64,000 bases of DNA from Octopus vulgaris (Eukaryota): assembly GCA_951406725.2 (NCBI GenBank), contig OX597830.1, positions 69,502,001-69,566,000 of the forward strand. The letters run 5' to 3'. The notes under the pieces are model-generated. The model made no database searches. It worked only from the letters and a program-made list of their open reading frames with translations, and was not told the origin of the DNA. This document shows, piece by piece, positions 1-64,000 of the stretch; position 1 is the first letter of the stretch; every line of letters starts with the position of its first letter. The position numbers and the translations under genes were made by a program.

Positions 1-10
1 TATATATATA

Positions 11-388
11 CTAGCAGTATCGCCCGGCGTTGCTCAGGTTTGTAAGGGAAATAACTATAAAGCATTTTTAGAGAGTTATAACCAAAAAATAGCAAAAAGA
101 TGGGAAAAAATGATGGTAAATTTTTTTTTAGTTAAAAAAGGTGGAGTTGCGTCCCCTAGACAGTTTGCGGTTTGTGTTTCTGATTCTCGACCCCATGTCG
201 AATTTATCGATTTTTTTCAGAACTGGGGGAACTTTTCAAAATTTTAGCTGCGTTAGTTTTGAATTATGACATTGGGCTATGTGTGTGTCAAGTTTCATCA
301 GAATCGGTTGAAAGCCGTGGTCAGGGTGAGGGTACAAGCAAACAGACACACAGAAACACGCACAGACAAACTGCTGTTTATATAGAGA
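11..388 (-). mobile_element. Non-autonomous Helitron-like element
   Basis: On the minus strand it begins TC (tctctatataaacagcag) and ends with a GC-rich hairpin (cctgagcaacgccggg) followed by CTAG. It sits in (TA)n at an A|T junction with no TSD, the canonical Helitron termini. Confidence 0.7.
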
Positions 389-411
389 TATATATATATA
401 TATATATATAT

Positions 412-830
412 AGGCGCAGGAGTGCCTGTGTGGTAAGAAGATGCTTTCCAACTACATGGTTCTGAGTTCAGTCTCACTGTGTGACACCTTGGGCAAGTGT
501 CTTCTAATGTTGCCTCAGGCTGACCAAAGCCCTGTGAGTGGATTTGGTAGATGGAAACTGAAAGAAGCCCGTCGTATATATACATAGATATATGTATCTG
601 TTTGTGCGTCTGTTTTTGCCTGCCCCCCCCCACCACCACCACCACCACCATCGCTTGAGAAATGATGCTAGTGTGTTTATGTCCCTGCAACTTAGTGGTT
701 CGGCAAAAGAGAACCAACAGAATAAGTACTAGGTTTACAAAATGTAAGTCCTGGGGTCGATTCAATCAACTAAAGGTGGTGCTCCAGCATGGCTGCAGTC
801 AAATACTGAAACACGTAAAAGAGTAAAAGA
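412..830 (+). mobile_element. SINE family A (tRNA-derived, CORE-like segment, internal microsatellite)
   Basis: A-box-like gtgtggtaag, B-box-like gagttcagtc, CORE-like accttgggcaagtgtctt, internal (TA)n/(GT)n and a (gtaaaaga)n tail. About 20 homologous copies or fragments in the window. Confidence 0.8.
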
Positions 831-850
831 ATACATACACACACACACAC

Positions 851-1290
851 ATCATCATCATCATCATCATCATCGTTTAACGTCCGCTTTCCATGCTGGC
901 ATGGGTTGGACGGTTTGACTGAGGACTGGTGAGCCAGAGGCTGCACCAGGCTCCAATCTGATCTGGCAGAGTTTCTACAGCTGGATGCCCTTCCTAATGC
1001 CAACCACTCTGAGAGTGTCGTGGGTGTTTTTGCGTGCCACCGGCACGAGGGCTAGTCAGGTGGTTCTGGCAATGAACACGTTCAAAAGGTGTTTTTATGT
1101 GCTACCTGCATGGGAGCCAGTCTAGCGGCACTGGCAACGACCATGCTCGAATGTTGTTTTTCATGTACCGCCAGCACATGTGCCAGTAAAGTGACGCTGG
1201 CAATGATCACGCTTGAATGGTGCTTTTCTTGTGTAACCAGCACAGGAGCCAATTCATGGCCCTGGCAACGATCATGCTTGGCTGTCAATC
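851..1290 (-). mobile_element. 3' UTR fragment of RTE-X-like LINE (family B)
   Basis: (GAT)n tail on the minus strand; homologous to the 3' UTR of the ORF-bearing copy at 25432-26604. Confidence 0.75.
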
Positions 1291-1633
1291 ACACTTGGAT
1301 GTATATATATATATATCTCTTATAATGGGGTAGGGAGGCTTCTTTCAGTTTCTGTCTACAAAATCTACTCACAAGGCTTTGGTCCACCTGAGGCTATGGT
1401 AGAAGACACTTGCCCAAGGTGCCACTCAGTGGAACTGAACCCAGAACCTTGTAGTCAGGAAGCAAGCTTCTTACCACACAGCCACACATTATACACAAGA
1501 AAGAGAAATACAGACAGATACACAAATATATACAACGAACGTTTTTTAGTCTTTATCAAACAAATCCACTCAGAAGGCTTTGGTCAGCCCAAACTTATAA
1601 TACAAGATATTTGCCCCAAGTACTGCACAATGG

Positions 1634-1800
1634 TAGGCGTAGGAGTGGCTGTGTGGTAAGTAGCTTGCTAACCAACCACATGGTTCCAGGTTCAGTCCCA
1701 CTGCGTGGCATCTTGGGCAAGTGTCTTCTGCTATAGCCCCGGGCCGACCAATGCCTTATGAGTGGATATGGTAGACGGAAACTGAAAAAAGCCTGTCGTA

Positions 1801-1852
<52 letters not shown>

Positions 1853-2066
1853 CGTGTGTGTGTTTGTGTGTCTGTGTTTGTCCCCCTAGCATTGCTTGAC
1901 AACCGATGCTGGTGTGTTTATGTCCCCGTCACTTAGCGGTTCGGCAAAAAGAAACCGATAGAATAAGTACTGGGCTTACAAAGAATAAGTCCCGGGGTCG
2001 ATTTGCTCGACTAAAGGCGGTGATCCAGCATGGCCACAGTCAAATAACTGAAACAAGTAAAAGAGT
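1634..2066 (+). mobile_element. SINE family A, full length
   Basis: Complete head (aggcgtaggagtggctgtgtggtaag...ggttcagtccc), CORE-like region, (TA)n and tail; nested in an older antisense copy. Confidence 0.85.
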
Positions 2067-2376
2067 AGTGGTATTGAACTCAAGAACAAAGGGCTTGAAA
2101 GCAAACTTCTTTAACTACGCAGCCATTCATACGCCTATGCAGCCTAATTTCCTGAGCACACATGCACTGACATCATATTTACTTATCTATCATATATCTT
2201 TTACTTCTTTCATGATTATCACCAGAAACAAGCAAAACAGACAAAAAGGATTTACAAATGCCTTTTACCTCTTTTTAAAACTTCCATGAATAAGCATGCC
2301 CAGGCATATTTTAAGATTTCTTATCATCAGTATTGTCAAGTAATATTTTGAATGATAAGCTAAGATTTCTTTTCAG

Positions 2377-2414
<38 letters not shown>

Positions 2415-2449
2415 ACACACACACACACACAAACAAACAAATACATACG

Positions 2450-2483
<34 letters not shown>

Positions 2484-2487
2484 CACC

Positions 2488-2526
<39 letters not shown>

Positions 2527-2654
2527 GGAAAGATCAAAACCATGGCAGAACAAATCCCCTCAAGTCATTTATAATAATTTAATTAGGGTAAGGTGAATTT
2601 ATATATGTGTGTGTGTGTGCGTGTGTGTGTACACATGAATATATACATACACAT

Positions 2655-3436
2655 TGTTGGCATCCTTTTTGTCTCGGGAGACAATGGAGTTGCGCATAAA
2701 ATAGTCTAGTCCGGCTTTTACATTTCATGTCCTGATACATTTCCTGCTGTGGCTGTGTAGTCCTATCCTGGACAAACACTCCCTCTGGCAGGTACTGCAA
2801 ATGTAGCGAAGACTGTTCCTGGCTGGTTGTAGTGCCATAGTCTCTTGTTAACGTCTCTTCTTTTCTTTCCATTTCTCCTCTCTCTCTCTGTCACTCCTTT
2901 GTATTCCCTCTCTGACGGTACGTTGCCAGTCTCCACGGTTGCCAGCAACTGCCTCCCAACCGCTAATATTGATGTTGCAGGCCCTCATGTCCCTTTTGCA
3001 AACATCCTTGTAATGTAAGAGCGGTCTACCCACAGACCTAGTACCCCTAGCAAGCTCTCCGTAGAGTATGTCTTTGGAGATTCTGCCATCTTTCATACGG
3101 CTAACATGCCCAAGCCATCTCATACGTCTTTGTGTGAGGATGGCAAACATGCTTGGTATTCCTGCTTGCCTGAGGACATCTTTGTTGGGGATATGGTTCT
3201 GCCATTTGATGCAGATGATTTTCCGGAGGCAGCGCAGGTGAAAGATGTTTAGGCGACGCTCTTGGCGTGTGTATAGCGTCCAAGTCTCACTTCCATACAG
3301 TAGTGTGCTAAGTACACATGCCTTTTCGTGGTCTTGGTCAGCTTATTGTTGTCCCAAGCCCATTTGGAGAGTTGGGCCATCGCAGCAGCTGCCTTGCCAA
3401 TGCGTATATTGAGCTCAGCATCGACGCTGAGCTCAA
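2655..3436 (-). pseudogene. 5'-truncated RTE-BovB-like LINE, ORF C-terminus and 3' UTR
   Basis: Translation gives RIGKAAAAM, LLYGSETW, RRMRWLGHVSRM..RISKDILYGEL..GRP and a terminal C2H2 finger CSTCQRECLSRIGLHSH; frameshift and stop present. 3' hairpin gtctcccgagac followed by ggatgcc. Confidence 0.9.
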
Positions 3437-3811
3437 TATACATACACACACACGCAGAAATGTATGCATACATATATATCATCATCATCACTTAACGTCT
3501 GCCTTCCATGCTGGCAAAGGTAGCACATTCTCTCTCTCTGTACATATATATGTATATATATATGTGTGTGTGTATATATATATGTATGTATATAGGAGAG
3601 TATTGAAGTTTGCTTGAAGCTCTGTGTATTGTTTGAAACCAGTATGCTTTTGAATCTCTTTAACAATTCACAATAATGACTTTTATTACTTTTATTCCTA
3701 CCTCAGTTCATCTATTTGTATATATCTATTGTTATTTTTCATAAAAAGCCTTTACTAGTTTGACTTCCAATATGCATTTTCACTTATTTTTCTTCTTACT
3801 TTTCCGTATAT

Positions 3812-4168
3812 ATATGGATGGATGGAAGCACTCCATCGGTTACGACAATGAGGGTTCCGGTTGATCCAAATCAACGGAACAGCCTGCTCGTGAAATTAAC
3901 GTGTAAGTGGCTGAGCACTCCACAGACACGTCCACCCTTAACGTAGTTCTCGGGGATATTCAGCGTGACACAGAGAAACAAGAAGTAAGAGTGAGAGAAA
4001 GTTGTGGTGAAAGAGTACAGCAGGGATCACCACCATCCCCTGCCAGAGCCTCGTGGAGCTTTTAGGTGTTTTCACTCAATAAACACTCACAACGCCCGGT
4101 CTGGGAATCGAAACTGCGATCCTATGACCGTGAGTCCGCTGCCATAACCACTGGGCCATTGCGCCTCC
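3812..4168 (-). mobile_element. SINE family D (tRNA-derived)
   Basis: Minus-strand head ggaggcgcaatggcccagtggtta...gtttcgattccc (A/B boxes) and (catc)n tail; partial homolog at 35345-35530 (+). Confidence 0.75.
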
Positions 4169-4337
4169 TATATATATATATATATATAATAATAAATATT
4201 AGGGAATAAATCCAAATTTACAGGGAAAAAATCAGATTTAGGATTGTAGTGGCGGTTTTTTTTACTTTTTATTAAAATTTTATGTATTGATTAAGTCTTT
4301 CCTTGTTTGTTTTGCAAAATAGTGGTTTTGTCTCTAA

Positions 4338-4380
<43 letters not shown>

Positions 4381-4487
4381 GAAAAAAAAGTTTTGAATGG
4401 TACAACAATGCACTAAAATACAAACAATGGGCTATATACCTGTTGTAATTTAGTCATCCATAGTATGGATGACTAAATTATATCAGG

Positions 4488-4528
<41 letters not shown>

Positions 4529-5109
4529 ATGTATTAAGGGGCAAGGAGGCAGAATCATTAGCACACCAGGCAAAATGCTTAGAAGCATTTCATCTGGGTT
4601 CAAACACTATCAAGGTCAACTTTGCCTTTCATCGACTAAAGGTGGTGCTCCAGCATGGCTGCAGTCACATGACTGAAACAAATAAAACAATAAAAAAAAA
4701 CTATGCCATTTTAATCCCTAGCAACACAGGGTATCTCTGCTAACATGCATATATACATTCATACATACTATCATCATTATCACCTATGTATTTGTGTGTG
4801 TGTGTGTGTAAAAGAATGAGGGTATGCCTGTTTGTTTTTACGATGTATACACAACTGAATACATAAACCTTTAACCCTCTAACAAATGAAAAATTATGAG
4901 CAGACACAAGGTAATCATAGCCGTGTTATAAAGTAGGTCAGTGAACAACTTGTAGTCTCTAACAACTTAAGATGTTTTTGCTGACATATCTGTTGTCAGT
5001 TATATCTTTGTCTGACTTGATTGAATATAAATTGTAATTTGCAGGTGACAAAAACAAACATTTCTTGATTAAACTCCAAATAAAAAAGTAAAATAGATGC
5101 TGTTTGTAA

Positions 5110-5441
5110 AAGGGCTCTCTTCGGTCGTGAATGACCATGGGATTGCACCTAGAAAGTTACTCTCCAAGGCAAATGTCCAGGCAAGATTGTTTATGGAAGA
5201 CCAGCAGTCACCTGTGCATACCAGCCTCCCCTCTTTATGCCACTGATGTTATCCAAGGGAAAGGTGAAGACTGATACAGTTCAGTACTAGTGACATCACA
5301 ACCCATCTCTACTGCTGAGTGAAATGGAGCAATATAAAATAAAGTGTCTTGCTCAAGAACATAACACACAGCCCAGTCTGGGAATCGAACTCACTACCTC
5401 ATGATTGTGAGCCCAACGCTCTAACCACTGAGCCATGTGCC
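5110..5441 (-). mobile_element. SINE family E (tRNA-derived)
   Basis: Minus-strand head tggctcagtggttagagcg...gagttcgattccc; homologs at 28875-29205, 54645-54975 and 42910-43140, with a related head at 40425. Confidence 0.75.
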
Positions 5442-5848
5442 ATTTATAACCATTATAATTATAATACCAGAATATGACTTGTAGCGTATTATACTAGTAC
5501 CCATCTTATTGATACCAATAAATAAACTTTAGTGGAAATCAAAACCATCATGTACCAGTTATACAATCAGCTGTATCAAAGATGTTATTCCAGAGCAGAG
5601 GTTTCCACTTGCTTTTTACCTAGGGACCCCTTTGATTGCTATTTTACATAGGTGGGCCCTCAGAGCCATTCAATGTTCAAAAAGATCCTATTATATAGGA
5701 GTTTTCTAGACACAGGTGTATCTGTGTGCTAAAGAAGCTTGCTTCACAACCAGCCACATGGTTGAAAAGCATTGTGAGTGGACCAAAGACTTCTGAGTGG
5801 ATTTGGTAGATGGAAACTGAAAGAAGTCCATCATGTGTGTATGTATGA

Positions 5849-5886
<38 letters not shown>

Positions 5887-6130
5887 TTCTCCCCAACCAC
5901 TGCTTGACAACTGGTGTTGCTGTGTTTATGTCTCCATAACTTAGCAGTTCAGCAAAACAGACTGACAGAATAAGTACCAGGCTGAAAGAGAAGTAAGTAC
6001 AAGCATCAATGCGTTTGACTAAAACAAATTCCCTTGTTTTAGTCATTAAACTGTGGCCATGCTGGAGCACCACCTTGAGGAATTGTAGTCGAACTTATCG
6101 TCCCCAGTACTTACGTTCTTTTTAAGCCTG

Positions 6131-6450
6131 TGTTGTATAGTGAAACTATAAAAAGTGGTAGGAGCCAGCCATTATAAATAGACCAGTAGCCGGTCAACAA
6201 GGTGGTCGACCTTCTGACAGCACGTGTAGACTGTGTTGGTAGTTGCATCAGTGCTGGTATAGTAATGATACTGAGTGGATACCATATTGATTCAGTCTTT
6301 TGAGGATAATAACACTATACAACTGGGGGTTGTACAGTGCCAGAAGATAACCATTCTATTGATGACTTCAGAATATAACAATATCTGCCAACGCGACAAC
6401 CGTCATCAAAAGACAGATACAAAGTGACAAAAGACCACTTTACAACTGTT
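6131..6450 (+). mobile_element. Possible short LTR with primer-binding-site-like sequence, inserted in a SINE A copy
   Basis: TG...CA ends with inverted tgtatagtg/cactataca (6134-6321), internal TATAAATA, followed by tggggg. It interrupts an antisense SINE A. Confidence 0.35.
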
Positions 6451-6726
6451 TGGAACTTATTCTCTTGGTCTCTTTATTAAGGGGATGTAAACACACCAAC
6501 ACTGATTGTCAAGTGGTGGGGGGAGACAAACACAGACACAAAGCCATGCACACACACACACACACACAATGGGCGTCTTGCAGTTTCTGTCTACTAAATC
6601 CACTCACAAGGCTTGGTAGGCCTGAGGTTATAGTAGAAGACATTTGCCAAGGTACCATGCAGTGGGACTGAACCTGAAACTATGTGGTTGGGAAGCAAGC
6701 TTCATATCACACAACCACACCTGTGC

Positions 6727-6772
<46 letters not shown>

Positions 6773-7666
6773 GATGTGCTTCTATCAATTTCTGTCTACC
6801 AAATTCACTCATGAGGCTTTGGTTGACCCACGACTATAGTAGAAGACACTTGCCCAAGGTGCCATGCAGTGGAACAGAACCCAGAATTATGTAGTTCGAA
6901 GCCAGCTTCTTATCACACAGTCACGCCTACAGAAATTTTAACAATAAAATCTCACACACACACGCACACACACACACACACACACACATATCAAAAGGGT
7001 GTATTATAATACTATTCCACAGCCATACCAACAATCCAACATACCCCCATCATCAGCTGCCCCACGGATATCATTGTGGTTTCGACACCTGTACAGGAAG
7101 CTTTATATAAATCTCTCCAAAGCAAAACAAACACGATTGAAATTAATTTAACTAATAATAATTATATGTGAAATACATTATTTCATCATTCAAAAGTTAA
7201 TAATAAAGCACTACATACTCATACTCATTAATATATCACCACTACAAATTATAACATTAAATTACCAGTAACTAAGAGAAACATAAATTTCATTAAATAG
7301 GAACTAATAAAAGTACTTGTAATTAACTATTATTATTAAACCTTGCTATGTTTAAAGCTAACTAAAACCATTTAAAGGATGATAATACTACTAATATTAA
7401 AACTTACATGTTTTATCAGACACTTGGTTCCATCACCAAGAATTTAAAGCACCCATTAAATGTTGATGATATTGTTTCTAATTACTACTTCCTCAAATGT
7501 CTCAAACAATATTGGTAACATAGTAAGCAAATAACTTGAATGGTAAACCTTCCAAATCCTTACAAATATTCGCTAAGTTGAATGCTAGACATTACCCCGT
7601 ATTTATTTGAGGATATGTATGTGCGTATGTGTGTGTATCTGTGCTTGTGTGTGTGTGTGTGTGGTG

Positions 7667-8122
7667 TACCATATTTGATGGCCTATATGACACACCTTTT
7701 CTACCCAAAAGTGGTTTAAAAAATACCCCTGTATCCAATGTACTCAATGTAGGCTCAAAACTCCCAACTGCATTTCTAATACTATATGTTACAAGAACTG
7801 GCATTTCTAATACAAGAAAGAACAACATGGTAACACCAGAGGGGGAATGAGAGGGTTCGTGGATGGCAGGGTGTTGCCAATCACCTATGGTATGTATGTT
7901 TACAAAACATGTGCTGCCATCTATTGGTGAACAATCACCTACAGTATATTTATATCGAATGTGGATACAATAAATTACTTATAATTATTGGTAATAACAT
8001 AAAATTATACAGGTAAGTGGCGGAATTAAAACATTCTTTTAGTGGTAATTTATTTTACAAAAGTATAGCCTAGGCTAGGGCACGTCCTGTGCACTCATGC
8101 GTTTTATAGGCCAACAAATACA

Positions 8123-8125
<3 letters not shown>
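7667..8125. mobile_element. Tc1/pogo-type MITE
   Basis: Imperfect TIRs taccatatttgatggcctata / tataggccaacaaatacagta with TA ends; a second right end lies at about 10176-10226. Confidence 0.55.
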
Positions 8126-8199
<74 letters not shown>

Positions 8200-8200
<1 letters not shown>

Positions 8201-8583
8201 TTTCTCTTTTACTCTTTTACTTGTTTCAGTAATTTGACTGCGGCCATGCTGGAGCACCGCCTTTAGTCGAGCAAACCTTCCCCAGGACTTATTCTTTGTA
8301 AGCCCAGTATGCTAAGTGACAGGACGTAAACACACCAGCATCGGTTGTCAAGCAATGCTAGGGAGACAAACACAGACACACAAACACATACACACACATG
8401 CATATATATATATATATATATACGACAGGCTTCTTTCAGTTTCCGTCTACCAAATCCACTCACAAGGCATTGGTCAGCCCGGAGCTATAGCAGAAGACAC
8501 TTGCCCAAGATGCCACGCAGTGGGACTGAACCCGGAACCATGTGGTTGGTTAGCAAGCTACTTACCACACAGCCACTCCTGTG

Positions 8584-8587
<4 letters not shown>
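8200..8587 (-). mobile_element. SINE family A
   Basis: Reverse complement of the family A head, CORE-like region and tail. Confidence 0.8.
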
Positions 8588-8612
<25 letters not shown>

Positions 8613-8616
<4 letters not shown>

Positions 8617-10132
8617 TCATCATCATCATCATCGTTTAACGTCCGTTTTCCGCGCTAGCACGGGTTGGACGGTTCGACCGGGGTCTGGGGAGCCAGGGGC
8701 TGCCCCAGGCTCCAGTCTGATCTGGCAGTGTTTCTACAGCTGGATGCCCTTCCTAACGCCAACCACTCCGCGAGTGTAGTGGGTGCTTTTTACGTGCCAC
8801 ATGCACAGGTGCCAGAGGGGTCTGGCATCGGCCATGATCGGTTGGTGCCTTTTTATGTGTCACCGGCACAGAAGCCAGTCAAGGCAGAGCTGGCATCGGC
8901 CACATTCGGATGGTGCTTTATATGTGCCACCGGCACAGAAGCCAGTCAAGGCTGCACTGGCAACGGTCACGTTCGGATGGTGCTTTTTATGTGGCACAGG
9001 TATCACATACTTCCATTGGATGGTGCTTTATATGTGCCACCGGCACAGAAGCCATTCGAAGCGGGGTTGGCATCGGTCACGTTCAGATGGTGCTTTTTAT
9101 GTGCCACCAGCACAGAAGCCAGTGGAGGCTGCACTGGCAACGGCCACGTTCGGATGGTGCTTTTTATGTGTCACCAGCACAGGTATCACAGCTACTCTTT
9201 CCATTGATATTTGGTTCGATGTTCATGTACATGCACTTGACTCAACAGGTCTCCTCAAGCACAGCGAGATGTTCCGGGATCCCACGATCGGTTGGTGCTT
9301 TTTATGTGCCACCGGCACAGAAGCCAGTGGAGGCGGTGCTGGCGTCGGCCACGTTCAGATGGTGCTTTTTATGTGTCACCGGTACAGAAGCCAGTCGGGG
9401 CGGTGCTGGCATCGGCCACGTTCGGATGGTGCTTTTTATGTGCCACCGGCACAGAAGCCGTTCGGATGGTGCTTTCTATGTGCCACCGGTACAGAAGCCA
9501 GTGGAGGCTGCACTGGCAATGGCCACGTTCGGATGGGGCTTTTTATGTGTCACTGGCACAGGTATCACAACTACTGTTTCCATTGATATTTGGTTCGATC
9601 AGTTGGGGCGGCACTGGCAACGGCCACGTTCGGATGGTGCTTTTTATGTGCCACCATACAGAAGCCAGTCGGGCGGCGCTGGCTGGCATCGGCCACGTTC
9701 GGATGGAGCTTTTTATGTGCCACCGGCACAGGAGCCAGTCGGGGCGGCGCTGGCATCGGCCACGTTCGGATGGTGCTTTATTATGTGCCACCGGCACAGG
9801 AACCAGACGGGGCGGCACTGGCATCGGCCACGTTCGGATGGTGCTTATTATGTGTCACCGGCACAGGTATCACAACTACTATTTCCATTGATATTTATAT
9901 TTATTTCGATGTTCATGTTCATGTACTTGACTCAACAGGTTTCCTCAAGCACAGCGAGATGATCCGGGATCCAGGGTACTTTGAAATGGGCAGGGGGCTA
10001 TGCAGGACTGGTGCAGGAAGCAGCACGGGTCTTTGCAATCACAGCATATCTCCAGAGATCTCAGTCCTTCGCCATTGCCTCAGTGAGGCCCAACGCTCTG
10101 AGGTCATGCTTGACTACCTCATCCCATGTCTT

Positions 10133-10135
<3 letters not shown>
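8613..10135 (-). mobile_element. 5'-truncated RTE-X-like LINE with a tandemly expanded 3' UTR
   Basis: Minus-strand ORF end KTWDEVVKHDLRALGLTEAMAKD*DLWRYAV matches the ORF end at 25.6 kb. The 3' UTR holds roughly 14 copies of a ~69-bp unit and ends in (GAT)n. Confidence 0.85.
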
Positions 10136-10175
<40 letters not shown>

Positions 10176-10331
10176 CTAGGGTGCATCCTATACACTCTTG
10201 TGGCTTATAGGCCATCAAATACGGTATATTATCATGTTTAGGCAATAGCAAAACATGAATAGACTGACATATTTTTGTAAAAGAAACATACACACACAAA
10301 CATACTCACATGCACACAAACACACATATAC

Positions 10332-10378
<47 letters not shown>

Positions 10379-11278
10379 AAGAGAGAGAGATATACATATG
10401 TATATTTTTTATTCTCTATTTGTAGATTTTTATATAGAACAATAGGTTTCATGTTTCGGAATTTGCAATTTTCAAATGTTTGACATATATAAAGATGGTA
10501 AGACCATGCTCATCTTGGAATTGGCTATGGTCTTATGGAGCATTTGAAAATGTTGAATTACTAACCATGAGACCTGTGGTTTTGAAGAAAATCCACAAAT
10601 ACAGGAAGTATTTATCCAGCTATGTGGTGTTGAGGATTCGTTCTCACTAGTCACCACTATTATATACATACATATGCATGTATTGTATGTATACGTATAT
10701 ACACAATACTCTACACATCCATACACTTGTACACAATGTAATGAAAAGGAATGACATCATACAATTATGTGGCTTGTAGTTAGTTCTATATTATGATAAT
10801 CTGTATGTAAGGTTTGGATTTTTTTTTCTTCATGCGAGTGCCGAAATAATTGTAATGGGTGCATTCAAAATAGATGTTTCGTTTGAAGTAAAGCGGTTTC
10901 TTTCTATAGACCTTTCTGAAAACCTTTTGAATATGTTGAGATGAATTAAGACAAACATAAATGAAATGGGTTTGTACTTATAAATATATTCACTCAAATG
11001 AGTTCATATACATTGTGAATTACAATAACAAAAGTACTTGGTCAGGTTTTTGCTTTTATTGTATTCAACTAAATATTACCTGGCTGTTTGTTATGTCATT
11101 TTATTCCGATTGCGTAATGGGCATTTAAATTTGTATGTAATTATATACGTATATATATATATAGTATATTTATGTATGTATGTATTTATGTATGTACATA
11201 CATATTTATGTATCTATGTACATATGTATGTTTATGTATCTATGTACATATGTACACTTATGTATGTATGTACATACG

Positions 11279-12084
11279 TACTTGGTCAAATCAATAGGTA
11301 TCCAGAGTGAAACTGCTTAGCACAGACTAACCTTGAACTCTGCTCTGCATGCACACTAAGTTTTAATGTTCTAGCTCACTTCTGCTGTTCACAGCAATGA
11401 TTGGAAGGAAGGTGTGTAGCATGTGATCGTTGCATTGACCATGACAGAGAAATTTGAGCAGAGAATCTGCATCAAATTTTGCCAAAAGGTTAGTGATACC
11501 TGCTCAGAGCCCCATGCAAACAGTTTTCATCATTCTTGACACAATCAACGAGATCTTGTGCAACTGAAACCTGAGTGTTTTTTGGTCAGCTGAAAACAGT
11601 TTTGGTCCAAACTTGGTCGACACGAGTCTCATACCCAAATCTTCAGTGATAATGGACTGAACTGAACCATAACTAATCTGCACATCTTCTGGTAACTTGC
11701 AGATAGTGATTTGACGATTTCTCTTCACAGCTGTATGCAATGTTTTTTCTCAGTTCTGCTGGTTACGGGTCCCCCAAGACGCTTGTCAATATCAACACTT
11801 TTTCAGCCACCTTGGAAATGTCTGAACCACTCATACACTTGTGTGCAGTTCATACACTCCCCTCCATACACTCTCGGTAACTTTGTGTAGGCCTCTGAGA
11901 AGGTATTACCATGACAACTTTCTCTGTCATGGTCAGTGTTACAATTACACGCTACACACCTTCCTTCCGAGCACTGCTGTAAACAGCAGAAGTGAGCTAG
12001 ACCATTAAAACTTAGCTTTGCTGTGTGTGTGCTTTAACTTTGTTACTATGGCAATAGTCCTGATACTTATTGATCAGACCTCGT
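11279..12084. mobile_element. Mariner-derived element made of two inverted 5' ends
   Basis: Minus-strand transposase HTH fragment (RQITICKLPEDVQISYGSVQSIITEDLGMRLVSTKFGPKL). The 5' leader sequence is present at both ends in opposite orientation. TIR cgaggtctgatcaataagtatc. Confidence 0.7.
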
Positions 12085-12161
12085 TCTTATTTATGCAAGT
12101 ATGTACGGATGTATTCATGTATGTACATTCATATGTAAGTTGATATATATGTACGTATTTG

Positions 12162-12192
<31 letters not shown>

Positions 12193-12253
12193 ATGGTCCC
12201 CCCACCATTGTTCGACAGCTAGTTTTGGTTTCTTTTCATCGTTGTAGGTTAGA

Positions 12254-12442
12254 TAGGCGTAGGAGTGGCTGTGTGGTAAGTAGCTTGCTTACCAACCACA
12301 GGGTTCCGGGTTCAGTCCCACTGCGTGGCATCTTGGGCAAGTGTCTTCTGCTATAGCCTCGGGCCAACCGAAGCCTTACGAGTGGATTTGGTAGATGGAA
12401 ACTGAAAGAATTTCGTCGTATATATGTATAGATATTTCGTCG

Positions 12443-12473
<31 letters not shown>

Positions 12474-12660
12474 ATGTGTGTGTTTGCATATTATTGTGTC
12501 TGTGTTTGTCCCCCCCCCCCAACATCGCTTGACAACCGATGCTGGTGTGTTTACATCCCCATAACTTAGCGGTTCGGCAAAAAGAGACCGATACAATAAG
12601 TCTCGTGCTCCAGCATGGCCACAGTCAAATGACTGAAACAAGTAAAGAGAGTGTAAAGAG
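12254..12660 (+). mobile_element. SINE family A
   Basis: Head, CORE-like region, microsatellite and tail match family A. Confidence 0.8.
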
Positions 12661-13180
12661 TTAGCAGTTCAGCTAAAGAGACTGTTAGAATAAGTACTGT
12701 ACTTAAAAGAATAAAAGGGACTGGGATTGATTTTTTTTCAACTATCCCTTTAAGATGGTGTCCCAGCATGGCTGTAGTCCAATGACTGAAGCAAGTAACA
12801 GATAAAGAAATAAGATTTTATCAGCCACTCCCAGGCACAACAACGGAATCCTTCAAAGCCATAAATGATGTCATGATCATTAGTCATAAAGATGGACCCA
12901 GCAATGATAATGAAAGCTATAGTGCGGAACAAATGTCTTCTACTATACAAGCAAACAGCTGGTCTGAGATTTAATAGTGATTGATGTGAGTTTAGTATTT
13001 CATTCCATTCTCTGGTAAACCTGAAGGAAATGAAGAAGCACAAGGTCAAATTTTAGTGAGCTTTGTTGTTGTTGTTGTGGCTAATGAAAATAGTTAACTT
13101 TCCATTCTTGAGCTACCTGTTTACAACTAGCTGAAATGTGCCAAATGAAAGTGGATTGTCTTGACTAAAAGTACACTTAG

Positions 13181-13221
<41 letters not shown>

Positions 13222-13499
13222 CACAGATAAACACATACTCAGACACACACATACATCCCATCATCTTTGGGTTGCCAAAGGTGATCAAAGAATATGCTGA
13301 TCAGAATATTATGCCAAATATAAATGAAATATAACTTTAATGATCCAATCAATTCTGACTATAGAATGGATATGACTGGTTGCTTTAGCAAACGTATTTG
13401 TCAGCAACATGTGTAGATTAGACATGTTATATGTCAAATATTTTGACATATTATTCCTTACATCTATCACTCACGTATACATACATACAGACAGACATA

Positions 13500-14340
13500 C
13501 ATGCAATATTTTTCCATTTCGATTAAAACAATATAACATTTTATAGAGATAATCTTTCTATAGTCAAATATAGTACAGGACATTTTATACCTCAACGACG
13601 ACGACAACAACATCATATTTTCTATATGAGTGTGTATGCACTTGTCAGTGCATGTGTGTGAGTGTATGAATGTATATGTGTCTGTTAGTGTGTGTGTTTC
13701 TGTGTTTGATGACATTGTCACATTTTGTATATGAATGTCTATATGTCTGTGAGTGTGTGTGTATGTGTATGAGTGTGTGTGTGTTTCCACATTAAGAACG
13801 TTATTCAACACACACACACATCTACACATACATATACATATGTGACGTCTGACATGTGTGAATGTATGTGTCTGTGCGTCTCTCTTATTCTATAGTATTA
13901 CACCCCATGACTGTCAATATATAATATTTTTTTCATTTCCATTAAAACACTGTAACTTTTCATAGACATAATCTTCCTATAGTCAACTATAGTACAGGAC
14001 ATTTTATATGAGTGTGTATGCGTTTCTAAGTGTATGTATGTGGGTGTATGTGTGTGTATGTCTCTGTGACTGTGTGTTTGTTTCTGCGTTAGGCACATTA
14101 TTAAACACACATTCACATCTACATATACATATACATGTGTGACAACTGACATGTGTGAATGTATGTCAGTGTATGTCTCTCTTGCTATATGCATGTGACT
14201 GCATTTGAGAGTGTATGTGTGTGTATTGTCACACTTTGTATATGAATGTGTATGTGTCTGTGGGTGTGTGGGTATTTGTGCATTCATTATGTACATTATT
14301 AAACACACACATCTGCACATACATATACATATGTGACAAG
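13500..14340. repeat. Diverged tandem duplication (~410-bp unit) with (GT)/(CA) microsatellites
   Basis: The segment atattttt..cattt..attaaaaca...tatagtacaggacattttata occurs at about 13505-13590 and again at about 13922-14010. Confidence 0.6.
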
Positions 14341-14589
14341 AATGGCTGAAGGTGACACTCTTGACAAAAAACAATTCAGTGGCACGTCCAAGGTATATTT
14401 AAATACACATCTACCATTCAATTACAAGTTCATAATTATCGCAGCAGTTGCAAGGCTGGGACACATTTACAATTTGCTTACATTTGGTTAATTTACACTG
14501 CATATAAAATACAGACATACTATATACATACCACTGCTTACAAAAATAGAGATTAATGTATATTTTTATGTTCATAATTTTTTGTTTAT

Positions 14590-15025
14590 AAAATCAAAAT
14601 CAAAATCAAAATCAAAATCGATCAACATCAATGGAAATTGCAGCTGTGATACCAGTGCCGGTGGTACATAAGAGAACCATCCAAACGTGGCCATTGCCAG
14701 CGCTGCCCCAACTGGCCTCATGCTGGTGGCACGTAAAGAGCACCATCCGATCGTGGCCATTTGCCAGCCTTGCCTGGCCCCCGTGCTGGTGGCACGTAAA
14801 AAGCACCATCCGACTGTGGCTGTTTCCCAGCCTCATCTGGCACGTAAAAAGCATCCACTACACTCACGGAGTGGTTGGCGTTAGGAAGGTCATCCAGCCG
14901 TAGAAACATTGCCAGATCAGACTGGGCCTGGCGCAGCCTTCTGGCTTCCCAGACCCCAGATGAACCGTCCAACCCATGCTAGCATGGAAAGCGGACGCTA
15001 AACGATGATGGTGATGATGATGATG
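14590..15025 (+). mobile_element. RTE-X-like LINE 3' UTR (family B)
   Basis: Starts with (AAAATC)n, contains several gtgcc/ggcac units and ends in (GAT)n. Confidence 0.8.
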
Positions 15026-15043
15026 AATATTGAAGAAAAAAAT

Positions 15044-15600
15044 ATGCTACCAAAGAAAAATAGTATTCTCTCCTGAAACACCTATCAAACAAGGAAGATT
15101 GCAGAAAGCCGAAGGCAAGAGTCTCAAGAGATAAGGGGCATGCGACTTTCTCAAGATCAGCAAAGGCACGCTGCTGCATGTCAGATGGAGTCTCGTGATA
15201 GAAGGGAGGTGAAACTTTCTCAAGATCAACAAAGCATGCTGCAGCATGACAAATAGAGTCTCAAGAAAGAAGGTAGATGAGACTTTTTTAAGATCAGCAA
15301 AGGCATGTTGCAGCATGTCTGATGGAGTCTCATGATAGAAGAGAGATGAGACTTTCCCAAGATCAGAAAACACATACGGCAATACTTAATGCTGGATCAT
15401 TTAAAACAATGTTTAGCACACCAGATTACACAGAGGTCCAATACAATAGCTCTCAGAAACAGACCATGTACAAATTCGTTCTTCACAACTCCTGGAGCTG
15501 CTTTCAGATAGGATCCATCCCATTCTCATAAAAATGATAATTCTGTCCAAATTGGTGTGCTAAACTCAAATTGTCATTTTTGCAAATCTTTAAAATTTAC
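15044..15600 (+). pseudogene. Helitron Rep/helicase N-terminal relic with 23-aa STPR-like repeats
   Basis: MLPKKNSILS*N..., then 69-nt repeats ESQEIRGMRLSQDQQRHAAACQM / ESRDRREVKLSQDQQ / ESHDRREMRLSQDQK, then AAFR*DPS...VQIGVLNSNCHFCKSLKF, a typical Helitron N-terminal zinc-binding motif. Stops and frameshifts present. Confidence 0.75.
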
Positions 15601-15683
15601 ACCAAAAATATTTAGTTGTTATTGCTGCACTTTCCCATGTCACCTGTTTCAACATTACAGTAATATATATATATATATATATA

Positions 15684-15836
15684 GTTGGAATTTACAAAAA
15701 AAATAAGACGAAGACAGGGGTATAAACAACAAACAGGTGTATTAGTTTAACACTTGGGAAGGTGAGAAAGTCATTTATGTTTTGAGCCTACGCTCTTCAA
15801 CAGAAAGGAACACGAGAAAATAAACTGAGAGAGAAT
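15684..15836 (-). mobile_element. Penelope-like terminal repeat fragment with a decayed hammerhead motif
   Basis: Minus strand reads ctgttgaa-gagc-gtag-gctc-aaaacat, a CpG-decayed relative of the motif at 63413-63447; flanked by (TA)n. Confidence 0.45.
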
Positions 15837-16646
15837 ATATATATATATTTTAATATTTTTAATTTTTATTATTTTATTTTATTATTTTTTTATATTTTAT
15901 ATATATATATTGTATGTAAGCATATGGATATGATAATAAACAGATCAACATACAGAGAGATGGGTACATAGGTTGTAAGAACAGACAAGCACACATACGA
16001 AAATGGAGACTGACACACATGATCATATATATATATATACACACACACACTTTACTCCACACAAGGACACATGGAGACACGGATCCACACATATAGAGAT
16101 GCACATCCATACATACAAACATGGTACATAGTTGCATAACACACACACACACACACACACACACAAAGGCAAACACACAAGGAGACAAAGGTGCATACAT
16201 ATACAAACACACACTCACACACACATACATAGAAAATACACAAACATGGACATGCAAGCACATGAACATACAGGATAAATACATACATACAGATGCACAC
16301 ACACGCATATATACATACATACACATACATACAAACGTACATGCATGCATGCATAGGCACACACACACACTGGCCCACACACATGCGCGCAAACAAACAA
16401 AAAGGAACACAGTGTAAATAAGGGACAGAGTCAAAACTATTGAAAAGGTTGCAAGACGCAACGAAAATTTTAGGAAAATAAAAATAAGAAATAAGTGGAA
16501 ATTTTACCGGTGAGTGTGTTAAATTATAAGGCACAAAAAGAAAATGACTCTCCCCAGACACAACAGAATATATATAATATATATTTATAATATAATATAA
16601 TATATTATTTATATATATATATATATTTATAATGTAATACATATAT

Positions 16647-16711
<65 letters not shown>

Positions 16712-16749
16712 ATGATATATTATATTATATATATACAATAGGATATATA

Positions 16750-16949
16750 TTGGCTGTGTGGTTAGGGAGCTTGCTTCCTAGCTACATGGTTTCAGGTTCA
16801 GTCCCACTGCGTGGCACTTTGGGTAGGTGTCTTCCACTATAGCCCCGAGCCGACCGGAGCTTTGTGATTGAATTCGGTAGATGGAAATTACTGCCGTGTG
16901 TGTATGTTTGCATATAGCTGTTCAGTGCCTCTCTGAAAGAGAGAGAGAG

Positions 16950-16989
<40 letters not shown>

Positions 16990-17225
16990 GAGAGAGAGAG
17001 ATGTTTGTGTGCATGTGTGTGTATGTCTTTGTGTCTGTGTTTGTCTCCCACAACCACTTGACAACTAGTGCTTGTGTGTTTACATCCCCCATAATCTACA
17101 GCAAACAGCACCAACAGAGTAAGCATCACGCTTTAAAGAATATTAAGTTCTGGGCTTAATTCATTTGGCTAAAAATTCTCCAAAGCATGGCTGCAGTCTA
17201 GTGAGTGAAACAAGTAAAAAATATA
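16750..17225 (+). mobile_element. SINE family A (diverged)
   Basis: Family A head and tail with expanded internal microsatellites. Confidence 0.7.
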
Positions 17226-17613
17226 AGAAAAAAAGATAAGAAAAATAAACAGAAAACATCAACAACAAAATACATTTTGAAAGAATTGTCAAAACACCTT
17301 AGTCTAAGTACCAAAACATATTGACTGGTGCCATGATATGACTTCTGTCACCTATTAAGTACTTCAAAACTGTTATGACTAAGAGCTGTGATAAGTAAAA
17401 GAAAATAATGCAAATCAAAAGATAGGAAACTGAAATATCCTTATTGGTGCAAGTTATGTTCTCTTATAACTCAAGTTGTTAACTCTGTTGATGGAATAAG
17501 GGTTGTACTAATTATGCTAATACTAATCCTAATGAGGAAAATTTATCATTTTTTTTTTCTTTTTTCTAAGACATTTTCTAAGACCTTTTGACTGACAGAT
17601 TTAAAAAATAATT

Positions 17614-18371
17614 TTTTGTAACTAAACACTTTCGAACTTCAGACATTGGTAGAATGTGTCATATAAAACATCTTTTACTCTTAGCGTTTTTGAGAAAAGC
17701 TTATATTTAGGAAGGTGTAGTATTTCAGTAATTTCAACCAATCAATGATATGTATTCAGCTGAATAAAATTACTGCTGTTTTTTGTCAACAAGAACTTCT
17801 GGCGGTGTATATTTCATTTGTCACTGTTATTTATGACAACCCTAACCCTAAAACCTTAACCCTAACCCTAACCCTAAAACCCTAACCCTACAATCCTAAC
17901 CCTAAAACCCTAACCCTACAATCCTAACCCTAAAACCCTAACCCTAAAATCCTAACCCTAAAACCCTAACCCTAAAACCCAAACCCTAACCCTACAATTC
18001 TAACCCTAAAACCCTAACCCTAAAAGCTTAACCCTACAATCCTAACCCTAAAACCTTAACCCTAACACCTTAACCCTAAAACTCTAACCCTAAAACCTGA
18101 AAGCTAAAACCTGTACAAACACACAAACAATGTCATAAAGAGCAGTGACAAACGAAAAATACACTGCCGATAGTTGCTGTTGACAAACAACGGAAGTAAT
18201 TTTATTCAGCTGAATATACATCGTTGATTGGTTGAAATTACCAAAATACAACTACTTTAACGTGAAATAACTTCATAAATATAAGTTTTTCTCAAAAATG
18301 CTAAGAGTAAAAGATGTTTTATATGACACATTCTACCAATGTCTGAAGTTTGAAAGTGTTTAGTTACAAAA
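17614..18371. mobile_element. Foldback/MITE with ~220-bp inverted arms and an internal telomere-like array
   Basis: Arms ttttgtaactaaacacttt...tgtcactg and cagtgaca...aaagtgtttagttacaaaa flank a (CCCTAA/CCCTAAAA)n core. Confidence 0.8.
17838..18110 (-). repeat. Interstitial (TTAGGG)n-variant repeat
   Basis: Plus strand shows CCCTAA units mixed with CCCTAAAA and CCCTACAAT variants, with a ~14-bp higher-order period. Confidence 0.9.
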
Positions 18372-18730
18372 GTGGCTGAGTTCCTTTCCAGTTTTGGGCC
18401 TCATGGAGGCAATGACTGAGACCCTTTGGCATTATGTTGTGCTTGAGAAGAAGACCCATCAAGCTGAGCAAAATCACAGTCGTAGAAGATATCGGTGTCA
18501 CGCAAGTGGCACCCATGCCAGTGGCATGTAAAAGCACTCCGATGTCATGCAAATGGCAACTGTGCCAGTGGCACATAGAACCACCCATTATACTCTTGGA
18601 GTGGTTGGTGTTAGGAAGTGCATCCAGCAGTAGAAAACCATGCCAAATCAGACTGGAGTCTGGTGCAGCCTTCTAGCATGCCAACCCATGGATAACACAC
18701 GTATGATGAAGATGATGATGATGATGATGA
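18372..18730 (+). mobile_element. RTE-X-like LINE 3' end (diverged family B)
   Basis: ggcctcatggaggcaatg (ORF end), gtggcatgtaaaagcac units, aggaagtgcatccagc and a (GAT)n tail. Confidence 0.7.
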
Positions 18731-18945
18731 TATATAGGCAGACAGATAAATATATGCATATATAAATGCACACACACACACGAGCGCAGAGGCTCGGCTT
18801 GGCTGAGTGATTTTACAACCACATGGTTTCATATTCAGTCCCACTGCATGGCATTTTGGTTGAGTGTCTCTACTGTAGCCCTGTGTTGACCAAAGCCTTC
18901 TGAGTGGATTTGGTAGATTGAAACTGAAAGAAAACTATCACGCGC

Positions 18946-18980
<35 letters not shown>

Positions 18981-19781
18981 TGTAATAGAGAGGAGATTCT
19001 GGAGGTGAAACTCCATATGACACTCTAACCGGAATTAAAAGATCGCTCAAAAGAATCATTTGCTAAACTCACTATCAAACACCATATATTGCTGAAACTG
19101 TTTATTATTGCAATAAGTCTCTCTAAATGTGTGATTGTTTCCAAGTGCAAAATACAGATGTACAAACCACAACAATAGTGAGAGGTTTTCATTTTGACAA
19201 CCTTGTTTGTAGTAATGACAGACTTTGGACCACCAACAACATAAGACAATCACAGTTTCATAACTTGCTCACTTTCTTGATGTATCTTCTTTTACTCTTT
19301 TACTTGTTTCAGTCATTTGACCGCAGCCATGCTGGAGCACCGCCTTTAGTCGAGCAAATCAACACCAGGATTTATTCTTTGGAAGCCTAGTACTTATTCT
19401 ATCGGTCTTTTTTGCCGAACCGCTAAGTTATGGGGACATAAACACACCAACATCAGTTGTCAAGCAATGTTGGGGGGACAAACACACAAACACACACACA
19501 CACACACACAAATGAAATAAGTATAAGAATGTACATTGTCCATTTTAATTAAAAGAATTCTATATGTGGCTGAAGATTGCTCGACATTTTAAAACTGATG
19601 TAATACTTACAGTGTTTAATAAAATGAAGTAGCATGAAACTATTGTACTACTCTACCTTGGATATCCTTGTTGCTTATTTTGATTATAATCACCCCATTT
19701 GATTTATATGGATAATACCATACGAAATTCTGATGTCTTTAACTTAAGTACCATATTCATCTGAATCTAAATTTTGCTTGA

Positions 19782-19833
<52 letters not shown>

Positions 19834-20067
19834 CATATATACGATGGGGTTCTTTCAGTTTCCGTCTACCAAATTCACTCACAAGGCTTTGGTTGGCCCA
19901 AGGTGCCACACAGTGGGAATGAACCCGGAACCATGTGGTTGGTAAGAAAGCTACTTACCACACACCCACTCCTGCACCTATATTAATGTATATTAATGTA
20001 TAAAGTATGGATGAGTCAAGGAAGATTAATCTAACGATGAAAAATTTCCATAACACATTTGATTAAT

Positions 20068-20531
20068 CATTGCATTTCAAGTGAACTGCAGTTGCAAAAT
20101 GGTCCACACCCACAGCATAGCACTTTGGGCAATTGTCTTTTACGATTATCTCAGGAAGCATGGAAGTTTTGAAGGATGCAGTGCTCCGACAACTAACAAC
20201 TGATGCCGGCAGTTTGTTCCATACTTCAGCAACTCTGACTAGTGTGAAAAAAAGGTTTCCGAAAGTCATGGGAGCTGTGCTGTTTTCTGACTTTGTAAAC
20301 GCATTGCATTTCAAGTGAACTGCAGTTGCAAAATGGTCCACACCCACAGCATAGCACTTTGGGCAATTGTCTTTTACGATTATCTCAGGAAGCATGAAGG
20401 TTTTGAAGGATGCAGTGCTCCGACAACTAACAACCGATGCCGGCAGTTTGTTCCATACTTCAGCAACTCTTAGTGTGAAAAAAATGTTTCCGAAAGTCAT
20501 GGGAGCTGTGCTGTTTTCTGACTTTGTAAAC
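20068..20531. repeat. Tandem duplication of a ~234-bp unit containing a CR1 fragment
   Basis: cattgcatttcaagtgaactgc...ctttgtaaac occurs at 20068-20301 and at 20302-20531, nearly identical. Confidence 0.9.
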
Positions 20532-20852
20532 ATGTCCACGGGTGTTAGACAGGTGGAGTTTGAAAAGGTGCTCAGAGTTATTATTTGTAAGAGGGTTAAT
20601 AATTTTATGGATGTCTGCCAAATCAGCTGCCACACGTTGGAGTTTCAATGTATCCATACCCAAGGAAGTAAGGCATTCAGAATATGACAAATACCTGATG
20701 GAGGGTGTTCTTTTGGTTGCACGTCACTGAACGGTTTCCAGACGATTAATATCCTGGGCAAGTAAGGGTTCCAGACCAGTGATGCAAATTCCAGATGAGG
20801 CCGCACCATAGCTATATAAAGCCTCAGATAGATAGCCGGAGAGCAGCTCACT
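20382..20852 (-). pseudogene. CR1-clade LINE ORF2 3' fragment
   Basis: LYIAMVRPHLEFASLVWNPY, TRGHVYKVRK and FFTLRVAEVWNKLP motifs; frameshifted. Confidence 0.9.
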
Positions 20853-20933
20853 TTATAATCAACTCTTTATACTCTTAGAATATAATGGGTTGAAACAAAT
20901 CCCGCAGAGCAGTTGTTCTGATGCACTAATGGC

Positions 20934-21262
20934 TTATTTATTTAACAAATTGAGAATCATAATAACATACATATATACATTAAAATTCAATACATATAAC
21001 ATAAGAATACCATTAAAAATCCTTAATATAGATTATTGAAATCATTAAAATCACTTAAAGCTATTTTAACTGCCTACAACCTCAATAAATTGACTTGTAT
21101 GAGCACAACGAATTGCTTTTTCCAAAGATTGAAACAGCTGTGATTTTAATGATTTCAATAATTTATATTAAGGTGGTTTTTAATTGTATTCTTATCTTAT
21201 ATGTATTGAATTTTAATGTATATATGTATGTTATTATAGTTGTCGTTTTTGTTAAATGAATA
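20934..21262. repeat. AT-rich long inverted repeat (~120-bp arms), MITE-like
   Basis: ataataacatacatatatacattaaaattcaatacatataa...attgaaatcattaaaatcac is mirrored by gtgattttaatgatttcaat...tatatgtattgaattttaatgtatatatgtatgttattat. Confidence 0.7.
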
Positions 21263-21511
21263 AATAAAGTCAACATTCTAATATCCAAAAGTTGATGAAC
21301 AAACTAAATTGTTTCTCCATTTTCTTATTTGTTATATAAATTAATGGTAAAATATTTCTTTACCTTCACCCATTTAATACAATAAGTAAGTAAATTGCAT
21401 TGCAATTAAAAACACTTGTGCATTAATAATTTGGATATATTATACCAACAGTATATTGGATAAGTATTATCCTTTAGTGGGTTGGATCCACAACCCCTAA
21501 CTTACTTGGTG

Positions 21512-21544
<33 letters not shown>

Positions 21545-22039
21545 CAGTGTATGTGTGAATATTTATGTGTGTGTGTGTGTCTGTGTGTCTGTGTGTCTGT
21601 GTTTGTTCCTCCACCATTACCTGACAACCGATACTGGTGTGTTTAGCAAAAGGAGACTGATCGAATAAGTACTAGGCTGACAAAGAATAAATCCTGGGGG
21701 TCGATTTCTTTGATTAAAACCTTATAATGCACTACTCCAGCATGGCCACAGCCAGTCAATTGACTGAAACGAGTTAAAGAATAAAAGAATACCTGTGGAA
21801 AGCAATTATACCTCATGCCGCAAGAAATAGAGACAACACATCAGACACTTTTTACAAATGACAAATTTTCTTAATTTTTTTTTATTTTTTTTTTTTTGCC
21901 TATTTCATCAAACATCTCCTTACAGAGCAAGAATCAAATACTTTTAGTGATGGATACAAAAACGAGAGATACTGAAAAAAACCATTGCAGAATCAGAAAA
22001 TATGATTTTTTTATTTCTCTCTTTTTCTTTTTTTTTCCC

Positions 22040-22411
22040 CTTTTTTACTTGTTTCAGTCATTTGACTGTGACCATGTTGGAGCACCGCCTTTAGTCGCGC
22101 AAATCGACCCCAGGACTTATTCTTTGTAAGCCTAGTACTTATTCTATCAGTCTCTTTTGCTGAACCACTAAGGTACGGGGACATATACACACCAGCATCG
22201 GTTGTCAAGCAATGTTGGGGGACAAACAGACACACATACATATATACGATGGGCTTCTTACAGTTTCTGTCTGCCAAATCTACTCACAAGGCTTTGGTCA
22301 GCCCGAGGCTATAGTAGAAGTCACTTACCCAAGGTGCCATGCAGTGGAACTGAACCCAGAACCATGTGGTTGGTAAGCAAGCTACTTACCACACAACCAC
22401 TCCTGCACCTA
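22040..22411 (-). mobile_element. SINE family A
   Basis: Full antisense copy of family A. Confidence 0.8.
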
Positions 22412-23145
22412 TGGTTTTTATTTATTTATTTATTTTTTATTATTATTATTATTATTATTTTTTGTAGATAATGACTTGGTAACCTTGCCAGTGCAGGTGC
22501 CACTTAAAAAGCACTCAGTCCACCCTGTAAAGTGGCTGACGTTTGGAAGGGCATCCAGCTGTAAAAAAAAAAACCATGCCAAAACTGAACAAAGCGTTGT
22601 GAGTAGATTTGGTAGACAGAAACTGAAAGAAGCCCATCGTATGTATGTATGAGTGTGTATATGTTTGCAAAAAAGTGAGATGCTGAGTCATTTTCTGGTC
22701 CTGAAAATGAAGCTTCTTCTTTGAAAGATTTTGGAATGTGATGTTGATATGACTACGAATATTATTAGTGGTGAAGAGGCCAAACAGCATCTCTAAGCAA
22801 GTGTAAAAGTTTTCTTTTTTTGTTTTTTTTTCCTTTCCTCTTTTTAATCAATGTGTGGTTTGTGAGTCAGAATGATATAGTGTTGTAAGTTTATTTAATA
22901 AATATAAATAAAAACAGCTATAACTAATTGAACCTGCTACTAATTGCCCACTTGAATGTCACACTTATATTACCTTAGACATCAACCAGTTGTTGCTAAT
23001 TGAGAGCGATGCTGAGAAATTCCTGATGAAGAAGAATCTATTCCTGTTCATTCATTACTTCTAAAACTACATCAAAAGATCAGAATTCTCCAACCAAATA
23101 TATAACTTATTTACCCAACTCTGTCTTTCTCAATGCACACACACT

Positions 23146-23180
<35 letters not shown>

Positions 23181-23199
23181 ACACACAATCACACACAAT

Positions 23200-23246
<47 letters not shown>

Positions 23247-23334
23247 GCTTATATTACATTACATTAAATTATATTCTATAAGCAAACTTTCCTGTATGTA
23301 AAATTAAATCTTATATGGTTTGATCTTATATCAG

Positions 23335-23623
23335 CTCATGAGCTGTGGCCATGCTGGGGCACTGCCATTTGGTGTTGCTACATAATTTTACTTCACTAAT
23401 TATTTTTAGAAATTGACGTTTGGTGCATGAGGGAATTTGATGCCACTGCCCTCATCTACATTTCATACTGTGAAGTTGGTTCATCTGGGACACTCGACAG
23501 TAAGAGGTCTAGTTTCGTTTTGAAAACACTTATATCCACCCTATGTAGGTCTCTCAAGTCCTTTGGGAGGATATTAAAGAGCTGTGGGCTTTTAAAGCCC
23601 AGGCTGTTGCAATATCTTGTCCC

Positions 23624-23625
<2 letters not shown>
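23335..23625 (-). pseudogene. CR1-like LINE 3' end (second family)
   Basis: RYCNSLGFKSPQLFNILPKDLR...VFKTKLDLLLSSVPDEP; the same family appears at 63815-64000. Confidence 0.75.
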
Positions 23626-23668
<43 letters not shown>

Positions 23669-23669
<1 letters not shown>

Positions 23670-23912
23670 TGTGTACAGTGCTCAGGTGCACTACAACTCA
23701 TCTAAAGTGTATATATAATCAGGTGTAGTTTCGACGGATTTCGGGAAGCATGAGGGCCTTAAAGGATGCAGTGTCATGGCAGTCAACAACTGATGCAGGC
23801 AGTTTATTCCACGCTTCAGCAACCCTGAGCGTGAAAAAATGTTTCCGAAAGTCATGGGAGCTGTGCTGTTTTCTGACTTTGTAGGCATGTCCACGTGTGT
23901 TAGACACATGGA
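23669..23912 (-). pseudogene. CR1 LINE 3' end fragment
   Basis: SNTRGHAYKVRKQHSSHDFRKHFFTLRVAEAWNKLP, then a 3' UTR ending in (ATT)n. Confidence 0.85.
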
Positions 23913-24508
23913 GATCTTGATGGCAAAGCTGGATATATATGATAGTAGTTTCTCATAGTCCGAAAAACATGAATCAGCAATTTCTTGAAGAACAACTAGC
24001 ACAAATAATTTGTTTATAATGATCAAATGCTTAAGCTATACATTAGTTCACATTCTTCATTTAATTAACATTGCCTGAACAGGAAGAATTGCAGAGAATA
24101 TTCAGCTTAGAAATGTGAGTTTATGTAGATAGGTTCATGGGTCAACAATAGCCTTTGTACTTGAAATATATAAAAGTTACTTAATGCTTAAACACTGTTA
24201 TTTTATTTAACTTAAATCTGTTATCTTATTTTGATCTTGTTGATAGAAATATAACTTTTAACAACTTTCAGAATAAAACCTGGTGGTTTTGTCAGGTGGA
24301 GATAAAATAAAATATAACCTTTGGAGTAAACAAAACTTTCAAATACATATTATTGAGTGTTTGAAAATTAAAGTTGCCAATATCTGTTGTGACAATGTGG
24401 TCTTACTTTTGCTAATATTTTCAGACAGTAAACTAGCAGAATCATTATTGCATCAGAACAGCTGCTCTGTGGTATTTGTTTCAACCCTTTATATTCTGAG
24501 ATTATAAA

Positions 24509-25146
24509 GTGAGCTGCTCTCCAGCTATCTATCTGAGGCTTTATATAGCTATGGTGCGACCTCACCTGGAATTTGCATCACCGGTCTGGAACCCTTATCT
24601 TGCCCAGGACATTAATTGTCTGGAATCTGTTCAGCGACGTGCAACCAAGAGAACACCCTCCATCAGGCATTTGCCATATTCTGAACGCCTTACTTCCCTG
24701 GGCATGGATACATTGAAACTCCAACGTCTGGCAGCTGACTTGGCAGACACCCATAAAATCATTAACCATCTTACAAACAATAACTCTGAGCACCTTTTCA
24801 AACTCCATCTGTGTAACACCCGTGGACATGTTTACAAAATCAGAAAACAGCACAGCTCCCATGACTTTTGGAAACATTTTTTCACGCTAAGAGTTGTTGA
24901 AGCATGGAACAAACTGCCGGCATCAGTTGTTAGTTGTCGGAGCACTGCATCCTTCAAAACTTCCATGCTTCCTGAGATTTGCCAACACTACACCTGATTT
25001 TCTCCCCTCCATACACACGCAAGCATGTATCTGACTCATACACTGTTCACTTTCCAGACATTTGTACATTACTGCATATGCTTTATACGCACTTTTGACA
25101 AGTTGTGGTGCACCTGAGCACTGTATACAATAATTTCATTATTATT
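24509..25146 (+). pseudogene. 5'-truncated CR1 LINE (ORF2 C-terminus 24509-24997 plus 3' UTR) inserted in an old SINE C
   Basis: VRPHLEFASPVWNPY..LESVQRRATK..YSERL..TRGH..FFTLRVVEAWNKLP; tail catt(att)n; SINE C head upstream and SINE C body downstream. Confidence 0.92.
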
Positions 25147-25431
25147 AACTTCACTTTTCACCCTTTTGAGGGTTGATAAAATAGAATAGTCAAGTACAGT
25201 GGTTGATGGAATCGGCTATCCCTGCTTCCCTTAACATTTCTAATCTTGTTTCACATCAAAGTTAAAATAACTGTTCATGACTTAGTTGATGTAAAACTCT
25301 GCTGTCTCTCAAGAAGGTCCCTGTTCAAAATGTTGAATTTTCCACTTTCATGGCAAGTTCATTGTATGCTTTTTATTGATTTTACTACAGAAGTCTTGCT
25401 GATGCAGACCAACACCAGCCTCTTTCGAGTC

Positions 25432-28510
<3,079 letters not shown>

Positions 28511-28680
28511 TGATGATAATAATAATAATAATAGGGAATATAACTCCAAACTTACAGGGAAAAATTCAATTTAGTATTAAATCAAATTTCACAGTATAAA
28601 TATATAAAATATAAATTAGAGATAAAACCACTATTATGCAACTCAAACATTGATAGACATAAACGAATACATAAATAACA

Positions 28681-28736
<56 letters not shown>

Positions 28737-28827
28737 TAAATATATAACTTATAACTAGATCTCATTCATTTTATACTTTTTGAGATCTAGTTATAAGTTA
28801 TATATTTAAATTAAAAAAATAAAAATA

Positions 28828-28868
<41 letters not shown>

Positions 28869-28874
28869 AAAAAA

Positions 28875-29205
28875 AGACCCCCTTTGGTCATAAATGACCA
28901 TGGGATTGCATCCAGAAAGCTCTCTTCTGAGGCACAAATCAGAGCGAGGTTGCTTGTGAAAGACCAGCAGTTGCTCATGCATATCATCTTCCCTTCTCCA
29001 CACCCCTGATGTTGTCCAAAGGAAAAGCAAAGGCCGATACAGCTTGGCACCAGTAAGGTCATAACTTACTTCTACAGCCGTGTGAACCAGAGCAACTTGA
29101 AATAAAGTGTCTGACTCAAGAACGAACTCACAGCCCGGTCTGGGAATCAAGTTCACAACCTCTTGTTTGTAAGCCCAATGCTCTAAACACTGAACCATTT
29201 GCTTT
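28875..29205 (-). mobile_element. SINE family E
   Basis: Homologous to 5110-5441. Confidence 0.75.
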
Positions 29206-29259
29206 CATTATATGCATGTGTGTGTGTGTGTGTGTGTGTGCATACATGTATGTATGTAT

Positions 29260-29910
29260 GTCAGGTCACTTTCGAGTGCTACTGGTAACATGTAACCCAG
29301 TACAACCTGTTGAATGGTCGGGTCGTCGGCGACTAAACCGGCAACCCCACCAAGCTTTCTTGGTGAGGAGGGTGTTTATTGGACACCTTGCGGGATGAAA
29401 AACAAAACCCGTCAAAGGGCGGAGGAACTCTTGAGAGTCAACGGCCATCCAATAAATGTCTTAAGGCTGTATCATGCGCGGGGACATAGAAATAATCGGA
29501 CTGAATACCCGATCGCGTGGTTAAACCATTGGGAGTGAAGGACTCCTAGCCTTTGTTAGGGCATCCTTCTAGGAGAAGGTAACTTAAGTAACTGAGATAA
29601 CTCCGACATAAAACCTGCGGCTAAGTGGATACCGATGATGTTGACTTGTTCTTCTTTTCAGATTATGGCTGCTGTTGCTTAGTGAGTGGGATTGACTCAG
29701 TGCACAGCCTTTCCTCACTTTAGAAAAAAATCTTCTTGCACAGGCATTGCATGATAACAACATTGTTCATTATTGTTGATGGTGCTGTGAGTCTCAACTG
29801 AATGGCTGGCTGTAGCCTTAAAAATCAAATAAAAGTCACATTCGATCACAGCACCGATAACAGTTAAGCTTCGTGCAATGGCCATACTCGATAACGAGGG
29901 GGCAGCCATC
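29260..29910 (+). mobile_element. Bipartite non-autonomous RTE derivative (putative 5' UTR joined to the 3' end)
   Basis: The last ~80 bp match the RTE 3' end at 53817-53897 (KSHIRSQH*). Upstream is a hairpin-rich leader ending in ATG GCT GGC TGT. Flanked by (ATGT)n. Confidence 0.6.
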
Positions 29911-30185
29911 ATGTATGTGGGTGTGGGGCATCCTCTTGTCTTGATTTCATATGATGGGTCATAAATGAGCATCATCCATTTCCAATCTTCCATGAAAACA
30001 TGTCCAGCCATGGGGAAATATTTCTTTACTTGGGAACAGGAGAGAGTTGGTGACAGGAAGAGCATCCGGCCATAGAGAACCTACCTCAAATAATTCCATT
30101 TGGTCCAGGCAAGCATGGAAAAGCAGACACTAAAATGAGGATGACGACGATGATGATGATAATGGTAACAACGAGGATGATGATA

Positions 30186-30221
<36 letters not shown>

Positions 30222-30480
30222 GTGATGTGCTGATTTTCCCTTAAACACACATTTCTAAATCACTGCAGAGCATTTAACTTTCTTATATCACCTTCCCCAT
30301 TCCCTAAATATTCTAATCTTCATGAATATATGAAGAGGTGGTGGTGGTGGCCGGTGGGCGGAAGAGCTATTCTCTGTGTATTGTTCTTATCTTTAGAAAT
30401 GTTATGACACTGATACCTAACAAACTGAACTAAAATATGCAATTAAGATAGACACCGTCAACTGACATCTATTCACAAAA

Positions 30481-30524
<44 letters not shown>

Positions 30525-30829
30525 TAAAACAAAACCTTCCTTACTATCTAGTATATAAGAGAACAACTACATGTTGACCGTTTAATCCTGCCTGCAGGAC
30601 ATATATAAACACCAGAGACACTGTAGCAGGCAGTATTATTCTGTCTTTTATCAAGACATCTACATAAAATATGGTGGTGTCTAACTTCATTCAGCATTTC
30701 TATTTTTATTATCAAAGAAAATAAAACAAGCAAATAAGAATAAAAAAACTTACAGCTACACAATCACCTTCCACATGATTAGTGTAAGCGACACATTATT
30801 ACTATTATTACTATTATTATTATTATTAC

Positions 30830-30863
<34 letters not shown>

Positions 30864-30884
30864 GTTATTATTATTATCATATTA

Positions 30885-31370
30885 AATCAAAATCAAAATC
30901 AAACCAAATCAAATCAGATATCAGAAAGCAGAACCAAAATCGAAGTCGATCAACATCAATGGAAATTGCAGCTGTGATACCAGAGCCGGTGACAAGTAAG
31001 CGAACCATCCGATCGTGGCCGTTGCCAGCACCGCCCTGACTGGCCTCCGTGCCGGTGGCACGTAAAAAGCACCATCCGTTCGTGGCCATTGCCAGCCTCG
31101 CCTGGCACCCGTGCCGGTGGCACGTAAAAAGCACGTAAAAAGCTGGCCGTTTGCCAGCTCCGTCTGGCACCTGTGCAGGTGGCACATAAAAAGCACCCAC
31201 TACACTCACGGGGTGGTTGGCATTAGGAAGGGCATCCAGCCATAGAAACACTGCCAGATCAGACTGGGCCTGATGCAGCCTTCTGGTTTCACAGACCCCA
31301 GTTGAACCGTCCAACCCATGCTAGCATGGAAAGCGGACGCTAAATGATGATGATCATGATCATCATCATT
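30885..31370 (+). mobile_element. RTE-X-like LINE 3' UTR (family B)
   Basis: (AAAATC)n start, tandem units and (GAT)n tail. Confidence 0.8.
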
Positions 31371-31614
31371 ATTAATATTATTTATGAAAAGTAACGGCAG
31401 CAAGCTGACAGAACCGTTAGCACATCAGGCAAAATGTTTTATGATATTTCATCTGTTTTTACATTCTGAGTTCACATTCTGTTGGGGTCGACTTTTCCTT
31501 TCATCCTTTCAGGATCAATAAATTAGGTACCAGTGAAACACTGGGGTCGATGTAATCGACTAGTCCCCTCCCCACACATTTGTGCCTCATGTAAAAAGGA
31601 TTATTATTATTATT

Positions 31615-32066
31615 TTTTTAATTTCCTTCTTTCTTCAAATCTTCTTCCGTTTCTCGCCGAGTGTTTTCCATACACCTAGGGCAGAGAAGGGCATTGTATG
31701 CATTCCCAGATTACACGCGCAAATTCACAGATAAAATATGTATTTAAAAATTAATAAATAAATAAATTCATGGATGGATGTTATTTTCACGGTGATAGTG
31801 CTCTTCTCAGTACATGAGCCGTTCCAGTTAATACGATTTTTTGTACTTCCTGTAGGGATGGTAAGCCTGGAATCATTTTCAAATAGGCTTCAGTACCTTT
31901 TTTTATCATTCCTAGAAATCCTACAATCACTGGTACTGTAGTCACCTTGAGATGCCACATTTTTTTCAATTTCTATTAGCAGGTCTTTATATTTACTAAT
32001 CTTGTCAAATTCTTTCACCGCTATATTGTGATCACAGGGAATACTCATGTCAATTAATAAACACGA

Positions 32067-32068
<2 letters not shown>
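31615..32068 (-). pseudogene. R4/Dong-clade 3' fragment (second subfamily) in (TAA)n
   Basis: CLLIDMSIPCDHNIAVKEFDKISKYKDLLIEIE..MWHLKVTTVPVIVGFLG..QKIVLTGTAHVLRRALS. Confidence 0.85.
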
Positions 32069-32131
<63 letters not shown>

Positions 32132-32545
32132 CTTCGTCTAGCCCCTTGTGGGTAATAAAGAAATAAGAATCATTATCACACTGATCAAAATACATATCAG
32201 CCTTTTGTCCATCTTTATATTTTGAGAGTTTAAATATCATTGAGTTCAATAAGTACCAGTTGAGCACTAAGTTCAATGTAATTGACTCACCCCATCCCCA
32301 AAAATTTCAGGCCTTATGTCTATAGTAGTAAGGATTATTACTATTATTATCGTTTTTTTTTTTCTTCTTCTTTCAAATTTGCTTCCATTTCTTGCCGAGT
32401 GTCTTCCCGACTCCTAGGGCAAAGAAACTCATAGTATACATTGGTAGGCCATTAAACTAAACTCACTAGTTCGTTCATTTTTTTTTTTTAAGTTAAATTA
32501 AAATACATGGGTAGTAATAGTTCTCACATCGACAATGCTCTTCTC

Positions 32546-32601
<56 letters not shown>

Positions 32602-32969
32602 CACCAAGTTTGACTTTGCTTTTCATCCTTTCGGGGTCAATGAAATAAGTACACTAGGGTCAATGTATTCGACTAAGCCCCTCCCCTAATATTTCAGGTC
32701 TTGTGTCTATAGTAGAAAGGATTATTATTGCTATTACTGAGTCAGAGAGCAGCTCATGCCATCAAAGTGACGCTGGGGTACAAATATACAATGCCTAATA
32801 TGCCCATCATGATTAGCTGTCTGATAAGGGTACGACAGGCACGCACATTACATTAGCATATGTCAAACATGTTGATCTCATATCAAGATAAACAGTACAT
32901 GGCCTTGCAGGTGGGGTCCAATTAGAATTTTTTTCAGGTTGGATCTGAAAAACAATGCTCTCCCTAGAC

Positions 32970-33308
32970 CAGTGGTTCTCAACCAGGGTCCATATAAGAT
33001 TGGGGGTGGAGGGCACATAACAAAATAGTAAATTGGGGGTCCACAATAGTATTTTAAAGGCCCCAGAAAAAATTATGCTTTAGATGTATGTATTGGTTTG
33101 TACTGCAAAGACCAGCTACGTTTCTTTTTCTAACATGTTACATAGGTCAACCTACATGAGTTAATGTGTGAAAAACAAAATAGGAACTTTGAAAGAAGTT
33201 TCTAGAAAACTAGTTTTTAAACATCAAATGGCTATGGGAGTCCACCAGAATAAAATAGTAATCAAAGGGGGTCTATAGATAAAAAAAAAAGATCATTGAG
33301 AACCCCTC
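32970..33308. mobile_element. hAT (Charlie-like) MITE
   Basis: TIRs cagtggttctcaa / ttgagaacccctc; degenerate 8-bp TSD ccctagac / ctgtagac. Confidence 0.65.
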
Positions 33309-33378
33309 CTGTAGACCCAAATTTTACACAGATATAAATCAACTATAACAAATCCTGAGTAATTGCGTTAGCAACATA

Positions 33379-33612
33379 CCTATTTCTTTACTACCCACAA
33401 GGGGCTAAACACAGAGAGGACAAACAAGGACAGACAAACCGATTAAGTCGACTATATCGACCTCAGTATGCAACTGGTACTTAATTTATTGATCTCAAAA
33501 AGATGCAAGGTAAAGTCGACCTCGGTGGAATTTGAACTCAGAACGTAACGGCAGACGAAATATGGCTACGCATTTCACCTGGTGTGCTAACGTTTCTGCC
33601 AGCTCACCGCCT
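33379..33612 (-). mobile_element. SINE family C with a 16-bp TSD
   Basis: Perfect TSD ttgcgttagcaacata at 33363-33378 and 33613-33628; head ggcggtgagctggcagaa...gagttcaaattcc; tail ccccttgtgggtagtaaagaaata. Confidence 0.85.
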
Positions 33613-34194
33613 TTGCGTTAGCAACATAGCAATGATGCAATTTTCAGGCATAATACGCAAATGACATAATATAACATAAAATGCTAATTGCTTGAATATT
33701 GGGCAGATCATGTTCTAGTATCAACAAAAGCCCTGATAATGGATGAGTTGACTCATACATAGACATTTGTACAGAGTAGTTGAAAGATTATTATATATTA
33801 TATAAATAGAATAGTTTATTCTTGATTGTCAAGTTAAGACATATTTTTAAAATAAAATAAAAAAAGATAGTGTAGTATTCAAACAGAAATGTAAATCACA
33901 ACTAAATAACCTAGCCAGAAAAACAGCTGCATTGTCAAGTTTGCGTCAATAAGGAGCTTGTCAATAATGTATTACATATAACATACTGTGCTATGTTTAA
34001 TGTCGTGATTTAGTTATTAGAGTTGATATCACAATTGTAGGATTGTGGTTTCGATTCCAGGATTGGGTTGTGTGGTGTTTGTTTTTGAGCAAAACACTTT
34101 ATTTCACATTGCTCCAGTCCACTCTGCAGTAAATGATTTATCCTGCAATGGACTGGCATCTTGTTTTGGGGAATGTTGTGATTTTGGTCACTTA

Positions 34195-34520
34195 CAAGTC
34201 ATCTGCTTATGGGCACAGAGAACCTTTGATGTTGGGAATCTTGCTAAGAGATCCCAGCCGGAATGAGGAGATCAGGGATAGAACTGGAGTGAATGACATC
34301 GTTGCAGAATACCACCATGCAAAAACTACGATGGGCCAGTCATGTCGGAAGGTTAACGGACAATTGGTAAACCCGTGCAGTTGTTGAATGGCACTGACAT
34401 GAATGGAAGAGACCTCTTGGAAAACCTCCAATCAGGTGGGAAGATGATATAAGAAAGATGATTGGAACAATGTGGAGGAGAAGGGCAAGAGCATGAGGGT
34501 AATGGATCAAATGCTGGGGC
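34195..34520 (+). pseudogene. Old RTE-1-like LINE 3' ORF fragment
   Basis: MLGILLRD..RNEEIRDRTGVNDI..WASHVGR..RPLGKPPIRWEDDI, with frameshifts. Confidence 0.7.
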
Positions 34521-34766
34521 CAAGTTCCAGCTCTCCCTTCTTATTCAACTGGAGTATCCTTGTATCTTTTCTACAGCAAGACACCCAACACTATCCCTCT
34601 ACTCCAGGAATTGGCAAACTGGGGTAAATACGAAATTCTTGGGGGAAATGAGGACTAATAAGATGTAAGTAGAATTTTATAAAAAAAACGTTTTCCTTGT
34701 TATAACAGAAATTTTTTTCTGGTATGAGGAGGCAGCCAAAGGTTGCTGTGTTTTGCAACAACTTAC

Positions 34767-34930
34767 ATTTGCAAACAAGGATTTTCCCTCAAGTGAACAT
34801 AAAAACAAAGCAGAGTAATTGATTGGACCCTGAATGCTGTATCCAAATTGCTCTAGCATCAAATTGCCCCCAATTTTGATGTAATTGAAACAAAAATGAA
34901 ACAATATCATTTCTCCAAAACCTGGAGTTT
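34767..34930 (-). other. Candidate internal exon (164 nt) of a minus-strand transcript
   Basis: Acceptor tttttttctag| and donor |gtaagt; one frame is open (TPGFGEMILFHFCFNYIKIGGNLMLEQFGYSIQGPINYSALFLCSLEGKSLFAN); non-repetitive sequence; no recognisable homology. Confidence 0.4.
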
Positions 34931-36140
34931 CTAGAAAAAAACCTTTAGTTTCATAATGAAGATATTAATTTATTTTATTGCATTTCTTTTATACTTTTTA
35001 TATTTATAATTGTATTCTCCATGCAGATTCAATAAATCTTTTGAATTCAAAAAATCTATGATTTTCTTTCTTTCAAATCAAGGGGGTAAATTTGGCATAA
35101 ATAAATATATTTTGGGTTAATTGGTTAAAAAAGATCTCTGCTCTACTCTTTAAACTTCACACCTGGCACAAAGCCATCTCCTTCAATACTACTCCCCACA
35201 GCTGAGGGGACTTTGTTCTGCCTTGCAAATTACTTGGTGACTCCATCAGTGCTGGTGCCATGAAAAAAGCACCAAGTACATGTTGTAAAGTAGTTGGCAC
35301 TAGGAAGGGAATCCAGCCATAGAAACCATGCCAAAACAGACAAGTGGAGGTGCAATAGCCCAGTGGTTAGAGCAGTGAACTCGCGGTCATAAGAGCATGG
35401 TTTCGACTCCTAGACCAGGCATTGTGAGTGTTTATTGAGCAAAAACACCTAAGCTCCACTCCGGCGGGAAGGGATGGTGAACCCCGCTGTACTCTTTCAC
35501 CACAACTTTCTCTCATTCTTTCTTCCTACTTCTGCCACAAAGCAGAGGAACCATGGTGTAACGCACTATGGTGTGGTAAACTTTCAGACCCTAGTCTAGA
35601 TTGCAAATCCTCTGTACCCCAGGATGGTTCAGCTCTCCACCTATTAAAAGCTACTGTTTATGGAATGAGGATAACAACATAGCTTTCGTGCCCATGCAAC
35701 TGCCAGTATATTGCGTGTGGTGGGTGGATCTTCAAGTTGCCACATACATTCTTAGCAGCTTAGAGTAGGCTCGAATTAGAGATTATTCTTTGTGGTTAAT
35801 GGCGTGAGTCCAAAGGAGAAGAAGAAGAAGAAAACAGACAATAGAGCTGGGCACAGTCATCTGGCTTTGCAGCACTTGTCAAAACTGCCCAGACCTTGTC
35901 AACAATGATGATAATCTGGTGCGAGGGAAGATAATCTCATTTTTAGCAAACAAGGGTGACAACTTCATGTATGTTTCAGTCTTGTTAAGGTATAGGTAGA
36001 GTGGTGAGAGGAAGGTCAATCTGATTTTTAGCAGATACAAGCAACAACCCCATGCATATTTTGGTTTTATAAAATCTCCTCAGGAAATAAGCAATATATA
36101 GAGAGGAAAGTCAATCTGATCTTTTGCTGATAGGTATACG

Positions 36141-36352
36141 TTTTTACTCTTTTACTTGTTTCAGTCATTTTACTGTGGCCATACTGGAGCACCACCTTTA
36201 GTCGAGCAATTCGACCACAGGACTTATTCTTTGTAAGCCTAGTACTTATTCTATTGGTCTCTTTTGCCGAACCGCTAAGTTACAGGGGATGTAAACACAC
36301 CAGCATCGCTTGTCAAGCGATGTTGGGGGGACAAACACAGAAACACAAACAT

Positions 36353-36414
<62 letters not shown>

Positions 36415-36578
36415 GATGGGCTTCCTTCAGTTTCCATCTACCAAATCCATTCACAAGGCTTTGGTCGGCCCGAGGCTATAGTAGAAGACATTTGCCCAAG
36501 GTGCCATGCAGTGGGACTGAACCCGGAACCATGTGGTTGGTAAGCAAGCTACTTACCACACAGCCACTCCTACACCTA
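36141..36578 (-). mobile_element. SINE family A, full length
   Basis: Complete antisense copy of family A. Confidence 0.85.
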
Positions 36579-37831
36579 AGCATGTTAACTCTATGTATAT
36601 TACAGTTTATTAAACCTCTTTAGGAAATAGGAAATGTAGTGAACAGAAGGATAGTCTGGTCTTTAACAAAGGGGTAACAACTTTGGATATATTTCAGTGA
36701 AATTGTGCTAATAGACTTCATCAGCAAATCATAGTTTGCTTATCAAGGGAGCAACATTTATGCATATACAAGGATTGTACAAACACTAGTGTGACAAAAC
36801 AACGTAAAGCCCATGGTTATACTTTTTTTAATAAAAAGAAAAAAAGAAAAAATGTGTATCGAAGTCATCTAAAAACTGTGTTAGATCATAGTTCAGTAAA
36901 AATATATATATATATCTGTAGCATGAAATATTTTACAAGTGAATAAAGGTGATAATCAAAAACCAGTTAGAGATTTGACAACATAGTATGAACTGTGGAT
37001 TATTTGTTGAGCATTTTATTGGGCAATTCATGACAAAAACAATTACTAGATTCATGTGCTAGGACAGGGTTTGTGAAAGACATTACATGTATAATTGTAT
37101 TGAGCTGAACAAATTCTCACAACATTTAAATAAACATATTTCAAGAGTAAATATGTTACATGCGCTCTTTACAAAAAATTTCCAAACAAAAAAGTAGGCC
37201 TTAGAAGGCCTATGATAACAGAACCTATAAAAGGTTCCTACAGAATTTGTTTGAATGCTGAATTATTTCTCTCCTCAAAACAATATTCCAATGACCTCAG
37301 GTCAAAATATTCCCTATCCATATTAACAAACATATCAGCTGAAGCAAATTAATAACCATTATTTATTGAGTGGTAGAACACTGGGTGGTTTTAGAGTCGT
37401 TTTTGCTTTGTTCTGAAATTCACATGCTCATTTGTAAGCATGGAATAATTACAAAGACACTTTATAATTAACCAGGGCTTCATTTTAATGAATGGGAGTT
37501 AAGTTTAGACTATTCCGGCAAACACAGAGGAAAACAATTCTGTATTAGTTTACAAGGAAAAGGAAATGAATGGTTCTCAAGGTTTTTAATTACAAAAGAA
37601 ATTGTGAGAAATAAGGCTGAAAGAAATATTTATTAAAATATTCACACCACTCTCACTTGTGATTAGTGTTGATTTTACATCTACATTTATTCCAAATCTA
37701 TTGAATTTGCAGAGGCAAAAAGCTTATTACAAGTATTTTTAATAAATTTTGATTTTTTTTTTTAAGTGCAATATCTAGGACATTTTACAGGGCTTCCAAG
37801 TCGTATGAGAAGAGAAAGGAAAGGCACTTAC

Positions 37832-37983
37832 TCTCAGACAAAGTGGTGACCTTGCTTGAACACTCGCAACTAAAAGCGCTCAAGGACCAGGTAATGGTGT
37901 TAAACAGAGCGACAGTTTAACACCCTTTCATTAAAATATTGCAGGAATTGTACTCATACTTGCAACTAGTACTCATATCAAAT
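37832..37983 (-). other. Candidate exon (152 nt), probably non-coding or 5' UTR
   Basis: Acceptor ctctgtttag| and donor |gtaagt; all three frames contain stops. Confidence 0.3.
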
Positions 37984-38255
37984 CTAAACAGAGTTCCAAT
38001 CTATTGAGTTTACAGGAAAAAAATTATTATTATTGAGAACGAGATGGGCAAAATGTTAGAGTGTTAGATAAGTACTTTGTAGCACCTCCTCTTGCTCTTT
38101 ACGATCTTAGATCAAATTCTAGTGAGATCAACTTTGTCTTTCGGAGATCATTAAAATAAGTACCAGTAGAACTCTGGATTTGATGCAATTGACTTACTAC
38201 CTCCTCTGAAAACTGCTGGACTTGTGCCAAAGTTTGAAATTATTATTATTATTAT

Positions 38256-38633
38256 TCAGTAGTTTTATTTTTATAGCGTGCTTTCACTTCACTACCGAGC
38301 GCTGCTCTGTGTGCCTTGGGTATGTGTTGTGATTTGTTGTGATGCTCTGATGGTTATTGTATGGAAAGTGTTCTGCGTAGGATGTGTGCAGTGCCTAGTA
38401 GTGCAATTTTCTGTATGTTATATGTGTTTGTAAGTCCTGGTGTTTTTGTTATGTATTTGTCTGAATATTTTTTTATCATGCCTAATGCACCTACTATGAT
38501 AGGAATTGTTTCTGTTTTTAGATTCCACATTCTGGTCACCTCTATTTCCAGGTCTTTGTATTTTGAGAGTTTCTCCATTTCTTTTAGAGACACGTTGTCA
38601 TCTGCAGGTATTGATACATCAATTAGAAAGCAT
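38256..38633 (-). pseudogene. R4/Dong 3' fragment in (TAA)n
   Basis: Nearly identical to 28130-28510 (SLKEMEKLSKYKDLEIEV...HILRRTLSIQ); flanked by (TTA)n on both sides. Confidence 0.92.
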
Positions 38634-38669
38634 TTATTATTATTATTATTATTGTTATTATTATTATTA

Positions 38670-38719
<50 letters not shown>

Positions 38720-39108
38720 GGTCAGTTTGATTCAGTTTTGGCCTTATTACTGGTAGAATTTATGTGGATAGTGGGTTAATCTAGAAACCTTTGATATCCA
38801 CAAGCTTTCAATAATCTTTCAAGTGCTCAAAACTCTTCCAATAATCTTTCTTGTTTCTAAAAGGTAAACTTTCTGTAGAAACTCTACAGGACATCCCATT
38901 CCAGTCTCCTTTAACCGTTCATTTGTCTACATCATTGACTTATGTCTCGGAGGGGAACTATTTAGATTTTTAACCTTTATACTGATAATTGAAAATAATT
39001 CTTTGTAAAATTTTTTTCATGACTAAAGGTATTTAACAAAATCAAAAATTATTTATGACTCAACCCAATATCCTATTGCACCAGTTATTACAGACACAAC
39101 CTTTACAG

Positions 39109-39140
<32 letters not shown>

Positions 39141-39550
39141 GAAGGCACATAAAAAGCACCATCCGTCCGTGACCATTTGCCAGCTCTGTCTGGCACCTGT
39201 GCGGGTGGCACATAAAAAGCACCCACTACACTCACGGAGTGGTTGGCGTTAGGAAGGGCATCCAGCCGTAGAAACACTGCCAGATCAGACTGGAGCCTGG
39301 TGCAGCCGTCTGGCTTCACAGACCCCAGTTGGACCGTCCAACCCATGCTAGCATGGAAAGCGGACGCTAAATGATGATGATGATGATGATTGAAGCCATC
39401 ACACACTATTCAATATTGTGATGTTGTAGTGTGAAGATATTGTGCATATTTGGGATTTGTGCTACCTGTCAAGTCAAAACAAGGACTTCAAACAGACAGT
39501 ACTTTGTGCAGTATGCATGCAGTTCCAAGTAAAGCCATGTTATGTTGTTG

Positions 39551-39593
<43 letters not shown>

Positions 39594-39876
39594 TATTATT
39601 ATTATTACTATATGTTTGACTTTTGCTTTGTATTTGTACAACTTGGCTCCAAGTCTCACCCATAGACCTCCAGAGACAACAAGTTAAAAGTTCATGCTGG
39701 TGTTATGCCAAGGGTGTCATATATTTGGTTTTGCACGTTCAAGAGAATGCTTAAGAAAACAAGAAAAATTATGAGTTTGTTTTAAAATTTGAGATTACAT
39801 AGACAGTATTTTACATAGAATATGAGCAGTTCCCATGAGCACTATCTTTTAAATTTCTGCCATCATCATCATCATT

Positions 39877-39948
<72 letters not shown>

Positions 39949-40098
39949 TGAACGAACTATTGAGTTTGGTTTAATGGCCTACCAATGTATACTATGAGTT
40001 TCTTTGCCCTAGGAGTCGGGAAGACACTCAGCAAGAAATGAAAGCAAATTTGAAAGAAGAAAAAAATTATAATAATAATTATAATAATAATAATAATA

Positions 40099-40133
<35 letters not shown>

Positions 40134-40957
40134 TATAATAATAATTATAATAATAATAATAAGGCAGCGAGCTGACAGAATCATTAGCACACTGGATGAA
40201 ATGCTTGACGGTATTTCGTTCGTTGCTCCGTTCTGAGTTCAGAGGTCGACTTCGCCTTTCATCTTTTTGGGGGTCAATAAAATAAGTACCAGTTGAACAC
40301 TGAGGCTCGATGTAATCGACTCATCCCCTTCCCCAAAATTGATGCCCTTGCTGAAAAATTTCAAGCTATTATTATTAATATTATTATTATTATTATTACT
40401 ATTAATAATAATAATTATTATTATGTGGGGATGTATGGCCTAGTAGTTAGGGTGCTACACTCACCATCATGAGATTGTGGTTTCAATTCCTAAACCAGGT
40501 GGTGAGTTGTGTTCTTGAGCAAAACACTTCCTCTCACATCAGTCTGCAATCACTTTGACATCTGACATGCGATAAACTGTACACCTGTTCAGGTAACATT
40601 GATTTGATGGAGGGAATGTATGTCACATACATTTGAACACTATAAACAGATCAGTGGTGCAAGTCGTTTGGCTAAAACCGAACACTCATATGTTATCTTT
40701 GATGGGAGAGTCCATCATTATTATTATTAAGGCAAGCTGGCAGAATCATTAGCTAGCTAGGTAAACTGCTTAGAAACATTACATTCTGAGTTCAAGTTCT
40801 ACCATGGTCAACTTTGCTTTTCTTCCTTTTGGGGTCAATAAAATAAACACCAGTTGAGCACTGGAGTCAATATAATCAACTTGCCCTCTCTCCCAAAATT
40901 GCTGGCCTTGTGCCACAATTTGAAACCATTATTATTATTACTATTGTTGTTGTTGTT

Positions 40958-40988
<31 letters not shown>

Positions 40989-41234
40989 TTATTATTATTA
41001 TTATTTGAAGGCAGAATCGTTAGCATGCTGGACGAAATGCTTTGCGGTATTTCGCCTGTCAGTATGTTCTGAGTTCAAATTCTACATAGGTCGACTTTGC
41101 CTTTCATCCTTTCGGGGTCGATAAATTAAGTACCAGTTGCGTACTGGGGTGAATGTAATTGACTAGTCCCCTCCCCGTAAATTTGAGGCTTTGTGCCTCC
41201 AGCAGGAAGCATTATTATTATTATTATTAATATA

Positions 41235-41283
<49 letters not shown>

Positions 41284-42027
41284 GCTTAATAAGGAGAGGA
41301 AAGACAATGTCTTTTGAAGGTCTTCAAGAGTAATAAGAGGAGGAAGGGAGAATTTTCTTCTCAGATTGGAAATTTGGCCTAAATACTTGCAACAGAGTGA
41401 ATTCCACCAAAGACAACCATGTGCTAAGTAGTGATATTAAACCAGGCAACAAATTAAGTTTACTCAGTGCTTTCTATCATAAGGGGCACACTAGCAATTT
41501 GCCTAGGGGCACCATAGATGTAAATGGGGATGAGGGTATAGAGAAGGGCCTAGAGCTTATTTATGTATGCCATGGCTGTACATCGAGGGGTTTCAGTGCA
41601 AGGCTTTTTTCAGACTGTGGAGCTATAACACTGCCAAGATGGCTATTCCCTATCATCCAAGGACTCTTTTACTTGTTTCAGTCATTTTGACTGCAGCCAT
41701 GCTGGAGCACCGCCTTTAATTGAGCAAATCGACCCCAGGACTTATTCTTTATATGCCTAGTACTGATTATATCAGTCTCTTTTGCCGAACCCCTCAGTTA
41801 CGGGGATGTCAACACACACACAAACATATACACACACATACATATATCACTACACTCGCGGAGTGGTTGGTGTTAGGAAGGGCATCCAGCCGTAGAAACT
41901 CTGCCAGATCAGACTGGAGCCTGGAGCAGCACCTGGCTTCCCAGACCCCGGTCGAACCATCCAACCTGTGCTAGCGTGGAAAACGGACGTTAAACGATGA
42001 TGATGATGATGATGATGATAAATATAT

Positions 42028-42098
<71 letters not shown>

Positions 42099-42154
42099 CC
42101 TTGGGCCGACCAAAGCCTTGTGAGTGGATTTGGTAGGCAGAAACTGAAAGAAGC

Positions 42155-42191
<37 letters not shown>

Positions 42192-42534
42192 GATGGGCTT
42201 CTTTCAGTTTCTGTTTACCAAATCCACTCACAAGGCTTTGGTCAGCCTGAGGCTATAGTAGAAGACACTTGCCCAAGGTGCCACGTAGTGGGACTGAACC
42301 CGGAACCATGTGGTTGGTAAGCAAGCTATTTACCACACAGCCACTCCTGCACCCGGGACATTAACATGGTCCTTCCAAAGGTTTCTCATCGCAGTTTCCA
42401 TCTACAAAATTTTACTCACAAGGTGCTGGTGTCACATAAAAATCCCCTGTGCCAATGCCATGCAAAACACACCCAAGCTGGTGCCACATAATAAGCATCC
42501 ATGCTAGTGTCATGTAAAAAAAAAAAACACTCAG

Positions 42535-42900
42535 TATTCTCTGTAAAAAGTACACGAAAATTTTTTTAAGAAAATATCCTGCACCCATCAATAGGAGAAA
42601 TGTGCTTCTCCATGATAGTACAAGACCACATTTAGTAAGAATCATACAGGATAAAATATTGGATTTATGCTGGTCTGTTCTACTCCCTCCACTGTTTTCA
42701 CCAGACCTTGCACCAACTGATTTCCATCATTTTTGCTCTCAAGAAAATGCTCTGATGAGGAATAAAATTTTCTCAAGAAGACCAGGTGATAAAATATGTG
42801 AAAAGATTCTTCATGTTGAAGCCAGCAAAATTTTTACTTGAGAGGAATCAAAGTAGTAAATGGTAAGAGGTCATTCAAAATAATGGCACCTATACTGATA
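42535..42900 (+). pseudogene. Mariner transposase C-terminal fragment
   Basis: LLHDSTRPH..WSVLLPPLFSPDLAPTDFH, matching the HDNA.PH and YSPDLAP.D motifs. Confidence 0.8.
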
Positions 42901-43218
42901 ATCATGTGAAAGCATGTGGCTCAATGGTTAGAGCATTGGTTGCTCAATCATGAGGTAGTGAGTTTGATTCCTAGGCCGGACTGTGTATTGTGTTCTCGAG
43001 CAAGGCACTTTATTTCAAGTCGTTCGAGTTCATTCAGCTGTAGCCTTTGTTTTTCCTTTGGATAACAGCAGTGGTGTGGAGAGGGGAGGGTGGAATGAAT
43101 GGGTAACTCCAGGTCTTCCATAAAACAACCTTGCCCAGACTATCAAGATTTTACCTTTATACTGACAATAGAAAATAATTCTTTGTAAATTCTGAGTAAA
43201 GGTGTTTAACAAAACTGA

Positions 43219-43531
43219 ATATGGCTAACCACAAAGTGGGGGTGTTACAGTCAGTTTTTCGAAATCAGTGACAGACATCACTAGAAAAACTCTTATATAT
43301 TTGCAAAGCAAGCCTTGCCTTTCATCGTGACCTGGTGGTTACAGCCCGTTGATAAGAGACAATAATCTCGAAAACGCGGTCCGGTGCGTATCACTAAGGC
43401 TTACGAGGAAGGGAAGGCTTCCCTTTGCAAATACCTGAAGGGCACAGAAAGTGTGTCTAAAGCCAGCTGGAGACGTCGATCTCCTGGGGCTAAAAGCTAC
43501 AGTAACACCCCCACTTTGTGGTTAGCCATAT
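43219..43531 (+). mobile_element. TIR-bounded hammerhead-containing element (family H1)
   Basis: Perfect 30-bp TIRs, TGA direct flanks, central hammerhead fold. Confidence 0.75.
43344..43387 (+). ncRNA. Minimal type I hammerhead ribozyme motif (U3:A8 variant)
   Basis: gcccg-TTGATAA-GAGA-caataa-TCTC-GAAA-acgcgg-TC|cggtgc; predicted cleavage after 43381. Confidence 0.65.
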
Positions 43532-43914
43532 TGAGATGGCTTTTATACTTTACGTTGTTGAGCGGTTACTGTTTACATCTCGCTCTGAGATTTAATAATG
43601 CTATATATATATATATATATAATAATAATGATAATAATAATAATAATAATAATAATAATATGAGGGAATATTATTACAAACTTACAGGGAAAAATTCAAT
43701 TTAGAAATACTAAATCAAATTTCACAAAATATAATTTATATATATATAACTTAGAAAAGAAAAACCCACCTTTTATCAATTCAATGATGAAAAATTAAAT
43801 TATACCATTTAAAAAAATTACATATTATAGAAAGAATAAATATAAGATATAAAACATATAACAATGATTAAGTAATGTACAAAATAGTAAATAAAACATA
43901 TATATATAAAAAAA

Positions 43915-44433
43915 TCAAAAAAATGAAAAAATCAAAAATCAAAATCGATCAACATGAATGAAAATTGTCGCTGTGATATCAGTGCTGGTGGCACATAAGA
44001 GAACCATCCGAACGTGGCCATTGCTAGTGCCGCCCTGACTGGCTTCCATGCCGGTGGCACGTAAAAAGCACCATCCAATCGTGACCGTTTGCCAGCCTCG
44101 CCTGGCCTCTATGCCGGTGGCACGTAAAAAGCACCATCCGACCGTGGCCGTTTGCCAGCCTCGCCTGGCCCCCGTGCCGGTGGCACGTAAAAAGCACCAT
44201 CCGACCGTGGCCGTTTGCCAGACTTGTCTGGCACCTGTGCAGGTGGCACGTAAAAGGCACCCACTACACTCATGGAGTGGTTGGCGTTAGGAAGGGCATC
44301 CAGCAGTAGAAAATCATGCCAAATCAGACTGGGCCTGGTGCAGCCTTCTGGCTTCCCAGACCCCAGTTGAACTGTCCAACCCATGCTAGCATGGAAAGCG
44401 GACACTAAACGATGATGATGATGAAGATGATGA
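43915..44433 (+). mobile_element. RTE-X-like LINE 3' UTR (family B)
   Basis: (AAAATC)n start, 4-5 tandem units and (GAT)n tail. Confidence 0.8.
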
Positions 44434-44644
44434 TATATAAAAGCTCCCCATAGCTCTTCACAACATCAATATTATTCTTCATCAGTTTGGTATTCAGTGC
44501 ATAGTTTCCTGTTGCTGGTGACCTGCAATAAGGTGAAATCACATGCTACAGTGGTGCCATCTACCAGTACTAACCAAATCTAGTGAACTAACAGAGTTTC
44601 AAACCTTTTTAGGGTTTGTCATCTATACAAAATGATTTTTGTGG

Positions 44645-45047
44645 GACCGCCGCCTCGACTGGCTTCTGTGCCGGTGGCACAAAGAAGCACCATCCGAACA
44701 TGGCCAATGCCAACGCTGCCTCAACTGGCTCCAGTGCCAGTGGCACATAAAAAGCACCATCCGAACGTGGCCGATGCCAGCGCCGACTTCCGTGCCGGTG
44801 GCACGTTAAAAGCATCAACCGATCGTGGCCGATGCCGGACCCCCCTGGCACCTGTGCAGGTGGCACGTAAAAAGCACCCACTACACTCGCGGAGTGGTTG
44901 GCGTTAGGAAGGGCATCCAGCTGTAGAAACTCTGCCAGATCAAACTGGAGCCTGGTGCAGCCCCCGGCTTCCCAGACCCCGGTCGAACCGTCCAACCCGT
45001 GCTAGCGCGGAAAAAGGACGTTAAGCGATGATGATGATGATGATGAT
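44645..45047 (+). mobile_element. RTE-X-like LINE 3' UTR (family B)
   Basis: Tandem gtgcc-ggt-ggcac units, aggaagggcatccagc and (GAT)n tail. Confidence 0.8.
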
Positions 45048-45054
45048 ATACATA

Positions 45055-45205
45055 TCCTGAAAAAGACAGGATGCCCTGAAAATTTTTGAGAATGCTTAGA
45101 CAGTTTCATGACAAGATAGAAGTGAGAGTTAATGTTGGAGGTATCTTATCGGATCCAATATCTGTAGAAAATGGTGTAAAACAAGGTAATATTCCTGCTC
45201 CCATG
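45055..45205 (+). pseudogene. RTE reverse transcriptase fragment
   Basis: LKKTGCP..HDKIEVRVNVGGILSDPISVENGVKQGNIPAP (GVKQG motif). Confidence 0.65.
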
Positions 45206-45307
45206 AGAAATGAGTTGCAATGTCACTGGTTCAAAGCTATATCAACCTAGCTAGCTAGGTTGATATAGCTTTCAACCAGATATAGCTTGGAACCATAGCT
45301 AGATAGG

Positions 45308-45343
<36 letters not shown>

Positions 45344-45345
<2 letters not shown>

Positions 45346-45801
45346 TGTTTCTTTATTAGCCACACAGGGCTGCACACAGACGAGACAAATTACAAGGTAG
45401 AGCCTTTCTTTTTGGGGATAAAAAAAGGGGGTTTGGTTTTCGATCAAAAGGGATCGTAAAAGGAAAGAAAGAGGAAAGCAAAAATAAAAGGGGGGGGGAT
45501 AAAATGAAAAAGAAAAAATCGATCAATAGGGATCATTATCACAGAAATGTCAATATAAAGTGTAAAGGGGAGGACAGGTGAGGTTTACCCGTGGAAAGAA
45601 AAGCCAACGGAAAAGACCGCGGTAACCTCGGTCAATGAACTCACATGTTATATTTTTTTACAAATAAGCAACTCTCTGTATTAATTTTTACGGTTCATAG
45701 GATCATGGTCAAGGGGGCTTCGTTATTCATACGTGCTATCCTTGCTACATTCACCCATCTTTTTTTAAAACATTCACTAGACAAAACTTGCCTCTCTACT
45801 C
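45344..45801 (-). mobile_element. LINE 3' end (probably Tx1/L1 group) embedded in (GATA)n
   Basis: Minus-strand ORF end RVERQVLSSECFKKRWVNVAR..*, T-rich 3' UTR ending aataaagaaacata, (GATA)n on both sides. A second internally deleted copy lies at 45946-46134. Confidence 0.55.
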
Positions 45802-45947
<146 letters not shown>

Positions 45948-46134
45948 TGTTTCTTTATTAGCCACACAGGGCTGCACACAGACGAGACAAATTACAAGGT
46001 AGAGCTTTAAAAATCGATCAATAGGGATCATTATCACAGAAATGTCAATATAAAGACATGTTATATTTTTTTACAAATAAGCAACTCTCTGTATTAATTT
46101 TTACGGTTCATTGGATCATGGTCAAGGGGGCTTC

Positions 46135-46209
<75 letters not shown>

Positions 46210-46699
46210 AGAGAGTGAGGTGGAGTTGTTTATTTACTTTATGCACCAGTAATATTGTAACAACTATAATGTGTCACCTCATTTATGATCTTAGTGATTT
46301 TAATCGATTTTTATCAATCCCACCCAACACGGTACTTATTTTATCGAACTCTTATTTGCTGACCATTAACTGGCCATAAAGGGACAAAGCTTACACACAC
46401 ACACATTTATATATATATATATATAATGAAAATATGATGTAAATAATGTATATTTAAGACGAGCTGTCTGCACAACTTCCGTTCTGTCTACCAAATTCTA
46501 TTGATAACTGACAACAGCCAGCCCTAGGCTATGGAACAGACAGGCCCTCTTTGAAAAATTTTGTCATGAGCTCCGAATTAATTCTCAATTAGTTCTGGAT
46601 CTGCTTCTGTGAAAATCGTTCGGACGAAGTGAAATGTGCCCCTGTTTATATATATACACACGCGACCGCACACACATACATATAGATGATGTACATAAA

Positions 46700-47865
<1,166 letters not shown>

Positions 47866-47872
47866 TTTATTT

Positions 47873-48009
47873 ATTTATTTTATAGAAGGAGCTTCTACAG
47901 GACTAGAACTGTTTCATTCAAAAGAAATCATCAGGAAGCCAGGCTTCCTGATGATTTCTTTTGAATGAAACAGGTCTAGTCCTGTAGAAGCTCCTTCTAT
48001 AAAATAAAT
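47873..48009. repeat. Near-perfect palindrome (68-bp arms, 1-nt spacer) with a hammerhead-like core on each strand
   Basis: One mismatch between arms; the right arm reads CTGATGA-tttcttttgaat-GAAA-cagg-TC. Confidence 0.85.
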
Positions 48010-48077
48010 TAATTTACTCTGCTATGTATTGAGTACCTTATTTACTGTGGTTAACCCCGACTCAACCCGGGACCTAC

Positions 48078-48117
<40 letters not shown>

Positions 48118-48424
48118 TTCCATGTATATAAATACTTATATAAAGTTTGTTTTATTTTGAATTAAAAAGTCGGGGACACACACACAAACACATGTATGTA
48201 ATATATAAAGCATGTGTGTAAATACATTGTATGAATATATAGAGAAAGAGAGAGACAAGCAGAAAGGGTGAAAGAGAGAAAGAGCGAGAGGGGCGTGCAT
48301 CTATACATAAACGCACGTACACAAACCATTTTAGTTCGAGACTCACACACGCACATAAATAAATTGATACATAAAATAAATAAACGAACAACATAGAAAT
48401 TTAAAGTTTGTATAAAGTACTTAC

Positions 48425-48960
48425 TGCTGTCATGATCGGAGAAAAAAATTGAACGGTAGGTTGTCGACCCGATTGAGTTCTCTTATCTGCTCTGGTCTCC
48501 GTCAGTGTTTTAAGGACGAAATATTATGTTTCGCTGTTGTGTTCGTCAAGATATTGCTTTATACATACAATGTTCATTCAAAGCTTACACGCGGTTATGA
48601 CTACTACGATACGACAGCGCGTACTTGCTTCAATCACCTGTGACGTTATTACCCTGACTGTCACATAAACTCTTGGGAGTTTTTTCACAGACGGGCAACT
48701 TTCACTAGAATGTTTTCTCAATTAAAAAGCAGTCGATCTCAACCAATTGACACTTATGAATAATACTACGATAATAATATCATTTTCAATAGTATTCGAA
48801 TCACGATGTTTGTTTGTGTTTTGGCATTTCTTTTGTTTTGTGGGTGTGTAAGGGAAACACAAGTTCTGACGTAGTTCATATAAACAATTCCTTCACCGCC
48901 ACGTCAGTGAAGCAATTACCCACTGAAAACGAGTTCAAAACTTCGTTCTTTTTTTTTCTT
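48425..48960 (-). promoter_or_regulatory. CpG-rich promoter / first-exon-like region
   Basis: Non-repetitive and visibly CpG-rich relative to flanks. TGACGT at 48641 and 48867, TGACGTGGC (minus) at 48898-48906, CCAAT at 48743. Minus-strand donor ATGACAGCA|gtaagt at 48425. Confidence 0.45.
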
Positions 48961-49278
48961 TCTTTCTTTCTTTTGGATCAACTTTCTTGGGGGGCAGTCA
49001 ACATTTTCAATTTTGATCTGTACGTTTCTAACAGAAAGTGAAATACTTTTTCCTTTTGTTATTTTTATAGCATTTTAATAGTATTTTTGGTATGGTGAGT
49101 GGGTACAAAGGGGAGATTTTTTCAGCGTTATTGACTTTCAGAAACAAAATATATTTTTACAAATGTAACTGTGCGATAAGGGGCTTGCTTCCCCCACTAC
49201 ATGGTTTCAGGTTCAGTCCTACCGCCCTACATGGTTCCAGGTTCAGTCCCACCGCACTACATGGTTCCAGGTTCAGTC

Positions 49279-49525
49279 CCACCGCACTACATGGTTCTGC
49301 GAGCTAGCAGAATCGTTAGCACGTCGGGCGAAATGCTTAGCGGTATTTCGTCTGCCGCTACGTTGTGAGTTCAAATTCCGCCGAGGTCGACTTTGCTTTT
49401 CATCCTTTCGGGGTCGATAAATTAAGTACCAGTTAAGCACTGGGGTCGATATAATCGACTTAATACCTATGTCTGTCCATGTTTGTCTCCTCTATGTTCA
49501 GCCCCTTGTGGGTAATAAAGAAATA
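49279..49525 (+). mobile_element. SINE family C inserted in the minisatellite
   Basis: Young, CpG-intact copy gcgagctagcagaatcgttagc...aataaagaaata. Confidence 0.85.
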
Positions 49526-52016
49526 GGTTCCAGGTCCAGTCCCACCACACTACATGGTTCCAGGTTCAGTCCCACCACACTACATGGTTCCAGGTTCAGT
49601 CCCACCACACTACATGGTTCCAGGTTCAGTCCCACCACACTACATGGTTCCAGGTTCAGTCCAACCACACTACATGGTTCCCGGTTCAGTCCAACCACAC
49701 TACATGGTTCCAGGTTCAGTCCCACCTCACTACATGGTTCCAGGTTCAGTCCACTACACTACATGGTTCCAGGTTCAGTCCCACCTCACTACATGGTTCC
49801 AGGTTCAGTCCCACCGCACTACATGGTTCCAGGTTCAGTCCCACCACACTACATGGTTCCAGATTCAGTCCCACCTCACTACATGGTTCCAGGTTCAGTC
49901 CCACCACACTACATGGTTCCAGGTTCAGTCCCACCTCACTACATGGTTCCAGGTTCAGTCCCACCACACTACATGGTTTCAGGTTCAGTCCCACCACACT
50001 ACATGGGTCCAGGTTCAGTCCCACCATACTACGTGGTTCCAGGTTCAGTCCCAACGCACTACATGGTTCCATGTTCAGTCCCACCACACTACATGGTTCC
50101 AGGTTCAGTCCCACCGCCCTACATGGTTCCAAGTTCAGTCCCACCACACTACATGGTTCCAGGTTCAGTCCCACAACACTACATGGTTCCAGGTTCAGTC
50201 CCACCACACTACATGGTTCCAGGTTCAGTCCCACAACACTACATGGTTCCAGGTTCAGTCCCACAACACTACATGGTTCCAGGTTCAGTCCCACCACACT
50301 ACATGGTTCCAGGTTTAGTCCCACAACACTATATCGTTCCAGGTTCAGTCCCACCACACTACATGGTTCCAGGTTCAGTCCCACCTCACTACATGGTTCC
50401 AGGTTCAGTCCCACCACCCTATATGGTTCCATGTTCAGTCCCACAACACTACATGGTTCCAGGTTCAGTCCCACAACACTACTTGGTTCCAGGTTCAGTC
50501 CCACCACACTACATGGTTCCAGGTTCAGTCCCACCCCACTACATGGTTCCAAGTTCAGTCCCACAACACTACATGGTTCCAGGTTCAGTCCCACCACACT
50601 ACATAGTTCCAGGTTCAGTCCCACCACACTACATGGTTCCAGGTTCAGTCCCACCACACTACATGGTTCCAGGTTCAGTCCCACCTCACTACAGGGTTCC
50701 AGGTTCAGTCCCACCACACTACATGGTTCCAAGTTCAGTCCCACCACACTACATGGTTCCAGGTTCAGTCCCACAACACTACATAGTTGGTTCCAGGTTC
50801 AGTCCCACCACACTACATGGTTCCAGGTTCAGTCCCACCACACTACATGGTTCCAGGTTCAGTCCCACAACACTACATAGTTGGTTCCAGGTTCAGTCCC
50901 ACCACACTACATGGTTCCAGGTTCAGTCCCACTACACTACATGGTTCCAGGTTCAGTCCCACCTCACTACATGGTTCCAAGTTCAGTCCCACCACACTAC
51001 ATGGTTCCAGGTTCAGTCCCACTACACTACATGGTTCCAGGTTCAGTCCCACAACACTACATGGTTCCAGGTTCAGTCCCACCACACTACATAGTTGGTT
51101 CCAGGTTCAGTCCCACCACACTACATGGTTCCAGGTTCAGTCCCACCACACTACATGGTTCCAGGTTCAGTCCCACCTCACTACATGGTTCCAGGTTCAG
51201 TCCCACCACACTACATGGTTCCAGGTTGAGTCCCACCACACTACATGGTTCCAGGTTCAGTCCCACAACACTACATGGTTCCAGTTTCAGTCCCACCACA
51301 CTACATAGTTGGTTCCAGGTTCAGTCCCACCACACTACATGGTTCCAGGTTCAGTCCCACCACACTACATGGTTCCAGGTTCAGTCCCACCTCACTACAT
51401 GGTTCCAAGTTCAGTCCCACCACACTACATGGTTGGTTCCAGTTTGAGTCCCACCACACTACATGGTTCCAGGTTCAGTCCCACAACACTACATGGTTCC
51501 ATGTTCAGTCCCACTACACTACATGGTTCCAAGTTCAGTCCCACCACACTACATGGTTCCAGGTTCAGTCCCACCTCACTACATGGTTCCAGGTTCAGTC
51601 CCACCTCACTACATGGTTCCAAGTTCAGTCCCACCACACTACATGGTTGGTTCCAGGTTCAGTCCCACCACACTACATGGTTCCAAGTTCAGTCCCACCA
51701 CACTACATGGTTCCAGGTTCAGTCCCACCTCACTACATGGTTCCAAGTTCAGTCCCACCACACTACATGGTTCCAGGTTCAGTCCCACCTCACTACCTGG
51801 TTCCAAGTTCAGTCCCACCACACTACATGGTTCCAGGTTCAGTCCCACCACACTACATGGTTCCAGGTTCAGTCCCACCTCACTACCTGGTTCCAAGTTC
51901 AGTCCCACCACACTACATGGTTCCAGGTTCAGTCCCACAACACTACATGGTTCCAGGTTCAGTACCACCACACTACATGGTTCCAGGTTCAGTCCCACAA
52001 CACTACATGGTTCCAT
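49526..52016 (+). repeat. 30-bp minisatellite (CATGGTTCCAGGTTCAGTCCCACCACACTA) x ~83
   Basis: Directly visible; 34-bp variant units create a 214-bp higher-order period. Confidence 0.97.
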
Positions 52017-52674
52017 GTTTGCGTGTATGTGTTTGTCCCCAACATCACTTGACAACCAATGCTGGTGTGTTTATGTCCCTGTCACTTAGTGGTTTGGCAA
52101 AAGAGACAGATAGAATAAGTACTAGGCTTACAAAGGATAAGTCCTAGGGTTCGATTTGCTCGACTAAAGGTGGTGCTCCACCATGGCCACAGTCACATGA
52201 CTGAAACATGTAAAAGAGTAAAAGAGTAAAAGAGAGTCATCTGAGTTCCAAACTAGGGGGAAAATAACAAAAAATTAGAAATTACTCCTTCTACCCAGTT
52301 ACTAATTTAGCCCAGCTCCTATAACTTTAGGATAGTAGGGAGAAGGCGGGGATCTGCAATTATCTAAGATCAATGAGAATGCTGGAATTGATTGATGTAC
52401 CACCTGAACATTTGTATATAGATCAATATCTTCAGGTAAAATGTCAGTGGTGAGTGAGTGTATCGAACAAAGTATTGACTAAAGGCCTCAAATGTTGTTG
52501 TTTTTATTTAACCCCTGGCCAACCCTGATCGAACAGGTCTATGATCAAAGAAATTCCAACCATGACCACCCGACTTTTTCTTATGTGCTGGAAACAAAAA
52601 CTACATTATCTAATATCATTTTTGTTTAAGACAGTCTGCAATATTAATGGAATTTAGTCACTATTTCTAGTATA

Positions 52675-52847
52675 TAGGTGCAGGCGTTGCTGTGTAATAA
52701 GAAGTTTGCTTTCCAACCACATGGTTCTGGGTTCAATCCAATTGTGTGGCACCTTGGGAAAGTCTCTTCTATGATAACCTTGAGCCAACCAAAGCTTTGA
52801 GTGGATTTGGTAGACAGAAACTGAAAGAAGACCATCGTATATATATA

Positions 52848-52904
<57 letters not shown>

Positions 52905-53100
52905 GTGTGTATATATATATATATCCGCATGTATGTGTGCCTTTGTGTCAGTGTTTGTCCCCCATCACCACTTGACAACCTGTGTTGGTGTGTTTACATC
53001 CCTGTAACTCAATAGTTTGGCAAAAGAGAATGAAAGAATAAATACCAGACTTTAACAAAAATAAAATAATAAGTACTGGGGGTGATACATTCAACTGACT
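52675..53100 (+). mobile_element. SINE family A
   Basis: Head, CORE-like region, (GT)n and body match family A. Confidence 0.75.
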
Positions 53101-53689
53101 TGTCAAATTTTTTCCCTTTAAATACCTGCTGCTAGGCTCCAGCTTGCAGCCCCAGGAAGTTGTCACATGACACTGTCTCAACTTTAACTGACCAATGAAG
53201 GTGCGTAGTCTTAGCCTGCGCATTCTCTAAATGACCATCACCTGTCAGTCAGCGAAGTTAATTCAGTGTCAGCTTGTCTCACCTGGTGATGTTATTTTCT
53301 GCCAGCATGTTATATATATATGTATATATGTATGTATGTATGCATGTATGTATGTATGTATGTATGTATGTATGTATGTATGTATGTATGTATGTATGTA
53401 TGTATATGCACAGATTTGTAAGTTTGTTATATGTATTTGTTCTAATGCAAAAAGTTGCACGTCTAGACATGCTCATATATACTTCAATGATAAATTTCTG
53501 GTAAGTTTTACAGATTTTTACAGTTCCAGTGACGAATTGGATCTGTAGTCTTCAAATCAACTTTCTCCCTTCTGGTTTTGAGAAACCTAATTTCTCAAGA
53601 TTGGTATTTAGGCAGTGTGTTACATATCCCATGGCCCCCAAAATTACAGGTATAAACTTGATGGATGTATGTATGTATGTATGTATGTA

Positions 53690-53897
53690 ATTCGGCAGAA
53701 GGACTTAAATGACATGCAAAGGTACATGAAGCCCAGTTACAACTACAGCCGGCTATTACCGGTAAAGGTTTTAGTTGCCAATTCTGTACAAGACATTGTA
53801 GATCTTTGGCTGGGCTAAAAAGTCACATTCGATCACAGCACCAATAACAGTTAAGCTTCGTGCAATGGCCATACTCGATAACAAGGGGCAGCCATAA
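53690..53897 (+). pseudogene. RTE-clade LINE 3' end with C2H2 finger, in (ATGT)n
   Basis: GFSCQFCTRHCRSLAGLKSHIRSQHQ*, then a short 3' UTR ending ggggcagccat and (ATGT)n. Confidence 0.7.
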
Positions 53898-53905
53898 TGT
53901 ATGTA

Positions 53906-53936
<31 letters not shown>

Positions 53937-54197
53937 ATGTATGTATGTATGTATGTATGTATGTATGTATGTATGTGTGTGTGTATGTGTGTGTGTGTGT
54001 ATGTATGTATGTGTGAATGTATCAGTAATGCTGGTGCCATGTAGAAAGCACCCAGTACACTTTGCAAAGTGACTTTAGGAAGGACATCCAGTTGTAGAAA
54101 CCATGGCAAAACAAACGCTGGAGCTTGATGCGGTCATCTGGTTCAACAGCTCCATACATCCTATACTAGCATAGAAAACAGAATTTCAATGGTGATA

Positions 54198-54425
54198 GGC
54201 GAGCTGGCAGAACCGTTAGCACGCCGGGCAAAATGCGTAGCCGTATTTCGTCTGCCGTTACGTTCTGGGTTCAAATTCCGCCGAGGTCGACTTTGCCTTT
54301 CATCCTTTCGGGGTCGATAAATTAAGTACCAGTTACGCACTGGGGTCGATGTAATTGACTTAATCCGTTTGTCAGTCCTTGTTTGTCCCCTCTGTGTTTA
54401 GCCCCTTGTGGGTAGTAAAGAAATA
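54198..54425 (+). mobile_element. SINE family C, full length
   Basis: Matches 33379-33612 and 49279-49525. Confidence 0.85.
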
Positions 54426-54644
54426 AATACTGATGATGATATTTGATGATTCCAAAGTGTCATCAAGTGCTACATTATGCTGTTTCTGCTTTAGGAATAG
54501 CTATTTTTATGACTTGTTGTTGTTTTTGTATTTTTAAGCGTTATGAACAGAAAGGCTTTAAATGGTTTTTATTGTCACATGTATAGAAGCTAGGCCAACC
54601 ACTCGACTTACTAATTGTAAGGTCTCCCTTTCAGCACCTTGTGA

Positions 54645-54975
54645 GACCCCCTTTGGTCACAACACTGACCATGGGATTGCACCTAGAAAGTTACCTTCCC
54701 GGGCACAAGTCCAGGCAAGGTTGTTTATGGAAGACCAGCAGTCGCCCATGCATACCAGCCTCCCCACTCCACGCCACTAATGTTATCCAAGGGAAAGGCA
54801 AGAGCTGATACAGCTTGGCACCTGTGACATCGCAACTCATTTCTACAGCTGAGTGAACTGGAGCAACATGAAATAAAGTGTTTTGCTCAAGAACACAACA
54901 CGCAGCCCAGTACAGGATTCGAGCTCACAACTTCACGATTGTAAGCTTGACGCTCTAACCACTGAGCCATGAGCC
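54645..54975 (-). mobile_element. SINE family E
   Basis: Homologous to 5110-5441. Confidence 0.75.
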
Positions 54976-55399
54976 TTCACTCAGCACCTTCTACAGGGCA
55001 TATTTTTAGCATCATTTTGTGGTCTTGTAGCATCATGAGGACTTGTATGTCAATGGTAACCCCCAACCAGCCAAATACTGCCAAAGTTACCTCTCCTCTC
55101 ACTACCTGCCCATATTGCACCACAAAAGGGACTACAAACCATAGGTGGATGCCATTACCAATGTCCTTCACAGACCTTGAATTTCTTCTTAAATATTTCA
55201 AGATTAGTTTATGGATAGGTGTGTCTCATATACTTTGGGCCTGCACTCTGGCACCATTCTCTTATTTCAAGTCAGCACATGTAGTGCCAAACAACTTTCT
55301 TGTCCTAATAAAAGAGTCTTATTCAATGTGTCTATCAGGACTGTCTTCAATGCTTTCTTGAATGGAACAAGGAAAACCTTCAATAGATTTGGCAAAGTA

Positions 55400-56656
55400 T
55401 TGTGTTGGCAACTAAATTCCCACCGTTTTTTTTAAATTTTGGAATCTATTTTTTTCGAGAATTCTATTTTTGAATCATTTTGGAATCTTTTTCTAGTTAA
55501 TTTTAGTTAATTTTTGTTTATATTCAGATCATTAAAATGGAATGTCAAGTTAAGAAAAACAAGCATTTTGACACCTTCATTTTGCTTTTAATCAAGGTTC
55601 TAAGGTTGCAAAAGCTGCTCGCGACATTTGTGCTGTGTATGGAGGGGATGCCATAGCTGAAAGAACCACTTGTGATTGGTATGCCAAGTTCAAAAAGGGA
55701 AATTTTGACCTCAAAGACGCACCTCATTCTGGCCGTCCAGTTGAGTTCAATGAAGAGCTATTAAACAAACTTTTGCATGAAAATTCTTGTCAAACAACAA
55801 GGGAACTGGCAGAGAAAATGGAATGCTCCTACACTGCTATAGAGCAGCATCTTCACTTGATGGGAAAGGTTCAAAAGTATGGAGCATGGGTTCCACATGC
55901 TTTAAGTGACAACAACAAAAATCAACGAGCCACAATCTCCGCTGGTTTGCTTGCTCGTCACCGCTCAACTCATGGACACAAGCAACAATGTCTTAACTGA
56001 ATCATTACTGGTGACGAAAAATGGTGCCTGTACATCAATATGAAGCAGCGTAAGGAATGGCTTAGCCCCGGTAAACAAGCGACACTGCGTGTGAAATAAG
56101 ATCTTCATCCACATAAAACGATACTGTGCGTATGGTGGGACTGGGAAGGGATTATCCATTATAAATTGCTTCAACAGAACCAAACGGTCAACAAGGAACT
56201 CTATGTTCAACAGATGGAATGACCCAACACAGTTATTCAAGAGAAAAGACCTAATTGGCAACGTGGAGTTCTGCTGCATGACAATGCCCAGGTTCTTATC
56301 GCCAATATGACCAAGGAAGCCATTCAAACACATGGCTAAGGAAGTGCTGCCACACCCACCATACTCTCCTGATTTGGAACCAATGGATTTCCACCTCTCT
56401 CGATCTCTTTCAAATGCTATATGCGGAGTTTCGTTCAGTACTGATGCAGAATTGAGAGCTTGGTTGGATCAATTTTTCGAGTCGAAATCGGGTAATTTCT
56501 ACCAATGAGGTATTGAAAATCTTGTTGAACGTTGGGAAGAAGTTGTAAACAACAAGGGCGAATGCATTATTGATTAATTAGCTATTATTTTTTTTAATTA
56601 AACCTTTAAAAAAATTTTAATTTTAAAAAATAGCAGGAACTTAGTTACCAACCCAA
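55400..56656 (+). mobile_element. Full-length decayed mariner (DD34D) transposon
   Basis: TA flanks, TIRs ttgtgttggcaactaaattcc / ggaacttagttaccaacccaa, ~1.26 kb. Confidence 0.92.
55537..56577 (+). pseudogene. Mariner transposase pseudogene
   Basis: WVPHAL, IITGDEKW, LLHDNA and HPPYSPDL motifs; several in-frame stops and frameshifts. Confidence 0.93.
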
Positions 56657-56982
56657 TACAAGTAAGCTACCATTCTGTTTTCACAGTCTCTTTGATAGAC
56701 TGTGGCAGGCTGGTGTTTTGTCTTATGAAGAAAACACTGCTCTGCTTTAGGTCTTTCAGCAAAATGCTTCATGGCTAGTGTTTTCCTGTTAGAGAGTATG
56801 TTCCCGAATGATGTAGCTTGGTTAATGTTTGCTACACTTTCATTTAACAAAGTATGTATACCATTGTTGCTTTTGTTGTTGTTGTTATTACTGGCGTTAA
56901 ACATATTATCTGGTACACAATGATTTTGGTTTGTATGAAATATTAATTTTTTTTAGAAGTCTCTCTACGGCAGCAGTACTGA

Positions 56983-57326
56983 ATATTAATAGTTATCGCC
57001 AAGCTAATATGGCAGTCCAGAAATATAGGACGAATGCTGCCGTTGATTAGCTCCAAAAGGCCATCGCCTCCAGCTAGCTATGTGACACACAAACCTTAGG
57101 TAAACAATTCTTTGAATAGACGGTCAGTAGTGATGCCTGCTGGGTCGGCTGCTCTGCGTTGATAAAGGGCAAATACCCTGAAACTAGTCTGCAGATGCCT
57201 GACCAGCAAGGGGAAGTGGCTGACCTCCCCTGTTCGAAGGTTATAATGGACACAGGAGCTAATCAACGGTAGCATTCATCCTATATTTCTGGTCTGCCAT
57301 ATTAGCTTGGCGATAACTATTAATAT
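56983..57326 (+). mobile_element. TIR-bounded hammerhead-containing element (family H2)
   Basis: 72-bp TIRs (3 mismatches), TGA direct flanks, central hammerhead fold. Confidence 0.78.
57154..57194 (+). ncRNA. Minimal type I hammerhead ribozyme motif (U3:A8 variant)
   Basis: ctgcg-TTGATAA-AGGG-caaata-CCCT-GAAA-CTAG-TC|tgcag; stems I and II pair, loop III is palindromic; predicted cleavage after 57189. Confidence 0.78.
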
Positions 57327-57718
57327 TGATTTTTTTTTTCTTTTACAGTAATTTTCTTGGATGTTAATTAATTAATTATTATTATTTTTTTTCATTTACT
57401 GAGATGCAGTAGATCTGTGTCAGTGACAAGGCTGCAGTTAGTAAGACAAAAATAACTTTTAACGCCAAATCATAAATATTTAAGTGAAGTTAATAGTCTT
57501 TATGTTTCGAAGGTCTATTATGTATCTTACACACTATAGTTGTTTTCACATTTATTTATTATTTTTTTGTTTAGTAGCTGCTTTGCTTTCTCCGGGGTAA
57601 TCTCTTCCTCCTCCTCCTCCTCCTCCCTCTTTCTCTCTCTTCTTTTTTAACAAGACACTATTTTATTTTTTACTTAGGAGTTACACAGTAATGGAAATAT
57701 TTTTTTAAAAAAACAAAC

Positions 57719-58016
57719 CAGGACTGGCTGTGTGGTAAGTAGCTTGTTTACCAACCGCATGGTTCCGGGTTCAGTCCCACTGCGTGGCACCTTGGGCAAG
57801 TGTCTTCTACTATAGCCTCGGGCCGACCAAAGCCTTGTGAGTGGATTTGGTAGACGGAAACTGAGTCCCTGTTACTTAGCGGTTCGGCAAAAGAGACCGA
57901 TAGAATAAGTACTGGGCTTACAAAGAATAAGTCCCGGGGGTCGATTTGCTCGACTAAAGGCGGTGCTCCGGCATGGCTGCAGTCAAATGACTGAAACTAG
58001 TAAAAGAGTAAAAGAG
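57719..58016 (+). mobile_element. SINE family A with the microsatellite region deleted
   Basis: Head through ggaaactga is joined directly to gtccctgttacttagcgg and the tail. Confidence 0.8.
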
Positions 58017-58980
58017 TATACTGTCTAGCCTCGATGCAATGTAATCATTCCAATAATAGTCTTTATTTGAAATAATATCCAATTTGAAAATTAATTCCTT
58101 CAGTTTCACATGAAAAATATTGAGAATTCTCAGATTGAAATTTTAGAACGCCTGTACGTTGTCAGCTGTGAATTTCGTTTGTTTCTAATTTAAGCATAGG
58201 GCCATCACATTTAAGCAGTGGGTGTTAGTTGATACTAATAACAACAACAACAACCACAAAAACACGACATCAATCACAACAACAATAGTTATAATGGTTT
58301 CAGATTTTGGCACAAGGTCAGTAAGTTCAAGGGAGGGGAGGGTAAGTTGATTACATCAACCCCAGTGTTCAACTGGTACTTATTTTATTGACTTTGAAAG
58401 AATGAAAGGCAAAGTTGACCTTGGAGGAATTTGAACTCAGAATCTAAAGACAGATAAAATACCGCTAAGCATTTTGCCTTCCACATTAACAATTCTGCTC
58501 TCTCATGGCCTTAACCCTTTTGTTACTGTATTTATTTTGAGATGCTCTCTTTACTCTTTACTCTTTACTCTTTTACTTGTTTCAGTAATTTGACTGCTGC
58601 CATGCTGGAGCACCACCTTTAGTCAAGCAAATCGACCCCAGGACTTATTCTTTGTAAGCCTATCACAATTCTATTGGTCTCTTTTGCCAAACCGCTAAGT
58701 TATGATAAGTATCTGACTTTAGCCCATTCAAACGAGTCCACTATACTACCTCTTTTGCTATAGCTACCAGACATATAAAAATTGCCTGCCCCTCCCAGCC
58801 AAAGAAAGGTGTTGGAGCGATCTTCAATATGAATTCAGCTGATAGCTGAAACTGTCCTACACGTGACAAAAAGTGTTCAACATAAACCCCTGGTAGCACT
58901 ACCAGGTGAGGGATTTCTGGAAGTTATCCAAAGGCCCAGGCCTGAAGGTTCTCCGATGATATAATAATGATAATAATAAT

Positions 58981-59180
58981 AAGAAGAAGAATGAGAAGAA
59001 GAAGAAGAAGAAGAAGAAGAAGAAGAAGAAGAAGAAGAAGAAGAAGAAGAAGAAGAAGAAGAAGAAGAAGAAGAAGAAGAAGAAGAAGAAGAAGAAGAAG
59101 AAGAAGAAAAAGAAGAAGAAGAAGAAGAAGAAGAAGAAGAAGAAGAAGAAGAAGAAGAAGAAGAAGAAGAAGAAGAAGAG

Positions 59181-59218
<38 letters not shown>

Positions 59219-59290
59219 AGAAGAGGAAGAAGAAGAAGAGAAGAAGAAGAAGAAGAAGAAGAAGAAGAAGAAGAAGAAGAAGAAGAAGAA

Positions 59291-59349
<59 letters not shown>

Positions 59350-59484
59350 AGAAGAAGAAGAGGAGAAGAAGAAGAAGAAGAAGAAGAATAAGAAGAATGA
59401 GAAGAAGAAGAAGAAGAAGAAGAAGAAGAGGAAGAAAAAGAAGAAGAAGAAGAGGAAGAAAAAGAAGAAGAAGAAGAGGAAGAA

Positions 59485-59531
<47 letters not shown>

Positions 59532-59559
59532 AGAAGAGGAAGAAGAAGAAGAAGAGGAA

Positions 59560-59594
<35 letters not shown>

Positions 59595-59703
59595 AGAAGA
59601 AGAAGAAGAAGAAGAAGAAGAAGAAGAAGAAGAAGAAGAAGAAGAAGAAGAAGAAGAAGAAGAAGAAGAAGAAGAAGAAGAAGAAGAAGAAGAAGAATGA
59701 GAA

Positions 59704-59750
<47 letters not shown>

Positions 59751-59774
59751 AGAGGAAGAGAAGAAGAAGAAGAA

Positions 59775-59821
<47 letters not shown>

Positions 59822-59900
59822 AGAAGAAGAAGAGGAAGAGGAAGAAGAAGAAGAAGAGGAAGAAGAAGAAGAGGAAGAGGAAGAAAAAGAAGAAGAAGAA

Positions 59901-59965
<65 letters not shown>

Positions 59966-60032
59966 AGAGGAAGAGGAAGAGGAAGAAGAAGAAGAAGAAG
60001 AAGAAGAAGAAGAAGAAGAAGAAGAAGAAGAA
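58981..60032. repeat. ~1.05-kb (GAA)n/(GAG) polypurine tract
   Basis: Directly visible; abuts the tail of an antisense SINE C. Confidence 0.98.
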
Positions 60033-60764
60033 GCCTGTCTACTATAGGCACAATGCCTGATATTTTGGAGGAGGTGTCCAGTCGATTACATCAACCCCAG
60101 TTTTCAACTGGTACTTATTTTATCAAACCTGAAATGTTAATTTGAACTCAGAATGCTAAGCCAGAAGAAATGTCACAGAACATTTTTCTTGCATGCTAAC
60201 AATTCTGTGGAAGTTGTCTTCCACATCACATGATACTATATACCCCTCTATTTCATCAAAAGCTTTGAGTAATACGTCATTTGTCTTTCTTTGTGTAATA
60301 TGTCATATGTCTCTCTTTACATTCTGAGTTCAAATTCCACAAAGTTAGACTTTGCCTTTCATGCTTTCAGGGTCAATGAAATAAATACCATTCGAGCACT
60401 GGGGTTAATGTAATCAACTAGCGTCTTCCCCCAAAATTCCAGACTATTAGTAGAAAGGGTTTTTATAATTGTTACTAAAGGTGGCAAGGTGGTTGAATTG
60501 TTACCACACCAGGTAATATGCTTTAGCAGCAATTTTTCTGGCTTGATATTCTGTGTTTAAATTCTGCCATGGCTAACTTTGCTTTTTCATGCTTTTGGGT
60601 TTATTAAATAAGTACTCCTGAGGTCAATGAAAATGACTAGCTCCCCACATCCTGCACAAAATTGGAGGTTGGATGAAATACCTTTAAGTATTTTGTCTGG
60701 CCTGGCTAGCACCTTCCCCTCAAAATTTCAGGTCTTAAACACAACAAATGGAAACCATCAAAAC

Positions 60765-60925
60765 ACATGTGGAAAAAAGGATGATATGAAAGGTTGCTAA
60801 ATGAAGAGAATGAATGGTTGAAAAAAAGTTTATCGAATGCCCACCCAACAGAGGGACCAGCTATCTGAATTGACAGTACCTTGGTAGATAAAGCAATTAA
60901 GGGTATGAAGACAATGGCAAACAGG
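60765..60925 (+). pseudogene. RTE-X-like ORF internal fragment (endonuclease-RT linker)
   Basis: YERLLNEENEW...TEGPAI*IDSTLVDKAIKGMK. Confidence 0.55.
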
Positions 60926-61598
60926 ACAAAACAAGATACACGGATCATTCGCAGCCAATTACCTCTTCAGTCAGAGTACAGAATGTCTTTGTAGTTTCAC
61001 CCACTTATCTCCGGTACTATTCAAAATCAGTTGAGCCAGAGACTTAAGCTAAAAGTACAGACCTCTGAGAAAGGCAAATGAATGTATATATACGAAAACA
61101 AATAAGCAAATAAAAGAAAGGGTCTTTTGACTATTGGATGAACATAACATATGCAAGCTTTTCTACTATAGACACAAGGCCTGAAATTTCAGGAAGGAGT
61201 TCAAGTTGATTAAACTGACCCCAGTGTTCAACTGACACTTATTTTATCAACCCCAAAAGGATGAAACTGAGTCAATCTCAGCAAAATTTGAACTCAGAAC
61301 ACAAAGACAGACGAAAGACCCCTAAGTATTTTCCCAGCATACAAGGTTTTAATTTAGATCACTTTAAAAGAAGGAGTTTGTATCTGAGAACTTTGGGTCG
61401 GGTCGGGTCAGGTGGGTTGTTTGACACAAAAGAGTTAAACTGCATACTGAAGGTGACAAGCAACTTGTTGCCTTTTTTGTTTGGTTTATAATACCCAGAA
61501 TTAGTAAGAGATGTTGATATGAAGTTAGGTTTTAAGAAATCTGAGATGTGTCAAGGCCAACCTGAAAACAGAGAAAGTTCAAAAATTGCTTAGTACAC

Positions 61599-61635
<37 letters not shown>

Positions 61636-62075
61636 GACATATGTACATATACAGATACATACATATATACTCTTTATCTTATTAAACTTTTAATATTGTT
61701 TGATAGTTTATAAAAAAAATAAATAAATAAATAAATGAATAAATATAAAAATATAAAAATATAAAAATATAAAAAATATTTAAAAAAAAAATTTTTTAAT
61801 AAAAAAATTAAAAAAAAATTTTTTTAATAAAAAATAAATAAATAATTAAATAAAATAAAATAATAATAAAATATATATATATATATAATTTATAAGTTTA
61901 AATTATTAATTTAAATAATTTTTTTAATTTTTAACTTTAATTTAAATATTTTGATTGGATTTTTATATTTTATATTTTATATTTTTTATACATTTTTTAA
62001 TTAATTTCATTTCTATGTATTGGCTTATGATTTTCACTGTTTGATTTGCCTAATAGTCATTTTATCTCTAATTTA

Positions 62076-62125
<50 letters not shown>

Positions 62126-62304
62126 ACACAAGCACATACACAGACAGACACACAATATATACACACACAAAGGCGACGAGCTGGCAGAAATGTTAGCATG
62201 CTGGGTGAAATAGTTAGCAGTATTTCATCAGTCTTTACGTTCTGAGTTCAAATTCCACCGAGGTCGACGGAATATATATATACATACATATATATATATA
62301 TATA

Positions 62305-62676
62305 TCATCATCATCATCATCGTATAAGGTCCGCTCTCCATGCTAGCATGGGTTGGACGATTTGACTGAGGACTGGTGGCAAACCAGATAGCTGCACCGG
62401 GCTCCAGTCTTGATCAGGCAGAATTCCTACAGCTGGATGCCCTTCCTAACGCCAACCACTCTGAGAGTGTAATGAGTGCTTTTATGTGCCACCGGCACGA
62501 GGGCCAGTCAGGTAGTACTGGCAACGGCCATGCTCAAATGGTGTTTTTTTACGTACCACCTGCACAAGAGCCAGTCCGGCGGTACTAGCAACAACCTCAC
62601 TTGAATGTTTTTTCACGTGCCAGTACCACCAGTACAAGTACCAGTATCCAGTAAGGTGACGCTGGTAACGATCACG

Positions 62677-62677
<1 letters not shown>
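62305..62677 (-). mobile_element. RTE-X-like LINE 3' UTR (family B)
   Basis: Homologous to 851-1290. Confidence 0.75.
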
Positions 62678-62720
<43 letters not shown>

Positions 62721-62762
62721 TTACCATTTAATAATGAGCTGAAGATTAGATAGCAATATCAA

Positions 62763-62816
<54 letters not shown>

Positions 62817-63412
62817 CACACACACACACAAACTTACTATTTAATAATGAGTTGAAGATTAGATAGCAATATCAAGGACATACTTGCAAATTCTAGAGAA
62901 ATCAGTTTATTTTATAGCTGTTTGGTTGTTTTAGGTTTTTATTATTTTTTTTTTTTTTGCACTTCTTAAGGAAAGTAATGGCTCATTCATTATTAAACTA
63001 GTTTGGGATATTATTTTTTTTTCTCTCATGTGATATTTAGTGAAGAATAGCTTGGTTTAATACAGTTCTGTAATGGATCATTCACTGGTTCACTGGATTT
63101 CTAACAATGAAAGTAACAAGGGTGTGTGAGTTACCCAATATGAAACAAATATTGCAAGGCACTTCATTTGAAAAGTACCATATTTTTCAAATTTCTTTTA
63201 AATAATTAAAATTTTGAGCAAAGTTCTACACACTGGCACTTATGTACATACATACATTTTGTGTATGTGTGTGTGTGTATGTGTGCATATGTATTTATAT
63301 ATATATATATATATAAAGTTAATCCAAACAAGAAAGCACAAAAAAACACAACGTGAGGACGTGGAACAAATATAGTATTATTGGATGCTCAGGAAAGAAG
63401 GAAAGAAGGAGG

Positions 63413-63447
63413 GTTTAACGTTTCGAGCGGAGCTCTTCGTCGGAAAC
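63413..63447 (-). ncRNA. Minimal type I hammerhead-like motif in a Penelope-like repeat (about 63315-63515)
   Basis: Minus strand reads gttt-CCGACGAA-GAGC-tcc-GCTC-GAAA-cg-TT|aaac. Confidence 0.55.
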
Positions 63448-63814
63448 ATAAAAGGAAAGATCCAGAGAAGGGAAGACAGAGGAAAAAATCGCCAACGGTA
63501 CACACGAGGTCATATATATATCCATGCGAGTGTGAATGTGTGTGTGTGTATGTGTGCGTGTTTGTGTGAATGTGCATATTTATATTCCCTTCACCTATTT
63601 TTGATCCATTGCTGAATGAAGCCCCAGCATGCTGTTGCTGGCTTACCTGTAGTGTTTGTTAGCTTACCTGTCCATATTCATTAAATCTGGCTTGAACGGA
63701 AGACATCATTGGTCAAGTGATTTACCCTGATTATTGACACTGAGACAGAATTTGAACTCAATATGCAAAGAACTACAACAGATACCACAAAGCAAGTACT
63801 ATTTTTTTTTCTGT

Positions 63815-64000
63815 AGTTTCAGCTCAGAGCTGTGACCATGCTGAGGCACCACCGTTTCGCTACCCTGTTATTATTGAGAGCCTCTTCCAATATGTGGCAG
63901 TTGGTGAAGAATGGAGTTTGATATAGCTACCCTCATTTGCACCTCTTGCCGTGATGTAGGTTCATCTGGGACTCTCGACAGGAAGAGGTCCAGCTTTGAT
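63815..64000 (-). pseudogene. CR1-like LINE 3' end, cut by the window edge
   Basis: IKAGPLP/LDLFLSRVPDEPTSR segment, same family as 23335-23625. Confidence 0.65.

Follow-up and report, generated by a model that had tools for sequence, protein, structure and literature searches.

A decayed inverted insertion of a 362-bp hammerhead repeat family in the octopus genome, a likely non-LTR retrozyme with Penelope-type insertion marks

Animal non-LTR retrozymes, as characterized in the open text of PMC7229834 and 10.64898/2026.07.22.740005, are ORF-less tandem units of 150–450 bp (350–390 bp in mussel), with one type I hammerhead ribozyme per unit, a G+C content below 50%, long target-site duplications (TSDs) when present, self-paired unit RNA and Penelope-like elements (PLEs) in the same genome. 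Hammerhead processing and circularisation have been shown for retrozymes of coral, mussel and axolotl (PMC7229834), and it has been proposed that retrozymes are non-autonomous PLEs (10.64898/2026.07.22.740005). Endonuclease-bearing PLEs leave 5'-truncated tandem and inverted arms with a tail at one end, insert into AT-rich or microsatellite targets with TSDs of about 10 bp, and carry a hammerhead upstream of two ends (PMC3846280; PMC8557442; PMC11167929, as far as their open text goes). An inverted terminal repeat (pLTR) tailed at one end, with an 8–10-bp TSD, is set out in PMC3846280, and an inverted pLTR with a one-sided tail also in PMC8557442. In vitro, the PLE protein of Anolis cuts and extends both strands, starting from two sites on the RNA, one at either boundary of the tail (PMC11167929).

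Our window is a 64,000-nt stretch of the Octopus vulgaris genome (contig OX597830.1, positions 69,502,001–69,566,000). Positions 56983–57326 had been taken in a preliminary description for a mini-element with 72-bp terminal inverted repeats (TIRs), flanked by TGA on both sides and carrying a hammerhead. We consider it probable that the stretch is instead an inverted insertion, now decayed, from an ORF-less 362-bp hammerhead family, likely a non-LTR retrozyme copied in trans by the reverse transcriptase (RT) and GIY-YIG protein of a PLE; the mirror-image ends likely arose as a side effect of insertion rather than as true transposon ends. The inverted arms are real (56982–57054 and 57255–57327, 73 nt, 96% complementary). 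Relatives of this copy have 50–59 bp more in common past one end of 56983–57326, and the copy is a single insertion spanning about 56937–57326. Its left arm lies on the minus strand at 56983–57096 (unit positions 249–362) and its right arm on the plus strand at 57097–57326 (unit positions about 86–362), both reading outward. The right arm ends at site E1, which is unit position 362. On the left the copy continues into a minus-strand tail at 56937–56982 (unit positions about 1–53, with a 10-bp deletion), whose outer end is site E2, position 59 of the next unit, 59 nt from E1.

The apparent TIR halves at 56983–57054 and 57255–57326 are the overlap of the two arms, and the inner edge of the right half is a deletion breakpoint. 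The arms appear 72 bp long because 41 bp were lost after 57254 in the right arm; they would otherwise match over about 114 bp, and the family has no set TIR length. TGA does occur on both sides, but the left TGA is the start of the internal tail (its first three bases, with one change), which extends to about 56937; it is therefore not a target duplication. No convincing TSD was found around the window copy, where the best direct repeat is 7 nt; a decayed TSD, TGATTTT on both sides, was considered and rejected. The copy falls in the oldest U3:A8 subfamily, and 41 bp and 10 bp of it have since been lost. No PLE protein match was found within the window. At 57874–58700 the window also holds a larger inverted pair (arms 57874–58012 and 58564–58700, 91–96% in pieces), which consists of two oppositely oriented copies of the window's most abundant repeat.

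A similarity search of the 2.8-Gb genome with the window element gave 2,857 candidates, the best 40 of which were scored. The repeat unit of the family is 362 bp, non-coding and found in head-to-tail arrays, the longest with a period of 362 and 5.5 copies at 99% match, so that the departure from the tandem retrozyme arrangement claimed earlier does not hold. Genome-wide, exact matches number 2,382 for the tail pattern, 777 for the U3:A8 core with a 6-nt loop and 1,168 for a younger core with a 5-nt loop. Some arms exceed one unit in length. One natural 362-bp unit folds far more strongly than its shuffles (z −5.9), in line with the self-paired unit RNA of animal retrozymes. At L221 (2408–3028), a 202-bp tandem repeat starts directly where the 5.5-unit array has its inner end.

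Within sampled loci, examined with 1.5-kb flanks, no ORF is joined to the unit, as expected of the non-autonomous family that had been proposed. The sequence downstream of the tail at 103 distinct places is the next 362-bp unit in 54, a simple repeat in 37 and unrelated flank in 12; shared non-unit sequence follows at none of the 103. The preliminary description had also suggested a search for long copies sharing the repeat and encoding RT and GIY-YIG domains, and no such frame between two unit copies was linked to the unit in the sampled loci. These data bear on whether the unit is the pLTR of an as yet unfound autonomous PLE, its copies being ordinary 5'-truncated inverted ends. That reading is consistent with insertion marks that are PLE-like in every case, with genome searches that scored best candidates only and took loci with 1.5 kb of flank, and with RT fragments near L029, L100, L118, L141 and L160. 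It sits poorly with ORF-less head-to-tail arrays and with the absence of any shared continuation after the tail. The nearby RT fragments are not in a continuous pLTR–ORF–pLTR order, save a fused fragment at L118, and a PLE protein match occurs in only one of 30 tail-selected loci, L241, which is the same locus as L118. We therefore judge an autonomous PLE terminal repeat unlikely, and favour an ORF-less family mobilised in trans. At L118 (830–2025), a fragment of unit positions 226–325 is joined to part of a PLE reading frame, in an inverted pair around another retrozyme copy; the fusion is possibly a template switch or the re-copying of a nested insertion.

Insertion architecture was surveyed at 90 loci, 6 of which were left out as repeats of the same insertion. 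The 84 distinct insertions comprise 59 outward-inverted, 25 single-direction and 0 inward copies, with spans of 218–1288 bp; in the subset chosen solely on the hammerhead core, 19 of 27 are inverted. RNA-sense 3' ends fall at E1 or E2 in 113 of 143 cases (65 and 48, respectively) and at neither site in 30. Where both ends lie at fixed sites, 34 of 36 insertions pair one E1 with one E2 (p = 2e-8 against an expectation of 50%), as in the window copy. Eleven further insertions read by eye are all E1/E2 and none E2/E2, although 9 of the 11 were selected for the tail, so that E1/E1 was impossible among those 9. Inner junctions vary between insertions, with a hot spot at unit positions of about 98 and 225, an internal inverted repeat.

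The flanks likewise resemble those of PLE insertions. A simple repeat, mostly (TA)n, adjoins at least one side of 46 of the 59 inverted insertions, and 7 of the 13 without one have a 12–15-nt direct repeat (one mismatch allowed), compared with 5 of 156 mismatched flank pairs that reach at least 10 nt. At the family level the AT-rich or microsatellite targets and the 12–15-bp duplications agree with PLE insertions, whose TSDs are about 10 bp. The three bases after the shared end motif, in 157 cases, are CCA (the tail) in 91, ATA in 39, TCA in 3 and TGA in 1. Together with 3' ends that are fixed with an optional tail, 5' ends that vary and an inverted arm, these are the marks of PLE-type insertion, and they fit the earlier suggestion of a PLE mobiliser that leaves an inverted terminal copy.

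The same survey decides against a captured hammerhead in a cut-and-paste MITE or in a DIRS-like, tyrosine-recombinase element, with 72-bp TIRs of fixed length and a TGA junction. Inverted ends on a short non-coding element are common to both groups and to this family, the window copy shows 73-nt arms with TGA at both originally assigned edges, and many of its close relatives measure about 385 bp between E1 sites. The last class arises because of the junction hot spot and because the matches were chosen for their likeness to the window copy. Constant length, fixed TIRs and a constant short TSD, expected of a MITE, all failed in the survey, as did the fixed inverted terminal repeats and trinucleotide junction of a DIRS-like element. 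Variable arm lengths and flanks had been set beforehand as the refuting outcome, and both do vary across copies: lengths differ, 25 of the 84 insertions have a single arm, truncation is of the retro type, arrays are tandem, the tail is one-sided, the TSDs are long, and the supposedly invariant TGA occurs once in 157. The reading of the stretch as a ribozyme-bearing MITE is wrong, and we see next to no probability for either a MITE or a DIRS-like element.

Another account accepts the same family and partner but derives the inverted arm from fold-back self-priming of one nascent strand, an idea put forward in PMC3846280, and not from two target-primed starts. The junction hot spot at about 98/225, being an internal inverted repeat, is compatible with fold-back, as is the closeness of the two arms of one insertion, which share subfamily marks wherever both contain the hammerhead and have a median distance of 0.044, against 0.092 for random copies. 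The shared marks are consistent with a single circular or multimeric template and also with two RNAs from one wave. Under fold-back, the copied arm can contain nothing beyond what its template arm has. In a BLAST-based comparison of arm depths (two rows with rough depths), the tail-less arm is deeper than the tailed arm in 22 of the 34 E1/E2 insertions, window copy included, and each arm of these has sequence absent from the other; fold-back cannot explain them. We regard it as highly improbable and retain two target-primed starts as the preferred explanation.

The hammerhead motif itself is present on the plus strand of the window as first described. It occupies 57138–57208, including an extended stem I, with its core at 57159–57189 (U3 at 57159, A8 at 57164), stem II at 57166–57169/57176–57179, GAAA at 57180–57183, the palindrome ACUAGU at 57183–57188 and a predicted cut after C57189. 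Both the minimum-free-energy (MFE) and the centroid fold contain stems I and II, with a z of −2.9 for 57138–57210. The motif had been called minimal, but its stem Ia (6 bp), stem II (4 bp) and stem III (2 bp, with a palindromic loop), together with a bulge and additional stems, are those of a canonical metazoan type I hammerhead by the definitions in PMC4209133. A GC hairpin placed at 57209–57231 is absent from the plus-strand MFE fold of 57120–57240, in which part of it pairs with 57122–57128. A search of the window against Rfam gave no match at the gathering level, and at E ≤ 10 no hammerhead was reported around the window element, where the preliminary description had suggested this search, or in a C3:G8 sister copy. 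A scan of 13 loci had no hammerhead among the matches listed (150 of 221), which were dominated by microsatellites. Motif, fold and covariation agree on one type I hammerhead per unit. At six other genome loci (L181–L186), RF00163 matches with a canonical core were found, none from the 362-bp family; three have a long stem II, and they look like further families. A metagenome scan with the hammerhead core pattern gave 0 matches.

Exact core matches genome-wide number 777 for U3:A8, 24 for C3:A8, 12 for U3:G8 and 8 for C3:G8. The C3:G8 copies inspected form a diverged sister lineage, about 0.42–0.45 apart from the main family with the same layout and ends, so the 3:8 pair has changed on both sides between lineages. 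Some of the 24 C3:A8 matches are arm-junction artefacts and several lie in homologous context; they may represent decay, junction artefacts or an intermediate. In 100 listed youngest cores, position 7 varies between U, A and C while A8 is constant. Across 26 rows, 16 of 23 pairs have changed on both sides and 86% of cells are paired, compared with 32–49% with slid partners; the rows were hand-picked across subfamilies and reflect few inherited, non-independent events, and the shuffle figures are therefore not probabilities. Of 142 hammerhead rows, 18 with a non-homologous 5' side were left out. These compensatory changes across lineages show, at the level of sequence, a ribozyme motif under selection, as had been argued, with cleavage as a prediction. 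The sister lineage was seen at L141–L144, L148, L152, L166, L161 and L167; it is older, with a C3:G8 core and some C3:A8, and its tail is about 80–85% like that of the main family, more alike than the hammerhead region.

The palindromic loop has changed in steps. ACUAGU is found in the sister lineage and in the oldest copies, of the window type, followed by ACAUGU and, in the youngest, ACGCGU, and this order is nested on a midpoint-rooted tree of 47 of the 105 rows, in which the sister lineage served as outgroup. Among the 100 youngest cores listed, 94 keep ACGCGU and the other 6 have CpG-type changes. In computed folds each palindrome self-pairs and does not cross-pair, the two that were tested giving −4.6 to −4.8 kcal/mol for self-pairing. 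A U3-A8 compensatory pair with a palindromic stem III is known from the minimal hammerheads of Cercyon PLEs of Schistosoma mansoni, with U3-A8 in about 1,300 Schistosoma PLE motifs (PMC4209133, main text). The octopus family differs from Cercyon, as described there, in its canonical stems (6-bp stem Ia, 4-bp stem II), its non-coding tandem unit and its possession of both C3:G8 and U3:A8 lineages.

A search of the genome for GIY-YIG domains recovered a young 4.7-kb PLE family with a 781-aa RT and GIY-YIG frame, the candidate partner. Its hammerhead has the U3:A8 core of the 362-bp family, with the palindrome ACAUGU. It ends at two sites about 36 nt apart that run into (TA)n, and in 50 loci 9 of 9 inverted copies were E1/E2, with a query that favoured tail-bearing copies. 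E2 terminates in CTATTAT in both families. The unit and the PLE terminal repeat have no alignable similarity (local score 31, shuffle mean 41), so the case for this partner is made by insertion marks common to both and not by descent; homology of the unit to the pLTR of the L109 PLE was not found, the common features being the hammerhead core, the palindrome and the CTATTAT end. In BLAST of 30 GIY-YIG loci, a unit copy adjoined only one. By comparison, 21 Xenopus retrozyme cases with PLE pLTR homology are given in the parts of 10.64898/2026.07.22.740005 available, while the 362-bp family has none to the PLE examined. The tail is 59 nt in the family against about 36 nt in this PLE, and 30–40 nt in the published PLEs above, from which the family further differs in having no ORF and a full stem I in place of the minimal form.

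The PLE protein P0001 has a CxxxxCxxC motif before its GIY-YIG endonuclease. A CX2-5CxxC motif before a C-terminal GIY-YIG is described as a mark of Neptune/Nematis in the accessible text of PMC8557442, and by this motif the candidate partner would be assigned to the Neptune/Nematis type. A protein search with P0001 gave 843 relatives, none of which bore a PLE clade name. At L109 (318–4021; also L094 and L095), two frames overlap in the young PLE, 479 aa upstream and 781 aa; the 479-aa frame has no clear Pfam family and contains a 138-bp internal repeat, and the two-frame layout differs from the single ORF usual for PLEs.

On the preferred reading, multimeric unit transcripts would be cut by paired hammerheads joined via the 6-nt palindrome, and the cut unit RNAs may circularise. 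The PLE endonuclease would make a staggered cut in AT-rich DNA, and both freed 3' ends would prime cDNA synthesis by reverse transcription, from E1 on one strand and from E2 on the other. These cDNAs would halt at variable points and join over short matches, often at the internal inverted repeat (98/225). Two starts at E1 and E2 followed by joining of the cDNAs would yield a pseudo-TIR with a one-sided tail. The processing steps may not hold, because 8 of 9 Xenopus retrozyme dimers were without in vitro cleavage according to the open part of 10.64898/2026.07.22.740005, and because hammerhead cleavage in the Anolis PLE needed the protein and was dispensable for insertion, as reported in the part of PMC11167929 consulted.

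A more speculative extension, which we hold to be doubtful as a whole, has two parts. Since a retrozyme without a PLE-alignable repeat obeys the E1/E2 rule, all inverted PLE-type insertions might be built asymmetrically from two primers, with a short structured tail being read; and the palindrome swaps might form a self-recognition code that restricts dimerisation to members of one wave, ACAUGU being common to the middle wave and the PLE. Folding the tails of the retrozyme family, of its sister lineage and of the PLE revealed no stable structure in common (z 0.2, 0.6, −2.2 and 0.8).

Judged from its sequence, the family has the features of a non-LTR retrozyme and lacks those of a MITE, a DIRS-like element or an autonomous PLE. 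Its tandem unit, single hammerhead, low G+C, long TSDs and co-resident PLEs agree with the retrozymes introduced above; its U3:A8 core sets it apart, and its circular RNA is putative. Most of its insertions are inverted and two-armed with a one-sided tail, an arrangement with no counterpart for retrozymes in the text obtained of PMC7229834 and 10.64898/2026.07.22.740005, where the word "inverted" occurs 0 times and once, respectively. For PLEs, the U3:A8 core, inverted ends and the one-sided tail have each been described before. In the passages of open papers that were searched, the 362-bp family, a counted E1/E2 pairing and the palindrome succession were not found.

The family offers a natural data set on the origin of inverted ends and tails in PLEs, and on whether animal retrozymes ride PLE proteins: young retrozyme copies coexist with intact-frame PLE copies, and target choice and near-strict E1/E2 pairing are common to both. 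It turns the literature's remark that the tail is often at one end into a countable E1/E2 rule, and the octopus system supplies a 362-nt template and a 781-aa protein. In these hammerheads, three successive palindromes and a change between C3:G8 and U3:A8 are good natural evidence of selection on dimer pairing and on the 3:8 pair.

Unit words were present in 14 sequencing runs guessed to be RNA. Contigs from these runs cover the unit, and some span the predicted cut site, in data blind to ends, strand, circles and level. In run X12, A-to-G differences cluster along an inverted arm in one low-depth contig at L022 (1448–1607); RNA editing of a fold-back or another genomic copy could account for them.
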